Below, one piece after another: positions 1 through 64,000 of a stretch of 64,000 nucleotides of DNA (position 1 is the first letter of the stretch; each line of letters opens with the position of its first letter). Position numbers and translations under genes: made by a program. The DNA is from an archaeon (GTDB taxonomy: Archaea; Methanobacteriota_B; Thermococci; Methanofastidiosales; NM3), in NCBI GenBank assembly GCA_004212155.1, contig RXIG01000004.1:1-64000 (forward strand). Direction: 5' to 3'. The notes below the pieces were generated by a model that saw nothing but the letters and a program-made list of their open reading frames with translations, was not told where the DNA came from and did no database searches.

Positions 1-357
1 ATATGTCATATACACAGTATTGTAATCGGTCACGTCGACTGGATTTTCCGTTTGTGCATTAACGTACCCACCGTTATTGTAAAATATTTTATCTGCCCGC
101 AGGTAGATGTATGTTGAAGCTTCCGTATATATGTAGGGGCTGTCGCTGTCCCCCTGCACCCATGAGACATGCTCCGTGCCGTCTTCGTACAGATAGAGGG
201 GGGATTCAGGGGGGCTGGCCGCAGACCACACCTCGTCCCACGACGCTCCGTCCCATTGCAGCACGCGCTTGACGTCCGCCCATGATGCCCCGTCCCAGTG
301 CTTGATCGACGGCACGCTCACCCAGCCGCTTCCGTTCCAGTATTTTGCGTCGGCCAT
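1..357 (-). CDS. Putative viral tail/adhesin-like protein with W-[DN]-G-x-x-W repeats (runs off the window edge)
   Basis: Manual translation from ATG 357, preceded by GTGA: MADAKYWNGSGWVSVPSIKHWDGASWADVKRVLQWDGASWDEVWSAASPPESPLYLYEDGTEHVSW...VDVTDYNTVYMTY. It is open to base 1 and therefore absent from the ORF track. Confidence 0.65.
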   Translation of the reverse strand, partial: MADAKYWNGSGWVSVPSIKHWDGASWADVKRVLQWDGASWDEVWSAASPPESPLYLYEDGTEHVSWVQGDSDSPYIYTEASTYIYLRADKIFYNNGGYVNAQTENPVDVTDYNTVYMTY

Positions 358-361
358 GCTA

Positions 362-789
362 TCACGTCGAGGTATCGAACCAGAAGTCTCCCGTGTTCTC
401 GGCTGTAGGCTGGCTGTCCTGGACCGTGGCGCCCGCGACTCCCGTTCGGTGATCGGCCCGTCGCCGAGCACCTCGACGATCAGCCACGCCTTGCTCTCGA
501 CGTACACGCCGGGCTCGACGCCCGCCCAGTCGAAGTGCTCCATCGTGGTGCCGTCGTCGGGACACCCCTTTCTCCTGAGGCGGAGCACCTTGTAGGTCTC
601 GCCGTAGGGCGTCGTTACCGTCCTGAGTCCCTTAGGTATCAATTCCGGGGCCACCGCGTACACGGCGCTCCCTCCGTTCAGGTAGAGGTCGTCCATCAGG
701 TCCTTCCTGCTGTAGGGCAGCCCCTCCTCCGCCGCGCGTATGGCGCGGTCATATTGCCGTTGATTGCACGAGCTCATATTGCATGCCAT
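362..789 (-). pseudogene. Frame-broken or chimeric element gene
   Basis: ATG 789 abuts the upstream TAA and reads MACNMSSCNQRQYDRAIRAAEEG...IVEVLGDGPITE. Near 445 the protein-like sequence continues in the -1 frame (GVAGATVQDSQPTAENTGDFWFDTST*, stop at 362). Confidence 0.5.
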
Positions 790-1017
790 TTACTTGCCTC
801 CCGTTGCGCTCTTGTCGTACCACCAGCTCACGCCCATGTACCCCGTGAGTGCGGTGAGCATCCCGAACATGAGCCCCGTGAGCCAGTCGGGCACCGAGGT
901 CATGTCCTGGAACACCACCCCGTAGGTGAGGGTGAGAAGGGCGATGCTGAAGGTGATGGCGAGAACGAGCACGACCTGACGCTTGGTCGAGGTCCGTATG
1001 GTCTCCAGGTTGCTCAT
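790..1017 (-). CDS. Small two-TM membrane protein (holin-like topology)
   Basis: 75 aa with two hydrophobic helices. SD AAGGTG overlaps the CCA end of the upstream tRNA. Confidence 0.65.
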   Translation of the reverse strand: MSNLETIRTSTKRQVVLVLAITFSIALLTLTYGVVFQDMTSVPDWLTGLMFGMLTALTGYMGVSWWYDKSATGGK

Positions 1018-1027
1018 GTGGACACCT

Positions 1028-1102
1028 TGGAGCCGGCGGAGAGATTTGAACTCCCAACCTGTCCCTTACTGGGGGACCGCACTCCCGTTGTGCTACGCCG
1101 GC
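1028..1102 (-). tRNA. Atypical tRNA-Thr, anticodon AGU, C33, encoded CCA
   Basis: Minus strand: GCCGGCG TA GCAC AACGGGA GTGC G GTCCC CCAGTAA GGGAC AGGTT GGGAG TTCAAAT CTCTC CGCCGGC T CCA. All four stems pair. G1-C72, C2-G71, G35/U36 and U73 fit archaeal Thr identity. TATA-like TATATATAA at about 1136-1144. Confidence 0.85.
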
Positions 1103-1277
1103 TTGAGTTTCTCAAACATATGTAGTAATAAGGGGTTATATATAGGATTGGAAAGAGTGCAAATCCATCCGCCGCCTGGCTTAACGTCTAGAAAGGAATA
1201 AATATCTTGAAGTTCTATAATGGTGTGACGGACGAATCGACACATACTGGCATGGTAGGGTAAATGTTCCAAATGAG

Positions 1278-1325
1278 CGCCTGTTAAGCGGATGGTCGCA
1301 GGTTCAAGTCCTGCTGACGGCGCCA
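1278..1325 (+). repeat. att site: 3' half of tRNA-Asn(GUU)
   Basis: CGC CTGTTAA GCGGA TGGTC GCAGG TTCAAGT CCTGC TGACGGC G CCA followed by a T-tract. There is no D-arm or 5' acceptor strand upstream, and only 3 bp of the anticodon stem remain. Confidence 0.85.
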
Positions 1326-1552
1326 TTTTTATACTCTATTTTTCGATAACTGATTTTTTTTCTTTTTCTGATTCTTGCACTGTTTTCCAGGCTCAAACGA
1401 TCTCTCACCCTCAACACTACTGTTGGCTGGACACATCCTCACGTTCGTACGGCGCTTCAACTGATGCATCCTTTTTCAGGATCAGACATTACAAGGCCAA
1501 ACAACTCCAAACATTTTTAATGGAATATACAGACTGTTACATGGTGAAAAAC

Positions 1553-2035
1553 ATGAAGATTTTGGTGCTTTATTATTCTAGTACGGGCAACACGAGATCA
1601 CTTGCCGAATCCATTGCAGAAGGCGTCAGCGAGGCCGGTGCTGAGGCGGTTCTGCGGTCGACCGAGGAAGTGACGAAAAACGACTTCATCGAGTGCCAGG
1701 GCGTCATTGCGGGCTCGCCCGTCTATTTCGGGACGATGGCATGGCCGCTGAAGAAGGTCTTTGACGAGTTCGTCACCCTTCGCCGCCAGGGCAAGTCCCA
1801 GGGCAAGGTGGGTGCGGCGTTTGCCACCGCGGGGCATGTCAACGGCGGCAAGGAGACGACGATGATATCCATCATCCAGGCCCTTTTGATATATGGCATG
1901 GTCATCGTTGGCGACCCCAAGGATGCCAGCGGCCACTACGGTGTCGCCTCGATCGGAGCCCCGGATGAGCAGGCAAGGGAGGATGGAAAGAAGCTAGGGA
2001 AACGCGTCGTTTCCGTTGCAGAAAAGCTCTTTTGA
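1553..2035 (+). CDS. Flavodoxin-fold NAD(P)H:quinone oxidoreductase (WrbA-like)
   Basis: MKILVLYYSSTGNTRSLA, GSPVYFG, GGKETT motifs; SD GGTGA before ATG 1553. Confidence 0.88.
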   Translation: MKILVLYYSSTGNTRSLAESIAEGVSEAGAEAVLRSTEEVTKNDFIECQGVIAGSPVYFGTMAWPLKKVFDEFVTLRRQGKSQGKVGAAFATAGHVNGGKETTMISIIQALLIYGMVIVGDPKDASGHYGVASIGAPDEQAREDGKKLGKRVVSVAEKLF

Positions 2036-2063
2036 GCTTTCTTTTTCCTTTCTTATCGAAATT

Positions 2064-2080
2064 CCGAAAGCCTTTTATAG
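2064..2080 (+). promoter_or_regulatory. BRE-TATA promoter of the tRNA gene
   Basis: CCGAAAGCC-TTTTATA about 30 nt upstream of the tRNA. Confidence 0.7.
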
Positions 2081-2107
2081 TCACTGTTGCAATCTCTCTT
2101 CACGCAG

Positions 2108-2181
2108 GGGCCTATAGCTTAGTTTGGTGGAGCTCCCGGCTCATAACCGGGCGGTCAGGGGTTCAAATCCCCTTAGGCCCA
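2108..2181 (+). tRNA. tRNA with CAU anticodon, most likely tRNA-Ile2 (agmatidine C34)
   Basis: GGGCCTA/TAGGCCC acceptor stem, CCCGG CTCATAA CCGGG anticodon arm, A73. A GGGCC start is typical of archaeal Ile tRNAs, not of initiator or elongator Met. Confidence 0.88.
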
Positions 2182-2240
2182 CTTTTTAATAATTTAAAAA
2201 ATGATATATAGTGATAAAAAAGAAAAAGATTGGGACACGA

Positions 2241-3161
2241 TCACTCGAAAAAGTCGTCGTGGTCCTCTTCGATCTGCGCCCTCTCTTCTGCATAATCTAG
2301 CGCATCTTCGTATGCCGCATCGCGCTCTGTAGCGAACTCGTCAATGAGGGGTGCAAGTGCTTGCCCTGTTTCAGGGAATGCTGCAGGATGCGTGCTTTCA
2401 AGCGTGATAATGCTGTCTATGTTGCTTGTCAGCGTCGCATCATGGTTGTTTTGTTCAGTCAGGTAGTTGTTTGCAGCCTGCCAGTTGCCCTGCCCTGCCG
2501 CGTATGCAGCCTCTTTTAGGAAGCCGAGCGACTTGTTGGCATTGTCACACATCGATACGAGGTATGCCGTATACTGTTTGACATAGGCGACGTCGATCTT
2601 TTGTGAGAGCTCATGCATCGACTCGGCAGTCAGGAGCAGATCGTCCCACTTCTCCTGTGATAGGTTTGCCGTTGTCGTCGTTGCTTGGTAGTTGCTATTG
2701 TTAAAGTAGTAGACCGCATCGCTGTACTGTTGATACGCGGTGCTAAACGTGGTGAAGAAGCTGTCGTAGTGTTGGCTGAACTTGTGCGCATAGATCATCT
2801 TGTTGTTGTAACTGATCTGTTCGATGAACGCATCGATCTCATCTTCCCAGAGATCGACATAATCGGAAAGATAATCTTTGTCAAGGTCGCGTGCCACCGG
2901 TCCAAGCGCATTTACCTCTGTCTTTGCAGCTTGATAGTGATCGATGGCGGAATCGAATTGGGCGAGCGCGAGGTCGTACTGTTCTTGATTTGCAGCCGTG
3001 TTCCCTTCGTCTTTAGCGTCGTTTCCCTCGCTGATGTGGGCATTTGCCGCATCAACATGCTCGTTCCATGCATCTATGTTTTCATCACTGCCACCAATGC
3101 ATCCTGATACCGCGATGAGCGGGATGAGAAGCAGTGCGATCAAGAGTATAGATCTTTTCAT
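2241..3161 (-). CDS. Hypothetical helical lipoprotein
   Basis: Signal peptide with SGCIGG lipobox; acidic, all-alpha sequence pattern. Confidence 0.8.
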   Translation of the reverse strand: MKRSILLIALLLIPLIAVSGCIGGSDENIDAWNEHVDAANAHISEGNDAKDEGNTAANQEQYDLALAQFDSAIDHYQAAKTEVNALGPVARDLDKDYLSDYVDLWEDEIDAFIEQISYNNKMIYAHKFSQHYDSFFTTFSTAYQQYSDAVYYFNNSNYQATTTTANLSQEKWDDLLLTAESMHELSQKIDVAYVKQYTAYLVSMCDNANKSLGFLKEAAYAAGQGNWQAANNYLTEQNNHDATLTSNIDSIITLESTHPAAFPETGQALAPLIDEFATERDAAYEDALDYAEERAQIEEDHDDFFE

Positions 3162-3391
3162 TGTGAGACACCTAAAAAATCTTTGTGTGCTTTCTATTTA
3201 AACGTTGCTTTGATTATGTTAGTTCTCGTGCTATTGAAAGAGTTATTTTTTCGTCGTTGATGCTTTAATCTCCATTTTTTATGGCTCAGAGCCAATATGA
3301 TTTGCTGCATTGGCGTGGCATTTAACGAAGTGGAATAATACCTTCAAAGAATAAAAGGGCACCATTACCTATCGCGCATGGAGCTACGTTA

Positions 3392-4060
3392 TCAAAGGAC
3401 ACGTATCAATGGTGGTATCTCGCTAAGCGAATGTACGATGAAGTCACACGGGGCATCATGTGGTTCACGGCGGTGCTTGTCCATGCATATCGTGTGCATC
3501 CCGCATTCGCGAGCCCCGCTTATGTATTCGACACGGTCATCGACGAAGACGGCGTCGCTCGCATCGCAGTGCGCAATGGACAGCGCCGTCTCAAACATCT
3601 TTCGGTCTGGCTTGCTGTACCCGACCGTCTCGGAGATGAGAACGTGGGTGAAAAATGATTCAAGTCCGAGGCGCAGGATCTTTTCCCACTGTTTGAGCGA
3701 CCGGCCGTTCGAGATGATGTTTACCTCCATTCCCATCTTCTTGAGCTCTATTAGCGTAGACACTGTATCGCTGTACGGATGCATGTTGGCAAACTTGGTG
3801 TTGTGGTATCCTATGATGCCTGCGGCGATGAGCCGGTAGTTCTTCTCGCCGATGGTCTCCTCGACGAGGAGATCGAAGTGGCCCGGGTAGTTCGACCCCT
3901 TTCTCCTGACGATCTCGACAAGCTTCTTGCATCCCCCTTCGGGGGTGAGCGGCAAGCCCTGGTCGATCATCGCATGCACGGCGGCATTGCGAGCTAGACG
4001 CGCAAGGCGCGTCGTGTTGTGCAGCGTGTCGTCAAGGTCGAAGAACACGGTTGATATCAT
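3392..4060 (-). CDS. HAD-superfamily hydrolase (TIGR02253-like)
   Basis: FFDLDDTL motif I, QWEKILRLGL, KP, FVDD. Confidence 0.9.
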   Translation of the reverse strand: MISTVFFDLDDTLHNTTRLARLARNAAVHAMIDQGLPLTPEGGCKKLVEIVRRKGSNYPGHFDLLVEETIGEKNYRLIAAGIIGYHNTKFANMHPYSDTVSTLIELKKMGMEVNIISNGRSLKQWEKILRLGLESFFTHVLISETVGYSKPDRKMFETALSIAHCDASDAVFVDDRVEYISGARECGMHTICMDKHRREPHDAPCDFIVHSLSEIPPLIRVL

Positions 4061-4084
4061 AATAAGAATAGAAGGGAAGGAACA

Positions 4085-5080
4085 TTAAAGAGTTATCGTT
4101 CTTCCCGATGGGAGCGCGGCCTCTATACTGCCCGTATCGGTGACGGTGCCGAGCTTGAACGTGGGATAGTGCTTGTTGAGCAGCCTGTGCGCCGTCTCGG
4201 CGTCCTCCGGGCGAACGATCACAACGAAGCCGATACCCATGTTGAACGTCTTGTACATCTCCTCGTCCGAGACCTCCCCGAAGTGCTGTATCGCCTGGAA
4301 GATGGGCGATGCGTGCGGCATCTCGAGCGAGAAGCCAACACCCTTCTTGAGGCGAAGCAGGTTGAGGAGCCCAGAGCCAGTGATGTGCACAAGGCCCGTT
4401 GGACGGCACATCTCGAGCAGGTCAAGCACAGGCTTTACGTAGATGCGGGTCGGCTCGAGGAGCAGGTAGTAGCTCTCCTTCGGTATGACCTTGCGTGCGA
4501 GCGTGAGGCCGTTGGAGTGTATTCCCGAGCTCTCTATGCCAAGCACCACATCCCCCAGGGATATCTCGTCGCCGGAGATGATCTTGTCCTTGTCGACGAT
4601 GCCAATGGCAGTGCCCATGAGGTCGATGCCGTCGCCATCTCCCGAGAGGAGCTCGGGCACGGTGGCCGTCTCGCCGCCAACGATCGCCACGTCAGCCTCT
4701 CGGGCGCCGCGAAGCAGTCCCTCACCAAGACGTTCCATGACGTAGCTGTCGGGGCGTTGCACCGATATGGCGTCAACGAACGTGATCGGTGTCGCACCGA
4801 CACAGATGATGTCGTTTACGTTCATGGCCATGAGGTCAACTCCAAGCGTCTCGTAGCGCTGGAGCTCCCTGCCGACGAGGATCTTCGTTCCTACGCCGTC
4901 GGTGCTCACGGCAAGGGCACGGTCGCCCAGGTCGACAAGCCCGGAGAAATGGCCAAGCGAGCCGAGCGGCGCGCCGACCTTGCCCTGTCTGAGCGCATGC
5001 GTCTGAGCGACAAAGGCCGCAAGCGAGGAGACCGCCTCTTCCTCCTTTCGTATGTCCACGCCTGAGGATGCATAGTCCAT
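4085..5080 (-). CDS. purM: AIR synthetase
   Basis: MDYASSGVDI, STDGVGTK, GGETA, SSGIHSNG, HITGSG, TFNMGIG. Confidence 0.96.
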   Translation of the reverse strand: MDYASSGVDIRKEEEAVSSLAAFVAQTHALRQGKVGAPLGSLGHFSGLVDLGDRALAVSTDGVGTKILVGRELQRYETLGVDLMAMNVNDIICVGATPITFVDAISVQRPDSYVMERLGEGLLRGAREADVAIVGGETATVPELLSGDGDGIDLMGTAIGIVDKDKIISGDEISLGDVVLGIESSGIHSNGLTLARKVIPKESYYLLLEPTRIYVKPVLDLLEMCRPTGLVHITGSGLLNLLRLKKGVGFSLEMPHASPIFQAIQHFGEVSDEEMYKTFNMGIGFVVIVRPEDAETAHRLLNKHYPTFKLGTVTDTGSIEAALPSGRTITL

Positions 5081-5085
5081 CGTGG

Positions 5086-5472
5086 TCACTCCCTGATACC
5101 GAGCATGCGAAGCGCCAGGTGGGCGGCGTTGTCGCCGTTGTTGATACCCACGCACGCCACGGGTACGCCCTTTGGCATCTGCGCTATCGAGAGGAGGGCG
5201 TCAAGCCCTCCGAGCGCCGCGGCCACGGGCACGCCTATGACTGGTCGTTTCGTGTGCGAAGCGAGGACACCCGGGAGCGCGGCGGAGAGGCCCGCAATGG
5301 CGATAAAGACCTTTGCATCCTGGCCTGCGAGCTCCTGCACGCGCGCCGGGTCCCGGTGGGCCGAGGCGACCTCGACCCGGTATGTCACGTCGTGTGCCTT
5401 GAGTACCCGCTCTGCCTTCTCGACGATCGGCATGTCCGACGTGCTGCCCACAACGATGAGGATGTCTTCCAT
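5086..5472 (-). CDS. purE: AIR carboxylase / N5-CAIR mutase (short form)
   Basis: [33 protein letters not shown]. Confidence 0.94.
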
Positions 5473-6774
5473 CTAGTGCACCAGATGCTGCTTCTTTTCA
5501 TGCTGTGGGAGGAAGTCGGTGCCCGGAAGGCGTATCTCCACCGCATGGGCGATCTTTTCTGCCCTGATTTTTGCTTCCTCTGCAGTGTCGGCGAGCGCGA
5601 GCGCCACACCGAGCCTCCTGTCGAACTTTGCCTGCGTCTTGCCGAAGAATCGAATGGCGGACTGCGGGTACATGTTCATCGCATCGTAGAGGTTGCCGAA
5701 CTCGGCGTCCCAGCCGTCGTGCGGGCTCTTGATGACGTGTGACGCACCCGCCTTGAGCGGCTCGATGATGTTGAATCCGTTCTGTTTGACCGATGGGATG
5801 GGAAGGCCCATTACGGCGCGCACGTGCAGTCCCTGCTCCGAGTAGCCTGGCGGATTGGTGATCATCGTGACCATGCCAGTGTCGTGCGGACGAGGGGATA
5901 TCTCGTTTGCCCAGACCTCGTCTCCCTTGACGAACAGCTCGCAGCCGAAGAGGCCGAGGCCGCCGAGTGTGTTCGTGATCTTTTCCGTCGTCTTGTAGAT
6001 GTTCTCCTCGGCCTTGTCGCTCACCTCTGCGGGCTGCCATGATGAGTGGTAGTCGCCCTCGATCTGGTAGTGTCCCACCGGTTTGGGGAACGTGGTGACG
6101 ATCTTGCCGTTCTCGTCGAAGTGACGCACCGCAAGCTCGGTTACCTCGATGTCGAAGTCGATGTGCTCCTCGACGATGACCCAATCGCCCTGGCCGCGTG
6201 CATCCTCGTTGGCGCGCTTCCATGCCTGTTCGACGTCCTCAGGGCCCTTCACGAAGTGCGAACCGTGGCCGGACGACGACATGATGGCCTTCGACCAGCA
6301 CGGATACCCGATCTGTTCACATGCGTCCCTGAGCTCGTCGAGCGAGTGTGCATAACGGTACTTCGATGCGCGCACTCCTGCCTCCTTGGATATGAGCTCG
6401 CGTGAGCGCTCCCTGTGCATTGTGACGTATGTGGCCCGTGCGTTGGGTATGACGTTCCATCCGTCGTCCTCGAGGGACTGGAGGACATCGAGGTTGATCG
6501 CCTCGATCTCGGGGATGATGGCGTCGGGCTGTTCGTATTCGATGAGCGAGCGCAACGCCCCTCCGTTTTTCATGTCGATGGTGTAGTCGCGATGAGCCAC
6601 CTGCTGTGCAGGCGCGCGTGCATACCTGTCGACGGCAACGGTCTCGATCCCGAGCCGCTGAGCCTCGATGATGATCTCCTTTCCCAGCTCACCTGAACCA
6701 AGCAGCATCAGCTTGGCCTTCGTCTTAGTGAGCGGCGTACCCAAAATTTCCCTTTTCTTTCTTTCGTGTGCCAT
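5473..6774 (-). CDS. purT: Formate-dependent GAR transformylase
   Basis: LLGSGELGKE, IPEIEAI, MSSSGHG, EISPRPHDTG. Confidence 0.96.
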   Translation of the reverse strand: MAHERKKREILGTPLTKTKAKLMLLGSGELGKEIIIEAQRLGIETVAVDRYARAPAQQVAHRDYTIDMKNGGALRSLIEYEQPDAIIPEIEAINLDVLQSLEDDGWNVIPNARATYVTMHRERSRELISKEAGVRASKYRYAHSLDELRDACEQIGYPCWSKAIMSSSGHGSHFVKGPEDVEQAWKRANEDARGQGDWVIVEEHIDFDIEVTELAVRHFDENGKIVTTFPKPVGHYQIEGDYHSSWQPAEVSDKAEENIYKTTEKITNTLGGLGLFGCELFVKGDEVWANEISPRPHDTGMVTMITNPPGYSEQGLHVRAVMGLPIPSVKQNGFNIIEPLKAGASHVIKSPHDGWDAEFGNLYDAMNMYPQSAIRFFGKTQAKFDRRLGVALALADTAEEAKIRAEKIAHAVEIRLPGTDFLPQHEKKQHLVH

Positions 6775-6787
6775 GCGTTTACAACTC

Positions 6788-8224
6788 CTACGTTTCTATC
6801 TTGCCTATGCCCGGAATCCAGTCGATCGTCTTTCCGATGAGTCCCCGGGCCTCCCTGTAGCGGAATATGTCCCGTGCAAGGTCTGCCTGGTCCTGGCGCT
6901 TTTGCATGAGTGCCTTGGTGCCTATGTCTTTCCTGTGGAACAGCTTCCAGTCCGATTTGATGTGGGATATCGCCTGCTCGACCTTCTGGCTTGCCTCCTC
7001 GACGGTGTCTGCCGAGGCATAGACCTCGAGAGCACGCGAACCTCCCGTGTAATAGGTTCCATTCTCTTCGTACATCGATCCGAAGTAGATGTGCGAGCCG
7101 CTTTGCGCCACCTTGTCGAAGTCGATGGCGACCTCGTGGCCCTTGCCCATACCTCGCTCGTTGGGATATCCCTTCGGTGCCACGACCTTGACGACATTGG
7201 CCTTCTCCTCAAACTTCGCATCGATGTTGGCGACGTTTCCGTTCATCATGCCGTTGACGATCTCGTCGAAGTTTTGCAGCTGCGGCATGACGTTTACCGT
7301 CTCGGGGTCGCCCAGGCGCGAGTAGAACTCGATGACGGTGGGTCCCCACTTCTCCGTCAGCATGAACTGCCCCGAAAGGACGCCAAAGTAAGGTTCGCCC
7401 GTCTCTTTCTTGATAGCCTGCACGACCTTCTTCACGATGTCAAACGATGTGTCGTAGTCGCGTTTGGTGAGGAAGGGAAGGACGTTTCCCGTGCCGGCAA
7501 TCGAGCCCATGCCGCCTGTCTCGGGTCCGATGTCCTCAACGAAGGCGTGAGGGTGGTCCTGGACCATCTTGAGCGGCACGATGTGCGTGCCGTCGGTGAA
7601 GCACTGGAGCGTGTACTCGACCCCCTCTACCCGCTCTTCGATGAGGATGGGGTCCTCGAGGTCCTTTGAGAGCTTCTGCTCGACGATGTCAGAGACATGT
7701 CGCTTCTTGGCGTGGCTCTTTTCCTCCTTGAGGTAGGCCTGGATGTCGGCGATGACCTTGACGCCCTTTCCCCCCGCCTGGCGCGTAGGCTTGATCGCGA
7801 CCGAGCCGGGATATTCGTCGATATAGCGTATCGCCTCGTTGATGTTCGAGAACGTCTTGAAGCGCAGCCTTCCGTGCATGCCGTACTTTTCCATGAGCTT
7901 TCGCATGAATCCCTTTGATTTCTCGATCTCGGCGGTCTTCTGCGATGCGCCGATGACATTGAATCCCTCTTTGCGAAGCGTGTCGGAGACCCCGGCAAAT
8001 AGCGATTCCTCGCTGCCTATGAAGATCACGTCGGGCTGCACATTGTGCGCCACCTTGGCCACCGCCGCGCCGTCGAGAATGTCGACGACGTGGAGTTCCT
8101 TTGACATGGCCAGGAGGCCCGGATTCCTGGCATCGCTTGCCGTATAGACCTCATAACCGCTTCGTGTTGCTGTCTCGGCGATGGCGTGTTCCCTGCCACC
8201 GCTTCCAACGATCATAAACTTCAT
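6788..8224 (-). CDS. purD: GAR synthetase
   Basis: VGSGGREHAI, GGKGV, QDH, TGGMGS, RLGDPE. Confidence 0.95.
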   Translation of the reverse strand: MKFMIVGSGGREHAIAETATRSGYEVYTASDARNPGLLAMSKELHVVDILDGAAVAKVAHNVQPDVIFIGSEESLFAGVSDTLRKEGFNVIGASQKTAEIEKSKGFMRKLMEKYGMHGRLRFKTFSNINEAIRYIDEYPGSVAIKPTRQAGGKGVKVIADIQAYLKEEKSHAKKRHVSDIVEQKLSKDLEDPILIEERVEGVEYTLQCFTDGTHIVPLKMVQDHPHAFVEDIGPETGGMGSIAGTGNVLPFLTKRDYDTSFDIVKKVVQAIKKETGEPYFGVLSGQFMLTEKWGPTVIEFYSRLGDPETVNVMPQLQNFDEIVNGMMNGNVANIDAKFEEKANVVKVVAPKGYPNERGMGKGHEVAIDFDKVAQSGSHIYFGSMYEENGTYYTGGSRALEVYASADTVEEASQKVEQAISHIKSDWKLFHRKDIGTKALMQKRQDQADLARDIFRYREARGLIGKTIDWIPGIGKIET

Positions 8225-8226
8225 AT

Positions 8227-9474
8227 TCACACCTCCGGGTAGGTCCCTGTCATGCACCCGCTGCAGTAGCACTCGCCTCCCAGCGCCTTCTTGAGGTCTT
8301 CAAGGTGAAGGTAGCCGAACGAGTCGGCGTCGATGATGCGTGCGATCTCATCCTCCGTGTTCTCCACCGCGATGAGCTCGTCGGTGGCGGGCACTTCGGT
8401 CCCGAATGGGCATGGCGAGACAAGCTGCGGGCTCCCGATGCGCACATGCACTTCCTTGGCGCCGCGCTTGCGCAGCAGATTGACGATGTTTCGCATGGTG
8501 GTACCGCGCACGACCGAGTCGTCGATGAGGACCACTCGCTTGCCTCGTACTGCCGTCTTCACGGGATTGAGCTTGAGCTGGACGCCGATCATGCGCTCCA
8601 TCTGTGTGGGGCGTATCGCCGTCCTGAGGTGGCGCCCCGTCCTCATGAATCCGATATCGATGGGAATCCCCGTTTTATTGGAATACGACATGGCAAACGG
8701 TATCGCCGTCTCGGGAACACCAATGACAACGTCCGCTTCAACGGGCTTTTCCTTGGCCAGTAGCACGCCGATCTTCTTTCGTATCTCGTGCACGTCGATC
8801 TCGTTGATCTTCGAGTCGATGCGCGCTAGATAGACGTATTCGAAGATGCAGTGTGCGGGGTCTTTTCTTTGTTCCGACTTGATCTCGTCGATGTAGTGCT
8901 TGTCGATGACCACGATCTCGCCCGGTTCGATGTCGCGTGAGAACTCTGCGCCGATGACGTCGAGCGCGGACGTCTCCGATGCTACGACGGCAAGGTCAAA
9001 TCCCACACCGCCGATGACAAACGGCTTGATCCCGAGCGCGTCGCGCGTTGCTATCATCTTGTCCTTGGTCAGTATGATCATGGAGTAGGCGCCAGAGAGC
9101 TTCGAGGTGAATCGCCTGACCGCGTCCTCCTCTTTCATCGTCTCGAGGTCGTTTCGCAGCGCGTCGACCGCGTCTGCGGTGAGCTCGACGCTCCCGTCGT
9201 AGTAGATGGCTACATCTTCGGTGACGTACCCATTGATCCCCCGCGTCGAGACTCCGCCGACACCTGCCGGTCCTGTGAGCTCGTTGATCTTCTCTGAGAG
9301 GAGTGATTCCTGCACAGTGCCTGATGCCGTGAGGGTTCGGACCTTTTCATAATCTGTCACCGACAAACCCACACCCTCCTGGCCCCGTGACTGGATGGCC
9401 ATGAGCTGGTAGTAGACAAATCGGGATACATTCCATATTTCGTCAAACGCGTAAATTCCACATATTCCTGCCAC
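8227..9474 (-). CDS. purF: Second amidophosphoribosyltransferase homolog with degenerate glutaminase domain
   Basis: Keeps HCIFEYVY, VLIDDSVVRGTT and terminal CxxC. The catalytic Cys1 aligns to Ala (AGICGI versus CGVIGI), and HNG and HVRY are lost. GTG start. Confidence 0.88.
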   Translation of the reverse strand: MAGICGIYAFDEIWNVSRFVYYQLMAIQSRGQEGVGLSVTDYEKVRTLTASGTVQESLLSEKINELTGPAGVGGVSTRGINGYVTEDVAIYYDGSVELTADAVDALRNDLETMKEEDAVRRFTSKLSGAYSMIILTKDKMIATRDALGIKPFVIGGVGFDLAVVASETSALDVIGAEFSRDIEPGEIVVIDKHYIDEIKSEQRKDPAHCIFEYVYLARIDSKINEIDVHEIRKKIGVLLAKEKPVEADVVIGVPETAIPFAMSYSNKTGIPIDIGFMRTGRHLRTAIRPTQMERMIGVQLKLNPVKTAVRGKRVVLIDDSVVRGTTMRNIVNLLRKRGAKEVHVRIGSPQLVSPCPFGTEVPATDELIAVENTEDEIARIIDADSFGYLHLEDLKKALGGECYCSGCMTGTYPEV

Positions 9475-9478
9475 CGGA

Positions 9479-10891
9479 TTACCTCCTCGGTTCTTTCCAG
9501 TTGTTTCGTTCGTTTTCGCGTGCTTGGCCTAGTTCCTTGACGCGTTCGCATGTCATGCATGTTGGGTAGTCGCCTGTGAGGCAGGCGAGGCACAGGTGCG
9601 ACCGCGGGAGTCCTATGGCCTTTACCAGTCCGTCGATGGACTGGTAGGTAACTGAATCAGCATTGATCTTCTTCTCGATCCCATCTGTTCCCTTGGATGC
9701 GATGAGTTCGTTTTTTATCGTCATGTCTATTCCGTAAAAACACGGATTCGTGATGGGCGGGCAGCTCGATACGAAGTGGACCTCCTTGGCGCCGTAACGC
9801 TTGAGCAAGTTGACGAGCCGTCGCGATGTGGTGCCGCGCACGATGCTGTCATCGACGAGCGCTATGCGCTTGCCACTCACCTCCTTTCGTATCACGTTGA
9901 GCTTCTCGATGACAGCGCTTTCGCGATAGCGCTGTGTCGGCATGATGAACGTGCGACCGATGTAACGATTCTTGATGAGGCCCTCTCTGTATGGGATGTC
10001 GTACTTGAGCGAGAATCCGAGGGCCGCTGTTCGCGCCGTGTCTGGCACTGGTATCACCGCATCGACGTCCTTGTCGAAGTCGATGTTTTCTCCAAGCTTG
10101 AATCGTACCTCATAGACGCTTTGTCCCTCGATGACCGAGTCGGGCCGAGAGAAGTAGACGTACTCGAAGATGCAGTGGGCGGGCTTGGGCGGGTGCAGTT
10201 GCTTTGAGCGCATCGAGCCGTTCGAGAAGTAGACCGCCTCGCCTGGCTTGACGTCGCGCACGAGCTCGTATCCCGTCACGTCAAGACCCACACTCTCGCT
10301 GCAGACCATGTAGTTGGTGCCGCATTCCGTTTCCTTTTTCCCAATCACGAGCGGCCGTATGCCGTGTCGATCCCGAAAGCCTATCACGCTCCCCTCGTCC
10401 TTTCCAAGGAGCATCACCGACGAATACGACCCATCAACGAGGTCGAGAGTCTGACCGAGTGCCTCGTCAAGTCCGTGCTTTGATATCTTGTCCGCAAGGA
10501 CGTTGAGCAGTATCTCGGAGTCCGAGTCAGTCTGGAGCGAGCGGCGCTTCTCGCGCAAGAAGCCCTTTAGCTCCTCACAGTTGGTAATATTGCCGTTGTG
10601 GGCGAGGGCGAGCCCGTAGGGGTAGTTGATGAAGAGGGGCTGCACCTCGCTTGCAGGGTCCGTTCCAGCCGTGGGATAGCGCACGTGTGCGATACCCTTT
10701 TTTCCCTTGAGCTCATCAAGGGGGTAGTTTTGAAACACCTCCGAGACGAGGCCGTCGCCCTGCTTGCGGTAGAACTTGTCATTCATGGTGAGGATGCCAG
10801 CCGAGTTTTGCCCCCTGTGCTGGATCGCGAGAAGGGCGCGGTAGGCCTCCCATGCGACACCATCGCTGCATATCCCTATCACTCCGCACAT
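9479..10891 (-). CDS. purF: Amidophosphoribosyltransferase
   Basis: MCGVIG, QHRGQ, HVRYPTAG, AHNGN, VDDSIVRGTT. Confidence 0.96.
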   Translation of the reverse strand: MCGVIGICSDGVAWEAYRALLAIQHRGQNSAGILTMNDKFYRKQGDGLVSEVFQNYPLDELKGKKGIAHVRYPTAGTDPASEVQPLFINYPYGLALAHNGNITNCEELKGFLREKRRSLQTDSDSEILLNVLADKISKHGLDEALGQTLDLVDGSYSSVMLLGKDEGSVIGFRDRHGIRPLVIGKKETECGTNYMVCSESVGLDVTGYELVRDVKPGEAVYFSNGSMRSKQLHPPKPAHCIFEYVYFSRPDSVIEGQSVYEVRFKLGENIDFDKDVDAVIPVPDTARTAALGFSLKYDIPYREGLIKNRYIGRTFIMPTQRYRESAVIEKLNVIRKEVSGKRIALVDDSIVRGTTSRRLVNLLKRYGAKEVHFVSSCPPITNPCFYGIDMTIKNELIASKGTDGIEKKINADSVTYQSIDGLVKAIGLPRSHLCLACLTGDYPTCMTCERVKELGQARENERNNWKEPRR

Positions 10892-11658
10892 CAGAACGTC
10901 TCTCCTATGTATCGTATCAGTGATTCGAACAGCGTCCTGCCCGCATATCCGTTCTCATTCTCGATGTCAAACGCCCGTTCGGGGTGAGGCATCATGCCAA
11001 AGACGTTGCCCTTCTCATTGCAGATGCCCGCAATGTTGTGGGGCGACCCATTGGGATTCCACGGATAGGGCGCTTCCGTTTCGTTGGCGTAGTTAACATA
11101 CTTGAAAAGCACTTGTCCCCGCTCCTCGATGCGTTTGTATGCCCGTATCCCTCCGGCGAGCAGGAGCTTTCCCTCCGCATGGGCTGATGGCACCATGAGG
11201 CGCTCCCCTTCTGGCAAACGTGATGTGAATGCGCATGGGTTCGACGGTGTGCGCAAAAGCAGTGAGTGTCTGCATTCGAATCGCGCGGAATCGTTTTCCG
11301 CAAGGCAGGCAGTAACCTCTCCGGGCTCGCCGTCACCAGGCAGGAGACCGAGCTCCACCAGCACCTGGAATCCGTTGCAGATGCCGCCGACCGGATAACC
11401 GTGGTCGACGAAGTCGAGCAGCTCGTCAAAGAGCCTGCTCCTGATGCGCGATGCGAAGATCGCCCCGGCGCGCACGTAGTCGCCGGCCGAGAAGCCGCCC
11501 GGTATCATTATGCACTGGTATGGGTCAAGAGTTTTGAGCTCGTTGAGGTGGACGAGATGGGGCGTTGCGCCAACGTTTTTGAACGCCCGATACATCTCAT
11601 CCTCGTTGTTCGTTCCCTCGATGCGAACGATGCAGGCATGTATGTCTTGTGGTCTCAT
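10891..11658 (-). CDS. purQ: FGAM synthase glutaminase subunit
   Basis: EGTNN, PGGFSAGD, GICNGFQ, NPNGS, MMPHPER; ATG 11658 after SD GGGGTGA. Confidence 0.95.
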   Translation of the reverse strand: MRPQDIHACIVRIEGTNNEDEMYRAFKNVGATPHLVHLNELKTLDPYQCIMIPGGFSAGDYVRAGAIFASRIRSRLFDELLDFVDHGYPVGGICNGFQVLVELGLLPGDGEPGEVTACLAENDSARFECRHSLLLRTPSNPCAFTSRLPEGERLMVPSAHAEGKLLLAGGIRAYKRIEERGQVLFKYVNYANETEAPYPWNPNGSPHNIAGICNEKGNVFGMMPHPERAFDIENENGYAGRTLFESLIRYIGETF

Positions 11659-11663
11659 CTCGA

Positions 11664-13967
11664 TCACCCCATCGTCTCCCAGAGCGGACGCTGCCACGCG
11701 TCCATGAGCTTCGAGGTCGACAGTGACACGAGCTGTCGCCCCTTGTGTGATATCGTAAGTCTGTCCCATCCCGTGGAGCCGATCTTGGTGAAGGGAACGT
11801 TGCTTTCGGCAAGCGCCTTTTCGAAGGCGTCCTCGTTTGCCGGCTCCACCTCGCATATCCAGCGCGTGTTCGACTCGGAGAAAAGCGATGTGTCGGGCCC
11901 GAGCTCGTCGTGGAGCTCGATTGATGCGCCCATGGTGCTTCCCAGGCACATCTCACTGAGCGCGATGGCGATGCCGCCCTCCGAGACATCATGGCATGCA
12001 ACGACAGTCCTATCCTCGATGAGGCTGACGAGCGCCTCGCTTGCACGGGCTAGCAAATCGGGGTCGACCCTTGGGACAGTGCCCCCATCGGCACCCATAA
12101 TCCTATAATAGGCGCTGGCGCCAAGCTCGTCCTTCGTCTCACCGATGAGATAGAGCGTATCGCCGGCAGATTTGAAAAGTGGCGTTGCAGTCAGCGCGGC
12201 ATCCTCGATGATGCCGATGCCCATGATCGTCGGCGTAGGCGGGCATGCGCCCGCAGGCGCCTCGTTGTAGAGCGAGACGTTGCCCGAGACGAACGTTGCT
12301 CCGACCTTCTCGGCCACGAACGCAAGCCCCTGCACGGCCATGGAGAACTCCCACATCTTTTCCGGTTTCTCCGGATTGCCGAAGTTGAGGCAGTCTGCGA
12401 ACGAGTGCACTCGAGCACCCACGGCGGCAAGGTTGCGCACCGTCTCGTCGACGGCGCTGGCCGCACCCCAGTAGGGATCACGCGCCACGAGGTGGGGGTT
12501 GACATCGGAGGTGATGGCAAGCCCCCTGGATGAGCCTTCCACAGGGCGCACAACCGCCGCGTCGGCATGCGTCTCGCTGTTGGCGGTGCCCACAAGCGAT
12601 GGCGACGTGGTGTTTGCGCGCACCTCGAAGTCGTACTGGCGTATGACCCAATCCTTTGATGCGATGTTGCATGATGAAAGGATATCAATGAGCACCTCTT
12701 CCAGGTTTGCTGGCGTCTCGAATCGGGCCTCCCCATCCTGATCGCGAACGGGGGGCTCGGTGGGCCGTTGGTACATGGGCCCTGTGGTGACAAACGATAT
12801 CTCCATGTCGTATATCTCCTCGCCCTTCCAGAAGACGTGCACGCGCTCCTCGGGCGTCACCTCACCGATGACGACGGCGGGCACGTCCCACTTGTCGAAT
12901 ATGGCAAGCACATCATCGAGATTGTCCTTGGTGACAGACATCATCATGCGTTCTTGTGATTCGCTTACCCATATCTCCCATGGCAGCATGCCGCCCTCCT
13001 TGAGGTGGACCTTCTCGAGGTCGATGTGCGCACCGAATCCTGCGGCCTCGGCCATCTCGCCAACGACACACGAGAGTCCGCCGCCCCCGAGGTCCTTGAG
13101 CCCAGTGAGCAGTTTCTTGGCATTTGCCTCGAGGCATGCGTGGATGAGCGGCTCCTTCATGATGGGGTCGCCGACCTGCACGGCCGAGCGCGAAGACGTC
13201 TCCGAGTCGTCGGCAAGCTCTTTTGAAGCGAAGGTCACCCCGTGGATGCCGTCGCGTCCTGTCCCTCCCCCAGCGAGGACGAACAGGTCGCCGACGCCGC
13301 CGACGCGCGAGTAGATGATGTCATCCTTTTTCACGATGCCGATGCAGCCGACGTTGACGAGGCAGTTGCCAAGGTACCCCGGATGGAACGTGGTCATGCC
13401 AGCGACGGTGGGGATGCCCACCCTGTTGCCGTAATCGCGTATCCCGGAAACGACGCCAGAGAAGATGAACTTTGGATGTTTGACACCGCGCGGCAGCTCA
13501 TCGTAGTCTGTCGTGAGCGGGGCGAAGAAGATGGGGTCGACGAGGGCCACGGGCTGTGCACCCATGCAGACAACATCGCGGAGGATGCCCCCTATGCCGG
13601 TGGCTGCGCCGCCGTATGGCTCGATGGCTGAAGGATGGTTGTGGCTCTCAAGCGCCACCGCGTACGCATGGTCGTCGTCGAACTCGACGAGACCCGCGTC
13701 CTCCTTGATGACGCGGATGTTTTGTGGCGCGTCGAGATGAAAAAGATATTTCTTAAGATAATACTTTGATGATTTGTAACAGCAATGCTCGGACCATGCC
13801 TGGCCAAGGGCCTGCAGCTCGATGTCAGTGGGATCGCGTCCCTCCTTTTCGAAGTAGTCCCGTATCTCCTTGAGCTCGTTCACCGAAAGTCCTGTGCCGG
13901 TCTCCTCGCTAATGCGCGCAAGCTCATCGTCCGATACGTTAAGCGATAGTCTCGTGACGTCTCCCAT
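11664..13967 (-). CDS. purL: FGAM synthase II
   Basis: WSEHCCYKS, ESHNHPS, DGIHG, SESQERM, SGNVSLYN. Confidence 0.96.
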   Translation of the reverse strand: MGDVTRLSLNVSDDELARISEETGTGLSVNELKEIRDYFEKEGRDPTDIELQALGQAWSEHCCYKSSKYYLKKYLFHLDAPQNIRVIKEDAGLVEFDDDHAYAVALESHNHPSAIEPYGGAATGIGGILRDVVCMGAQPVALVDPIFFAPLTTDYDELPRGVKHPKFIFSGVVSGIRDYGNRVGIPTVAGMTTFHPGYLGNCLVNVGCIGIVKKDDIIYSRVGGVGDLFVLAGGGTGRDGIHGVTFASKELADDSETSSRSAVQVGDPIMKEPLIHACLEANAKKLLTGLKDLGGGGLSCVVGEMAEAAGFGAHIDLEKVHLKEGGMLPWEIWVSESQERMMMSVTKDNLDDVLAIFDKWDVPAVVIGEVTPEERVHVFWKGEEIYDMEISFVTTGPMYQRPTEPPVRDQDGEARFETPANLEEVLIDILSSCNIASKDWVIRQYDFEVRANTTSPSLVGTANSETHADAAVVRPVEGSSRGLAITSDVNPHLVARDPYWGAASAVDETVRNLAAVGARVHSFADCLNFGNPEKPEKMWEFSMAVQGLAFVAEKVGATFVSGNVSLYNEAPAGACPPTPTIMGIGIIEDAALTATPLFKSAGDTLYLIGETKDELGASAYYRIMGADGGTVPRVDPDLLARASEALVSLIEDRTVVACHDVSEGGIAIALSEMCLGSTMGASIELHDELGPDTSLFSESNTRWICEVEPANEDAFEKALAESNVPFTKIGSTGWDRLTISHKGRQLVSLSTSKLMDAWQRPLWETMG

Positions 13968-13972
13968 GTTGT

Positions 13973-14215
13973 TCACCATGCAATGTCATAGTGATGTATG
14001 ACGGGGTTTGCAAGCAGTTTTTCTGTCATCTCGCGAACGCTTTGTTCGATCTGCTCTTCGCTCTCGACATCGAGCGTGATGACATAGCGCTTGTTGACGG
14101 TGACGTCCTTGACCGATGAAAAACCTAGCAGTGAGAGCGCCTTGGTGACGTTCTTTCCCTCAGGGTCTGATATGCCCTTCTTGAGACCTATGGTGACCGT
14201 GACTTCCTTTTCCAT
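13973..14215 (-). CDS. purS: FGAM synthase PurS subunit
   Basis: DPEG, LLANPVI; operon position. Confidence 0.94.
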   Translation of the reverse strand: MEKEVTVTIGLKKGISDPEGKNVTKALSLLGFSSVKDVTVNKRYVITLDVESEEQIEQSVREMTEKLLANPVIHHYDIAW

Positions 14216-15114
14216 TATCTCATCCCCGTGATGCGATACTGCATCTCCTTATATATCTTTGATGCCTTTGCCCGCATCTCATCGGGAAGCGGAGGCATCT
14301 CCGGTTCAGGTTCTCCGCGAGCGCGCGCCGCGTAGAGGCGCTCCTTATATCCTATCGACTCATAATATTTGCGCACGAACTCCTTGGAGAGCTCGACGCA
14401 CGTCCCATCCTTCCATGCGGGAAGGTCCCAGAATCGGTCCTCGTCGGCCGTTCCGAAGACGTCGATGACCATTGGGCGGCGTTTCTCGTCGAAGGCGAAC
14501 TCCTTCTTGCCGTCGACATGGATGAGGTCTCGTGACTCGACCTGGCGTGCGATCTCGAGGTCGATCTTGATGATCGTCTCACAGATGTCCTCATACTCCT
14601 CCAGCGTGAGGCCGGAGATGGCAAGCGCCTCTTTTTCGTCAAGCAGCCTGTCGACTGGCTCGAGCTTGGTGGAGGTCTCGATGTATGGAAACGGCAGCTT
14701 CTCACCGTATGTGATCGTGTGGTCATCCTCGAATCCTACGTCGGCGGGGCTGAGTGCGCCACTTTGCAGCCGTGCGTGGAGCGAGCCGGCGACGTAATGC
14801 CTGCAGATGAACTCCAGCGGGATCAGGTAGTTGGTCGTCGTCTCGTCGATGGCATCATAGTCGCGTATCACGTCGACCTTACGCACGTGCATCGTGTTGG
14901 GAGATGGCCGCTTCTTGAAATGCGTCCGTATCCCGATGCTCTCGATACGTTCGAACCAAAACGCGCCCTCGGTGCACAGGGTCTCCCCCTTCCCTTCGAT
15001 TGTGGAGGGAATAACCTTATCAAACACCGAGATCCTATCGGTGAACAAAAACTCGAGCGTATCGTCGTTTATGATGGAAATTTCCTTGACAGAACCGGAA
15101 TGTTGCGAACCCAT
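14215..15114 (-). CDS. purC: SAICAR synthetase
   Basis: GSVK, FTDRISVFD, DGKKEF, DEDRFW, LSKEFVR. Confidence 0.94.
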   Translation of the reverse strand: MGSQHSGSVKEISIINDDTLEFLFTDRISVFDKVIPSTIEGKGETLCTEGAFWFERIESIGIRTHFKKRPSPNTMHVRKVDVIRDYDAIDETTTNYLIPLEFICRHYVAGSLHARLQSGALSPADVGFEDDHTITYGEKLPFPYIETSTKLEPVDRLLDEKEALAISGLTLEEYEDICETIIKIDLEIARQVESRDLIHVDGKKEFAFDEKRRPMVIDVFGTADEDRFWDLPAWKDGTCVELSKEFVRKYYESIGYKERLYAARARGEPEPEMPPLPDEMRAKASKIYKEMQYRITGMR

Positions 15115-15129
15115 GATCACATCCCCTTA

Positions 15130-15210
15130 TACTCATTTATTTGAGTAAAAAACAGTATATTTAAATCTTTGTTTACAATAAAATGTTTAATTTAGGCAAA
15201 GGTTTATAAA
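15130..15210. promoter_or_regulatory. Divergent purC/purP promoters with palindromes
   Basis: TATA for purC at about 15156-15166 (minus) and TTTATAAA at 15203-15210 (plus). Palindromes TACTCA-N6-TGAGTA at 15130-15147 and TTGT-TT-ACAA at 15169-15178. Confidence 0.6.
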
Positions 15211-15244
15211 AACTTCCACACACCCCTCACCAGAAGGTGGTAAT

Positions 15245-16240
15245 ATCACGACGATAACGACGCTTGGGTCCCATTCGGCGCTCAACATCCTTCGCGGAGC
15301 GAAGGATGAGGGGTTTCCCACACACCTCGTCTGCCAGCGTCAGCGCACGTTCTACGAGCGCTTCGGCGTTGCCGATGCCATCGAGTACGTTGACGATCTC
15401 GCCAGCTACTTGCAAACGGCCCCCTCTACGCTGCCGGACGATGCGGTCATGGTGCCGCACGGAAGTTTCATATCATACCTTTCTCTGGACTTCATCGAAC
15501 AGGACTTTAACGTCCCCCTTGTTGGCAACAAATACCTGTTCAAGTGGGAATCGGACCGAACGCTCGAACGCCGATGGCTCGAGGACGCGGGCATCCCATT
15601 TCCGCGGGTCTACGACACACCCGGGGAGATCGACGGCCCTGCGATCGTGAAGCTCTTCGGCGCCAAAGGCGGCCAGGGCTACTTCGTGGCCAACAGCTCC
15701 CGTGACTTCCACGAGCGCGCAGGCAATCTGGAGGGGGGGTACCAGATCCAGGAGTATATCATCGGTGTGCCACTTTACTTCCATTTCTTCTATTCCCCGC
15801 TTAGCGATGAGCTCGAACTGCTCTCCATCGACAAGCGCTACGAGTCAAACATCGACGGAATCGGCCGCATCCCGGCCGCCGATCAGCCCGCGCTTGGCAT
15901 CAGGCCATCATATACCGTCGTTGGCAACTTTCCCGTCGTGGTGCGCGAGTCGCTGCTCGAGCAGGTATTTGACATCGGAGAGCGCGTGGTGGCAGCATCG
16001 CGCACGATCTCGCCCAAGGGCCTCATAGGGCCGTTTTGCCTCGAGACGATCTGCACATCGGACATGGAGATCGTCACGTTCGAGATATCGGCGCGCATCG
16101 TCGCTGGAACGAATCCGTTCGTCCCCTCTTCACCCTACACCTACTTCAAGTATGGGAAAGATATAAGTTGCGGCAGGAGAATAGCGATGGAGATCCGTGA
16201 TGCGCTCGCTACCGAGAGCATGGAGGAGGTTACCACATGA
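15245..16240 (+). CDS. purP: AICAR formyltransferase PurP (probable non-canonical ATC start)
   Basis: The conserved N-terminus TLGSHSALNILRGAKDEGF lies upstream of the ORF-track start. Also GAKGGQG, RYESNIDG, FEISARIVAGTN. Confidence 0.9.
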   Translation: MTTITTLGSHSALNILRGAKDEGFPTHLVCQRQRTFYERFGVADAIEYVDDLASYLQTAPSTLPDDAVMVPHGSFISYLSLDFIEQDFNVPLVGNKYLFKWESDRTLERRWLEDAGIPFPRVYDTPGEIDGPAIVKLFGAKGGQGYFVANSSRDFHERAGNLEGGYQIQEYIIGVPLYFHFFYSPLSDELELLSIDKRYESNIDGIGRIPAADQPALGIRPSYTVVGNFPVVVRESLLEQVFDIGERVVAASRTISPKGLIGPFCLETICTSDMEIVTFEISARIVAGTNPFVPSSPYTYFKYGKDISCGRRIAMEIRDALATESMEEVTT

Positions 16241-17391
16241 TCGACAGACAGAGCATTCAGGATATAGCACGAGGCTATGATACTTCTAATGTCAAGATAG
16301 GCTCACTCGCCTCGCACTCGGCACTCGACCTGGCCGATGGCGCCGTCGAGGAAGGATTCCGCACCATCTTGTATTGCAAGAAGGGGCGCCACGAGACGTA
16401 TGCGAAATACTTTCGAGCAAAACGTGTCGACGGCATGGTCGTGCGCGGTGTCGCCGACGAGTGCCGCATCTACGATTCGTTCACCGACATGGTGACACCT
16501 GGCGAGCAGCAGCTCATGCGCGACGACAACGTTATCTTCATTCCCAACAGGTCGTTTACCTCATATGTCCCCATGAACGTCGTTGAGGATGACTTCAAGG
16601 TGCCGATGGTCGGCTCGCGCAACATGCTCCGCATGGAGGAGCGTTCGGAGCAGCAGTCGTATTACTGGTTGCTCGAGAAGGGTGGCCTGCCATTTCCCGA
16701 GAAGGTCAATGATCCTGCCGATATAGATTCGCTCGTGGTCGTCAAGCTCCATCATGCACAAAAGAAGCTCGAGCGCGGCTTTTTCACCGCCGCCTCCTAT
16801 GAGGAGTACCTCTCAAAGTCCCAGTCGCTTATCGATCAGGGCGTCATCACGCGCGAGGCCCTTGATAATGCCCGCATCGAGCGCTACATCATCGGTCCCG
16901 TCTTCAACTTCGATTTCTTCTACTCGCCCCTCGAGGAGGAATTCGAGAAGGTCGAGCTCCTCGGCGTCGACTGGCGCTTCGAGACATCACTTGATGGGCA
17001 TGTGCGCCTCCCCGCCGATCAACAGCTCAACCTCAACAAGGCGCAGTTCATGCCCGAGTACACGGTCTGCGGCCACAACTCTGCCACCGTGCGCGAGTCG
17101 CTGCTCGAGAAGGTCTTTGACATGGCTGAGAAGTTCGTGAAGGTCGCTGAAAAGCATTATGACCCCGGAATCATCGGCCCGTTCTGCCTGCAGACGTGCA
17201 TCGACAAGGACCTCAACTATTACATCTATGATGTCGCACCGCGCGTTGGCGGAGGCACGAACGTGCACCTTGCAGCCGGGCATCCGTACGGCAATTCGTT
17301 GTATCGTACCAACATGTCCACCGGGCGCCGCATCGCGCTCGAGGTGCGCAGGGCCATCGAAGAGGAGCGACTCGATGAGATACTAACGTAG
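16237..17391 (+). CDS. purP: PurP-family paralog (long type)
   Basis: ASHSALD, IPNRSF, LERGFF, RFETSLDG, YDVAPRVGGGTN. Confidence 0.9.
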   Translation: MIDRQSIQDIARGYDTSNVKIGSLASHSALDLADGAVEEGFRTILYCKKGRHETYAKYFRAKRVDGMVVRGVADECRIYDSFTDMVTPGEQQLMRDDNVIFIPNRSFTSYVPMNVVEDDFKVPMVGSRNMLRMEERSEQQSYYWLLEKGGLPFPEKVNDPADIDSLVVVKLHHAQKKLERGFFTAASYEEYLSKSQSLIDQGVITREALDNARIERYIIGPVFNFDFFYSPLEEEFEKVELLGVDWRFETSLDGHVRLPADQQLNLNKAQFMPEYTVCGHNSATVRESLLEKVFDMAEKFVKVAEKHYDPGIIGPFCLQTCIDKDLNYYIYDVAPRVGGGTNVHLAAGHPYGNSLYRTNMSTGRRIALEVRRAIEEERLDEILT

Positions 17392-18102
17392 CGCGCCTCG
17401 TTCGCGCGCGTCGTGTATCAACTGTTCGAGCACGTCGTATGCTTTAAGTGCGTCGACCTTTTTGAACAGGAATACGAACTCGGTATAGGTGGAGAAGATA
17501 TCGATGATGTTTAGCTTCTCCATCGTTATCGCCCGTAACAGCGAATAGAGGTAACCTGGGATATTGAGGATCTGCGCAGGATACTTGCAGTTGATGATCG
17601 TCACGTCCTCGATCACAGAGAGCGGTTCGAACGCCGACGTATACGAGAGGAAGTCGTCGATGCGGTCGCGCTCCATCACGACGGAGAGTTCTTGGGACGA
17701 CTGTACGGTAAAGAACGTTTCGCCATACTCCCATCGTATCCGTTCGGAGAAGGTGTCGATCTTCTTTATGAGATCGTAGTTTTTCAGGAACGCCACTGTC
17801 GTGATGTCGTTTTTGAGCATGAGCTTGGTCTGCGAGAGCGCCTTTTCCAACCGTGCGCTCTCCTCGGGCGCGTGCCTGAAGTGGTAGCGCTGTATCGCGA
17901 CGGATATCGATTCTATCGAGACCTCCTTGTTCGCCCTCCGCTCGACGAGCGGGCGGATATACCGTGCCAGTCCCTTGTAGTTGACGATGTTGTTCAGGAG
18001 GTAGTCCCCCATGAGCGGCATGCGGTCGATGATCTCGGTCACGATCTGTGAAACGCTCTTTTCCTGCTCCATTGACATCTCCCACATCGTATATGCCTCC
18101 AT
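17383..18102 (-). CDS. ACT-domain-containing putative regulator (exact start uncertain)
   Basis: IVNYKGLARYIRP N-terminal helical region; C-terminal ACT-like PGYLYSLL...NIIDIFSTYTE. Confidence 0.78.
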   Translation of the reverse strand: MEAYTMWEMSMEQEKSVSQIVTEIIDRMPLMGDYLLNNIVNYKGLARYIRPLVERRANKEVSIESISVAIQRYHFRHAPEESARLEKALSQTKLMLKNDITTVAFLKNYDLIKKIDTFSERIRWEYGETFFTVQSSQELSVVMERDRIDDFLSYTSAFEPLSVIEDVTIINCKYPAQILNIPGYLYSLLRAITMEKLNIIDIFSTYTEFVFLFKKVDALKAYDVLEQLIHDARERGALR

Positions 18103-18169
18103 CCTTTAAAACCTTGCCTTTAAAAGTAAAATGGGCAAATTTTATATATGATGAGCAATAACGCATAGA

Positions 18170-18314
18170 TGTCCAACTAATGGATATTAGCTGTTTTGTA
18201 TGTATGATGACTTAGCTGGACACTACAAGGGAGATGATGGTCATCCCGCCACATCCTTCTTTTCCAAACGGGTCGTGGCCAGAAAGCCCATCTCCAACCA
18301 ATGGTGGAGATCTC
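18170..18314 (+). promoter_or_regulatory. Long structured glnA 5' leader (candidate cis-regulatory RNA)
   Basis: TATA TTTATATA at 18141-18148. Stem 18170-18180/18212-18222. Segment 18289-18295 can pair with either 18230-18236 or the SD at 18303-18311. Confidence 0.55.
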
Positions 18315-19670
18315 ATTAATGGATCAAGGAACAAGACCGCCAGACAGGAAGAACTATTAGGTCAAGTCAACAGACAGCTTGATGAGGAGAACATCAAGTT
18401 CATTCGCCTGCAGTTCGTTGACATCAACGGTGCAGTGAAAAGCCTTGCAATATCGCCACAGAATCTCGAGGACGTCGTCGCCAACGGCATCATGTTCGAT
18501 GGGTCGTCTGTAGAGGGATATGCCCGCGTGCAGGAGTCTGACATGATGCTTAGGCCAGACCTTTCCACGTTTAGCATCATTCCCTGGGCCAGCAACTCCC
18601 ACAAGACCGCACGCATCATCTGCGACGTATACAACTTCGACGGAAAGGAACCGTTCGAGGGCGATCCGAGACAGGTGCTCAAGCGAGCGATCACCAACAT
18701 GCAGTCAGAACTTGGCTCCGATGTGATCTTCAATGCCGGACCAGAGGTGGAGTTCTATCTTCTTAGGAAGACTGAGCGGGGGTATGTGCCCCATGACGAC
18801 GGGTCGTACTTCGACTACTCGCCCCTCGACCTCGCCGAGGACATTCGCAAGGACAGTGCGCTTGCCATGATCGACATGGGTATAAACTTCGAGGTCGAGC
18901 ACCACGAGGTCGGTAAGGGCCAGCATGAGATCGACTTCCATTTCGACGATGCGCTCACCGTTGCCGATCACGTCATCACGTGCAAGTTCATCGTGAAGAT
19001 CATCGCGCGCATGTACAATACGATCGCCACGTTCATGCCCAAACCGTTCACCAAGATGTCGGGAAACGCCATGCACGTGAATCAGTCACTCTATGATACG
19101 GAGAAGGGGCAGAATCTGTTCTCCAAGGACGATACGCTCTCGGAGCTAGCGCATTTCTACATCGGTGGGCTACTCGAACATGCCAAGGCGCTGACCGCCG
19201 TTACCAATCCGACGATCAACTCCTACAAACGTCTGGTGCCAGGATACGAGGCGCCCGTCTACCTGACATGGGGCAAGCGCGACAGGACATCGCTTGTGCG
19301 CATCCCTGCGGGTAACGACGTCTCCCGACGAACGGAGCTGCGAACGCCCGATTCGTCGTGCAATCCGTATCTTGCCATGGCGGTCATGCTCTCAGCGGGC
19401 ATGGACGGCATCAAGCATCGTATCGACCCTGGAGAGCCCGTTGAGGCACGAAGCCTGTACGACAACGAACAGCGTCGAAGGGAAGAGGGCGTCGATATGC
19501 TGCCACGTACCCTTGGCGATGCGCTCGACGAGCTTATCAAGGATGACGTCATACGCGATGCGCTCGGACCGATAGCCTACAACGAGTTCATGGCATCGGC
19601 CATGCTCGACTGGAACGACCACTGCTCCCAAGTCATGGACTGGGAGCTTGAGCGCTATATCAACATATAA
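18315..19670 (+). CDS. glnA: Glutamine synthetase type I (start ATT 18315 or ATG 18234)
   Basis: FIRLQFVDING, FDGSSVEG, HHEVGKGQHEI, TFMPKP, NSYKRLVPGYEAP, NPYLA. Confidence 0.96.
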   Translation: MNGSRNKTARQEELLGQVNRQLDEENIKFIRLQFVDINGAVKSLAISPQNLEDVVANGIMFDGSSVEGYARVQESDMMLRPDLSTFSIIPWASNSHKTARIICDVYNFDGKEPFEGDPRQVLKRAITNMQSELGSDVIFNAGPEVEFYLLRKTERGYVPHDDGSYFDYSPLDLAEDIRKDSALAMIDMGINFEVEHHEVGKGQHEIDFHFDDALTVADHVITCKFIVKIIARMYNTIATFMPKPFTKMSGNAMHVNQSLYDTEKGQNLFSKDDTLSELAHFYIGGLLEHAKALTAVTNPTINSYKRLVPGYEAPVYLTWGKRDRTSLVRIPAGNDVSRRTELRTPDSSCNPYLAMAVMLSAGMDGIKHRIDPGEPVEARSLYDNEQRRREEGVDMLPRTLGDALDELIKDDVIRDALGPIAYNEFMASAMLDWNDHCSQVMDWELERYINI

Positions 19671-19692
19671 TCGCCCTTTGCGATACCTTAAC

Positions 19693-19730
19693 GGGATGTG
19701 TTACTTGGCACATCTCCCTATCTTTATTTT
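19693..19730 (+). terminator. Hairpin plus T-tract after glnA
   Basis: GATGTG...CACATC stem followed by TCTTTATTTT. Confidence 0.5.
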
Positions 19731-19798
19731 CATACCTTGTGGCGTGAGGATCTCCTTGCATACCATAAGATTTATAAATGAAAATCACTATTTTTAAC

Positions 19799-19816
19799 TG
19801 AACATAAAGTTAACTT
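19799..19816. promoter_or_regulatory. Candidate autoregulatory operator of the Phr/HSR1-like regulator
   Basis: TGAAC-N5-GTTAA overlapping palindrome AAGTTAACTT, downstream of TTTATAAA; resembles the HSR1 box CTAAC-N5-GTTAG. Confidence 0.5.
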
Positions 19817-19853
19817 ATACCCTGGTACTATGAATGATCGCTACGGTGATACG

Positions 19854-20522
19854 ATGGTCGATGAAGACAAGCTATTCAATCTGCTCGGCAACGAGACGCG
19901 ACGGATGATCCTTCGCATGCTCTCATCAGGCCCCTGCTATACGACGGAGATAGCCGAGAAGCTCAACGTGGGGCAAAAAGCGATTAACGAGCACATGCGC
20001 CTTCTCCAGGAGGCGGGTCTTGTCGACCTTTACGTGCAAAAGCAGAGCCGTGGCAGTCCGCGCAAGTACTTCAAGATCAACAAGAGCGTACGTCTCGAAT
20101 TTTTCATTGGTCCGTACCGATTCGACACAAGCCTCGCCAAGCTCTTCGATGGCGATTTCAAAAAACTTTTCCTTGAGTTCCCTCAGCTCAAGGAGTTCGA
20201 GGAGAAGGTCAAGAAGTCGCGCCACATCAGGGAGATCAGCAAGCTCTCGCTCGTCTTCGATTCGCTCAACGAGGAGCATGCAAAGATCACACAGGCAAAG
20301 GATTATATCGAGCACAAGATGGATCAGGTGCGACAACAGTGCATCTCCGTCTGCGACCAGCTAGGTCTTGATGACACCGAAAAGCGCATCGTCCTCGAGA
20401 TCGTGAGCGCCGGAGGCGTCGTTTCGACAAAGCAGTTGGCCGAGCGTCTCAACATCGAGGAGGATCGCGCCATCTCGGTGCTCTCCGTACTCGAAGACAA
20501 GGGCATACTCCTAACGCAGTGA
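19854..20522 (+). CDS. phr: Heat-shock transcriptional regulator, Phr/HSR1-like (ArsR wHTH, coiled coil, second wHTH)
   Basis: LGNETRRMIL...VGQKAINEH...RGSPRKYFKI...RLE closely parallels the Pyrococcus Phr N-terminus as I recall it. Confidence 0.75.
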   Translation: MVDEDKLFNLLGNETRRMILRMLSSGPCYTTEIAEKLNVGQKAINEHMRLLQEAGLVDLYVQKQSRGSPRKYFKINKSVRLEFFIGPYRFDTSLAKLFDGDFKKLFLEFPQLKEFEEKVKKSRHIREISKLSLVFDSLNEEHAKITQAKDYIEHKMDQVRQQCISVCDQLGLDDTEKRIVLEIVSAGGVVSTKQLAERLNIEEDRAISVLSVLEDKGILLTQ

Positions 20523-20639
20523 TCCCTTACCATTGCGTTGCCGTTTTTGGCACATACGGCTTCTTTTTTGTCCCAGATGCGATATAAAAAGGTTTATTAA
20601 TATTGCCTTTTATCTTGGCAGTAAATCACTCAAGGTGTC

Positions 20640-23306
20640 ATGATGGATGCAAAGACATTGAAGGCCACGTTCAGGGAAAAGGCCTCAAAGGACTACAGGA
20701 AATACTTTGCGATCGACGTGCTCGAGGAGAAGGGATACCAGCGTTCACAGTGCAAAAAGTGCGGGAAGTACTTCTGGTCGGTCGGTGAGCGAGACGTCTG
20801 CGGCGACCCCGACTGCGAAGGGGGGTACTCGTTCATTGACGACTCTCCTGCCCGTCCGATGGACTACATCGAAACGTGGAAGGAGTTCTCCGGAGCGTTT
20901 GATGGCATGGGGTACACCACCATACCCCGATATCCTGTGGTGGCGCGCTGGCGCGACGACACCGAATTCGTACAGGCATCCATCTACGACTTCCAACCGC
21001 ATGTGGTCTCGGGGGCCGTCTCGCCACCTGCAAATCCCCTCGTCGTTCCGCAGTTTTGCCTTCGATTCAACGACACGGACAACGTGGGCGTGTCTGGCCG
21101 ATCGTTTACCGGCTTTGTCATGATAGGCCAGCATGCGTTCACGAAAAAGGATGCCTTCGATCAGGAGAAGTACTTTCGCGACATCTACCGGTGGTTGACC
21201 GAGGGGATGGGAATACCTCGCTCAGAACTTGTCTTCCACGAGGACGGCTGGGCGGGCGGCGGCAACTTCGGCCCGTGTATGGAGTTTTTCTCCCGCGGCG
21301 TCGAGCTGGGCAATCAGGTATACATACTCTATGAGCTCACCCCTTCGGGGTCTCGCGAACTCGATCTCAAGGTGCTTGACATGGGGGCGGGCCAGGAGCG
21401 ATTCACGTGGTATTCACAGGGATCGCGCACGATCTATGATCCCGTCTTCCCCACCGTGCTTGACCATCTCTACGACCGATCTCCACATTCATACGACTTT
21501 GACCTGTTCACCACGTTCGCGCCGCACTCGGGCATGCTCAATGCCGACGAGAACGAGGACATGCAGCAGACATGGGCGGATGTCGCATCACGCGTGGGCA
21601 CCGACGTGACCACGCTAAGGGAAGCCGTGATGCCCATTGCCGCCACCTACTCCATAGCAGACCATTCGCGTTCGCTCCTCTTTGCCCTGGCTGACGGTGC
21701 GCTTCCATCAAACGTCGGCGGGGGCTACAACCTCCGGGTGCTCTTCAGGCGTGCCCAGTACTTCATCGAGAAGTACGGCATCGACACGACGATGGGTGAG
21801 CTGTGCAGGCTTCATGCAGAGTACCTTGCCCCCGAGTTCCCTTTCAGCGAAGAGGCGCTCGATGACGTTGAACGCATCCTCAAGGTCGAGGAGGAAAAGT
21901 ACGGCGTTGCGACAACCAAGGCGCGAAAGACCGTGCGTTCCCTGCTCGAGAAGAACAAGGTTACAAACGACAAGCTCATTGAACTCTATGATTCACAGGG
22001 CGTCACGCCCGAGATGGTCTGTGAGCAGGCAGAACAGCTCGGTGTATCGGTATCGATACCGCCGGACTTCTACAATAAGGTGACCGAGCGACAGCAGACC
22101 TCGCGAAAGGAACCGAAAGAGAAGCGCGAGTTCAAGGCGTCGCTTCCCGGCACACGCATGCTCTACTACGAATGCGAGGAGGACAACTCGTTTGATGCCA
22201 CCGTCCTTTGGACCGAGGGCAACGACGTCGTCCTCGACAAGACGCTCTTTTACCCCGAGGGCGGTGGGCAGGCACATGACCTGGGCAGGATCAGCGGGAT
22301 AGAGGTCGTTTCGGTCCAAAAGCATGGTGCCGTCATCGTCCATACGCTCGAACACGACCCGCACTTCTCGGAAGGCGACATGGTAAAGGGCCATATCTAC
22401 TCCGAACGCCGCCAGGCGCTCACGCGCCACCATACCGCCACACACATCATCAATGCGGCGGCTCGCTCCGTGCTTGGCAATCATGTTTGGCAGGCAGGCG
22501 CCGAGAAGACGCCGTCCAAGGCACGTCTTGACATTACGCATTATGCAGGGCTTACCGACGAGGAGTTCGAGCGCATCGAGCTCCTTGCCAACTCGTACGT
22601 CCTAAAGGACATTCCGGTGACCAAGACATTCATGGACCGAGACGAGGCGGAGAAACGCTACGGTTTTCGCATCTACCAGGGCGGCGCCGTCCCGGGAAAC
22701 GTGTTGCGCATCGTTGCCATCGACGACCTTGACGTCGAGGCGTGCGGTGGCACGCACTGTTCATCGACGGGCGAGATAGGTCCTATCAAGCTCATACGCT
22801 CCGAGAAGATACAAGACGGCATCGTTCGCCTCGAATACGCCGCGGGCCTCCAGGCGATACGCGTCATACAGGAACAGTCAAGGCTCGTACGCGATGCTGC
22901 GCACGTGTTCAGGGTAGAGCCTTCCCAGCTTGTTGGTGCAAGCGAACGGTTCTTCACCGAATGGAAGGAGCAGCGCAAGGAGATCGAGCGCCTCAAGGAA
23001 GAAGTGGCAAATATGAAGCGTTCGACACTTTCTTCCGCATTTGTTGAAAAGGACGGATTGAGGCATTTAGTGGCCACCCTAGAGGGCGATCAGAACGTCT
23101 TGCGCAACACAGCGTTTTCCCTGTCAGGCGAGGACACCGTCGTCGTGCTCTCAAACGGAAAGCTCCTCATGGTCGTCTGCGGCGCAAGGGCGCAGGAAAA
23201 GGGTTACAACGCCAACGAGGTCATCCGTTCTTACGGCAAGGGCGGAGGCAATGCGGAGTTCGCCCAAGGTGTGCTCACCGGGAAACTTCCAGAGAACGGG
23301 GCATGA
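20640..23306 (+). CDS. alaS: Alanine-tRNA ligase (archaeal type)
   Basis: RYPVVARWRDD, ASIYDFQP, HTATH, CGGTH editing motifs. Confidence 0.96.
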   Translation: MMDAKTLKATFREKASKDYRKYFAIDVLEEKGYQRSQCKKCGKYFWSVGERDVCGDPDCEGGYSFIDDSPARPMDYIETWKEFSGAFDGMGYTTIPRYPVVARWRDDTEFVQASIYDFQPHVVSGAVSPPANPLVVPQFCLRFNDTDNVGVSGRSFTGFVMIGQHAFTKKDAFDQEKYFRDIYRWLTEGMGIPRSELVFHEDGWAGGGNFGPCMEFFSRGVELGNQVYILYELTPSGSRELDLKVLDMGAGQERFTWYSQGSRTIYDPVFPTVLDHLYDRSPHSYDFDLFTTFAPHSGMLNADENEDMQQTWADVASRVGTDVTTLREAVMPIAATYSIADHSRSLLFALADGALPSNVGGGYNLRVLFRRAQYFIEKYGIDTTMGELCRLHAEYLAPEFPFSEEALDDVERILKVEEEKYGVATTKARKTVRSLLEKNKVTNDKLIELYDSQGVTPEMVCEQAEQLGVSVSIPPDFYNKVTERQQTSRKEPKEKREFKASLPGTRMLYYECEEDNSFDATVLWTEGNDVVLDKTLFYPEGGGQAHDLGRISGIEVVSVQKHGAVIVHTLEHDPHFSEGDMVKGHIYSERRQALTRHHTATHIINAAARSVLGNHVWQAGAEKTPSKARLDITHYAGLTDEEFERIELLANSYVLKDIPVTKTFMDRDEAEKRYGFRIYQGGAVPGNVLRIVAIDDLDVEACGGTHCSSTGEIGPIKLIRSEKIQDGIVRLEYAAGLQAIRVIQEQSRLVRDAAHVFRVEPSQLVGASERFFTEWKEQRKEIERLKEEVANMKRSTLSSAFVEKDGLRHLVATLEGDQNVLRNTAFSLSGEDTVVVLSNGKLLMVVCGARAQEKGYNANEVIRSYGKGGGNAEFAQGVLTGKLPENGA

Positions 23307-24060
23307 CACGCTTGTGGGCCGTATTGGTCATCCGTTTGTAAAGGGAACGGGCCAGCGGCTCGTTGCCCACCGTTTTTCCTGCCTGCGTGGGGCTCATGCG
23401 TTCGTCCACGATGAGCGAGAGTATTTTGTCGATCGCATCATAGCTCGCTCCGAGTTCGGCCTCGTCCGTCTGACCTGGATAGAGTCCGGCGCTTGGCGGT
23501 TTTTCCATGATGGCATCGGGAATGCCAAGGGCTGAACCGAGCCAGTATACTTCTGACTTCCACAACGCCCCTATAGGGTAGAGGTCTGCTGCGCTGTCCC
23601 CCCATTTTGTGGAGTATCCTATCAGCCATTCGGACCTGTTCGAGGTGCCGACCACAAGGCGTTTTTCCATGTTGGCGCACAGGTAAAGATAGGTCATGCG
23701 CACGCGTGCCTTCACGTTGCCCAGGGCCATTTGCGAGATCGTCTCCTGGCGCGTGTAGTTGTCCTCCACTGCCTTCACGACACCGCCGATATCGATGACG
23801 GCATGTTGTATGCCAAGCTCCGTACAGAGGTCGACGGCATCCTGCGTGTCCTGTGGGGACGATTGGTCTCCCGCAGGCATGATGAGCGCGAGGGTGTCGA
23901 CGCAGGGGGCGCACAGCGTTGCGACGACTGCGGAATCGATGCCTCCTGACACACCGATGACAACGCCTGCGGCGTCTGCACTGGCAACGAAACCTTTGAT
24001 CCTCTCTCGAAGCGACGCGATGGTGCCTTTGAGCTCACGTTCGCCCATCATAGGCATCAA
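23275..24060 (-). CDS. nadE: NH3-dependent NAD+ synthetase
   Basis: GVSGGIDS, GNVKARVRM, GYSTKWGD, KPPSAGL, QTDE. Confidence 0.95.
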   Translation of the reverse strand: MMPMMGERELKGTIASLRERIKGFVASADAAGVVIGVSGGIDSAVVATLCAPCVDTLALIMPAGDQSSPQDTQDAVDLCTELGIQHAVIDIGGVVKAVEDNYTRQETISQMALGNVKARVRMTYLYLCANMEKRLVVGTSNRSEWLIGYSTKWGDSAADLYPIGALWKSEVYWLGSALGIPDAIMEKPPSAGLYPGQTDEAELGASYDAIDKILSLIVDERMSPTQAGKTVGNEPLARSLYKRMTNTAHKRVMPRSLEVSR

Positions 24061-24659
24061 ATCACCTCAAAAAAGCTCCGAAAGATCGTTTCGATGTTGT
24101 TCTCAAACGATGGGCCGTGCCCGGGGCATATATGCTCGGCTTCGATGCCACGAAGCTTTTTGAAACTCATCTCCATGCTCTTAAAGCTCCCTGATGGAAG
24201 GTCGGTCCTTCCTATGCCGTTCATGAACCAGGTGTCGCCGCTAAAGAGGGTGCGCGTGGCCGTATCGAGCAGGCAAATGCTCCCAGACGTGTGGCCTGGT
24301 GTGTGCACAACCGTGAGCTCATGGTCACCAATGTCGACGACGTCGCCTTCCTTGAGCCTTCTGGCCACGGGAAATCCTTCAAATGATGATGTGAAATGGG
24401 AATACGCAGTCTTCATATCGCCCGTTTCGACAGCGTCTGCGTCGTCCTCGTGGACGTAGATCTCCGTGTTCCAGTTCCCCCCGATATGGTCGTAATGGCA
24501 ATGGGTGTTTATGATTACGTCGATCTCCCTCTCGGATCGTGCAATATACGTTGCGAGCGTGGGGTCGCCGGGAAGGCCCGGGTCGATGAGGATCGTACGG
24601 TCGCCTGTTATTACATACGAGTTCGAACTATACGATTGCGATATGATTTCATATATCAT
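24057..24659 (-). CDS. MBL-fold metallo-hydrolase (glyoxalase II-like)
   Basis: THCHYDHIGG, HTPGHT, SGD, GRTD, PGHG. Confidence 0.9.
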   Translation of the reverse strand: MIYEIISQSYSSNSYVITGDRTILIDPGLPGDPTLATYIARSEREIDVIINTHCHYDHIGGNWNTEIYVHEDDADAVETGDMKTAYSHFTSSFEGFPVARRLKEGDVVDIGDHELTVVHTPGHTSGSICLLDTATRTLFSGDTWFMNGIGRTDLPSGSFKSMEMSFKKLRGIEAEHICPGHGPSFENNIETIFRSFFEVI

Positions 24660-24744
24660 GGGCGGCACTACCATCTCAATCTATAAAGATTTTATGACGT
24701 CCCATCCAAGGGCCGTGTGAGAAAAATAGGTAGTCCAAGCGCAC

Positions 24745-26619
24745 TTACCCGAGGTCTTCCTCAAGGAACGTGCGTACCTTGGATACGAGCTCGTCCTTGT
24801 GCTCGCCAGTAAATGCATAGTCGAACACCTCGGCGATGGTCCTGACGGTGCGTATCGTGGCCTTTTCCTTGTGGCGCGCATCGAGCAGCACGTCATCCTT
24901 ATTCGAACGGGGTACTATGATCTCCTTCATGCCCGCATCGATGGCGGCCTCGATCTTTGCATTGACGCCGCCAATGGGCAGCACCTCGCCCCTAACGGAG
25001 AGAGAACCGGTCATCGCAACGTCCTGGCGGATCGGTATCTGTGTGAGTGCCGATATGACTGCGGTGGCGATCGATATCGATGCCGAATCGCCCTCGACGC
25101 CCTCATAGGCCTGGAGGAACTGTACGTGGATGTCGAAGTTTGATATGTCCTTGCCAATATACTTCTTTGCCAAGGCCGACACGTTTTGCACCGATTCCTT
25201 TGCGATATCGCCAAGCTTGCCAGCGGCAATGATCTTGCCTTCTTCCTTGCTTGCGGAAGGGGCGGCCTCCGCCTCGATCGTGGAGATGATGCCGCTGTCG
25301 CCCATCACCGCAAGGCCGTTGATGCGGCCAATGGCTTGTCCGGTATTACGTATGATCTGGTACTGGCGCTTCTTCTCTATGTACTTGTCCGCTATCTGGT
25401 GCTCGAGCGTGCGCGCCTTGTGCTTTCCTTCGAGCACGTCCTCTACATCGACGATGTCCTTGTCCTTGCGATTGGCGATGTCGCCGGCAGTGCGTATGAG
25501 ACCTCCAAGCTCCCTGATGCGCATGGTGATATACCCCTTCCGCCCCGCGCGGCGCCGGGCCTCGTTGACGATCTCCTGGACAGCGTCGTAGGTGAAGTGG
25601 GGTATCTTGCCGTCCTTGTTGACCTCCTGTGCTACGACCTGCACAATCCGTCTTCTGTTCTCAAGTGTGTCTTTCATCGCATCGTTCATGTAGAGCTCAT
25701 AACCGTATCCACGGATACGTGACCTGAGCGCTGGATGCATGTCGCGAACGGTCTCGATGTTTCCCGCCGCAATAAGCACAAAGTCGCATGGCGCCGATTC
25801 GGTGCGCACCATGGCGCCCGATGACATCTCGCTTTGTCCTGTGATGGAGTATTTGTTATCCTGAAGTGCTGTGAGTATCGCCTGCTGCATCTTGACCTGG
25901 AACGTTGATATCTCGTCAATGAAGAGTACGCCTTTATGTGCCCTATGTATCATACCTGCCTCCACACGTTCATGTGGTGGTGTCCCAAGGCCGCCCGACT
26001 GGAACGGGTCATGTCGCACGTCGCCCAGGAGTGCGCCTGCATGTGCGCCGGTCCCGTCGACGTATGGTGAAGTCGTCTTTTCAGAATTATCGACTAGTAA
26101 CTTTGGAACGAGCGCCCCTCCCTTCGAGCGGGTCATGTTCTGCATGAGAAAGATGAGCAGCACTATAATGAGTATGCCTGTGAGGAGCTGGCCCGTGGTG
26201 AACGCAAGAAAGAGCACGATGGCTATAACGAAGAAGAGCACAATATATTTGGTGTTCTCCTGCTGATTGGCACGTTGCTTGTGGTGATTGACGATCGCCT
26301 TACCCTGACCTGCACGCACCGACCTGATTTTTGGGGTGTTGGGGTCTTCCTCGTTCGGGTAGCATATGATATCCTCGAGCTCCTTGCGTGGAAGGAGCTC
26401 GGCCATGGCCTGGCCCAGCATGGATTTGCCTGTGCCCGGATCACCGATGAGCAGCACGTTGCGGCGCTGCTTCGCAGCTATGCGGATCGTCTCGACGGCC
26501 TCATCCTGCCCTATGACCTGGTCAATGAGCATCTTGGGTATCTCAATTTCCTTGGTCGTCTCGAACGTGAATCCGATATCGTTCTCTTCGGGCATGGGGG
26601 GCTCTTTCTCGTCAGTCAT
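24745..26619 (-). CDS. lonB: Membrane-anchored ATP-dependent protease LonB
   Basis: DQVIGQ, GDPGTGKS, TM insert, FIDE, GDSASI, TGSLSVRG...AKIEAA. Confidence 0.96.
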   Translation of the reverse strand: MTDEKEPPMPEENDIGFTFETTKEIEIPKMLIDQVIGQDEAVETIRIAAKQRRNVLLIGDPGTGKSMLGQAMAELLPRKELEDIICYPNEEDPNTPKIRSVRAGQGKAIVNHHKQRANQQENTKYIVLFFVIAIVLFLAFTTGQLLTGILIIVLLIFLMQNMTRSKGGALVPKLLVDNSEKTTSPYVDGTGAHAGALLGDVRHDPFQSGGLGTPPHERVEAGMIHRAHKGVLFIDEISTFQVKMQQAILTALQDNKYSITGQSEMSSGAMVRTESAPCDFVLIAAGNIETVRDMHPALRSRIRGYGYELYMNDAMKDTLENRRRIVQVVAQEVNKDGKIPHFTYDAVQEIVNEARRRAGRKGYITMRIRELGGLIRTAGDIANRKDKDIVDVEDVLEGKHKARTLEHQIADKYIEKKRQYQIIRNTGQAIGRINGLAVMGDSGIISTIEAEAAPSASKEEGKIIAAGKLGDIAKESVQNVSALAKKYIGKDISNFDIHVQFLQAYEGVEGDSASISIATAVISALTQIPIRQDVAMTGSLSVRGEVLPIGGVNAKIEAAIDAGMKEIIVPRSNKDDVLLDARHKEKATIRTVRTIAEVFDYAFTGEHKDELVSKVRTFLEEDLG

Positions 26620-26928
26620 GGGAATCTTGTTTAGACTACATATGGTTAATTTATAAACGTATCGTCTTTTCAGCCCATGGCCATAAGGGGTACTCTTGCC
26701 CTATAATATCCATTTTTACATAACGAATTGGCAATACAAAAACCACATTCTATGCCCGCATCATGGGCGTGGCCCTGATAAAAAAGTGCCACGATGTCTG
26801 TGTCACACATCGTTTGTTGACGGTCTCGAAGCACAATGCCGCGTTACAGCCGTCATGTCAACATGCTGTTTTGTCGCGGGTTGTCCGTTCAGCACCAGAG
26901 GATAGAAATGTTGGTGCCTACCGTGCCT

Positions 26929-28026
26929 TCAATTGTTAGAATTGTTGGAGAACTTTTCGTTGTAGAACTGGCGCAGCAATGCATCGTACTGATCATCGGG
27001 GATCTTGCGACGGAAGTATGATTCCATCTCCATCAGGATCCTGTCCTTGCTCTTGTAGCGCTTGATGAGCTCCCTCTGTATAGGATTTCGTTCCTTGAGG
27101 CGAGAGAGGAAGGAGAACTGTCCCTTAATGGAGCTCCAGAACGTCCACATGAAGATGAGCGTCACCACCAAGAGCGCACCGATGATCTCAGCGTAATGAA
27201 GCATGGTCCATCGCGAGACCTCAGACTCCACGCTTCCATCATAGACCTTCTCGAATATCGAGTTCACTTCAGCATCCGTTTTTCCCTGGACGTGCTGTAT
27301 GTAGCGTGCTGAGCTCCATGTCGAGCTCTGGGACGTTCGCGTGCCATGGTAGATGTCTGCAAGCGTTTCGATCGATGTCTGCTCGTAGAGGCGTTCATAG
27401 ATCAGAAATGATTCTCTAAAATAGTAGGAGACCCTTTCAGGCTCGTCAGCGGCGTTGTCGGGCAGTTCATACCCATCAAGTGCGATCGTATCATCGAGTG
27501 CCGTATCACCGGTGAGGTATTCCCTGTACGCCGAGGCCTCGCTGTCGCGTCCTGCCTGCTCGAGTGCCCAGTAGGCGTTAAATGAGGATGTCCCCCAGTA
27601 TACCCATTCAGGTAGATCAGAGTTGCCCCGGTATATCCACATCTTTGAAAGGCCCCACACGGTCGAATCGATGGGATAGTCCACTGCGACCGTAAGCTCA
27701 TCAGATGACCTTCCGAGGGAGAAGGGGTAGTTGTTTTCCTCTGCCATGTCCGATATCCTAATCGTAATGGTGTCGTGTGGCGGGTCGTCGTCATAGGCCG
27801 CCCCGATGAAAGGCATGGTTTCTTCTACGAGCGTCATGGTCCTTTCAGCCCATTCCTTGTTGTCATCGCTGTAGAAGATGCGTACGCTTACATCGTCGCT
27901 TTGTATCTCAAGCGTCTTCTCGATGAACGGTTCGGAATCCTCGCTGAAAAAGTATGCCATAACAGCAGAAATGGCCATATAAATGATAAGAAAAAGAAGA
28001 ATTCGCTTTCCTAAACTTCTCGCCAT
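26929..28026 (-). CDS. Membrane protein with a degenerate M1/gluzincin-like ectodomain
   Basis: N- and C-terminal TM helices. TVWGLSKMW...LPEWVYWGTSSF parallels HExxHxW...PxWxxEG but lacks the zinc ligands. Confidence 0.6.
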   Translation of the reverse strand: MARSLGKRILLFLIIYMAISAVMAYFFSEDSEPFIEKTLEIQSDDVSVRIFYSDDNKEWAERTMTLVEETMPFIGAAYDDDPPHDTITIRISDMAEENNYPFSLGRSSDELTVAVDYPIDSTVWGLSKMWIYRGNSDLPEWVYWGTSSFNAYWALEQAGRDSEASAYREYLTGDTALDDTIALDGYELPDNAADEPERVSYYFRESFLIYERLYEQTSIETLADIYHGTRTSQSSTWSSARYIQHVQGKTDAEVNSIFEKVYDGSVESEVSRWTMLHYAEIIGALLVVTLIFMWTFWSSIKGQFSFLSRLKERNPIQRELIKRYKSKDRILMEMESYFRRKIPDDQYDALLRQFYNEKFSNNSNN

Positions 28027-28211
28027 TATGTATCTTGATGATGCATGCATTTATAAAATGTTTGCATGCGTTACGGCCATGGGCCCTCTCGTGGCGGTAA
28101 GGTGAGATTCAACGCCACGGGGTAAACGTTTAATATATCTTTTAATATATTCAAGCATCATACGTTCTTCCAGGTAAAATTAGATAAAGAACAATACTAG
28201 GGGTTCACATC

Positions 28212-29555
28212 ATGAAGCTATTTGGTACCTCAGGCATACGCGGCTTCTACGGGACCGAGGTGAATGAGGACCTTGCACTCAACGTTGGCAAGGCGATGGG
28301 CACACTCCTTGATGGCCCCGTAACGGTGGGGATGGACAGCAGATCCTCTGGAGAGGGCCTCAGGCACGCGCTCATCGCGGGTATCATATCACAGGGTAAC
28401 GACGTCTATGACGTTGGTCTTGCACCAACCCCGACGGTAGGCATCGCGCTTCAATCGTTCGGGTGCTGCGCAGGCGCCGTGATCACGGCCTCGCACAATC
28501 CGCCCGAGTATAATGGCATCAAAGTATGGGACCAAAAAGGGGTGGCATACCATTCCCTTGAGGCCGAGATCGAACGCGTCATCGACGAATCGTCGTATGG
28601 TCCATCGTCGTGGGATGGCCAGGGTAGAATACTCCTCGAGAGCGCTTCTGAGATCCACATGTCGCGCATCGAAGAGACCATATCGCTTGAACATGAATTT
28701 CGTGTCGCACTCGATTGTGGCTGCGGAGCCGGCAGCGTCGTCTCACCTTACCTGCTTGAGAGGATGGGCATGAACGTCGTGTCGCTTAACTGCCAGCCTT
28801 CGGGACGGTTTCCTCGTGGGCTGGAACCGAGCTGCGAGAACCTGTCCGCACTCTCCCATGCTGTTCGCTCCTACGATTGCGATATAGGTATCGCCCACGA
28901 TGGTGATGCTGACCGCATCGGTGCTGTGGATGAAAATGGTGAATTCATCGACTACGATGTGCTCCTTGCCCTCATGGCACGCTATGAATGCGAGCAGTCC
29001 TCATCCACGAATCCCGTCATCGTCTCGACGGTCGACAGTTCCCTTTCACTTGATATGTATCTTTCTGACTGCAATGCGTCGGTCTACCGTACGAAGGTGG
29101 GCGATGTAGCCCTTGCCCAGGATATCGTCAAGCGCGATGCGGTGTTTGGCGGCGAGCCAAGCGGCACCTGGATATTCCCCTCCCAGTGGCTAACGCCTGA
29201 CGGCATTCTGGCGGCCGTTAAGCTTCTTTCTATGAAGGATGACGGATACATGCTCGCAGATGAGCGAGAAAATGTGCCCTCCTTTTCCACGCTGAGAAAG
29301 AAAATCCCCCTCGCACGTATCGATAGGGATCGTTTCAGGTCGCTTTTACTCGAGGAACTCTCAACCGAGGAGTACGAGTCTCTCCTGACCATCGATGGCA
29401 TACGCGTCGAGTACGAGGATGCATGGGCCCTTTACCGTTTCTCAGGCACCGAACCGCTATTTCGGGTCACTGTCGAAGCCAGATCAGCCGATGAAGCACG
29501 CAAGCTGATGGAACGAGCTACCAACCATGTGGAGGGAGTATTACGAAAGCTGTGA
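28212..29555 (+). CDS. glmM: Phosphoglucosamine mutase / phosphohexomutase
   Basis: LFGTSGIRG, TASHNP, DGDADR, GGEPSG, SGTEP. Confidence 0.88.
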   Translation: MKLFGTSGIRGFYGTEVNEDLALNVGKAMGTLLDGPVTVGMDSRSSGEGLRHALIAGIISQGNDVYDVGLAPTPTVGIALQSFGCCAGAVITASHNPPEYNGIKVWDQKGVAYHSLEAEIERVIDESSYGPSSWDGQGRILLESASEIHMSRIEETISLEHEFRVALDCGCGAGSVVSPYLLERMGMNVVSLNCQPSGRFPRGLEPSCENLSALSHAVRSYDCDIGIAHDGDADRIGAVDENGEFIDYDVLLALMARYECEQSSSTNPVIVSTVDSSLSLDMYLSDCNASVYRTKVGDVALAQDIVKRDAVFGGEPSGTWIFPSQWLTPDGILAAVKLLSMKDDGYMLADERENVPSFSTLRKKIPLARIDRDRFRSLLLEELSTEEYESLLTIDGIRVEYEDAWALYRFSGTEPLFRVTVEARSADEARKLMERATNHVEGVLRKL

Positions 29556-30784
29556 TCTTGCTAGCAGGTCGAGGCGAGCGGTTGCAACCGTTAACGAACA
29601 CCCGCCCAAAGGGGCTCTTGCCCGTGGGCAACACCCCGCTTATCGACCACATCATCGAGGCCGTCTCGCCGTATGTCGATGAGTATGTGTTTGTCGTACA
29701 CCATCTTGAGGATATGATACGCCAGCACATGCAGGCACGACACCCTGCGCTCTCTATAACGTATCGCCGCCAGAAGGAGATGAACGGTACTGGTGATGCG
29801 CTTAAAAGTGCCGGTCACATCGACGAACCGTTCATATGCATCAACGGTGACATCTTCATAGAACGCGACTGTATCGATGCCCTGCTATCGGCCCATGCGG
29901 ATTCTAACCTGTCTGTGGTGACCGTCAAAGAGATGGAAAATGATGGTAGTTTCGGCAGCGTCATCGTTGAAGGCGGTACATTCAAGGGTATACGTGAAAA
30001 GGAACAGTCCCCCTCAGCGCTTGTAAACATCGGTGTCTACCTCTTTACGCCCGAGATATTCGATGCCCTGTCACGCATTTCCCCATCGCCCCGTGGCGAA
30101 TATGAGCTCACGGACGCGATATCGCTTATCGGGGAACGGGTAGCGGTGTCGCGCTATGGCGGCTACTGGAACGATATTGGGTACCCATGGTCGCTCCTTG
30201 ATGCAAACGAGCATGTCGTCTCAAAACAGGAACGCGCCATCACGGGCACAATCGAGAACGGCGCAACATGCATCGGCGACGTCGTCGTTGGAGAGGGTTC
30301 AGTCGTACGCAGCGGCGCATATATCATCGGCCCCGTACGCATCGGTGACCACTGCGACATAGGCCCAAACTGTTATGTCCGCCCCTTTACCACGATAGGC
30401 GACCACTGCCACGTCGGTAATGCGTCAGAGGTAAAAAACTCAGTGCTCTTTTCCCATACGAACGTGGCGCACCTCTCATATGTCGGGGACTCGATCATCG
30501 GCACCTCCTGCAATCTGGGCGCGGGGACGCTGGTGGCAAATCTGCGCCACAGGAAGGATGCAATAAAGATGGAGATAAAGGGAAAGCTCGTCTCGTCAGG
30601 AAGGCGCAAGCTTGGCGTTGTCATGGGCGATGAGACAAAGACGGGCATCAACGTCTCGATCTACGAGGGCAGAAAGATAGGTGACCACTGTGGCATTGGC
30701 CCCGGAGTGATCGTTGAGAAAAATGTAGATCCTTATACGTTTGTCATCACGAAGCAGGAAACGGTCACATTTCGGAGAGAATGA
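29540..30784 (+). CDS. glmU: Bifunctional sugar-1-phosphate nucleotidylyl/acetyltransferase (GlmU-like); start ATT 29540, ACG 29543 or GTG 29552
   Basis: KAVILLAGRGERLQPLT-RPK, RGEYELTD, hexapeptide repeats, HLSYVGDS, GRRKLG. Confidence 0.88.
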   Translation: MTKAVILLAGRGERLQPLTNTRPKGLLPVGNTPLIDHIIEAVSPYVDEYVFVVHHLEDMIRQHMQARHPALSITYRRQKEMNGTGDALKSAGHIDEPFICINGDIFIERDCIDALLSAHADSNLSVVTVKEMENDGSFGSVIVEGGTFKGIREKEQSPSALVNIGVYLFTPEIFDALSRISPSPRGEYELTDAISLIGERVAVSRYGGYWNDIGYPWSLLDANEHVVSKQERAITGTIENGATCIGDVVVGEGSVVRSGAYIIGPVRIGDHCDIGPNCYVRPFTTIGDHCHVGNASEVKNSVLFSHTNVAHLSYVGDSIIGTSCNLGAGTLVANLRHRKDAIKMEIKGKLVSSGRRKLGVVMGDETKTGINVSIYEGRKIGDHCGIGPGVIVEKNVDPYTFVITKQETVTFRRE

Positions 30785-31838
30785 GCGTCGAGTTCACATC
30801 GGCGTAGACGTCGATCTCCTTTCCCTCGATGTCATGCGTCTTGAACGGGTCGGCATCCATGAGTATGCGCTCGCCTATGGCTTCGATGAACAGTCTGTTG
30901 ACCTTTCCGAAGTATTGCGCATACTTGACCGTTCCTTGGATATGATTGGAATCGCTTGACTCCTCTTTTAGCTCCAAGTTCTCGGGGCGTATGGCTGCAT
31001 AGGCCGTCTGTCCCACGGAAAACGAGCTTTTCTTTCCCTCTTCGGCGACGCCAACGAACGTGTGTCCTGACTCCGTCTCGAGTTCGATGTAGTCGTCGAT
31101 GCTCCGGATCGTACCCTTGATGATGTTGCATTCTCCGATGAAGTCTGCGACGAACAGATTGTTCGGTACTGAGTAGATCTCGACGGGAGTGCCCACCTGC
31201 TGCACGATGCCCTTGTCTATGACGCTGAGCCTGTCGGAGATGGCAAGCGCCTCCTCCTGGTCATGGGTCACATAGATCGTCGTTATGCCAAGCCGTTTCT
31301 GGATGCGTGAGATCTCGTTACGCATCTCGATACGCAGCTTCGCATCGAGGTTGGAGAGCGGCTCGTCAAGCAACAGTACCTTCGGTTCGATAACAAGCGC
31401 GCGTGCAAGTGCGACGCGTTGTTGTTGTCCTCCAGAGAGTTGGTAAGGATACCGCTCCTCCATGCCCTTCAGGCGCACAAGCTCAAGGATCTCATAGACC
31501 TTCTCGTCGATGTCCTTTTTAGCCATCTTGCGTATCTTGAGCCCGTATGAGATGTTGTCAAAGACAGACATATGAGGCCATAACGCATAGTTTTGGAATA
31601 CCATGCCCGTTTCCCTGAGATTGGGGGGGATATGGGTCACTTCGAGATCATCGAAGAAGATCTTGCCATTTTCCGGAACATAGAATCCTGCAACGCATCG
31701 GAGCAGTGTCGTCTTGCCACACCCACTTGGACCCAGAAGCGTGAAGAGTTCCCCGTCCTCTATTTCAATGGAAACGTCATTGACGGCAACTACTTCGGTA
31801 AATTTTTTCGTGACATGCTCAAAACGTACTGTAACCAT
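30765..31838 (-). CDS. ABC importer ATPase (PotA/FbpC-like, TOBE domain)
   Basis: [28 protein letters not shown]. Confidence 0.94.
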
Positions 31839-31965
31839 CTCACTACCCCTGCTGCTCGGCTGTATCTTCTTTCTGATTTCTGTTTAAAACTTTTTGGTAT
31901 ATTTTTTGTCGCATTCCTTTGTTGGACAAAAGCATATGGCATTGCCACCATCTTCATCGTCGGTG

Positions 31966-32862
31966 TCAATCGGAGGCCCGTTTTCTCCTATATGCCACCA
32001 TGCAACAGACGCAGATTGCCGCACCCAGGAGTATCAAGGGCATGGTGCTGGTATCGTTACATCCCTCGACCACCATGACCTGTTTACCTATGATCGTTTG
32101 TTTGTCAAGAGCCAATAGGACGTGCCACTCGCCTACGTCGTCAAACTCGATGCTGGTCTCAAGCGGCCGCTCGTACGTATCGCCTTTAGGCGTATGTATG
32201 ATGAAGTGAAGTGCGTGCGGCGTTTTCCCATGGAGACACCCCCCCTCTATGGGCACTGTTGTTCCGCATCGTACTTCCCTTGGTATGTTGATGTAGAGTG
32301 GGGCATCGAAGGTGTATGCCTCTATATTATTGGTAATCTCGTTCGTGTCCGCATTTCCAGCGTTCTCATCATCGACCAGTGTTGGTTTCGGATGGTCTGG
32401 TCCCTTTGACATTGCGCCCGCAGACTCGCTGACATTGATTGTCAGCTTGATCGTACCACTTGTCTGGAGATATGATACGGGTGTTGAAGGCGTTTGGTCC
32501 ATTTCACCGTCCCCATAACACGTAGCTACGAGATAGAGTTCATACGCACCCCCATACCCTTCATCAGCTTCTATGGCATATGATATGTCCGAATACCCGC
32601 CAGCTTTCACGGAAACGATGGCTGGCTCTATCGATACCCATGATGTCACATCCTTATACGGGCCAGTCGCCCGGATAGAAAAAAGTGCATCTTCGTTACC
32701 GGGATTGTGTATGCTAAACGAGCTAGAGTACGTGAACGGAAATGCATCTATGTCTATCTCGTGGTTGTTGCCAGAAATGCCGATGCCCATGTCGCAAAGG
32801 ACAAGGGGCGCGCTCGTGAGAAGAAGCATGACTGCCAGAAGGGGCGCTACCTTATTTGCCAT
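31966..32862 (-). CDS. Secreted, C-terminally anchored Ig-like protein (DUF916/PapD-like pattern)
   Basis: Signal peptide; FSIHNPGN...WVSIEP..VSVKAGG..I...GYGGAY; C-terminal TM with basic tail RRKR. Confidence 0.65.
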   Translation of the reverse strand: MANKVAPLLAVMLLLTSAPLVLCDMGIGISGNNHEIDIDAFPFTYSSSFSIHNPGNEDALFSIRATGPYKDVTSWVSIEPAIVSVKAGGYSDISYAIEADEGYGGAYELYLVATCYGDGEMDQTPSTPVSYLQTSGTIKLTINVSESAGAMSKGPDHPKPTLVDDENAGNADTNEITNNIEAYTFDAPLYINIPREVRCGTTVPIEGGCLHGKTPHALHFIIHTPKGDTYERPLETSIEFDDVGEWHVLLALDKQTIIGKQVMVVEGCNDTSTMPLILLGAAICVCCMVAYRRKRASD

Positions 32863-32891
32863 AGGATCACCAAAAATAAAGAAAGGGTAGA

Positions 32892-33923
32892 TCAGGCAGT
32901 CGAGCCAGATCCCCTCTCAAACGTGAACGTGCAAGCGCCGGCATATGTTCCGGCAGGCAAGCACGGTACCGTTGAACCCTGCAGTATGTCAATTGAAAAT
33001 GAGACCATCGTATCATCGTTGTCCGTGTATCCCGACACCGAAGGGTCGAGCGTACACGCTGTCGCATATACGTCCTCAAAGAAAGGTGTCGTGGATTCCG
33101 GCACCGGTTGAGGGGTATCATACCCTGCCGCAACGGTACCGCCCGCAGGCGCGGTCGCTGCCTGTGCGGAGATGTATGATGACGCATCGATCGACGCATC
33201 GCCGTTGACGAGGTCCGTTGCCTCAAACGATACGGTGATGTGCGTATTCGCGGTGATCGTGGGAGTGACGACGATTGGTGTATCAAGCGTCCACACATCT
33301 TCCGGCACCAACTCAGACGAACCGAGCGCTACGCTCGCTGGAAGTCCGCTCCATTCGATATAATCGTTGACGTCAAAGGTCGTTGTCAGGTCGGCGTTTA
33401 AGAGCCCGTAGGAGTCACACACCGTCACTCCTGCCGTCCATGCATTTTGCATCCCGGAGGGCATGGCCACCTTGTCAAGCGAGAACGCAAACGTTGCCTC
33501 GATGACGCTTGGAGCAGTGGCAGCGATGGATGAGTTCGATGGATTTACGTATCCCGCCGGTTGGCTGGTCCAGTCGCCTGTAGCCTTTGACCATGTAAGC
33601 GTGTAGTTGCAGCGCTTGTCGTGTGTACCGGGTTCTATCGTCCCGTTCCCAGAAAAATAGAGGTCGACGCTCACATATTCTAAGTCCTGCAACCCATTCT
33701 TTTCGATAAATGACGCTACGACATAATATTCCCTGTTCACATCGAGGCTTGACTGGGGCGTGCCCGAGTCGTCCTCGATCACTACCGTTTCGATGGATGG
33801 TTCAAAGGCCCCCACCTGCACGGAAGTGGTGACATCGTTCGAATCAGCCATCATCGACGGCATTATCATTGCCATCAAGACACATACCATGAGCCCTGTA
33901 GCAGCGTATGTCTTTTGATTCAT
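32892..33923 (-). CDS. Secreted beta-rich surface protein (WxL/pilin-like C-terminus)
   Basis: Signal peptide, Thr/Ser/Asp-rich, no anchor; ends in LPAGTYAGACTFTF. Confidence 0.65.
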   Translation of the reverse strand: MNQKTYAATGLMVCVLMAMIMPSMMADSNDVTTSVQVGAFEPSIETVVIEDDSGTPQSSLDVNREYYVVASFIEKNGLQDLEYVSVDLYFSGNGTIEPGTHDKRCNYTLTWSKATGDWTSQPAGYVNPSNSSIAATAPSVIEATFAFSLDKVAMPSGMQNAWTAGVTVCDSYGLLNADLTTTFDVNDYIEWSGLPASVALGSSELVPEDVWTLDTPIVVTPTITANTHITVSFEATDLVNGDASIDASSYISAQAATAPAGGTVAAGYDTPQPVPESTTPFFEDVYATACTLDPSVSGYTDNDDTMVSFSIDILQGSTVPCLPAGTYAGACTFTFERGSGSTA

Positions 33924-34035
33924 AATTATTCCTCCAATGGTGCATGGATTGTAATAACTTATTTTATAATAGAATATGATAATATTTTTCTATAACAATG
34001 CAAAAATAAAAAAATATCATGTACAAAGTGTGGTC

Positions 34036-34407
34036 ATGAAAAAAGGAGTTCTTCTCTACGGATTTGGCAAACATGACGCCGAAGACCTTAAAACACAGAT
34101 CGAACACGTTATTGCATCACCGGTGACGGCATGGGGCGCCCCACCTGACGACGAGACCGTGTTTCCCATACTCGAAGAGACCGTCGAGGGCCAGTTTGAA
34201 GACGCGCCTGATAGGTGTGTGATGTTTGTGGGATTCGAGGGGAGCGAGATACAGAAAGTGCTGCGCGCCGTCAAGTTTCCCCCGCCAGCGAGACCGCTCT
34301 TTTGCTGCCCTACTGAAACGAACGTCACATGGCCATTCTGGGAGCTGATAGAACATCTCAAGGAAGAACGAGAGGAGATAGAAAACAGTCGGGGCCACAG
34401 TTGTTAG
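34036..34407 (+). CDS. DUF3783-like small protein
   Basis: VLLYGF start; PLFCCPTETNVTWPFWELIEHLKEER matches the DUF3783 pattern. Confidence 0.75.
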   Translation: MKKGVLLYGFGKHDAEDLKTQIEHVIASPVTAWGAPPDDETVFPILEETVEGQFEDAPDRCVMFVGFEGSEIQKVLRAVKFPPPARPLFCCPTETNVTWPFWELIEHLKEEREEIENSRGHSC

Positions 34408-34652
34408 AGGAGGTATATTTGATACTGCTTGTGTGTGGCACATGGGCTGGCGGGCACCTCGTCGTATAGTTCCTTTTCGTCTGCCTTGAGCACAAGATAC
34501 ACATGAAGCGTATCGGCGGGTATTCCGTTGCATATGCCCGGCACGCCGCGGGCCCTCGTTTCGACCATGAACGTCCGGGGATCATCGGTCTCAAGAATGG
34601 AATCCGTGGGGTCGAGGTCCAGTGCCTCCCGAAGTGCTTCCTTGCGATTCAT
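34404..34652 (-). CDS. Hypothetical protein
   Basis: SD GGAGTGA before ATG 34652; 82 aa. Confidence 0.55.
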   Translation of the reverse strand: MNRKEALREALDLDPTDSILETDDPRTFMVETRARGVPGICNGIPADTLHVYLVLKADEKELYDEVPASPCATHKQYQIYLL

Positions 34653-34656
34653 CGGT

Positions 34657-35025
34657 TCACTCCGGGTATTTCTTGTCATACGTTTGCGCAAGATCTAGAA
34701 TGCAGTTGATATGAAGATGCAGGTGTGATACCAGCTCATTGGCTTTATTTTTGTATGGAGATTCGTTATCTTCATATAGTGCACGCAGGTGCAGATCGAG
34801 CATCTCTGCTATTCTCTCAAATTCTCGCGTGAGTGAAACGTAGGAATGATGAAGCGTCTTGTCAGTATGTTTCTGCCTGTATTCGCGCTTGAAAAGATTA
34901 TAAAACGTCTTAATCTTCTCCATCGAAGCTATCCCTGTTTGTGGGGATTTCTTCTTGTTGACAACTTCGTAGAGCGTTTCAACATCATCCTTTTCAATAT
35001 TTTCCAAGATCACAGAAAGTTGCAT
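34657..35025 (-). CDS. Hypothetical helical protein
   Basis: SD AGGTG before ATG 35025; protein-like composition. Confidence 0.6.
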   Translation of the reverse strand: MQLSVILENIEKDDVETLYEVVNKKKSPQTGIASMEKIKTFYNLFKREYRQKHTDKTLHHSYVSLTREFERIAEMLDLHLRALYEDNESPYKNKANELVSHLHLHINCILDLAQTYDKKYPE

Positions 35026-35071
35026 TGTCACACCTTGTGAAGCAATAAAAAAAGAAAAAAGAAAAAACGGA

Positions 35072-36061
35072 TTATTTCTTCATCATCGCGTAGGCAGCAC
35101 CTACGATTATTATGATGACGACAACGCCAATACCGAGATAGAGCATCGTGTTCGAACTTTCTTCCTCGGATTCCTGCCCCATCCATGCAAGCGTGTTCTC
35201 TAGAAGCGTTCCTCCATCGATGGTGAAGTTCTCCTTTTCAGAAGGTCCGTCCATGTTCATGTTCTTGTATGAAGAGAAGATTGCCTCGGCACTCACGACG
35301 ATCTTTGAAGATTCGTCTGCACCTGCCCTCTCCTCTACAGCCATAAGCACGAAAGGTCCGTTTGATCCTGCCTCGACACCGGGCGTCTTGAATCCTGTCA
35401 GTTGTGCGTCAACTGCGACTGAAGAGTCGCTAGAGGCCGCTATCCAATCAACGTTGTCAATGCTTTCAGTGTATAGGTTTACCGGATTGCCGTCCTTGAC
35501 ACCATAGAGGAACGTGGGGCCGTGGAACGTTTCATACGCCACTCCCTCCGTAATGGGGTGTGCGCTGTTCCAGTTCGAAGCGACAACTCGATAGGCCGCA
35601 CCATCGTTGTATGCCTCGTCTGGTTCCTCGACACTGTTGTTTTCAAGCATGATATGGGATCCCAGCTTTTGCAAGATGGTGTTCGTTGCAGGGATGTAGT
35701 CAGCGCCATCAAAATCGCTATCGCCGGCTATCCATACAGCCTTGTTACCGCTGTCAAACCATGTTTCTAGGGCATTGAGCTCCGCTTCGGAGTATGATAC
35801 GCCCATCGGTACCGGTATAAGTATCATATCAGCGTCTGACAGTACATCTGCCGTAATCTCATCAGTGACCACTTCGACGGTATATCCCATCGCTTCCAGT
35901 TTCTCTGGCACATTCTCGAAGTCTCCCGCATGACGTGTTTCATGCGCAAGGTCCAACACGACCTTGTGGGCCTCTGTGCCGTCCTGTGCACTGGCCGAAG
36001 CCACCATTGAGAAAAGCAGGGCAAATAATACGAACAAGGATGCCAATCTTTTCAAGTTCAA
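35072..36061 (-). CDS. Surface protein, DUF4350/GldG-like (class I GATase-like fold) with C-terminal TM anchor
   Basis: VVLDLAHE, WIAGDSDF, FHGP; signal peptide; TTG start with SD GAGGTGA. Confidence 0.75.
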   Translation of the reverse strand: MNLKRLASLFVLFALLFSMVASASAQDGTEAHKVVLDLAHETRHAGDFENVPEKLEAMGYTVEVVTDEITADVLSDADMILIPVPMGVSYSEAELNALETWFDSGNKAVWIAGDSDFDGADYIPATNTILQKLGSHIMLENNSVEEPDEAYNDGAAYRVVASNWNSAHPITEGVAYETFHGPTFLYGVKDGNPVNLYTESIDNVDWIAASSDSSVAVDAQLTGFKTPGVEAGSNGPFVLMAVEERAGADESSKIVVSAEAIFSSYKNMNMDGPSEKENFTIDGGTLLENTLAWMGQESEEESSNTMLYLGIGVVVIIIIVGAAYAMMKK

Positions 36062-36417
36062 CTGCTTTCACCTCGTTGAGACATTATTAAAAAATATCCC
36101 ATGTTACTCTTGATTGAAAGTTATATAAATTTTTCTTCATATCAACGCCATGGCATATATTCCCATTCGTGATATATGGTTAGAATTTGTTATTTTTGCT
36201 TAAAATATTGTTTATTTTATATACTATCATCCTAGTTCTGAAATACCGATCAAATGATCATGAAGACCTCTATACACCAATGATCAACTGAGCCCCCACT
36301 ATTTAAAGCTTGAACTTTCTTTTCATATTTTGGACTTACTATGGAAAGCGTTCTCGTGAAAGCTCTACTCCAAAAATTATAAATACTTTACATAAGATGA
36401 GAATGTGGTGTTTGCTC

Positions 36418-37800
36418 ATGAGTAACCAACCAAAAAGATTGGGCAATTATAAACAATTATTCTCGCTTTTTTTGTGCTTCCTGCTCGTGTCCGTTGCATT
36501 GGCATCTTCAGGCTGCATTGGGGGCGATGGAGACGGGGAGGAAGGACTGACCCTAACTGTAATAACACGTCATGATACTTCCATACAAGAAGCATTTGAA
36601 GGTCCGTTCCTTAATTCTACGTATGCCGAAGCGGCCAATGTCACAAAGGTGCGTTTCATGCAGCCAGTGCCCGGACTCTGGCCGCGCGCCATCGATCAGG
36701 GGGGCATTGACGTTGCATGGGGTGGAGGGCCCACACTATTTGATCAGTTGTCTGACCTCGACTATCTTAAACCACTCACAAGCGATACGATGCAGTCCAC
36801 ACTTGCAGAAATTCAGGACAGCATCGGCGGCGCGCCGATGAAGCGTTACAATGATTCCCAAGAGCCTGTATGGGTGGCAGCCGCCATATCGTCGTTTGGG
36901 TTCACGGTCAATCATAATGTGCTTGATGCATATGGTGTCGATACACCGCGAACATGGGATGACCTGGCCAATCCCGAATACTACAAGGACCCACCGATAA
37001 TCGGCATTGGCAATGCGCCCGACACAACGTCCAATACACGCATATACGAGATCATTCTTCAAAATTACGGGTGGGAAGAAGGATGGATCAAGCTCACGGA
37101 GATCGCTGCCAACTCTGCAATCTATTACGGCTCCGTTGATGTGCTCAATGCAGTCGAGACAGGTAACGTTGCCATAGCGACAACCATTGACTTTTATGGC
37201 TATTCCTCCATGCAGGACTACCCAGAAACTGAATATATCATTCCCGAGGGGCAATCACTGCTCAACGGCGATCCAATAGCAATAGTGAGCAACACCGAAC
37301 AACTCGATGCAGCAGAGGCATTTGTGGAGTTCGTACTCTCTCCAGAGGGCCAATCGGTCTGGCTTGATGAGAATATCAATAGGATGCCCGTTAGGGAGGA
37401 TGCATTTGAAACGGAGTACGGAAAAACACGTACACAACTGCACGAACTGTTCATCGAGACGATAAACAATCAGGGTATCGAGTTCTCAGATGCGCTAGCC
37501 AACTCGTATGAAGGTACCGTGGTGCCATACTGGGAAGCTGTGCTTGACAAGCCCCATCAGGACTTACGGAACGCTTGGAACGCGCTTATAACCGCGCGGG
37601 ATGCGGGAAAGATCACCGAACAGGAATGGAACCAGTATATTGCGGAGCTGGGTCAACCGCTCATCACCCTCGAAGACGCCCAATCGCTCAATGACCAGAT
37701 GCTTACCGATTCCGCGTTTGCAAACGAAAAATCGGTAGAGTGGGCGGAGGCAAAGCGACAACTGTATTCACAGATCGAAGAAGAGATAGAAAACCTTTAA
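36418..37800 (+). CDS. ABC substrate-binding lipoprotein (Fe3+/thiamine/phosphonate-type cluster)
   Basis: SGCIGG lipobox, DVAWGGGPTLF, TSNTRIYEIILQ, IDFYG, NGDPIA. Confidence 0.9.
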   Translation: MSNQPKRLGNYKQLFSLFLCFLLVSVALASSGCIGGDGDGEEGLTLTVITRHDTSIQEAFEGPFLNSTYAEAANVTKVRFMQPVPGLWPRAIDQGGIDVAWGGGPTLFDQLSDLDYLKPLTSDTMQSTLAEIQDSIGGAPMKRYNDSQEPVWVAAAISSFGFTVNHNVLDAYGVDTPRTWDDLANPEYYKDPPIIGIGNAPDTTSNTRIYEIILQNYGWEEGWIKLTEIAANSAIYYGSVDVLNAVETGNVAIATTIDFYGYSSMQDYPETEYIIPEGQSLLNGDPIAIVSNTEQLDAAEAFVEFVLSPEGQSVWLDENINRMPVREDAFETEYGKTRTQLHELFIETINNQGIEFSDALANSYEGTVVPYWEAVLDKPHQDLRNAWNALITARDAGKITEQEWNQYIAELGQPLITLEDAQSLNDQMLTDSAFANEKSVEWAEAKRQLYSQIEEEIENL

Positions 37801-37855
37801 AGCCGATTGCTCTACCTGTTCAGGTAGAGCTCATATCTTTTGATGGCGGGATCAG

Positions 37856-39661
37856 ATGCGAGGGCGTGACGGGGTACTGAGATTCATATCCAACTTGAGA
37901 CAAGAACTGGATAAGCTCACTACCTTTCAGCTCACTCTCATCATCGTCGTTTTCCTCGTCTTCATGATCTGGCCACTGCTTTCGATAATCGGTGGCGCGT
38001 TCATTGATGATGGCTCTTTTACCACTCGTCATATGTCCGCGGTCTTTGATGACCCGGAGTTATGGAGGATGCCCAACGAATGGGAGCTTACGCTCTTTCG
38101 TAGTACAGAACGGGTCCTCATCATAGGACTTGTCGACTGCGGCGCCATATTTAACTCCCTTTTCATTGCCTTATTCACCACTATCTTTTCCACCGTCATC
38201 GGCGTGATGCTTGCATACATCATGTACAAATATGAGTTCCGTGGAAAAGGCATACTGAAAGGTCTTATCCTCATCCCGCTCATCGCGCCACCGTTTGTTG
38301 GCGCCCTGGGCGTACGTGAGTTCATATCTCAAAACGGCATCATCAATCAAGTGCTGTTCGAACAGCTCCACATACTACCACAGGCCATATGGATTACCGG
38401 CCTGCCAGCGATCATCCTTGTCGAAACACTACACTTCTATACGCTCGTCTATCTGAATGCGTATTCTTCGTTTGTCAATATTGATCCCTCCCTTGAGGAA
38501 CAGGCAGAAAACATGGGTGCACGTGGGTTTTTCAAGTTCCGCTCCGTAACGTTGCCACTTGCAATGCCCGGCATTGAGGCTGGTGCCATTTTGACATTCA
38601 TCCTCTCTCTCGAGGACCTTGGCACGCCCATCATCTTCTCCCAGGGGGCCTACAGCTATCCGGCCCGCCACACGATCACGTTGTATATCCTGAACAACTG
38701 GGCGCCTCAGTATATAGGTCAATACAACTTCAAGGTCATGGCGCTATGCGTGTTGTTGCTCGTCATGGCTCTGACGTGTTTCGTTATCATACGCAAGTAC
38801 ATCAGCTTGAAGCAATATGCGATGATGTCCAAGGGCGGAACATGGCAGCCAGTTACCATCAAACCAAGCAGGAAGCAGCTCGTACTCTTTGGTATATTCA
38901 TCGCCGGACTGTTGTCGTTTGCCCTGATGCCACATATCGGTATCCTCAAGCTATCGCTTACACAAGGAGGCATTGGAGGGTTAACCCTCGCCAATTATAA
39001 ATATATGTTCTCAAATGTGCATATGTATACACCTATTAAAAATAGTCTTATTTATGCGTTTTCAGCCGTCTTCATCATCATCATTCTTGGCACAATGGCA
39101 GCATACATAATTGCTCGAAAGAAGTTGCCGGGCATCCTGGCTCTTGACATGCTTGTGACAATGCCACTTGCCATACCTGGCATCGTGCTGGGCATCGGAA
39201 TGTTCGTGGTGTTTTACGGCACAGGCATATTCAGACCAGAGAACCCGGCATTCGTGATCGTTGCCGCATATGTGGTGAGGAAAATCCCATTTGCTGTGCG
39301 GGCCGCGTATGCGGGCCTGCAACAAACACACGAGGCTCTCGAAGAGGCATCGTTGAATGTGGGTGCTTCGAAGATCAAGACGTTGATTAAGATAACGTTG
39401 CCGCTCATATCCATGAGCATCGTAGCAGGCGCCATGCTGTCGTTTGTCTATGTGATATCAGAGGTATCGACAAGCATACTGCTTGGTGCGACAAATCCCG
39501 AACTCGCACCCATCACGTGGAAGATCAAGGAGCTGTTCTTCCATGCCGACTTCAACGAGGCTGCAGCACTTGGTGTGTTGTTGATGGTCATCCAGACCGT
39601 GTCAATCGTCACAACTAACTATCTGCTCAAGAACCGTGCAGCGGTAATGACAGGATTATGA
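37856..39661 (+). CDS. ABC permease (fused FbpB/ThiP-type)
   Basis: Two EAA motifs (SLEEQAENMGA, LEEASLNVGA); multiple TM helices. Confidence 0.92.
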   Translation: MRGRDGVLRFISNLRQELDKLTTFQLTLIIVVFLVFMIWPLLSIIGGAFIDDGSFTTRHMSAVFDDPELWRMPNEWELTLFRSTERVLIIGLVDCGAIFNSLFIALFTTIFSTVIGVMLAYIMYKYEFRGKGILKGLILIPLIAPPFVGALGVREFISQNGIINQVLFEQLHILPQAIWITGLPAIILVETLHFYTLVYLNAYSSFVNIDPSLEEQAENMGARGFFKFRSVTLPLAMPGIEAGAILTFILSLEDLGTPIIFSQGAYSYPARHTITLYILNNWAPQYIGQYNFKVMALCVLLLVMALTCFVIIRKYISLKQYAMMSKGGTWQPVTIKPSRKQLVLFGIFIAGLLSFALMPHIGILKLSLTQGGIGGLTLANYKYMFSNVHMYTPIKNSLIYAFSAVFIIIILGTMAAYIIARKKLPGILALDMLVTMPLAIPGIVLGIGMFVVFYGTGIFRPENPAFVIVAAYVVRKIPFAVRAAYAGLQQTHEALEEASLNVGASKIKTLIKITLPLISMSIVAGAMLSFVYVISEVSTSILLGATNPELAPITWKIKELFFHADFNEAAALGVLLMVIQTVSIVTTNYLLKNRAAVMTGL

Positions 39662-39670
39662 GGTATTTCA

Positions 39671-41131
39671 ATGCATTCATTTTCTAGAATAGCCGGTATT
39701 GCAGTGATACTGCTTCTGCTATGCGCAGGAATGGTTTCTGCACCGCCAGTAAAGGAATTAGACCTTCCAGATGCCGACATCGTCGTGGAAGGCGCCATCA
39801 TAACTGATGTTGATGAGACCAACATAACGATACGTGCATATTCAAACGTTATTGAGATCGATGCCAGCGTCACAGATAGGGAATACACCTTCATGGTACG
39901 TAATGTGCGGGTTGATGACCTGGATGTCGAGGGGGTGCCGGATTATGTACCTGTGTCTTCGACGTCGATATCGTTCGTGGTGGCTCCCGCTACTACCACA
40001 TCAATCACGATCTCGAACACCGCGTCCGATACCGGTTCTTTCAAATTCGTCGTCGTTGGCGACAATCGAGACGGCCCTGAGACGTTCACCACGATTCTCG
40101 AGGAGATAAACGCAGATTCCTATGCATTCTGCATCAATACTGGTGACATCATATCATCTGGCAGACGAGATCAGTTCCAAGAATTCATGGACATGGTAGA
40201 TGATCTTGCCATACCGCTGTATGTTTCCATAGGCAATCATGAGCTCTACAACAACTCCCCCGAACATGCCATGGAGTTCCTTGGTGAGGTGAATTATTCG
40301 TTTGAATACGGTAACACGCTCTTTGTCATACTGGATGACTCGAATTACACCATATCCGACGGGCAATATGAATGGATGGACGGCGTGATGGCATCAACGA
40401 CGAAGGAAAACATCATCGTCTCTGCGCACATACCACCGTACGATCCGCGTGAAGGTGAAGACCATTGCCTCAACGAGGCGGATGCGCTACGATTTGAAAC
40501 CTTCATGGCAGATCACGATGTCGACCTCGTACTTGCAGGACATATCCACATGTACGATCATACAGTCATCAAAGGCGTTGACTATATCGTCACGGCTGGC
40601 GCCGGAGCACCCCTTTATGCCGACGAGGAAGAAGGGGGATTTTTCCATTATACCGTGGTTTCAGTCGAGGGGCAAGAAATAACGCATGAAGTGGTGAAGG
40701 TCACATCTCCCCTCTACACGATGGAGCGTGCACACGACCGGCTCACAGAAGCAGAAGAGATGTATAACACGACATATGAGGACCTCCAGAAAACAAGGCA
40801 GCTTTGCGAAACGCTTGAAGAAAAGGGGCGTGACATGAATGCATACTTCTCTATGCTCGAGAATGCAGAGGAGACCCTTGGCGACGCACATGAGAACCTC
40901 GAATTAGCGCAGATCAAGTATGCTAACGAGTATTACCGTGAAACGTATGCTACGGCGAACGCTGCGCATTCCTATGCGCTCCAAGCGAACGTGACGATAG
41001 ACTCAGTCTATGAAGAGGCAGTCGAATTGTCCATGGAAGAGGATTCATCCCCTATGGTGTATGTCGTTTTGTTAGTTGTCTTCATAGTGGCTGGTGCGAT
41101 AGCTGTGGCAATGATGCGAAGAAGAGGTTAG
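39671..41131 (+). CDS. Surface-anchored calcineurin-like metallophosphoesterase
   Basis: Signal peptide, GDNR, TGD, GNHE, HIPP, GHIH, helical stalk, C-terminal TM. Confidence 0.88.
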   Translation: MHSFSRIAGIAVILLLLCAGMVSAPPVKELDLPDADIVVEGAIITDVDETNITIRAYSNVIEIDASVTDREYTFMVRNVRVDDLDVEGVPDYVPVSSTSISFVVAPATTTSITISNTASDTGSFKFVVVGDNRDGPETFTTILEEINADSYAFCINTGDIISSGRRDQFQEFMDMVDDLAIPLYVSIGNHELYNNSPEHAMEFLGEVNYSFEYGNTLFVILDDSNYTISDGQYEWMDGVMASTTKENIIVSAHIPPYDPREGEDHCLNEADALRFETFMADHDVDLVLAGHIHMYDHTVIKGVDYIVTAGAGAPLYADEEEGGFFHYTVVSVEGQEITHEVVKVTSPLYTMERAHDRLTEAEEMYNTTYEDLQKTRQLCETLEEKGRDMNAYFSMLENAEETLGDAHENLELAQIKYANEYYRETYATANAAHSYALQANVTIDSVYEEAVELSMEEDSSPMVYVVLLVVFIVAGAIAVAMMRRRG

Positions 41132-41538
41132 AGATCCACGAGCGCCATCCTTTCGTAGACGGCGCGCTGAAGATCTTCATGAGGGCTTATGTCATAGGCC
41201 CTCATTACCTTTTGCTTGTTTGCCATGAATGATATTTCCTGTATATTATCTCGTAAGGTGCCATCTAACACTATGATGCCTACGACGTCCTCGATACTCT
41301 TTGGGCCGAACTCAAGCGCCTTTGCTATTTGTTTTTTTCCTGATAACCGAACAAGGAACTCGATTGGCAGTTTGTTCGCGATATTTTGATTTTTTTCCAT
41401 GGCCAATATTGCCATTTTAGCAGCGAAGAGCGCTTGTTGTTTGGATAGAATGTAATTAGGATTAAATATAAGTATATTTTCTTCATTTTTTTCAATTATA
41501 TCTACTAAATCTTGTTCTTTAACAATATACGCTTCCAT
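41128..41538 (-). CDS. cgi121: KEOPS complex subunit Cgi121
   Basis: NIANKLPIEFLVRLSGKKQIAKALEFG, terminal ERMALVDL. Confidence 0.85.
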   Translation of the reverse strand: MEAYIVKEQDLVDIIEKNEENILIFNPNYILSKQQALFAAKMAILAMEKNQNIANKLPIEFLVRLSGKKQIAKALEFGPKSIEDVVGIIVLDGTLRDNIQEISFMANKQKVMRAYDISPHEDLQRAVYERMALVDL

Positions 41539-41667
41539 GATTCAAGATACTCTGGATGATATATTAATGTTTCTGAGTTTGTATTTGAAGTATAAGCATT
41601 ATTAGATACTTTTAGTCACTATTATAATTTAACATACGTTTAAAACCGAAACGTTTATAAATGATAT

Positions 41668-41699
41668 TATCCTCATATTATGTAGACAATATCCTCATA
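41668..41699 (+). repeat. 10-bp direct repeat TATCCTCATA in the cdrS-ftsZ promoter
   Basis: Exact copies at 41668-41677 and 41690-41699, just downstream of TTTATAAA (41654-41661). Confidence 0.75.
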
Positions 41700-41718
41700 G
41701 CATAGGGGCACGACTAAA

Positions 41719-41940
41719 ATGCAACTTTTGTCTATTCAGTTACCGGAGGCATATATCGCGGGTATAGACATGCTCGTGCTGTCAGGCTACTTTCCAAATC
41801 GTAGTGAAGCTATACGCAGCGCTGTTCGTGACCTAATTAGAAGCGAGCTCGGCGGCTTCCAGAATATCCGTGATTCATACATGATGATGCAAGCCCAAAA
41901 ATCAAGCAATGGCGTCAATGAGGATATAGATGAGTTGTGA
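41719..41940 (+). CDS. cdrS: Ribbon-helix-helix cell-division regulator
   Basis: SIQLPE...FPNRSEAIRSAVRDLI; directly upstream of ftsZ. Confidence 0.85.
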   Translation: MQLLSIQLPEAYIAGIDMLVLSGYFPNRSEAIRSAVRDLIRSELGGFQNIRDSYMMMQAQKSSNGVNEDIDEL

Positions 41941-41973
41941 TCAACTTTCAATAGGGGTAGGAGGAATAAATGG

Positions 41974-43089
41974 ATGAAAAGCATAATCGCGAACGCAAAT
42001 CGTTACACTGATGGCACCAATGTAATGAGCGACGAAACCTTTGGCAAAGCCCGCATCGTTGTTGTAGGGTGTGGTGGCGCCGGAAACAACACCATTACAC
42101 GACTGCATATGCTTGGCGGCATAACGGGCGCTCAGACACTGGCCATCAATACTGACAAACAGCATCTAGCCATAACTGAGGCTGATGCAAAGATACTAAT
42201 CGGCAAGGACCTTACCGAGGGTCTTGGGGCCGGAGGGGATCCAGAACGCGGCTACAAGGCCGCTGAGGAGAGCCGCCAGGAACTCAAGCAATGCCTTGAT
42301 GGTGCTCACCTTGTGTTCATCACCGCAGGCATGGGTGGTGGCACAGGTACTGGATCTGCTTCGGTCGTAGCCGAGATAGCAAAGTCATGTGGCGCACTCG
42401 TTATAGGTGTTGTCACGTTACCTTTCAAGATGGAAGGGGGACCTCGCCAGAAGAAGGCGGAGCTGGGGCTCAATATGCTTAATTCTATTGCTGATACAGT
42501 CATTACACTCGATAATAATAAATTGCTCCAACTTGTGCCAAACCAGCCCGTGAACTATGCATTCTCTGTGGCTGATGAAGTCCTAGCAGAGATGGTAAAG
42601 GGACTGTCTGAAACGATCACGACACCCAGTCTTGTCAATCTCGACTTTGCAGATATCCGCGCCGTAATGCACAGCGGTGGATATGCCATGATCGGTGTCG
42701 GCGAGTCAAATACGAAAAATAGGGCCGAGGAGGCTGTTGTTGAGGCACTCAAGAACAAGCTACTTGAGGTGGACTACAGCAACGCACGCGGCGCACTCGT
42801 TCACGTATCGGGCGGTGCCGACATGAGCCTATCTGAGGCCAACATGGTCGGCGAGCTCATCTGCAAGCAAATAGGCAAAGAGGCCAACGTCACATGGGGT
42901 GCCCGCATCGATGAGAATCTCAAGGATTCCATGCGCGTCATGCTCATACTGACGGGAGTTACCTCTCCCTGGATCTCCGGTAGGGAGGCCGACGGTGGAA
43001 AGGTGAGCTTCAAAGACTTTAGCTCCTTAGAGCAAAAGCGCAAAGGCGGGATCAATTGGGCCGACTTCGGTATCCATAGGATTCGTTAG
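41974..43089 (+). CDS. ftsZ: Cell division protein FtsZ (FtsZ2-type context)
   Basis: [26 protein letters not shown]. Confidence 0.96.
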
Positions 43090-43130
43090 TCATTTGATTC
43101 CTCCCCCCTTTTCTTTTTTGTCTTGAGGGC

Positions 43131-43203
43131 TTGAGGTGCATACCTTAGTTAACACCATTAGTGCATACTAATGGTGCCTCTGGGCACAGAGTGAAAATTT
43201 CAT
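43131..43203. other. Array of four adjacent inverted repeats/hairpins
   Basis: 43131-43148 and 43153-43176 share the apical motif GT-GCAT-AC. Further stems at 43178-43191 and 43192-43203. Confidence 0.6.
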
Positions 43204-43498
43204 CATACTGCTTTCAATACATATGTAGGAAGATTCGTTTCGTATCATGCTATGTACCAGCACATGTGGTATCATGGCGGTTGTGATGATAAGCTCATTT
43301 ATATTCTGTTAAAAACTCAAACCAATGTGTTTAACTCCATCGTAGTTTGCATTATCTCATGTTTTTGAGCAGTTCTTTAAAAATAATGAAAAGGAAAGTA
43401 TTTTATAACTGCTTAGGTTAGTAGTATAGTATGGATTCTGGCCCCATACGGTCGCCTGTAGGAACTTTTTCTATCCGCCGTTTAGGCAGGTGGAGCGG

Positions 43499-46400
43499 AT
43501 GAGAAACACGGTTACTGTCTTCACACTGTTCATCATTGTGGGAAGTCTGCTTGCTATCGGATTTGAAAGTGGCTTTGTCTCCTCTCAGATTTCGGGAGAA
43601 GGATACTACTCGTCTGGTGTAAATCATTTTCAATCTTTGTTTAGCAATGTATTGTTCCTTTTCATCTTCGGTGGGCTTACTGTCTTTTTGGTTCTAATGC
43701 GAAAAAAGGAATCGCTCATCGGCAAGGTCTTTGGGAAGATACCGCGAGGGCAGGAGCTCGCTGATACGGAAACCGCTCTTTACATTCCACTTGCAGTATT
43801 TGCTGTCTTGACGATCCTTTCTGCCTGGAATCTTTGGGGAACACTCAACTGGTCATGGGACCTTCCGAGTAAGTATTTTGGCACGTTTTACTGGACAGGC
43901 ATCTCCCTTGCCATCGTTGGCGGATTGATACGCAGCGCCATCGTGTTCATTCCACTTACGTCGCGGCGTAGCATCCTGTATACCTTGCTAAAAGGAGGAA
44001 TAGGACAGCGTGAACAACCGGTGCCGTTTGAGGCACCATGGAAGTTCTTCATACCCTGGACGATTTTGAAGTTTGCGCTAGGCATATGGCTTTTTTCGGA
44101 CATGATGCTTGGTCTTTGGTTTGTGGGAGGCAACGGAATCACGCTCTTTACTCATGATACTCATGCGATTTACTCTGAACTGCTCATCATCGGCCCATCC
44201 TTGGCGGGTGCTATCACCTATCGGTTGTTCATTTACGTGCTCCACAACCTGATGAGCCTTGGACAGTCGTTCAACACGTTGTTCACCTATGGTACCACTG
44301 ATGAATCAGGGTACGGACCGATAGTCGGGCGCTTCATGCGTGTTCTAAGCGTGGCCCTTCTCTTCTGGGCCATCAACTCCTTGTTTGGCATCACGGGGCA
44401 ATTCGAGTCGCTCGTGGGTCCCTATCGTCACGATCTGTTTGCCTACATGGTCGAGGTGGGAGCAGGTATCACATTGTTTACATTGGGGGGTTTATTCCTT
44501 TCTAGCGATCGAAAGAGAATGCTTATTCGGACTATATCATCCGGAGCCCTGGCAGTGTTCCTCCTGGCCTTCGTATTCTATTATAGTCCCGATACGCGTG
44601 TTACGTCCGGATTTTTCGTTGGTATCATAGTGCCCGCTGTGATTTTTGCATTGTGGTACCTCTTTTTGCAAGAACGCGTGCAAGAGCGTCTCACAAGCTC
44701 ATTCAGTGCATCGGATGAGGACACCAACCGACTGCGTGTTTACAGCACGGTCATGATAGTGGTCGTGATCATGTTCGTCTCACTCGTTGCCGGATCCGTG
44801 GGGAGCAATCTGTGGCTTAGGCCGCAACACCGGCAGGACCCCCTTAACATCAATGCGGATATCATCGAAAAAGAGCTTGCATTGAATGCTTTTAGCTCGG
44901 GTCTTGATTTCGAAGAGATCTTTTGGGACTTTGCTCAGGAAGATACTGTGGCTTCAGTTGGTGACATCGACTCCCTCATATCCCAGAATCAGGACACGTT
45001 CGATATCGTCCGGTTGTGGGACAGGGAACGTATCGTCACGCGGGTACGCCCCACTGTTGGGGTAAAATATCTTGAGATGGGTGACACCGACGTCATACGC
45101 CTGACGGAGGATGGACCTCTCCGGCAGTACTGGTTCACTCCGAAAAACCTCAATCTCGAGGAGATCCTTGCGGGGTCTGAGAATGCATGGTACAACGAGC
45201 ACAAGGTTTACACGCACAGCATAGGCTATATCGGTATCGAAGCACTTTCAGGGTCGTTTGTCAACTGGCCGTGGCTCAACAATAACATATACTTTGGTGA
45301 GGGGGAGTATAGGGGATTCATCTACGACTACGAGGACAATGAGATCGAGGGCAATTATACTGGTTCTACCGTTCGTCCCTCACTTCCCATACGAGATGTG
45401 TTTGTTCAGGAATTTCCCCGTCTCTTCAGGGGTGAGACGGTCGCATACATGAACATCTTCAAAATGGCGGGAGAGCTGTTTCCTTATCTCAAGATCGACT
45501 CCGATCCGTACATAGTCATCGATGATACCGACACCGTATGGTATTCAATGGATGCTGGCGTCAACATCGCAACTTCCAAGATACCACTCGTAAAGGCACC
45601 CTACGTGCGCCCCATTCTAAAGATTCTGATCAACACTGAAACGGGCGAATACGACATATATTATGTGGAGAATAGCAACGATGAAATAGTCCTGCCGCTC
45701 ATCCGTTCGGTATATGGTGATGAGATAAAGCCGTTGGAGGAATCACCCGCATGGTACAAGCGACAGCTTAGGTACCCTGAGATATTCATGACCTCTCAGG
45801 TAGAGATCATGAATACGTATCATGTCAACTCTTCGAGCTACCTTCCCGATGTCGAGGAAATAACCACCCTGGCCCGTCTCCAGACTTACGTGAACGAGAA
45901 GGACTTCTTCGAGATCCCTAAGGGGGAGGATTTACGTCATGTGCTGCAAACGTTCTTTGGCAAGAAGGAGTTCGTCTCGATGATAGCCGTCGAGTTCAGT
46001 GGCCGGCAGATCCTCAACATACCGGGGCTATGGGTCATGAAGAACAGCTACGATGAGTATGGTACCATGACGCTTATCCGTGTTCCCTCCAGTGCGCAAG
46101 AAGAGTTGCGCGTCATAGGGACAAGCGTGGTGCCCGATGCGTTAAACGCTGACGAGGAGATCAGCTTCTGGAAGCGCACCCAAGAGGACCGAGACCAAGG
46201 AAATATGATCATTTACCGTATCGGTGAGCGCCTCTATTACTTTGTTCCATTCTATACGGGTATGAACAAGACGGTGACGCTCCAGAAGGTGGCATGTGTC
46301 AGGGCCCATACTGGTAGTCAGCAGGAATCCATCAATGTCGGATTCGCTGATAGTCCTGAAGCAGCTTTCAGGAATCTACAACTTGAACTTCTTGCCTCAC

Positions 46401-46642
46401 GTATCTCGGGCCGTAACATCGGCACGTACCAAGAGGCGATAAAGGTCATCTCAGGGGAGACAGACGACGGGGGCGAGACCATTACACAGATCATATCGGA
46501 GATGAACTTCCTGCTCGAACGCCGCGCTGAACTCCTTGCACAGGGGGATGAAGTACAGGCGGCCCAGCTGCTCGAGGACTTCTTTGACCTCTACAATCAG
46601 CTCGAGCAGTTGATCGGGGAGTTGGAGCCAACCGATCAATAA
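43499..46642 (+). CDS. UPF0182 (COG1615) family membrane protein
   Basis: Multi-TM N-terminal half; VRLWD, WYNEHKVYTHSIG, IYFGE, DSDPY, LRYPE, YHV motifs. Confidence 0.85.
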   Translation: MRNTVTVFTLFIIVGSLLAIGFESGFVSSQISGEGYYSSGVNHFQSLFSNVLFLFIFGGLTVFLVLMRKKESLIGKVFGKIPRGQELADTETALYIPLAVFAVLTILSAWNLWGTLNWSWDLPSKYFGTFYWTGISLAIVGGLIRSAIVFIPLTSRRSILYTLLKGGIGQREQPVPFEAPWKFFIPWTILKFALGIWLFSDMMLGLWFVGGNGITLFTHDTHAIYSELLIIGPSLAGAITYRLFIYVLHNLMSLGQSFNTLFTYGTTDESGYGPIVGRFMRVLSVALLFWAINSLFGITGQFESLVGPYRHDLFAYMVEVGAGITLFTLGGLFLSSDRKRMLIRTISSGALAVFLLAFVFYYSPDTRVTSGFFVGIIVPAVIFALWYLFLQERVQERLTSSFSASDEDTNRLRVYSTVMIVVVIMFVSLVAGSVGSNLWLRPQHRQDPLNINADIIEKELALNAFSSGLDFEEIFWDFAQEDTVASVGDIDSLISQNQDTFDIVRLWDRERIVTRVRPTVGVKYLEMGDTDVIRLTEDGPLRQYWFTPKNLNLEEILAGSENAWYNEHKVYTHSIGYIGIEALSGSFVNWPWLNNNIYFGEGEYRGFIYDYEDNEIEGNYTGSTVRPSLPIRDVFVQEFPRLFRGETVAYMNIFKMAGELFPYLKIDSDPYIVIDDTDTVWYSMDAGVNIATSKIPLVKAPYVRPILKILINTETGEYDIYYVENSNDEIVLPLIRSVYGDEIKPLEESPAWYKRQLRYPEIFMTSQVEIMNTYHVNSSSYLPDVEEITTLARLQTYVNEKDFFEIPKGEDLRHVLQTFFGKKEFVSMIAVEFSGRQILNIPGLWVMKNSYDEYGTMTLIRVPSSAQEELRVIGTSVVPDALNADEEISFWKRTQEDRDQGNMIIYRIGERLYYFVPFYTGMNKTVTLQKVACVRAHTGSQQESINVGFADSPEAAFRNLQLELLASRISGRNIGTYQEAIKVISGETDDGGETITQIISEMNFLLERRAELLAQGDEVQAAQLLEDFFDLYNQLEQLIGELEPTDQ

Positions 46643-47103
46643 CTGCAGCTGCCCGGGCGCTTCCTGAGATAATGCTGATGATAGTCCTCTGCAGGATAGA
46701 ACGGGCCAGCGGCAACGATCTCAGTAACGACTCGTTTCGAGTAGCGCCCTGTCTTTTCAAGCGCGTGCTTGGAATCAAGGGCCTTTTTTCTTTGCGTATC
46801 GTTATGGTAAAAGATCGCTGAACGATACTGCGACCCAACGTCCGGGCCTTGACGATTTAATGTCGTGGGGTCATGAATGCGCCAGAATATATCTAATAAT
46901 TCATCATAGCTCACGATAGAAGGGTCGTAAGTGGCCTCAACAGCCTCTGCATGGCCCGTTCTTCCGCTACAAACATCCTTGTATGTCGGATCGGTGGTCA
47001 TACCGCCCGTATAGCCTGCAAGCGTTCGGACAACGCCAGATATCTCGTCAAACGCCGCCTGGACGCCCCAAAAGCATCCGGCGGCAAACGTAGCCTTCTC
47101 CAT
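46636..47103 (-). CDS. msrA: Peptide methionine sulfoxide reductase A
   Basis: AGCFWG, GHAEAV, QYRSAIF, AEDYHQ. Confidence 0.96.
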   Translation of the reverse strand: MEKATFAAGCFWGVQAAFDEISGVVRTLAGYTGGMTTDPTYKDVCSGRTGHAEAVEATYDPSIVSYDELLDIFWRIHDPTTLNRQGPDVGSQYRSAIFYHNDTQRKKALDSKHALEKTGRYSKRVVTEIVAAGPFYPAEDYHQHYLRKRPGSCSY

Positions 47104-47140
47104 GGTGCTTATATGGGCAGCATATTAATAATGGTGTGGT

Positions 47141-49150
47141 CTAGCGGACCTTGGCACCGGGTTCAATGTCAGATTCGACGGTAAGGAGACTTACCGAATC
47201 ACCTTTCTCCGCCGCAAGCAGCATCCCCTGGCTTTCTATACCAAAGAGCTTGGCCGGTTCGAGATTTGCAATCATGACTATCTTCTTTCCCTGTATGCTC
47301 TCAGGTGCATAGAACTCAGCAAGGCCTGCCACGAGCTGGCGTTTCTCATCGCCTATGTCAACGATGAGCTTGAGGAGCTTTTTTGACCCCTCAACGCGCT
47401 CGGCAGACTCCACGTATCCTACCCTGAAATCACATTTCGCAAAATCATCATATTGTATCATTGAAGATTCCTCCTTCTTTTGCGCCTGCTTCTTACCACT
47501 ATACCTCGTCTTCAAGGAACTGATGGTCTTGTCCTCAAGCTTCTTGAACAGCATCACAGGTGATGCTATGCGCTCACCGCCAGAAAACATGGGTCGTCGC
47601 GCCTGGTCCCATGGCGACGTGTGTACATCGCCTTGCGCCTTGAGCATGTTCCAGACCTTCTCGGCCGTTTCTGGGAGGTATGGTTCCATGGCTATGGCCA
47701 TCGTTGCGCACAGGTTGAGCGCGGTCTTGATCGTATGCGGCCGTCGAGATTCGTTCTTCCATGGTTCGTCTTCCTGGAAGAACTGATTGCCCATCCTGGC
47801 AAGTTTCATCAACAACTTCAGGCCGGACTTCAGGCGGGCCGAGCCGATGTCAGACGCCATCTGGTCAATGGTTGCACCCACCTCCTGGTAGAACGCTGTG
47901 TCACGCTCCTCATCGTCAACGTCCGGAACGACGCCACCGTAGTATTTGTTGACAAAGGTCAAAGCGCGGTAGATGAAGTTGCCCAGATTGCCGACGAGTT
48001 CCTCGTTGTTGCGTTTCTGGAAGTCCTCCCAGGTAAAGTCGACATCTGACTTTTCGGGGCGATTTATGTAGATGTAGTATCTCCATACGTCCACTGGTAT
48101 TGACGTATCTATGACGTCGTTTCCGAAGATGCCCCTGCCGCGGGATTTGGAGAACGCACCGCCTTCGTAGTTGAGGTATTCTGTGCTTGACAGCTGATGG
48201 ACAAGTATGTAGCCATCATCGGCTGCCATGAGCGTTGCAGGAAACATGATGGTATGGAACGGTACGTTGTCTTTTCCCATGAACTGGTAGAGGTCAACGT
48301 CTGGGTCTTTCCACCATCGTTTCCAGTCGTCATTGGTGCGGGCCGCATAATCCGCAGTGATGGAGATATAACCGATACATGCATCAAACCATACATAAAA
48401 AACCTTGTTGTCCCATCCTTCGAGCGGAACCTTCACCCCCCATTGGAGGTCTCTGGTGATGCATCGCGGCTCAAGCCCTTCATGGATCCAACCTAGTGAG
48501 AAGTTGCGCGCATTTGCAGACCAGTTCCTCTTGCCCGTAATCCATGGCTCGAGCTTGTCTGAGAGCTTGGGAAGGTCGAGGAAAAGGTGCCGAGAGGTAC
48601 GGATCGTTGCCGCAGACCCGCATATCGTACAGCACGGATCTATGAGCTCCTTTGCATCAAGAACCTTGCTGCAGTCCTCGCACTGGTCGCCTCGTGCGTT
48701 GTTGGATCCACAGTGTGGACACGTTCCCTCGACGAAGCGATCGGCTAGGAACTTCTCACATTTTGGACAGTATGTCTGTTCAAGGTCCTTTTCAAAGATG
48801 TATCCGTTGTTATATGCCTTGAGGAACAGGTCTTGCGTTATTTCATGGTGGTAGTGTGTCGACGTCCGTCCAAAGTAGTCAAACGAGATATTGAACCATT
48901 CATATATCTCCTTGTGCTTCTTGTAGTACTTGTCGCATATCTCTTGCGGGCTGAGCCCTTCCTTGAGGGCTATGGACTCCGTTGTCGTCCCATGCTCGTC
49001 TGTTCCACAGACATAGAGCACCTCGTTTTGAGTGTGTCGCTGATAGCGAGCGAAGACATCGGCCGAGAGCACTTGTATGATGTTACCCAAATGGGGTATG
49101 TTGTTAACGTACGGCAATGCACACGTGATTAGGATCTTTTTCTTGGTCAT
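47141..49150 (-). CDS. metG: Methionine-tRNA ligase with C-terminal tRNA-binding domain
   Basis: ALPYVNNIPHLGN, Zn knuckles, GKDN, FSKS, ESQGMLL. Confidence 0.96.
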   Translation of the reverse strand: MTKKKILITCALPYVNNIPHLGNIIQVLSADVFARYQRHTQNEVLYVCGTDEHGTTTESIALKEGLSPQEICDKYYKKHKEIYEWFNISFDYFGRTSTHYHHEITQDLFLKAYNNGYIFEKDLEQTYCPKCEKFLADRFVEGTCPHCGSNNARGDQCEDCSKVLDAKELIDPCCTICGSAATIRTSRHLFLDLPKLSDKLEPWITGKRNWSANARNFSLGWIHEGLEPRCITRDLQWGVKVPLEGWDNKVFYVWFDACIGYISITADYAARTNDDWKRWWKDPDVDLYQFMGKDNVPFHTIMFPATLMAADDGYILVHQLSSTEYLNYEGGAFSKSRGRGIFGNDVIDTSIPVDVWRYYIYINRPEKSDVDFTWEDFQKRNNEELVGNLGNFIYRALTFVNKYYGGVVPDVDDEERDTAFYQEVGATIDQMASDIGSARLKSGLKLLMKLARMGNQFFQEDEPWKNESRRPHTIKTALNLCATMAIAMEPYLPETAEKVWNMLKAQGDVHTSPWDQARRPMFSGGERIASPVMLFKKLEDKTISSLKTRYSGKKQAQKKEESSMIQYDDFAKCDFRVGYVESAERVEGSKKLLKLIVDIGDEKRQLVAGLAEFYAPESIQGKKIVMIANLEPAKLFGIESQGMLLAAEKGDSVSLLTVESDIEPGAKVR

Positions 49151-49239
49151 TGTCACACCTCTACCACGTAGAAACGATATCACCCACATGCGAAGTTATA
49201 TTTAAATAGTTTCGGTTTTAGTAGGGGGTTAGTGATGGC

Positions 49240-50496
49240 ATGCTGATACAAGGAGGACTCGTCTATACAAACGGTGCGTTTGTCAAACGCGACATAGAGA
49301 TCGAAGGGGGCGTTATACGTTCATTGGGCACAGGCCTTGAGGGTAATGACGTCTTTGACGCCCGAGGCTTTGTGATCGTGCCTGGATTCGTCAATGCCCA
49401 TACACACCTTTCAATGTCGCTTCTTCGGGGAGCAGGCGACGACATGCCACTGCATTCATGGCTCAATGACCGCATCTGGCCCCTTGAGGCATCGCTTTCC
49501 TACGATGACTGTTACTGGGGGTCGCTTTTCGGTATAGTGGAGATGCTCAAGACGGGCACGACGTGCTTCAACGACATGTACTTCCACATGGATGCCACAA
49601 CCCGTGCGGTGAGGGAAACGGGGATACGTGCCGCGATCACGCATGCGGTGATAGACCTCGGTGACGAGAAGAAGGCGCAAACCGAGCTTCAGGAGTCGTC
49701 CAGGATACACCGCATGTGTAGGGACGAAAAACGTATCTCATACATGATGGGCCCTCATGCGCCGTACACATGTTCTGAGGCGTTCCTTTTACAGATCAAG
49801 GAATATGCGCGCGCCCATGGCATCAAGACCCATATACACCTCTCCGAGACAAGAAAAGAGGTCGAGGACATGGAACAGGAGCGCAGTGTGACACCGGTAG
49901 GGTATCTCGATTCCCTTTCGTTCCTCGATGAGGATACTATCTGTGCTCATGGCGTCCATTTAACGCCCGAAGACATCAAGCTCATCTCTTCTCGCGGATG
50001 CAGCATCGTGCATTGCCCCCAGTCGAATCTCAAGCTCTCTTCCGGCATCGCGCCGCTGCCACAGCTGCTTGACGCCCCGATCGACATTGCACTCGGCACC
50101 GATGGTGCCGCTTCGAACAATAGCCTCAACATGATCCAGGAAACAAAGTGCATGGCGCTCATACACAAGTTGCAGGGCGCAACAGAGGTGCCCGCATCGA
50201 CAGCATTTTCCATTGCGACACGGGGCGGTGGCAAGGCGCTCGGACTGCCAGTGGGCGAGCTCACACCCGGTTATAATGCTGATATGGTGTTCATTGATGC
50301 ATCGCATTTTTCCATGCGACCATCCCATTCCTTGATTTCCAATCTTGTCTACTCCCTGCAGGAAGAGGCCATCCGTCATGTCATGGTGGATGGAACGTTC
50401 GTGCTCAGGGATCGGGAACTTACCATGGTCGACGAGACGTCGATAATCGAGAAGGCATGCGAACATGCCAATGCCCTCGTGGAGCTGATAGAATGA
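49240..50496 (+). CDS. MTA/SAH/5'-deoxyadenosine deaminase-family amidohydrolase
   Basis: NAHTH, PHAPYT, HIHLSE, GTDGAASNN. Confidence 0.88.
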   Translation: MLIQGGLVYTNGAFVKRDIEIEGGVIRSLGTGLEGNDVFDARGFVIVPGFVNAHTHLSMSLLRGAGDDMPLHSWLNDRIWPLEASLSYDDCYWGSLFGIVEMLKTGTTCFNDMYFHMDATTRAVRETGIRAAITHAVIDLGDEKKAQTELQESSRIHRMCRDEKRISYMMGPHAPYTCSEAFLLQIKEYARAHGIKTHIHLSETRKEVEDMEQERSVTPVGYLDSLSFLDEDTICAHGVHLTPEDIKLISSRGCSIVHCPQSNLKLSSGIAPLPQLLDAPIDIALGTDGAASNNSLNMIQETKCMALIHKLQGATEVPASTAFSIATRGGGKALGLPVGELTPGYNADMVFIDASHFSMRPSHSLISNLVYSLQEEAIRHVMVDGTFVLRDRELTMVDETSIIEKACEHANALVELIE

Positions 50497-51221
50497 AGAT
50501 CCTCGTGACAAACGACGACGGGGTCCATAGCCCCGCTCTTGTCTATCTTCGTGACGAACTTGAACAGTTCGGCGACGTCACCATCGTCGCCCCGGAACGC
50601 GAGGCATCGGCCTCGTCACATGCAATCACCGTGCACCACCCATTGCGCCTCTACGAGTGTACGCTCTTTGATGGGTCGCGCGGATGGGCCGTATCAGGGA
50701 CACCCGCCGACAGCGTCGTGCTTGGCATCTTGAAGTTTGGAACGCCCGATCTCATCATATCAGGCATCAATCCCGGCGCAAACCTCGGCGACGACGTAAC
50801 ATACTCTGGGACGGTGGGTGCCGCATTCGAGGCAGCTCTCTATGATATCAACGCCATTGCAGTCTCGGTCATCGATGTCGAGGAACCGGACTACGCAGAG
50901 GCCGCACGTCAGACCGCCGATGTCGTACGCATGAGCGAACAGCTTCCTAACCCATTCCTTCTCAACGTGAACATACCGCCACATCACAACGGCAAGCGCC
51001 GTATCACCACGCTTGGACGGCGGCTATGGTCAAACAATGTCCAAGAGCGCATCGACCCGCGCAACAAACCGTATTATTGGATATCGGGCGAGCCAAAGGA
51101 GACCTATGATGAGGGCACCGACATCCACGCCACCAATCACGGCTTCATATCGGTGACGCCCCTGAAGCTCGACCTTACGGACTCGTCGATGATCGAACGT
51201 CTCAGGGCATTGCTCGAATGA
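50493..51221 (+). CDS. surE: 5'/3'-nucleotidase SurE
   Basis: ILVTNDDG, GTPAD, SGINPGAN, YSGTVGAA. Confidence 0.95.
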   Translation: MKILVTNDDGVHSPALVYLRDELEQFGDVTIVAPEREASASSHAITVHHPLRLYECTLFDGSRGWAVSGTPADSVVLGILKFGTPDLIISGINPGANLGDDVTYSGTVGAAFEAALYDINAIAVSVIDVEEPDYAEAARQTADVVRMSEQLPNPFLLNVNIPPHHNGKRRITTLGRRLWSNNVQERIDPRNKPYYWISGEPKETYDEGTDIHATNHGFISVTPLKLDLTDSSMIERLRALLE

Positions 51222-51299
51222 ATGCACCATTCATCCTACCGGGCCGGCAAAACCAAAAAGCTTATAATCTATGAATAGATGCACAAGATAGGTGTTTTC

Positions 51300-52568
51300 A
51301 TGCTTGATATCCGCCTTTTTAGAGAATCACCTGAAGTTGTCATACAAAATCTTACGAAGCGCGGCATGGACACGTCAAAGGTCCAGGAGATAATCGACCT
51401 CGACAAGCTGCGCCGCGAGAAGATCACTTCCGTGAACACGCTCAAAAAGGAGCGTAACGACGTTGCAATACGCATCAGGGATCTCAAATCCGAAGGCAAG
51501 GAGATACAGGACGAGATCGACAGGATGCGTACGATAAACGACGATATCGACCGCCTCGACCAGGAGATACAACATGTCGAGTCCTCTCTTGACACGTTGC
51601 TGATGCGCATGCCAAACATTCTTCACGAATCGGTGCCCGTGGGTGAGGAGAACGTGACGATGCGCGAATGGGGCAAGCGCGATCATCTGGGATTCCCTGC
51701 CAAGGGACATACCGAGGTGCTCCAGGCACTGGGGAAGGTCGACATCGAACGTGCAGCGAAGATCGCTGGATCGCGATTTTACTTTCTAAAAGACGAACTC
51801 GTCATGCTCGACTACGCGCTGATGCGGTTCTCTCTCGACTACATGGCTGAGCATGGCTATACGCTGATCGAGCCCCCGTATATGATGAAGCGCCTCCCTT
51901 ACGAGGGCGTGACGGACCTTGGTGACTTTGGCGATGTCATGTACAAGGTGGAGGATGAGGACCTCTATCTCATTGCAACTTCCGAACATCCAATGGCCGC
52001 AATGTACATGGACGAGATATTCGAAAGTGACGACTTGCCGCTCAAGATGGCTGGCATAAGCCCATGTTTCAGGAAGGAGGCCGGCAGCCATGGAAAGGAC
52101 ACAAAGGGCATCTTTCGCGTTCATCAGTTCAACAAGGTCGAACAGTTCATCTTCTGCCGGCCCGATGAATCGTGGAACTACCTCGAAGAGCTTATCGGCA
52201 ACGCGGAGGATCTCTACCGGCGCCTGGAGATACCTTATCGTATCGTGAACATATGCACGGGCGACATTGGCACGGTGGCAGCGAAGAAGTACGACCTCGA
52301 GGCATGGATGCCGGCCCAATGCACATACCGCGAGCTCGTTTCATGCTCCAACTGCACAGACTACCAGGCGCGAAGGCTCAATGTACGCTATCGCACAAAG
52401 GACGGGAACGTGATGTGCCATACGCTCAACTCCACTGCGATTGCCACGACGCGTACCCTCGTTGCACTCGTTGAGAACTACCAGAACGAGGATGGTTCAA
52501 TCACCATACCGCAGGTATTGCGCCCATATGTGGGCAACAGGAAAGAGATCTGCGTGGGCGAGTCGTAA
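51300..52568 (+). CDS. serS: Serine-tRNA ligase (canonical type)
   Basis: ATSE, FRKEAG, RVHQFNKVE, ELVSCSNCTDYQ, TLNST. Confidence 0.96.
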   Translation: MLDIRLFRESPEVVIQNLTKRGMDTSKVQEIIDLDKLRREKITSVNTLKKERNDVAIRIRDLKSEGKEIQDEIDRMRTINDDIDRLDQEIQHVESSLDTLLMRMPNILHESVPVGEENVTMREWGKRDHLGFPAKGHTEVLQALGKVDIERAAKIAGSRFYFLKDELVMLDYALMRFSLDYMAEHGYTLIEPPYMMKRLPYEGVTDLGDFGDVMYKVEDEDLYLIATSEHPMAAMYMDEIFESDDLPLKMAGISPCFRKEAGSHGKDTKGIFRVHQFNKVEQFIFCRPDESWNYLEELIGNAEDLYRRLEIPYRIVNICTGDIGTVAAKKYDLEAWMPAQCTYRELVSCSNCTDYQARRLNVRYRTKDGNVMCHTLNSTAIATTRTLVALVENYQNEDGSITIPQVLRPYVGNRKEICVGES

Positions 52569-53444
52569 ATGTATGGTGGCCACATCACCGACAATCATAT
52601 GCACATCGACCCGCTCCACGGAATTGGCATCGATGCAGTGAGACAGTTCGTGCGCGCAGGCGGCACCCACCTCATACTCGTCGGTAAGACCGCATGGGAC
52701 TGGGATATTGATGCCACCACTGTCGATGACTTCAGAAATGCGTATCTTCGTACCATCGAGCTCGCCGGACGAATCAACGAATCGACCGAGGCGACGGCAT
52801 ATCCCGTAGTGGGCTACCATCCTTCCGAGTTCGTACGGTTGGCTGACGCTCACGGGATAGCGTATGCATACGAGGTGGGCATCGAACTCATCGATATCTG
52901 GGAATCGCTCTATGAAGATGACCTCATCGTTGGCATCGGCGAAGTTGGCCGCCCTCACTTCGATGTGCCATGCGATGTGCTCGACGCTGCCAACGATTTG
53001 TTATTTGAATACTTGAAGACAGCCTTACGCATGGATTGTCCCCTACAGCTGCATACCGAGCACTTCACGGCAGCGTCGTTCGAGAAGCTAGGAGAGCTAG
53101 TGAAAAAAGCAGGTTCTCCACGCAAGGTGATCAAACATTTCAGTCCCCCCCTGCCCGATATTGCACTGGACAATGGTGTGACTGCATCGATCGTTGCTTC
53201 AAGGGATGCCATCAGGGATGCGCTTGCTCGCTCGAAGACATTTTTCATGGAGACGGACTACATCGATGATGCGTCGCGCCCCGGTGCGGTGCTTGGCCCC
53301 AAGACGGTGCCGCGAAGAACCCTCCATCTTCTTGAGCAACAGGCGATGTCAGAAGAGGACGCGCACCATATACACGAGGATCTCGTCTCAAAAACATATG
53401 GTGTCGATATGGACACCAAACCTGTCTACGAAAATGTTAAGTAA
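52569..53444 (+). CDS. TatD-family metallo-hydrolase
   Basis: DNHMH, GYHP, IGEVGRPH, QLHTE, METDY. Confidence 0.88.
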   Translation: MYGGHITDNHMHIDPLHGIGIDAVRQFVRAGGTHLILVGKTAWDWDIDATTVDDFRNAYLRTIELAGRINESTEATAYPVVGYHPSEFVRLADAHGIAYAYEVGIELIDIWESLYEDDLIVGIGEVGRPHFDVPCDVLDAANDLLFEYLKTALRMDCPLQLHTEHFTAASFEKLGELVKKAGSPRKVIKHFSPPLPDIALDNGVTASIVASRDAIRDALARSKTFFMETDYIDDASRPGAVLGPKTVPRRTLHLLEQQAMSEEDAHHIHEDLVSKTYGVDMDTKPVYENVK

Positions 53445-53472
53445 TCAACGATGAGATTATGGGTGTGATAGT

Positions 53473-54201
53473 GTGGCAGCGCGAAAATTGAGGGTAAAGG
53501 ACGTGGTGTATGGTTCCATTCTCCCCCGGGAGCGTGGCACGCCCAGGATTCGCACCAATTTTGGTGAACACGAGGAAGTGCGTCTATGCGGCACCGTGCT
53601 CAATACGTTCATCAATGACGAAGGCACATATGGGAATCTCGTGATCGACGATGGATCCGCTAGCATCGTAGCGAAGTTCTGGCGCGGCGATGTTAATCGT
53701 GTTAAGGAAACCGCTCTCGGGGACATCCTCGATGTCGTCGCCACCGTCGGCGAGTACAACAACGAGATCTACGTACAACCATCCTCGATTTTCACTACAG
53801 ACCTTCATGCATGGATCTATTTTCAGCTCAGCGTCGCATCCGAGATACGACGTCTCGACGAGCAAGGGAATTGGAAACGCGTCGAGGAGCGTTCATCGGA
53901 TGAGGGCCCATCATCGTTTGACCAGTATCAGGACACACAAGACCAGCGGCAGTGGTCAAACGAGACATCCAGTGCATCGTCGACAGGCGAGGAGGTTGAC
54001 TCGTTTGAGGAGGATACCATTATCTTTGACGACGACGAGATCACGCGCACTGTCCTTGAATCCCTTGGCGAGGAGGGTAGCACCAAGGACGAGATCGTCG
54101 AGAAGACCGATTTGGATGACATCGACGTCATGCTCGCGCTACGGGAACTGATGGAGTCCGGCGATATCTTCGAGGTCGACGGCACCTACAAGAAGCTTTG
54201 A
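53473..54201 (+). CDS. RPA32-like OB-fold protein with C-terminal winged helix
   Basis: VRLCGTV...IDDGS OB fold, acidic linker, LRELMESGDIFE. Confidence 0.8.
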   Translation: MAARKLRVKDVVYGSILPRERGTPRIRTNFGEHEEVRLCGTVLNTFINDEGTYGNLVIDDGSASIVAKFWRGDVNRVKETALGDILDVVATVGEYNNEIYVQPSSIFTTDLHAWIYFQLSVASEIRRLDEQGNWKRVEERSSDEGPSSFDQYQDTQDQRQWSNETSSASSTGEEVDSFEEDTIIFDDDEITRTVLESLGEEGSTKDEIVEKTDLDDIDVMLALRELMESGDIFEVDGTYKKL

Positions 54202-54782
54202 CCATTGACATCCCTGTCTATGCGATTGAGCAAGAGCACGATGCAGTGTGAAGCATGGAGTACTCGTGGAGAGACGGAGACGCGTAGCGGTGCATCATGT
54301 AGCAACTTCTCTTCTTCCGGTTCGAATCCTATATGGTCGCCGAGCACGAAGCAGGGGTCTGATGGAAGCGTGCAGCTGGGCATATCATCTCCATTTTCGT
54401 CAAGGACAACAAGCCGTTCCATGTTCTCCCCCACGATGTCCTTGAACGACGCATCGGAGACATAGATGCCAGGCGTTGATTCGACCTCCCTCCCAGGTTC
54501 GTATGCACGTAATGCCTTTTGTAGTAATATGGCGGTGCTTCGCTCGTCTGGCGAGAGGTACCGTACCTTATCGCCTTTAACGCGGATGGTGCGGGGCGGC
54601 GTAGGGGGGCCTTCGAGGCACAAAATGACTTCTACATCAGTACGTATGTCATGAGAGAGCAAGAGTGAGGAGGTAAGGCATCGGCACATCACATCCATCC
54701 TTCCACCAGAGCCCGGCAGGTCTTTGAGTAGGAAGTCGGGGCTCGAGTGCGCTTTGTTCCCCTTGATGACGATCGTTATCAT
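54186..54782 (-). CDS. trmY: tRNA pseudouridine-54 N1-methyltransferase
   Basis: LKDLPGSGGRMDVMCRC, PDERS, FVLGDHIG, LHASHCI. Confidence 0.94.
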   Translation of the reverse strand: MITIVIKGNKAHSSPDFLLKDLPGSGGRMDVMCRCLTSSLLLSHDIRTDVEVILCLEGPPTPPRTIRVKGDKVRYLSPDERSTAILLQKALRAYEPGREVESTPGIYVSDASFKDIVGENMERLVVLDENGDDMPSCTLPSDPCFVLGDHIGFEPEEEKLLHDAPLRVSVSPRVLHASHCIVLLLNRIDRDVNGQSFL

Positions 54783-54997
54783 GGTATGATTTTTTCCCCG
54801 ATGTTATTATTTTTTTGCATTGCGATACAGTCTCGAGGCTTTGCACATAACGCCGTATCTTTTCATGTGCATTCGTACGCAGCGCCAAGCGGCATGCGCA
54901 CCTGATGCTTGCTGGCATCCTCCATCCCCCTTCAAGCGCATGGGGGAATGCTTTTTTTCTGTATGTTGTATGTTACGTTCACGTTAGCGTTGTCAAC

Positions 54998-55081
54998 ACT
55001 GCCGTCCCCGGCGACAAACAGTCCCCTGCGGACGCACATCCCGCAACGCCACCCGCAGGTGCGATACGCGTACACGACAGT
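54998..55081 (-). ncRNA. Candidate structured RNA (GC-rich nested hairpin)
   Basis: Outer stem ACTGTCGT/ACGGCAGT and a 15-bp inner stem, with several G-U pairs possible only on the minus strand. Lies in a ~460-nt gap with no convincing ORF. Confidence 0.35.
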
Positions 55082-55246
55082 TACTGGGATAAGAACACAT
55101 ATAGTGGATATGCAAGGAATAGTCTATAACAATTGGGGAAAAGGGCCATAGCTTCATGTTTGGCCTGTTGGGCCTTAATGTTCAAGTTATCTTTATGTGC
55201 AAAGCCCAGTCTCGAACAACGTTTATAAAAGAAACCAGAATTAAAT

Positions 55247-55768
55247 ATGTACATGCGTGGACTCTATATCGGAAGATTCCAGCCATTTCATCTGGGACAC
55301 CTTGAAGTGGTCAGAACGATCATGGAAAAGGTCGATGAGCTCATCATCGTCATTGGCAGTGCACAATACTCGCATACTCACCGCAATCCGTTCACTGCAG
55401 GGGAACGATACGAGATGATACGCTCCGCACTCATCGAAGAGGGCATATCCTGCTCCCGATTCATGATCGTGACAGTGGAGGACATCAATAAACACCCCCT
55501 GTGGGTGGCGCATGTCAGAAGCATGGTGCCGACGTTTGATGTCGTCTTCACCAACGAGCCCCTCAACGCGCGCCTCTTCGAAGAGGCCGGCTGCAAGGTG
55601 GAGGGAGTGCCCCTATTCTCACGGGCAATGTATTCATCAACGCGCGTTCGAGAGGAGTGCATCACGTCACATGAGTGGTCTTCGCTTGTTCCAAGTGCTG
55701 TGTCAGAGGTCATAAAACGCATCGATGGCGTGACCCGCCTCTGTCAGATACATAGTAGTGATTCGTAA
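55247..55768 (+). CDS. nadM: NMN adenylyltransferase
   Basis: GRFQPFHLGH, IGSAQ, NPFTAGER, SSTRVR. Confidence 0.93.
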   Translation: MYMRGLYIGRFQPFHLGHLEVVRTIMEKVDELIIVIGSAQYSHTHRNPFTAGERYEMIRSALIEEGISCSRFMIVTVEDINKHPLWVAHVRSMVPTFDVVFTNEPLNARLFEEAGCKVEGVPLFSRAMYSSTRVREECITSHEWSSLVPSAVSEVIKRIDGVTRLCQIHSSDS

Positions 55769-55833
55769 AATCTGTGCTAAGCGAAACCTTTTTATTATTA
55801 TAATAATAGTATATATCAAGTGGAGTGATATTG

Positions 55834-56100
55834 ATGAACAACATTATCAAGAAAGGCTTAGACCGTGCCGATACAACGTATGAGGTCTCAGTGGTCATCG
55901 ACAATGCAGAAAAGGACGTACTCGATGTGTTCTCGCCTGCAAACGTGTCGCTGAAGACCACCCATACGCCGCATGGCATCTATGTCCACATCAGTGGCGA
56001 TGCGATAGAGGTCATGGAAGCAGAAGTCGGCCTCTACGAGCTTTTAGTGTCTACCTACGACCTTGACACGGATTGCGGCCTGGCACATTCGAAGGCTTAA
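55834..56100 (+). CDS. Hypothetical small protein
   Basis: Own AT-rich promoter and SD GGAGTGA; alternating alpha/beta pattern. Confidence 0.6.
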   Translation: MNNIIKKGLDRADTTYEVSVVIDNAEKDVLDVFSPANVSLKTTHTPHGIYVHISGDAIEVMEAEVGLYELLVSTYDLDTDCGLAHSKA

Positions 56101-56154
56101 TCCTTTTTCTTTCCTTACCCTATTACTTTTATAGGATGCCGACTGCATACGTTC

Positions 56155-57018
56155 ATGGAACAGCGAAGAAAGGGGCTAGTGCTCGTTACTTTGTTCTCTC
56201 TTGCATGGTCGCTCCAGATTACGATGTCAAAGGTCGTGCTCAACGCGGGCATGTCTGCCTTTTCGCTTCTCTTTCAGGTGATGGTGGTATCATCGTTATG
56301 TGTCTTGGGTTACATTCTTCTGTTCAAACCCCGCGCGCTCAATGGCATCGAACACAACGACCTCATCCGTCTTTTGCTCGTCGCTGGTGTTGGGACCGCA
56401 TTGGCAAACAGCTTTGGATATTACGGCCTTGAGAACTCTGCCTCGATCAATTTTGGGTTCTTGGTGAAGACCGCGGTCGTCTTCACGCTCGTGTTTGCGC
56501 ATTTCATGCTTGACGAGCCGATACACATTAGGAAGCTCATGCTCATGTCCAGCCTGCTCTTTGGCGTCTATCTCGTCACGACCAATGGCAGGACGCTCGT
56601 GCCAACACCATACGATGCGTTCATCATACTGAGCGCTTCACTCTATGCACTTGCCAATGTGATAGCAAAGCCTGTGCTCAGGAAGGTGGACTCAGAGGTC
56701 GTGGCATTGTTCCGGCTTGGCATGGGCTCGGTCTTCCTGGCAGCCATATTCCCTTTCCTCGAGCCGTCCTTTTACATTCCCGCGCACGTACCTCTCGTTA
56801 TCATCACGGGATTGTTGTTGGCACTGATGCAACTCTTGCTCTACAAGACGCTCCAGAACACGTCGGCTTGCTATCTCAGCATGATGTCGATGCTCACGCC
56901 ACTTCTCGTGATGGCCCTTGGCCTCATCGTCCTTGGCGAGCAACTGCACACGGTGCAGGCCATTGGAGGCCTGATTGTCGTCTGTTCAGGCATATTCATC
57001 CACAGGATCGAGATATGA
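56155..57018 (+). CDS. DMT/EamA family transporter
   Basis: About 10 TM helices in two repeats; LGEQL..Q.IGG motif. Confidence 0.9.
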   Translation: MEQRRKGLVLVTLFSLAWSLQITMSKVVLNAGMSAFSLLFQVMVVSSLCVLGYILLFKPRALNGIEHNDLIRLLLVAGVGTALANSFGYYGLENSASINFGFLVKTAVVFTLVFAHFMLDEPIHIRKLMLMSSLLFGVYLVTTNGRTLVPTPYDAFIILSASLYALANVIAKPVLRKVDSEVVALFRLGMGSVFLAAIFPFLEPSFYIPAHVPLVIITGLLLALMQLLLYKTLQNTSACYLSMMSMLTPLLVMALGLIVLGEQLHTVQAIGGLIVVCSGIFIHRIEI

Positions 57019-57041
57019 GGTGCCCCCTTTTGGTGCTGCGA

Positions 57042-58232
57042 CTACCTTTTCGAATCCATATACCGCTCGACCTTTGAGAGTGCCTTATCGATGATCTCGA
57101 CTGGCGGGAGGAAAACGCCCCTGAAGTGCATCCTGCCCTGCGTGGGCGAGAATCCCGAACCATGGACAAAGAGCACATGACAGTCGTGGAGCACGTCAAG
57201 CACGAACTGTTTGTCATCGTTCCATGCGGGATGCGTGATCTTGGGAAAGATGTAAAACGCTCCCGATGGCCTCTGACATTCGATGCCCTCGATCTCGTTT
57301 AATCGCTTGTGCATGAAGTCCCGTCGCTTTCGAAGCGTTGCTATCATACCACTAACATGGTCTTGGGGGCCTCGCAACGCTGCGATGCATGCTTGTTGGC
57401 AGGGCGCGTTGGGACACAATCTCAACCGGGCATATTTCTTTACAGCTTCCTCGATCTCAGGCATCGCCTCTTCTGGATCGTGGAAGGCCATGTAGCCTAC
57501 CCTCCATCCGGGAACAAGATAGACCTTGGAGAATCCGTTGAGGAGTACGACGGGGACATCACTGCTGTAGCGCATTGGTGAGACGTGTTCACCCTCGTAG
57601 ATGATCCTGTCATATATCTCATCCGATATGAGGAAGAGGTCATGCTCGCCGCAAAGGTCGACGACCTCCTTGACCCGTTTCTTGGGCAGCAAGGCACCGG
57701 TGGGGTTGTTGGGATTGATGATGGTGATCGCCTTCGTACGTTCGGTGATCTTTGAGCGCATGTCATCGATGTCAAATGCCCATTCCTCGTCTTCGACCGT
57801 ATCGTATGTAATGGGCGTGGCGTCAAAATAGCGTGTAAGCGCCGTGTAGGGCGGATAGGCCGGACCTGGCACGAGAAGGTCGTCACCGGGATCGAGCGAC
57901 GCGCCGACGAGCATGTGAATGGCTTCTGAGACCCCGTTTGTAACGAGTATGTCATCGACGGTGGCCTCAAGTCCCTTGGTCGACTCATACGACAGTATCT
58001 CCTTTCGAAGCTCAATGTTCCCTTCCGAGGGTGTGTAGCCCATGTCGGTGACCTCGTTTGCCCTGCACAGTGCATCGAGCATGTGTTGCGGGGTGGAAAA
58101 ATCGTATTTGTTGGGGTCGCCGATGTTGAAGTTGGTGATGTCTGCGCCCGATGCAACTAGTTTCGCTGCCGGCACGACGACATCGCGTATGGCATATTCT
58201 ACCGTGTCTGAACGTTTCGAGGGATGCATCAT
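57042..58232 (-). CDS. Class I PLP aminotransferase (alanine aminotransferase-like)
   Basis: EYAIRD, NIGDP, INPNNPTG, SDEIYD, NGFSK..VPGWRVG. Confidence 0.9.
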   Translation of the reverse strand: MMHPSKRSDTVEYAIRDVVVPAAKLVASGADITNFNIGDPNKYDFSTPQHMLDALCRANEVTDMGYTPSEGNIELRKEILSYESTKGLEATVDDILVTNGVSEAIHMLVGASLDPGDDLLVPGPAYPPYTALTRYFDATPITYDTVEDEEWAFDIDDMRSKITERTKAITIINPNNPTGALLPKKRVKEVVDLCGEHDLFLISDEIYDRIIYEGEHVSPMRYSSDVPVVLLNGFSKVYLVPGWRVGYMAFHDPEEAMPEIEEAVKKYARLRLCPNAPCQQACIAALRGPQDHVSGMIATLRKRRDFMHKRLNEIEGIECQRPSGAFYIFPKITHPAWNDDKQFVLDVLHDCHVLFVHGSGFSPTQGRMHFRGVFLPPVEIIDKALSKVERYMDSKR

Positions 58233-58648
58233 CCTTCCTCCTCTATCCTGTGCAGACGCTGCAGCACGTCCTTTGTCCATGATGATGCATAGTTGAGTCG
58301 TCTTTCGAGCCGTTTGATGGCAATATCCATTCCCGAGGTGGCTATACGTTCTCTTAGCCATGCATCGTCCTGGTCTGGCCCAAGGAATATGATGTCGGGC
58401 TTGATCTCCTCTACCGATTTGAACATGTCTCCGGTATCGCCCAACACTGCCTTCTCGACCATCCGCAGACTGCCTACGATGAGCTTTCGCTCCTCTTCGT
58501 CGAACACGGTCCTTTTTCCCTTGATCCTGTGGACCGTTGTGTCCCTGGCAATCACGACGTAGACGTCGCCATATCCCCGCGCCTCGTTGAGAAGATAGAT
58601 ATGGCCGGGATGGATGATGTCGAAGGTCCCTGCAACCAACACTCTCAT
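58229..58648 (-). CDS. ribL: FAD synthetase (archaeal cytidylyltransferase family)
   Basis: AGTFDIIHPGH, IARD, LGPDQ. Confidence 0.8.
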   Translation of the reverse strand: MRVLVAGTFDIIHPGHIYLLNEARGYGDVYVVIARDTTVHRIKGKRTVFDEEERKLIVGSLRMVEKAVLGDTGDMFKSVEEIKPDIIFLGPDQDDAWLRERIATSGMDIAIKRLERRLNYASSWTKDVLQRLHRIEEEG

Positions 58649-58711
58649 TTTGTTCACCGTTGTATACCGGAGTGGAAATGATTTTATAAATTTGTTTGCT
58701 AATACTCACAT

Positions 58712-59539
58712 ATGGACCCCACTTCCGCCACAAGGCCCACCATTGACGGCAAGGAGTACCACATCGACCTTGCTCGCGGCGATATGCCACCAATGGTGCT
58801 CATTCCTGGTGACCCCGACCGGGTGGAGCTCATGGCATCGCTTCTTGACGACCATGAGACAATGGCATCGCATCGCGAGTACCGTTCCGCAAGGGGAACG
58901 TTTTCCGGCACCCCTGTTGGCATTTGTTCGACAGGCATCGGCGGCCCTTCCGCTGCCATAGCAGTAGAGGAACTAGCAAACATTGGTGTCCATACGTTTA
59001 TCAGGGTAGGCAGCACGGGTGTACTCGCAGACGACGTTGCGTGCGGTGACGTGGTCATATCCACCGCAGCCGTACGCCTCGAGGGCACCTCGAAGCAGTA
59101 CGTCATGCGCGATTATCCGGCTTGTCCCCACTATGAGGTGACCCTTTCCCTCATCGAGGCATGCGAGCGACTGGACATACCATACCACCTGGGCATCACC
59201 GCATCAACCGATTCGTTCTACGTCGGACAGGGCCGGCCGGGACATGACGGTTACATGCCCTTGCGGGGCAGGAACCTCCTCGAGGAGCTGGAGTCCGCAA
59301 ACGTGCTCAATCTCGAGATGGAGGCTGCGACGGTCTTTACGCTCGGTTCGCTCTATGGCCTGCGCACTGGCTGCGTGTGTACCGTCTTTGCAAACAGGAA
59401 GACAAACGAGTTTCTCAAGACCGGAGAGGACAATGCGGCGCTCGTTGCATGCACGGCCCTCTCCGTGCTGTCCGAGTGGGACGAGCTGAAAAAGACGCAT
59501 GAAAAGCGCTACTTCTCTCCCGGGCTCTTGAGGGGGTGA
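58712..59539 (+). CDS. udp: Uridine phosphorylase
   Basis: PGDPDRV, STGIGGPS, RLEGTS, SFYVGQ, EME. Confidence 0.92.
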   Translation: MDPTSATRPTIDGKEYHIDLARGDMPPMVLIPGDPDRVELMASLLDDHETMASHREYRSARGTFSGTPVGICSTGIGGPSAAIAVEELANIGVHTFIRVGSTGVLADDVACGDVVISTAAVRLEGTSKQYVMRDYPACPHYEVTLSLIEACERLDIPYHLGITASTDSFYVGQGRPGHDGYMPLRGRNLLEELESANVLNLEMEAATVFTLGSLYGLRTGCVCTVFANRKTNEFLKTGEDNAALVACTALSVLSEWDELKKTHEKRYFSPGLLRG

Positions 59540-59543
59540 GTCT

Positions 59544-60887
59544 TTGGAACAAAGGCTCTTTGGCACCGCAGGCATACGTGGCGACGTCATGACGAAGGTG
59601 ACACCATCGTTTTGCTTGGAGTTTGGAAAGGTGCTTGCACGTCATTTCGGTTCCAAGGGATACGCTCGTATCGTCATCGGCACGGATGCGCGAAGGTCGG
59701 GTCCCGCACTGTCGCATGCGCTCATGACCGGGGTGCTTTCCTGCGGGATGGATGTCGTCCGAATAGGACAGGTCCCCACGCCAGCGCTCGCATATGCGAC
59801 GCATTCGTTTGGACTCCCCGGCGTCATGGTCACCGCATCGCACAATCCTCCTACAGACAATGGATTGAAGTGCTTCGAGTGCGGGTATGAGATCGGTCGC
59901 GAGGATGAGATCCGGCTCGAAGAGCTCTTTTTCTGTAATGCGCATTCCTCCAGTTTCGCCCCTCATGGGGCAGTGATACAAAGGGACGTAATGCCCGCAT
60001 ACGCCCATGCGCTGCGCACGTACGTCTGTGGTCTCTTTCCCGATATCAGCCTTCACGGCATGACCGTCCTTCTCGATGGGGGAAACGGGGTGGGCGTACG
60101 GGTGCTTCAAAACGTCCTCTTCGAATGCGGTGCCACCGTGATTTCATGCAACTCGCATACGAGCGGTGACTTTCCGGGGCGCGCCTCTGAGCCCAGCCCA
60201 GACAATCTCTCGGAGCTGTTGCATTTCGCACGCCATATCGGTCCGGACCTTATCATAGCGCAGGACGGTGATGCAGACAGGATAGCGGCATATGCCCATA
60301 ACGGCACACCATTTCCGGAGGATTCGATCATCGCACTATTTGCCGACTTCTACTCGTCGCCTGGCGATACGGTCGTGCTATCGATAGACACGTCGCTTCG
60401 CACCGACATCGTGGTGCGCCGCAAGGATGTGAGCGTTTTCCGTGTTCCCCTTGGATACCTGCATGACGGCATGAAAATGCATAACCCCGCATTTGCCGCA
60501 GAACCTTGGAAGCATATCCATGTTCCCTTCGGCCCATGGATAGACGGCATCGTATCGGCGCTCCTTCTTTCGTTTCTCCTCGCGACGGACCCGTATGAAT
60601 CATTATTTTCATCGATTCCCTCATATTCTTTTGAGAAACGAAATGTTAATATGACATCCCCGGGACAGGTAAATGAACTCATCGAACGCCTGCGAAGAGA
60701 GCTTGGCACCCGTGACGACGTCAAGACCATCGATGAGACGTCGGGCATACGTGTCAACTTCCTCGATGATTCCTGGATCCTCGTACGACCCTCGGGCACC
60801 GAGCCAAAGGTGCGCTGCATCGTGGAAGGCACAACGGATGCCCGGTTCAACGAGTTGAGCGAGATCATTGCACGGTTGGTGGATTGA
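59544..60887 (+). CDS. Archaeal phosphopentomutase (phosphohexomutase fold)
   Basis: TASHNP, QDGDADR; AAEPWK..H..FGPWID, which I recall from the Thermococcus phosphopentomutase; flanked by nucleoside phosphorylases. Confidence 0.8.
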   Translation: MEQRLFGTAGIRGDVMTKVTPSFCLEFGKVLARHFGSKGYARIVIGTDARRSGPALSHALMTGVLSCGMDVVRIGQVPTPALAYATHSFGLPGVMVTASHNPPTDNGLKCFECGYEIGREDEIRLEELFFCNAHSSSFAPHGAVIQRDVMPAYAHALRTYVCGLFPDISLHGMTVLLDGGNGVGVRVLQNVLFECGATVISCNSHTSGDFPGRASEPSPDNLSELLHFARHIGPDLIIAQDGDADRIAAYAHNGTPFPEDSIIALFADFYSSPGDTVVLSIDTSLRTDIVVRRKDVSVFRVPLGYLHDGMKMHNPAFAAEPWKHIHVPFGPWIDGIVSALLLSFLLATDPYESLFSSIPSYSFEKRNVNMTSPGQVNELIERLRRELGTRDDVKTIDETSGIRVNFLDDSWILVRPSGTEPKVRCIVEGTTDARFNELSEIIARLVD

Positions 60888-61681
60888 TGTATGCGATCAT
60901 AGGCGGCTCGGGCGTATACGACCCCGATATGCTTTCACAACAGGAAGAACGTATAGTAGAGACCCCTTTTGGTGCTGTCGAGGTCACTGTCGGTACTTTT
61001 AAGGGCGCCGAGGTGGCATTTCTCCCCCGTCATGGGGGAGGGCATTCGCAGCCGCCCCACCTTATCAACTACCGTGCAAACATGTGGGCGTTGCACGAAC
61101 TCGGTGTCGAACGCATCGTATCGACCTCGGCCGTCGGTTCACTCAACGAGGACGTGGCACCTGGCAGCTATGTCGTCCTGTCCGACTTTATCGACTTCAC
61201 GAAGCGAAGGCCAACGACGTTCTACGAAGGACCGTCGTCGCTCGTGCCGGAAAAGGATGTCGTCCACATCGATGTCACTCGCCCCTACTGTCCTCAGCTA
61301 CGAAGCATTGCATACGACTCCGGGATCAAATGTGGGATGCAGATGATCGATGGCGGCACATATGTATGTACCGAGGGGCCACGATTCGAGACGGCCGCGG
61401 AGATACGGATGTATTCCATGCTTGGCGGAGACGTCATCGGCATGACGAACGTCCCCGAGGTCGTGCTGGCCCGAGAGCTTGAAATATGCTATGCATCGAT
61501 TGCCATGGTGACCAACTTTGCAGCAGGCATATCTGGCGAGAAGCTCACGCATGCTGAGGTCTTGGACATCATGGGAAAAAACAAGAAAAATATTCAACGT
61601 CTTTTTAAGGTAATAATACCTTCTATACCTAAATCACGCGATTGCGAATGTGCGTCACTTCTCGAAGGGGCAAAGGGATAA
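60884..61681 (+). CDS. Purine nucleoside / methylthioinosine phosphorylase (MTAP family)
   Basis: IIGGSG, RHG, EGPRFET, GMT; VTNFAAG (Asn) suggests 6-oxopurine specificity. Confidence 0.88.
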   Translation: MMYAIIGGSGVYDPDMLSQQEERIVETPFGAVEVTVGTFKGAEVAFLPRHGGGHSQPPHLINYRANMWALHELGVERIVSTSAVGSLNEDVAPGSYVVLSDFIDFTKRRPTTFYEGPSSLVPEKDVVHIDVTRPYCPQLRSIAYDSGIKCGMQMIDGGTYVCTEGPRFETAAEIRMYSMLGGDVIGMTNVPEVVLARELEICYASIAMVTNFAAGISGEKLTHAEVLDIMGKNKKNIQRLFKVIIPSIPKSRDCECASLLEGAKG

Positions 61682-61757
61682 CGTTTATAATTATTCTCTT
61701 TGATAATTATTATTTCTTCTCGGTAATATTTTTATAATCTTATACGTATATAAGGAT

Positions 61758-62915
61758 ATGTATTCTTCTAAGAACCACCCAAAAACCCATTCTTTCGACC
61801 TTGTCGGAGAATACAAAAACACCATAAAGACCATAGAAGAATTGGAACAATTCATCCCCCTTACTGCCGAGGAAAGGGAGACGTTGCAGAAAGTGGTGGA
61901 TATCCATCCGATGGCCATCACCCCCTATTATTTATCCCTTATCGACCCCGAGGATCCCGAGGACCCCATACGAAAGCTTGTCGTGCCCTCTGCAGATGAG
62001 CTGTCAAATCTTGGTTCATACGACCCGAGCGGGGAGAGCGAGAACACGAAGCAAAGTGGCCTGCAGCACAAATATGAACAGACCGCGCTCATCCTGACGA
62101 CGAAACAGTGCATGGCATATTGCCGATTTTGCTTCAGGAAACGCTTCGTGGGCGTTGCAGACAACGAGATCCTACGCGACATAAAGGCTGCCCGCAACTA
62201 TGTGCAAAAACACACAGAGATCACGAACGTACTGCTATCGGGGGGAGACCCCCTCTCAATGGGCAACGAATGGGTCGAGCGATACCTCGAAGCGTTCATG
62301 TCGATAGACCATGTGGATTACGTACGCATCGGCACGCGGGTGCCCGTGGTGCTTCCACAACGCATTAGCGAAGATGGTGAGCTTCAGGAGCTATTCTCGC
62401 GATACTCAACGCCGGACAAACGCCTTCACATCGTGACCCACTTCAACCATCCTAAAGAGATAACACCCGAATCCATCCGGGCCATCGACACGCTCTATGC
62501 ATGCGGCGTTCCCGTTCACAATCAGACCGTTCTTTTGAAGGGCATAAATGACAATCCCGACGTGCTTGCCGATCTCTTCAACTCACTCGTTAGCATCGGT
62601 GTCAATCCGTACTACCTGTTCCAGTGCCGACCAGTCCGTCGCGTGCTGCACTTCCAGCTTACATTGGAAGAAGGACTTACCATACTCGAGGAGGCGCACA
62701 AGAAGATGAGTGGTCTTGCAAAGCGCTTCAAGTACGCGATGTCACACCGGTCGGGCAAGGTGGAGATCCTCGGATCCGACGATGATCACATCTATTTCAA
62801 ATATCACCAGGCTAAAAACCCCGCACACAGCGGCAAGTTCTTCAAGGTGGACCGCATGCCCGAGGCGTGCTGGCTCGATGATTTCCCCGGGTGGAAACAT
62901 GGCAACATTGGATGA
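61758..62915 (+). CDS. KamA-family radical SAM aminomutase
   Basis: ITPYY, CMAYCRFCFRKR, LLSGGDPL, RIGTR, HFNHP, NQTVLL, PYYLFQC. Confidence 0.9.
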   Translation: MYSSKNHPKTHSFDLVGEYKNTIKTIEELEQFIPLTAEERETLQKVVDIHPMAITPYYLSLIDPEDPEDPIRKLVVPSADELSNLGSYDPSGESENTKQSGLQHKYEQTALILTTKQCMAYCRFCFRKRFVGVADNEILRDIKAARNYVQKHTEITNVLLSGGDPLSMGNEWVERYLEAFMSIDHVDYVRIGTRVPVVLPQRISEDGELQELFSRYSTPDKRLHIVTHFNHPKEITPESIRAIDTLYACGVPVHNQTVLLKGINDNPDVLADLFNSLVSIGVNPYYLFQCRPVRRVLHFQLTLEEGLTILEEAHKKMSGLAKRFKYAMSHRSGKVEILGSDDDHIYFKYHQAKNPAHSGKFFKVDRMPEACWLDDFPGWKHGNIG

Positions 62916-63645
62916 GGAAATCAGGGAGCTGCTTCCCCAAAGGCCGCTAACCTTTTACAAGGACCTCAAGCAGTATGAGCCCTATCTGTCAAGCGGCAAC
63001 AGGATGATCATGAACAGGATGGGCTACAATGACCATGGCATCACGCACGCAAAGATCGTGACGCGCAACGCCCTGCGCATCTTTGAGATACTCAAACACG
63101 CAGTGCCGCTCTCAGTGGTAAAGGATCTTGACTTGGGCGAAGAAGACAGCATGATCGTCATCATCGCATCTTCGTTCCTGCACGACATCGGCAACATGGT
63201 CCACAGGGACTATCATAACGTGCACAGTGTTTCGCTTGCCATCCCCCTACTCCATGAACTCCTGCCCAAGTACTATGAAAATCACGTACCTATCATGTCC
63301 GAGGTCCTCCATGCGATATTCGCCCATGACGAGACCGCGCGGTGCCTCACCACCGAGGCGGGCATCGTGTCGCTGGCCGACGGCACGGACATGGAGGAAG
63401 GGCGTGGACGCATTCCTTATGAACGCGGGCGCATCGACATCCATTCCGCATCGGCGATGGCGATCAATAATGTTCATATATGCAAGGGAGAAAAACCGTT
63501 ACGCATCGAGGTGACGCTGACCGACAATGCAGGTATATTCCAGGTACAGGAAATCCTGGGAAAAAAGTTGCTCACAACGGGATTGCGAGATTTCGTAGAG
63601 ATCTATTTGAAAAAAGATGGAAAAAATAAAAAGATGGATGTGTGA
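62899..63645 (+). CDS. HD-domain phosphohydrolase (COG3294-like)
   Basis: YNDHGITH, LHDIG, ADGTDM.GR.R, IHSASA. Confidence 0.88.
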   Translation: MATLDEEIRELLPQRPLTFYKDLKQYEPYLSSGNRMIMNRMGYNDHGITHAKIVTRNALRIFEILKHAVPLSVVKDLDLGEEDSMIVIIASSFLHDIGNMVHRDYHNVHSVSLAIPLLHELLPKYYENHVPIMSEVLHAIFAHDETARCLTTEAGIVSLADGTDMEEGRGRIPYERGRIDIHSASAMAINNVHICKGEKPLRIEVTLTDNAGIFQVQEILGKKLLTTGLRDFVEIYLKKDGKNKKMDV

Positions 63646-63849
63646 TCAGAGACGCTTGATAGCCAATTCTATATCTTCTGATTTGACCGTCTTCCTGCCG
63701 GCATGTTCTGCAAGCCTCATGGCCTCCTGGGCGATCTCAACCCCCCAATCCTCCAAGAACTCAGAGAGCTCCTTTGCGGCCCCCTTGCTAACGCGGTATG
63801 CTCCGGCTTTTCTGATTATCTTCTCGATTGTGGCTATAGGTAGTGCCAT
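63646..63849 (-). CDS. Archaeal histone (HMf family)
   Basis: LPIATIEKIIRKAGAYRVS...HAGRKTVKSEDI. Confidence 0.96.
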   Translation of the reverse strand: MALPIATIEKIIRKAGAYRVSKGAAKELSEFLEDWGVEIAQEAMRLAEHAGRKTVKSEDIELAIKRL

Positions 63850-64000
63850 AATATCCCTCCTTTTCTCATAATCAATGATATGAGCTAATAGCTTTTAAAT
63901 TTAATTATAATTAAAAATATATGTTATATAAAGCTTTCGGTAAATATTATTTATCATTTCAAAGAAAGAAACTATTAATTTAAAATTATTGTTCAAATAT

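What the first reader, a model, noticed from the sequence alone, without database searches (positions are those of the whole stretch)
1028..1102. Element-borne tRNA-Thr with A34 (AGU), C33 and an A15-U48 pair
Seen: an intact cloverleaf with encoded CCA, Thr identity elements and anticodon loop C-C-A-G-U-A-A. It departs from archaeal norms three ways: A at wobble position 34, C instead of the near-invariant U33, and A15-U48 instead of G15-C48. Known: archaea lack TadA/ADAT and essentially lack ANN tRNAs; G15 is the archaeosine site; an unmodified-A34 tRNA-Thr(AGU) functions in Mycoplasma. The compensated 15-48 pair and fully paired stems argue for selection rather than decay. Inference: a viral tRNA that needs few host modifications and may evade anticodon nucleases, or a decoy tRNA mimic.
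Basis: partly seen in the sequence, partly recalled or inferred. Interest (0 to 1): 0.8.

Follow-up and report, generated by a model that had tools for sequence, protein, structure and literature searches.

The report
Odd threonine tRNA on archaeal provirus
A tailed virus integrated in a small methane-making archaeon carries a well-folded threonine tRNA gene with a rule-breaking anticodon loop, but close relatives of the virus have deleted its anticodon or the whole gene, so it looks dispensable.

Summary
ARAGORN and Rfam call a 75-nt tRNA-Thr(AGU) at 1028-1102 (minus strand). It has loop CCAGUAA, A15/U48, U73 and an encoded CCA.

It is virus-borne. Window 1-1277 is the end of a provirus inserted in the host tRNA-Asn gene, and 1278-1329 is the duplicated 52-nt att copy. 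A 22-kb IMG/VR tailed-virus contig with capsid, portal and terminase genes carries the identical tRNA, 75 of 75, in flanks 95% identical. That rules out an assembly error or a private mutation.

The case for a tuned function is weak:
- **Other alleles:** in four public runs, one relative lacks 3 nt of the anticodon loop, and relatives in two other studies lack the whole tRNA cassette.
- **Codon use:** ACU is the rarest Thr codon in both virus (2.7%) and host (6.2%).
- **Deaminase:** no TadA-type enzyme was found.
- **A15-U48:** it is shared with a bacteriophage tRNA-Thr, so it looks inherited.
- **C33:** the host family's own initiator tRNA also has it.

Best reading: a real but dispensable accessory tRNA under relaxed selection. 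A nuclease-resistant ACY decoder remains possible. Interest is moderate.

The parts
1..789 (-). First 263 codons of a provirus ORF (P0001). It runs off the contig start and is the second gene of the operon behind the tRNA.
   Evidence: The N-terminal 139 aa are 91% identical to the ORF at the same place on viral contig G041. No Pfam or PHROG match.
790..1017 (-). 75-aa ORF (P0002) with two hydrophobic stretches. Its start codon lies 10 nt behind the tRNA.
   Evidence: 95% identical to the G041 copy. No Pfam match. The hydrophobic stretches were read by eye from the translation.
1018..1027 (-). 10-nt spacer, AGGUGUCCAC on the RNA strand, with a Shine-Dalgarno-like AGGUG.
   Evidence: Read. It differs from G041 at 2 places, one of them a 1-nt indel that breaks any common reading frame through the tRNA.
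1028..1102 (-). tRNA-Thr(AGU): loop CCAGUAA, A15-U48, U73, encoded CCA.
   Evidence: Identical, 75 of 75, in G041. A 3-nt loop deletion plus G26A in run X1; absent in runs X3 and X5.
1103..1115 (-). 13-nt 5' leader, lost together with the tRNA in the tRNA-less relatives.
   Evidence: tables 5 and 5c: joints 1028 to 1115/1116 with TG or TGG between.
1116..1151 (-). Promoter block with a TATA-like box (CCTATATATAA on the RNA strand, 1147-1137). It is kept in all five alleles.
   Evidence: X3 and X5 contigs resume at 1115/1116 and run to 1145-1151. The promoter role is inferred from the archaeal TATA consensus and its usual distance to the start, both recalled.
1152..1277 (.). att-proximal arm specific to this lineage. 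G041, X1, X3 and X5 all diverge from the window here.
   Evidence: (loose ends at 1145-1151).
1278..1329 (+). attR: a 52-nt copy of the 3' part of host tRNA-Asn(GUU), from the anticodon stem to 4 nt past CCA.
   Evidence: 100% identical to C17:1-52, where the full tRNA-Asn lies at a contig end. ARAGORN calls no tRNA here. In three relatives the C17 flank, a full tRNA-Asn and the DNA downstream of window 1330 are contiguous.

Best explanation
This is a genuine virus-encoded tRNA-Thr gene sitting as a small cassette (13-nt leader plus tRNA) between a TATA-type promoter and the first ORF of an operon. It lies at the attR end of a tailed provirus integrated in the tRNA-Asn gene of a small methanogenic archaeon.

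Inferred mechanism: the tRNA is transcribed as the 5' part of the operon transcript and cut out by RNase P and a 3' endonuclease. It carries the same acceptor and discriminator nucleotides (G1-C72, C2-G71, C3-G70, U73) and G35-U36 as the host tRNA-Thr(GGU), so host ThrRS should charge it. With no A34 deaminase in sight, A34 would stay adenosine and read ACU, and ACC weakly.

That service is of little use to this virus, and the gene is dispensable. Its core looks inherited from a bacteriophage-type tRNA-Thr. Its anticodon loop has drifted off the canonical form, and sister lineages have gone on to delete the anticodon or the whole cassette. I therefore read it as an accessory tRNA under relaxed selection with weak or no decoding role, not as a finely selected device.
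For: Shown:
- tRNA calls and fold.
- Provirus context and att duplicate.
- The identical tRNA on a 22,143-bp viral contig with HK97-type capsid, portal, large terminase, tape measure, tail spike and head-tail adaptor genes. That contig ends in a partial tRNA-Val plus flank, 79.5% identical to the host's own tRNA-Val locus.

Dispensability (4 of the 24 listed runs were laid):
- X1: a 3,067-nt contig, depth 37, covers 428-1151. It lacks 3 nt at 1067-1069, leaving a CCAA loop, and has G26A.
- X3 (two contigs) and X5 (a 4,148-nt contig), from two different studies, join 1028 to 1115/1116 and so lack the tRNA.

Little use for the codon: ACT is 10 of 373 Thr codons (2.7%) in 15 viral ORFs and 6.2% of 18,378 Thr codons in 701 long host ORFs.

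No TadA was found.

Inherited core: D stem, A14-A15, variable loop AGGUU and T stem GGGAG/CUCUC are shared with a Klebsiella phage tRNA-Thr that has the canonical loop CUUGUAA. The same anticodon stem occurs with CUCGUAA in an IMG/VR phage tRNA array. The virus's terminase is 41-44% identical to those of bacterial phages.
Against: - The tRNA is identical, 0 differences in 75 nt, between the window and G041, while the 649 flanking nt carry 33 differences. Poisson P of zero is 0.022.
- The CCAA allele in X1 can only derive from CCAGUAA. The C33/A34 state therefore predates the split of three lineages, and all stems stayed intact through it. This suggests constraint on the tRNA body, or recent exchange by recombination.
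- C33 need not be disabling in this host. Its own initiator tRNA has C33 in all 7 genomes of its family.
- Unmodified A34 is reported to pair with U and modestly with C (PMC11066159, abstract). ACC is 41% of viral Thr codons.
- No expression or charging data exist.
Confidence: 0.5

Rival explanations
1. Defence-escape decoder. The tRNA stands in for host tRNA-Thr(GGU) when a host or competitor enzyme cleaves or modifies that tRNA's anticodon loop. A34 still reads ACU and ACC, while C32-C33-A34 removes the recognition site. Lineages that do not meet this defence lose the gene.
For: The loop differs from the host ACY reader (UUGGUAA) at exactly positions 32-34 and matches it at 35-38. ACC plus ACU make up 44% of viral Thr codons. 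Phage tRNAs with anticodon-loop changes predicted to resist anticodon nucleases are described in PMC10264068 (passages read). A toxin acting on tRNA-Thr(GGU) loops appears in the listing (title and abstract start only). The tRNA body is conserved between two lineages.
Against: No nuclease candidate was found. No PrrC/RloC-type AAA_13 match passes the cut-off, and the single PIN match lies inside a 612-aa frame. These are only two families searched in a 90%-complete genome. The Thr tRNA in question is not a known target in archaea. Two of five alleles lack the gene and one lacks the anticodon.
Confidence: 0.2
2. Non-decoding tRNA-like element. The cloverleaf serves as an RNase P / 3'-processing signal in the 5' untranslated region and sets the 5' end of the operon mRNA right at its ribosome-binding site. 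It could also be a mimic bound by some host factor. Either way the anticodon is free to drift.
For: The position: promoter, 13-nt leader, tRNA, then 10 nt with AGGUG before the start codon. Changes among alleles hit the anticodon loop and G26 but no stem. An allele without an anticodon persists at depth 37.
Against: Two lineages do without the element, with the same promoter and ORFs. tRNA genes co-transcribed with mRNAs are common and need no special role. Nothing here was tested at the RNA level.
Confidence: 0.12
3. Plain codon supplementation: the virus supplies a Watson-Crick reader for ACU codons that the host reads only by G-U wobble.
For: The host has tRNA-Thr(GGU) and no A34 tRNA. A34 pairs best with U (PMC11066159, abstract).
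Against: ACU is the rarest Thr codon, and rarer in the virus (2.7%, 10 of 373) than in the host (6.2%). The two ORFs in the window hold 2 ACT among 28 Thr codons.
Confidence: 0.08
4. Assembly or sequencing artefact, or a private mutation of a normal GGU/UGU/CGU tRNA.
For: The gene lies 1 kb from a contig end in a metagenome-assembled genome, and no run holding the window itself could be laid (best share of words 0.30).
Against: An independent IMG/VR assembly has the same 75 nt. A third assembly (X1) has a loop that derives from CCAGUAA. No host-like tRNA-Thr resembles it in 133 genomes of the phylum.
Confidence: 0.02

Closest known systems
tRNA genes of tailed viruses, including archaeal tailed viruses (PMC8651126: HGTV-1 with 36 tRNA genes, several tRNAs in Hafunaviridae and Druskaviridae; passages read)
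   Same: A tRNA gene carried by a Caudoviricetes-type virus of an archaeon. The provirus is integrated in a host tRNA gene, as reported for most haloarchaeal proviruses.
   Different: Here it is a single tRNA in a provirus of a methanogen, placed between a promoter and the first ORF at the att end. It has A34 and C33, and it is present or absent among relatives about 95% identical.
Mycoplasma capricolum tRNA-Thr(AGU) with unmodified A34 (Andachi et al. 1987 and Inagaki et al. 1995, seen only as references in PMC11066159; their content is recalled)
   Same: Same anticodon and amino acid, and no A34 deaminase acting on it.
   Different: The Mycoplasma tRNA is a chromosomal, essential part of a reduced decoding set. 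As far as I recall it has U33. Here the gene is viral, dispensable and has C33.
Phage tRNAs with anticodon-loop mutations predicted to resist anticodon nucleases (PMC10264068; abstract and passages read)
   Same: A virus-borne tRNA whose anticodon loop differs from that of the host isoacceptor.
   Different: Those changes keep U33 and a usable anticodon, and they map to known VapC/PrrC/colicin cleavage sites. Here no nuclease is known and the change includes U33 and the wobble base.
C33 initiator tRNAs (multicellular eukaryotes, PMC8887486, passages read; and this host's own family)
   Same: C32-C33 before the anticodon and A37-A38 after it. This shows that C33 tRNAs can work in this host lineage, at least in the P site.
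   Different: The viral tRNA lacks the initiator marks: A1-U72 and G29-G31 paired with C39-C41. It has anticodon AGU.
Bacteriophage tRNA-Thr(UGU) of Klebsiella phage KP13-16 (OP617741.1)
   Same: 82.8% identity over 57 nt. Same D stem, A14-A15, variable loop AGGUU with U48, and T stem GGGAG/CUCUC.
   Different: The phage tRNA has loop CUUGUAA, discriminator A73, T loop UUCGAUU and a different acceptor stem. The archaeal-virus tRNA has U73, UUCAAAU and a 3' end 96% identical to a related host's tRNA-Cys.

Membership tests
tRNA (Rfam RF00005) | Cloverleaf scoring above the family's gathering score | tested here: met
   58.4 bits against 29, full model 1-71. ARAGORN call. The MFE fold is the cloverleaf.
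Canonical elongator tRNA | U33 before the anticodon | tested here: not met
   C33. 31 of the 32 other host tRNAs tabulated have U33.
Canonical elongator tRNA | Purine 37, T loop UUCRANY, G18-G19, U8-A14, an R15-Y48 pair | tested here: met
   A37, UUCAAAU, GG in the D loop, U8, A14 and A15-U48, all read.
Archaeal host-type tRNA | G15 (archaeosine site) with C48, no A34 | tested here: not met
   A15, U48 and A34. Host: 32 of 32 G15, 31 of 32 C48, 0 of 32 A34. The host has two TGT-family genes.
tRNA-Thr (substrate of archaeal ThrRS) | Acceptor and discriminator nucleotides and G35-U36 as in the host's own tRNA-Thr | tested here: met
   G1-C72, C2-G71, C3-G70, U73, G35 and U36 in both the viral tRNA and host tRNA-Thr(GGU). 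Which of these the enzyme uses is recalled knowledge.
tRNA-Thr (substrate of archaeal ThrRS) | Aminoacylation with threonine | not testable with these tools
   Needs a charging assay.
I34 tRNAs (TadA/ADAT substrates) | An A34 deaminase in host or virus | tested here: not met
   Only a ComEB-like dCMP deaminase and RibD were found. TadA model 32.8 and 45 bits against a cut-off of 150. None on G041. The host genome is 90% complete and the viral contig 46% complete.
Nuclease-resistant phage tRNAs | Loop differs from the host isoacceptor at a nuclease's recognition site | tested here: inconclusive
   Positions 32-34 differ from host tRNA-Thr(GGU), but no nuclease or site is known.
Nuclease-resistant phage tRNAs | A tRNA-targeting nuclease in the host | tested here: inconclusive
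   AAA_13 (PrrC/RloC type) is below the cut-off. One PIN match lies in a 612-aa frame. Other families were not searched.
tRNA pseudogene | Loss of features needed for decoding, and loss or decay in relatives | tested here: inconclusive
   For: C33, the anticodon-less allele and the gene-less alleles. Against: intact stems and 0 of 75 differences between two lineages.
Integrated tailed provirus (Caudoviricetes) | Hallmark genes plus a duplicated att in a tRNA gene | tested here: met
   Capsid, portal, terminase and tape measure on the relative G041. The 52-nt tRNA-Asn duplicate and the synteny break. Only 1.28 kb of the provirus is in this genome, and no integrase was seen.

The most novel reading that the evidence does not exclude
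An archaeal virus supplies a working threonine tRNA with genuine, unmodified A34 and C33. That would be a decoder of a kind archaea are said not to have. It would replace the host's ACY reader during infection because its altered 32-34 face escapes a still unknown tRNA-targeting defence. The host family's own C33 initiator tRNA suggests that its ribosome and modification enzymes accept C33.
Probability: 0.2. Interest if true: 0.75.

Novelty: new variant of a known kind. Interest (0 to 1): 0.42.

Why it matters
Genes for A34 tRNAs are reported as absent from archaea (PMC11066159, passages read), and U33 is nearly universal. A well-folded A34/C33 tRNA kept identical in two virus lineages is therefore a rare natural test case. 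It bears on what an unmodified wobble adenosine and a missing U-turn uridine do on an archaeal ribosome.

The allele series makes it informative: intact, anticodon deleted, cassette deleted, all within viruses about 95% identical. It shows a viral tRNA gene in the act of being kept or discarded. It also gives ready-made natural controls for testing whether such tRNAs serve decoding, defence escape or RNA processing.

If the gene is only decaying, the finding is a cautionary example: a perfect cloverleaf with identity elements is not evidence of selection.

Tried and rejected
- **More alleles in public collections:** none found. A 24-nt D-arm plus anticodon-stem pattern gave 0 hits in metagenome contigs and genome contigs.
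- **Protein-pattern scans:** an alignment of the neighbouring ORF's N-terminal domain matched 54 and 40 stretches, but none was a relative.
- **Viral contigs:** The tRNA patterns, P0001, P0002 and the terminase all returned only G041, plus unrelated bacterial-phage tRNA arrays.
- **GenBank phages:** no relative of window 1-1277 beyond a 57-nt tRNA match.
- **Host-derived origin:** rejected. No full-length match in 41 relatives or in all 133 genomes of the phylum. Only the T arm and 3' acceptor match tRNA-Cys.
- **Distant proviruses:** terminase homologues in G029 and G031 were fetched, and no comparable tRNA was found in 41.5 kb.
- **A protein-coding reading through the tRNA:** rejected. The 148-aa frame of G041 is broken in the window by a 1-nt indel.
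- **Expression:** the RNA-library run X4 gave contigs identical to window 264-698 only. Its one contig on 1037-1069 has unrelated flanks and is another tRNA. This says nothing on transcription of the tRNA.
- **Run shares:** all were 0.30 or less, so none is taken as evidence of habitat.
- **Earlier notes of this scan:** none on this sequence or these words.
- **Literature:** a full-text search for A34 + 'archaeal virus' + tRNA + anticodon returned 0 papers. This is one search of the open library only. Supplementary tables of PMC8651126 and PMC10264068, which list viral tRNAs, could not be seen.

Full report
**1. What is there**

ARAGORN finds two tRNA genes in the window: tRNA-Thr with anticodon AGT at 1028-1102 on the minus strand, and tRNA-Met at 2108-2182. 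Rfam's tRNA model scores the first at 58.4 bits (gathering score 29) over its full length. The minimum-free-energy fold is the cloverleaf at -31.4 kcal/mol, z = -1.96, with 9 of 200 shuffles folding as well.

Read, the RNA is GCCGGCG-UA-GCAC-AACGGGA-GUGC-G-GUCCC-CCAGUAA-GGGAC-AGGUU-GGGAG-UUCAAAU-CUCUC-CGCCGGC-U-CCA. One small correction: the T stem holds a G50-U64 wobble.

**2. How unusual it is for this host**

The window is the first 64 kb of contig C28 of a 1.49-Mb, 28-contig genome, 90% complete. It has intron-bearing tRNAs and an A1-U72 initiator, so it is archaeal. Earlier notes of this scan call it a small methane-producing archaeon; I did not test that. Its phylum holds 133 species genomes in the tool's set. 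By recall that fits the Thermococci/Methanofastidiosales group, but this is my inference only.

- All 32 others have G15, and 31 have C48 (one was not parsed).
- None has A34.
- 31 have U33. The one other C33 tRNA is the initiator tRNA-Met, with loop CCCAUAA.

The host has tRNA-Thr(GGU) on C17. No UGU or CGU isoacceptor is in the assembly.

**3. It is virus-borne**

Downstream of 1330 lie ordinary chromosomal genes: a flavodoxin-like gene, tRNA-Met, a HAD hydrolase, and purM, purT, purD and purF homologues.

Window 1278-1329 is a 52-nt copy of the 3' part of tRNA-Asn(GUU). It is 100% identical to the end of contig C17, where the complete tRNA-Asn lies. ARAGORN calls no tRNA at 1278-1329.

In three relatives (G002, G005, G006) three pieces are contiguous: the homologue of the C17 flank, a complete tRNA-Asn, and the homologue of the DNA after window 1330. 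So in this genome foreign DNA is inserted in tRNA-Asn, and window 1-1277 is its right end.

That DNA is viral. IMG/VR contig IMGVR_UViG_3300035547_000267 (22,143 bp, handle G041) matches window 428-1151 at 95%. It encodes the following:
- an HK97-type major capsid protein (Pfam Phage_capsid, 5e-64);
- a portal (2e-95);
- a large terminase;
- a tape-measure protein;
- a beta-helix tail spike;
- a head-tail adaptor.

G041's own end is a partial tRNA-Val(UAC) plus flank, 79.5% identical to this host's tRNA-Val locus. So G041 is a provirus of a related host, integrated in a different tRNA gene with the same geometry. Only the 1.28-kb end of the provirus is in the present genome, and no integrase was seen. 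The terminase is 41-44% identical to terminases of bacterial phages.

**4. The C33/A34 state is real and shared**

G041 carries the tRNA without a single difference. Over the 724-nt shared block there are 33 differences, all in the 649 nt outside the tRNA. The Poisson chance of none in 75 nt is 0.022. This rules out an assembly error or a private mutation. It gives weak evidence of constraint, or of recent exchange between the lineages.

**5. Other relatives have lost it**

None of the 24 listed public runs holds more than 0.30 of the sampled words of window 1-1500. I laid Logan contigs of four of them.
- **X1:** a 3,067-nt contig at depth 37 covers 428-1151 with 19 other letters. It lacks three letters at 1067-1069 and has C>T at 1078. 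On the RNA strand this turns the loop CCAGUAA into CCAA and G26 into A. That is a tRNA body without an anticodon.
- **X3 (two contigs) and X5 (a 4,148-nt contig):** these come from two different studies. The sequence runs to 1028 and resumes at 1115 or 1116, with TG or TGG between. The tRNA and its 13-nt leader are gone, while the promoter block and the ORFs remain.

Beyond 1145-1151 the X3 and X5 contigs continue like G041's att arm, read from the loose ends. So the cassette is polymorphic even inside the G041-like sublineage.

The tRNA occurs with three different att arms (window, G041, X1). Loss is therefore a simpler account than gain. The CCAA loop can only derive from CCAGUAA, so C33/A34 predates the split of those three lineages.

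The letters left at the joint read CCA on the tRNA strand. The lost piece thus runs roughly from the predicted transcription start to the discriminator base. I have no mechanism for this, and the alignment is ambiguous by a base or two.

**6. Layout and likely expression (inference)**

On the RNA strand a TATA-like CCTATATATAA (1147-1137) lies about 35-45 nt before the tRNA. The rest follows in order: the 13-nt leader, the tRNA, then 10 nt with a Shine-Dalgarno-like AGGUG, the 75-aa two-hydrophobic-segment ORF, and the 263+-aa ORF, start abutting stop.

The usual archaeal spacing from TATA box to start (recalled) puts the start near 1116. The tRNA would then be the first part of the operon transcript, released by RNase P and a 3' endonuclease. 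In the cassette-less relatives the same promoter would give a short-leader mRNA.

**7. Tests of the proposed functions**

- **Codon supplementation.** ACT is 6.2% of 18,378 Thr codons in 701 host ORFs of at least 300 codons. It is 2.7% (10 of 373) in 15 ORFs of G041; 9 of the 24 greedy ORFs, mostly plus-strand, were left out. The two window ORFs hold 2 ACT among 28 Thr codons. ACG (46%) and ACC (31% host, 41% virus) dominate. A dedicated ACU reader is of little use.
- **Inosine.** The host has two CDA-fold proteins, one ComEB/dCMP-deaminase-like and one RibD. Both are far below the TadA cut-off, at 32.8 and 45 bits against 150. None is on G041. A34 would stay A, which is reported to pair best with U and modestly with C (PMC11066159, abstract and passages).
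- **Archaeosine avoidance.** The host has TGT-family genes and the viral tRNA lacks G15. But A14-A15, the D stem, the AGGUU variable loop with U48 and the T stem are shared with tRNA-Thr(UGU) of Klebsiella phage KP13-16, 82.8% over 57 nt. The same D arm occurs in bacterial-phage tRNA-Ala genes. The same anticodon stem occurs with a canonical CUCGUAA loop in an IMG/VR phage array. The core therefore looks inherited from a phage-type tRNA-Thr.
- **Host-like ends.** U73, the UUCAAAU T loop and a 3' end 96% identical to a related host's tRNA-Cys look like the host's own tRNAs.
- **Nuclease evasion.** Positions 32-34 are exactly where the viral loop differs from the host's ACY reader, UUGGUAA. That is what the idea predicts. 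But no PrrC/RloC-type match passes the cut-off, and only one PIN match, inside a 612-aa frame, was found. Only these two families were searched.
- **C33.** It is an anti-determinant for t6A37 formation in E. coli and yeast but is tolerated by human and nematode KEOPS (PMC8887486, passages). I parsed 30 initiator-tRNA loci, out of 39 matches in 41 genomes. Twelve have C33: all 7 of the host's family and 5 of a second family. Eighteen have U33. So C33 is compatible with this host's machinery, at least for the initiator.

**8. Verdict**

The claim that the odd features show selection is not established.

The evidence best fits a real, probably chargeable but dispensable viral tRNA whose anticodon loop is no longer held to decoder standards and which relatives are losing (confidence about 0.5). 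The rivals are:
- a defence-escape ACY decoder (0.2);
- a non-decoding tRNA-like processing element (0.12);
- plain ACU supply (0.08);
- an artefact (0.02).

No paper in the open library joined A34, archaeal virus, tRNA and anticodon (0 hits). Archaeal tailed viruses with tRNA genes and tRNA-targeted integration are already described (PMC8651126 and PMC11705971, passages). I therefore class this as a new variant of a known kind, of moderate interest.

Noticed in passing
G000 contig C17:61006-61082 (not in the window); loci L065-L094: The host's initiator tRNA-Met has C33 (loop CCCAUAA). Among the 30 relatives' loci parsed, 12 have C33: all 7 genomes of the host's family and 5 of a second family. 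Eighteen have U33. In the paper read (PMC8887486), C33 initiators are described for multicellular eukaryotes. A conserved archaeal case may be worth its own look, for example for t6A37 and initiation.
   Followed up: partly
window 1278-1329 and G000 C17:1-80: A provirus is integrated in tRNA-Asn(GUU), with a 52-nt att duplicate reaching from the anticodon stem to 4 nt past CCA. A virus 95% identical in the neighbouring block (G041) is integrated in tRNA-Val(UAC) instead, and a third (run X1) has yet another att arm. The att/integration module is swapped between near-identical viruses at window 1151/1152.
   Followed up: partly
window 1028-1116 versus runs X3 and X5: The deletion that removes the tRNA leaves TGG at the joint, which reads CCA on the tRNA strand. 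The lost piece runs from about the predicted transcription start to the discriminator base, so DNA-level boundaries coincide with RNA-processing boundaries. No mechanism is known, and it may be chance.
   Followed up: no
window 1028-1055 (tRNA nt 48-75) versus L002:1455-1528 (G004 tRNA-Cys): The T arm, 3' acceptor strand, U73 and CCA of the viral tRNA are 96% identical (27 of 28) to tRNA-Cys of a genome in the host's family. D arm, anticodon arm and variable loop resemble bacteriophage tRNA-Thr genes. The tRNA may be a mosaic, or the likeness may be convergence on host-type ends.
   Followed up: partly
window about 1165-1200 (minus-strand view in alignment A2, columns about 135-170): Inside the otherwise unrelated att-proximal arms of the window and G041 there is a conserved island: GAGATATTTA(T/A)TCCTTTC, then GTTA(A/G)GC. 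It is a candidate integrase or accessory-factor binding site.
   Followed up: no
window 264-698: Contigs of a metatranscriptomic library (run X4) are identical to this part of the provirus ORF with 0 other letters. The same virus, or one nearly identical to it, occurs in that sample. Whether as RNA or as carried-over DNA cannot be told.
   Followed up: no
G000 contig C9:60056-61405: In intron mode ARAGORN predicts a tRNA-Ala(TGC) with a 1,260-nt intron. This is probably a false call but was not examined. The tRNA-Ala(UGC) gene is otherwise missing from the list.
   Followed up: no
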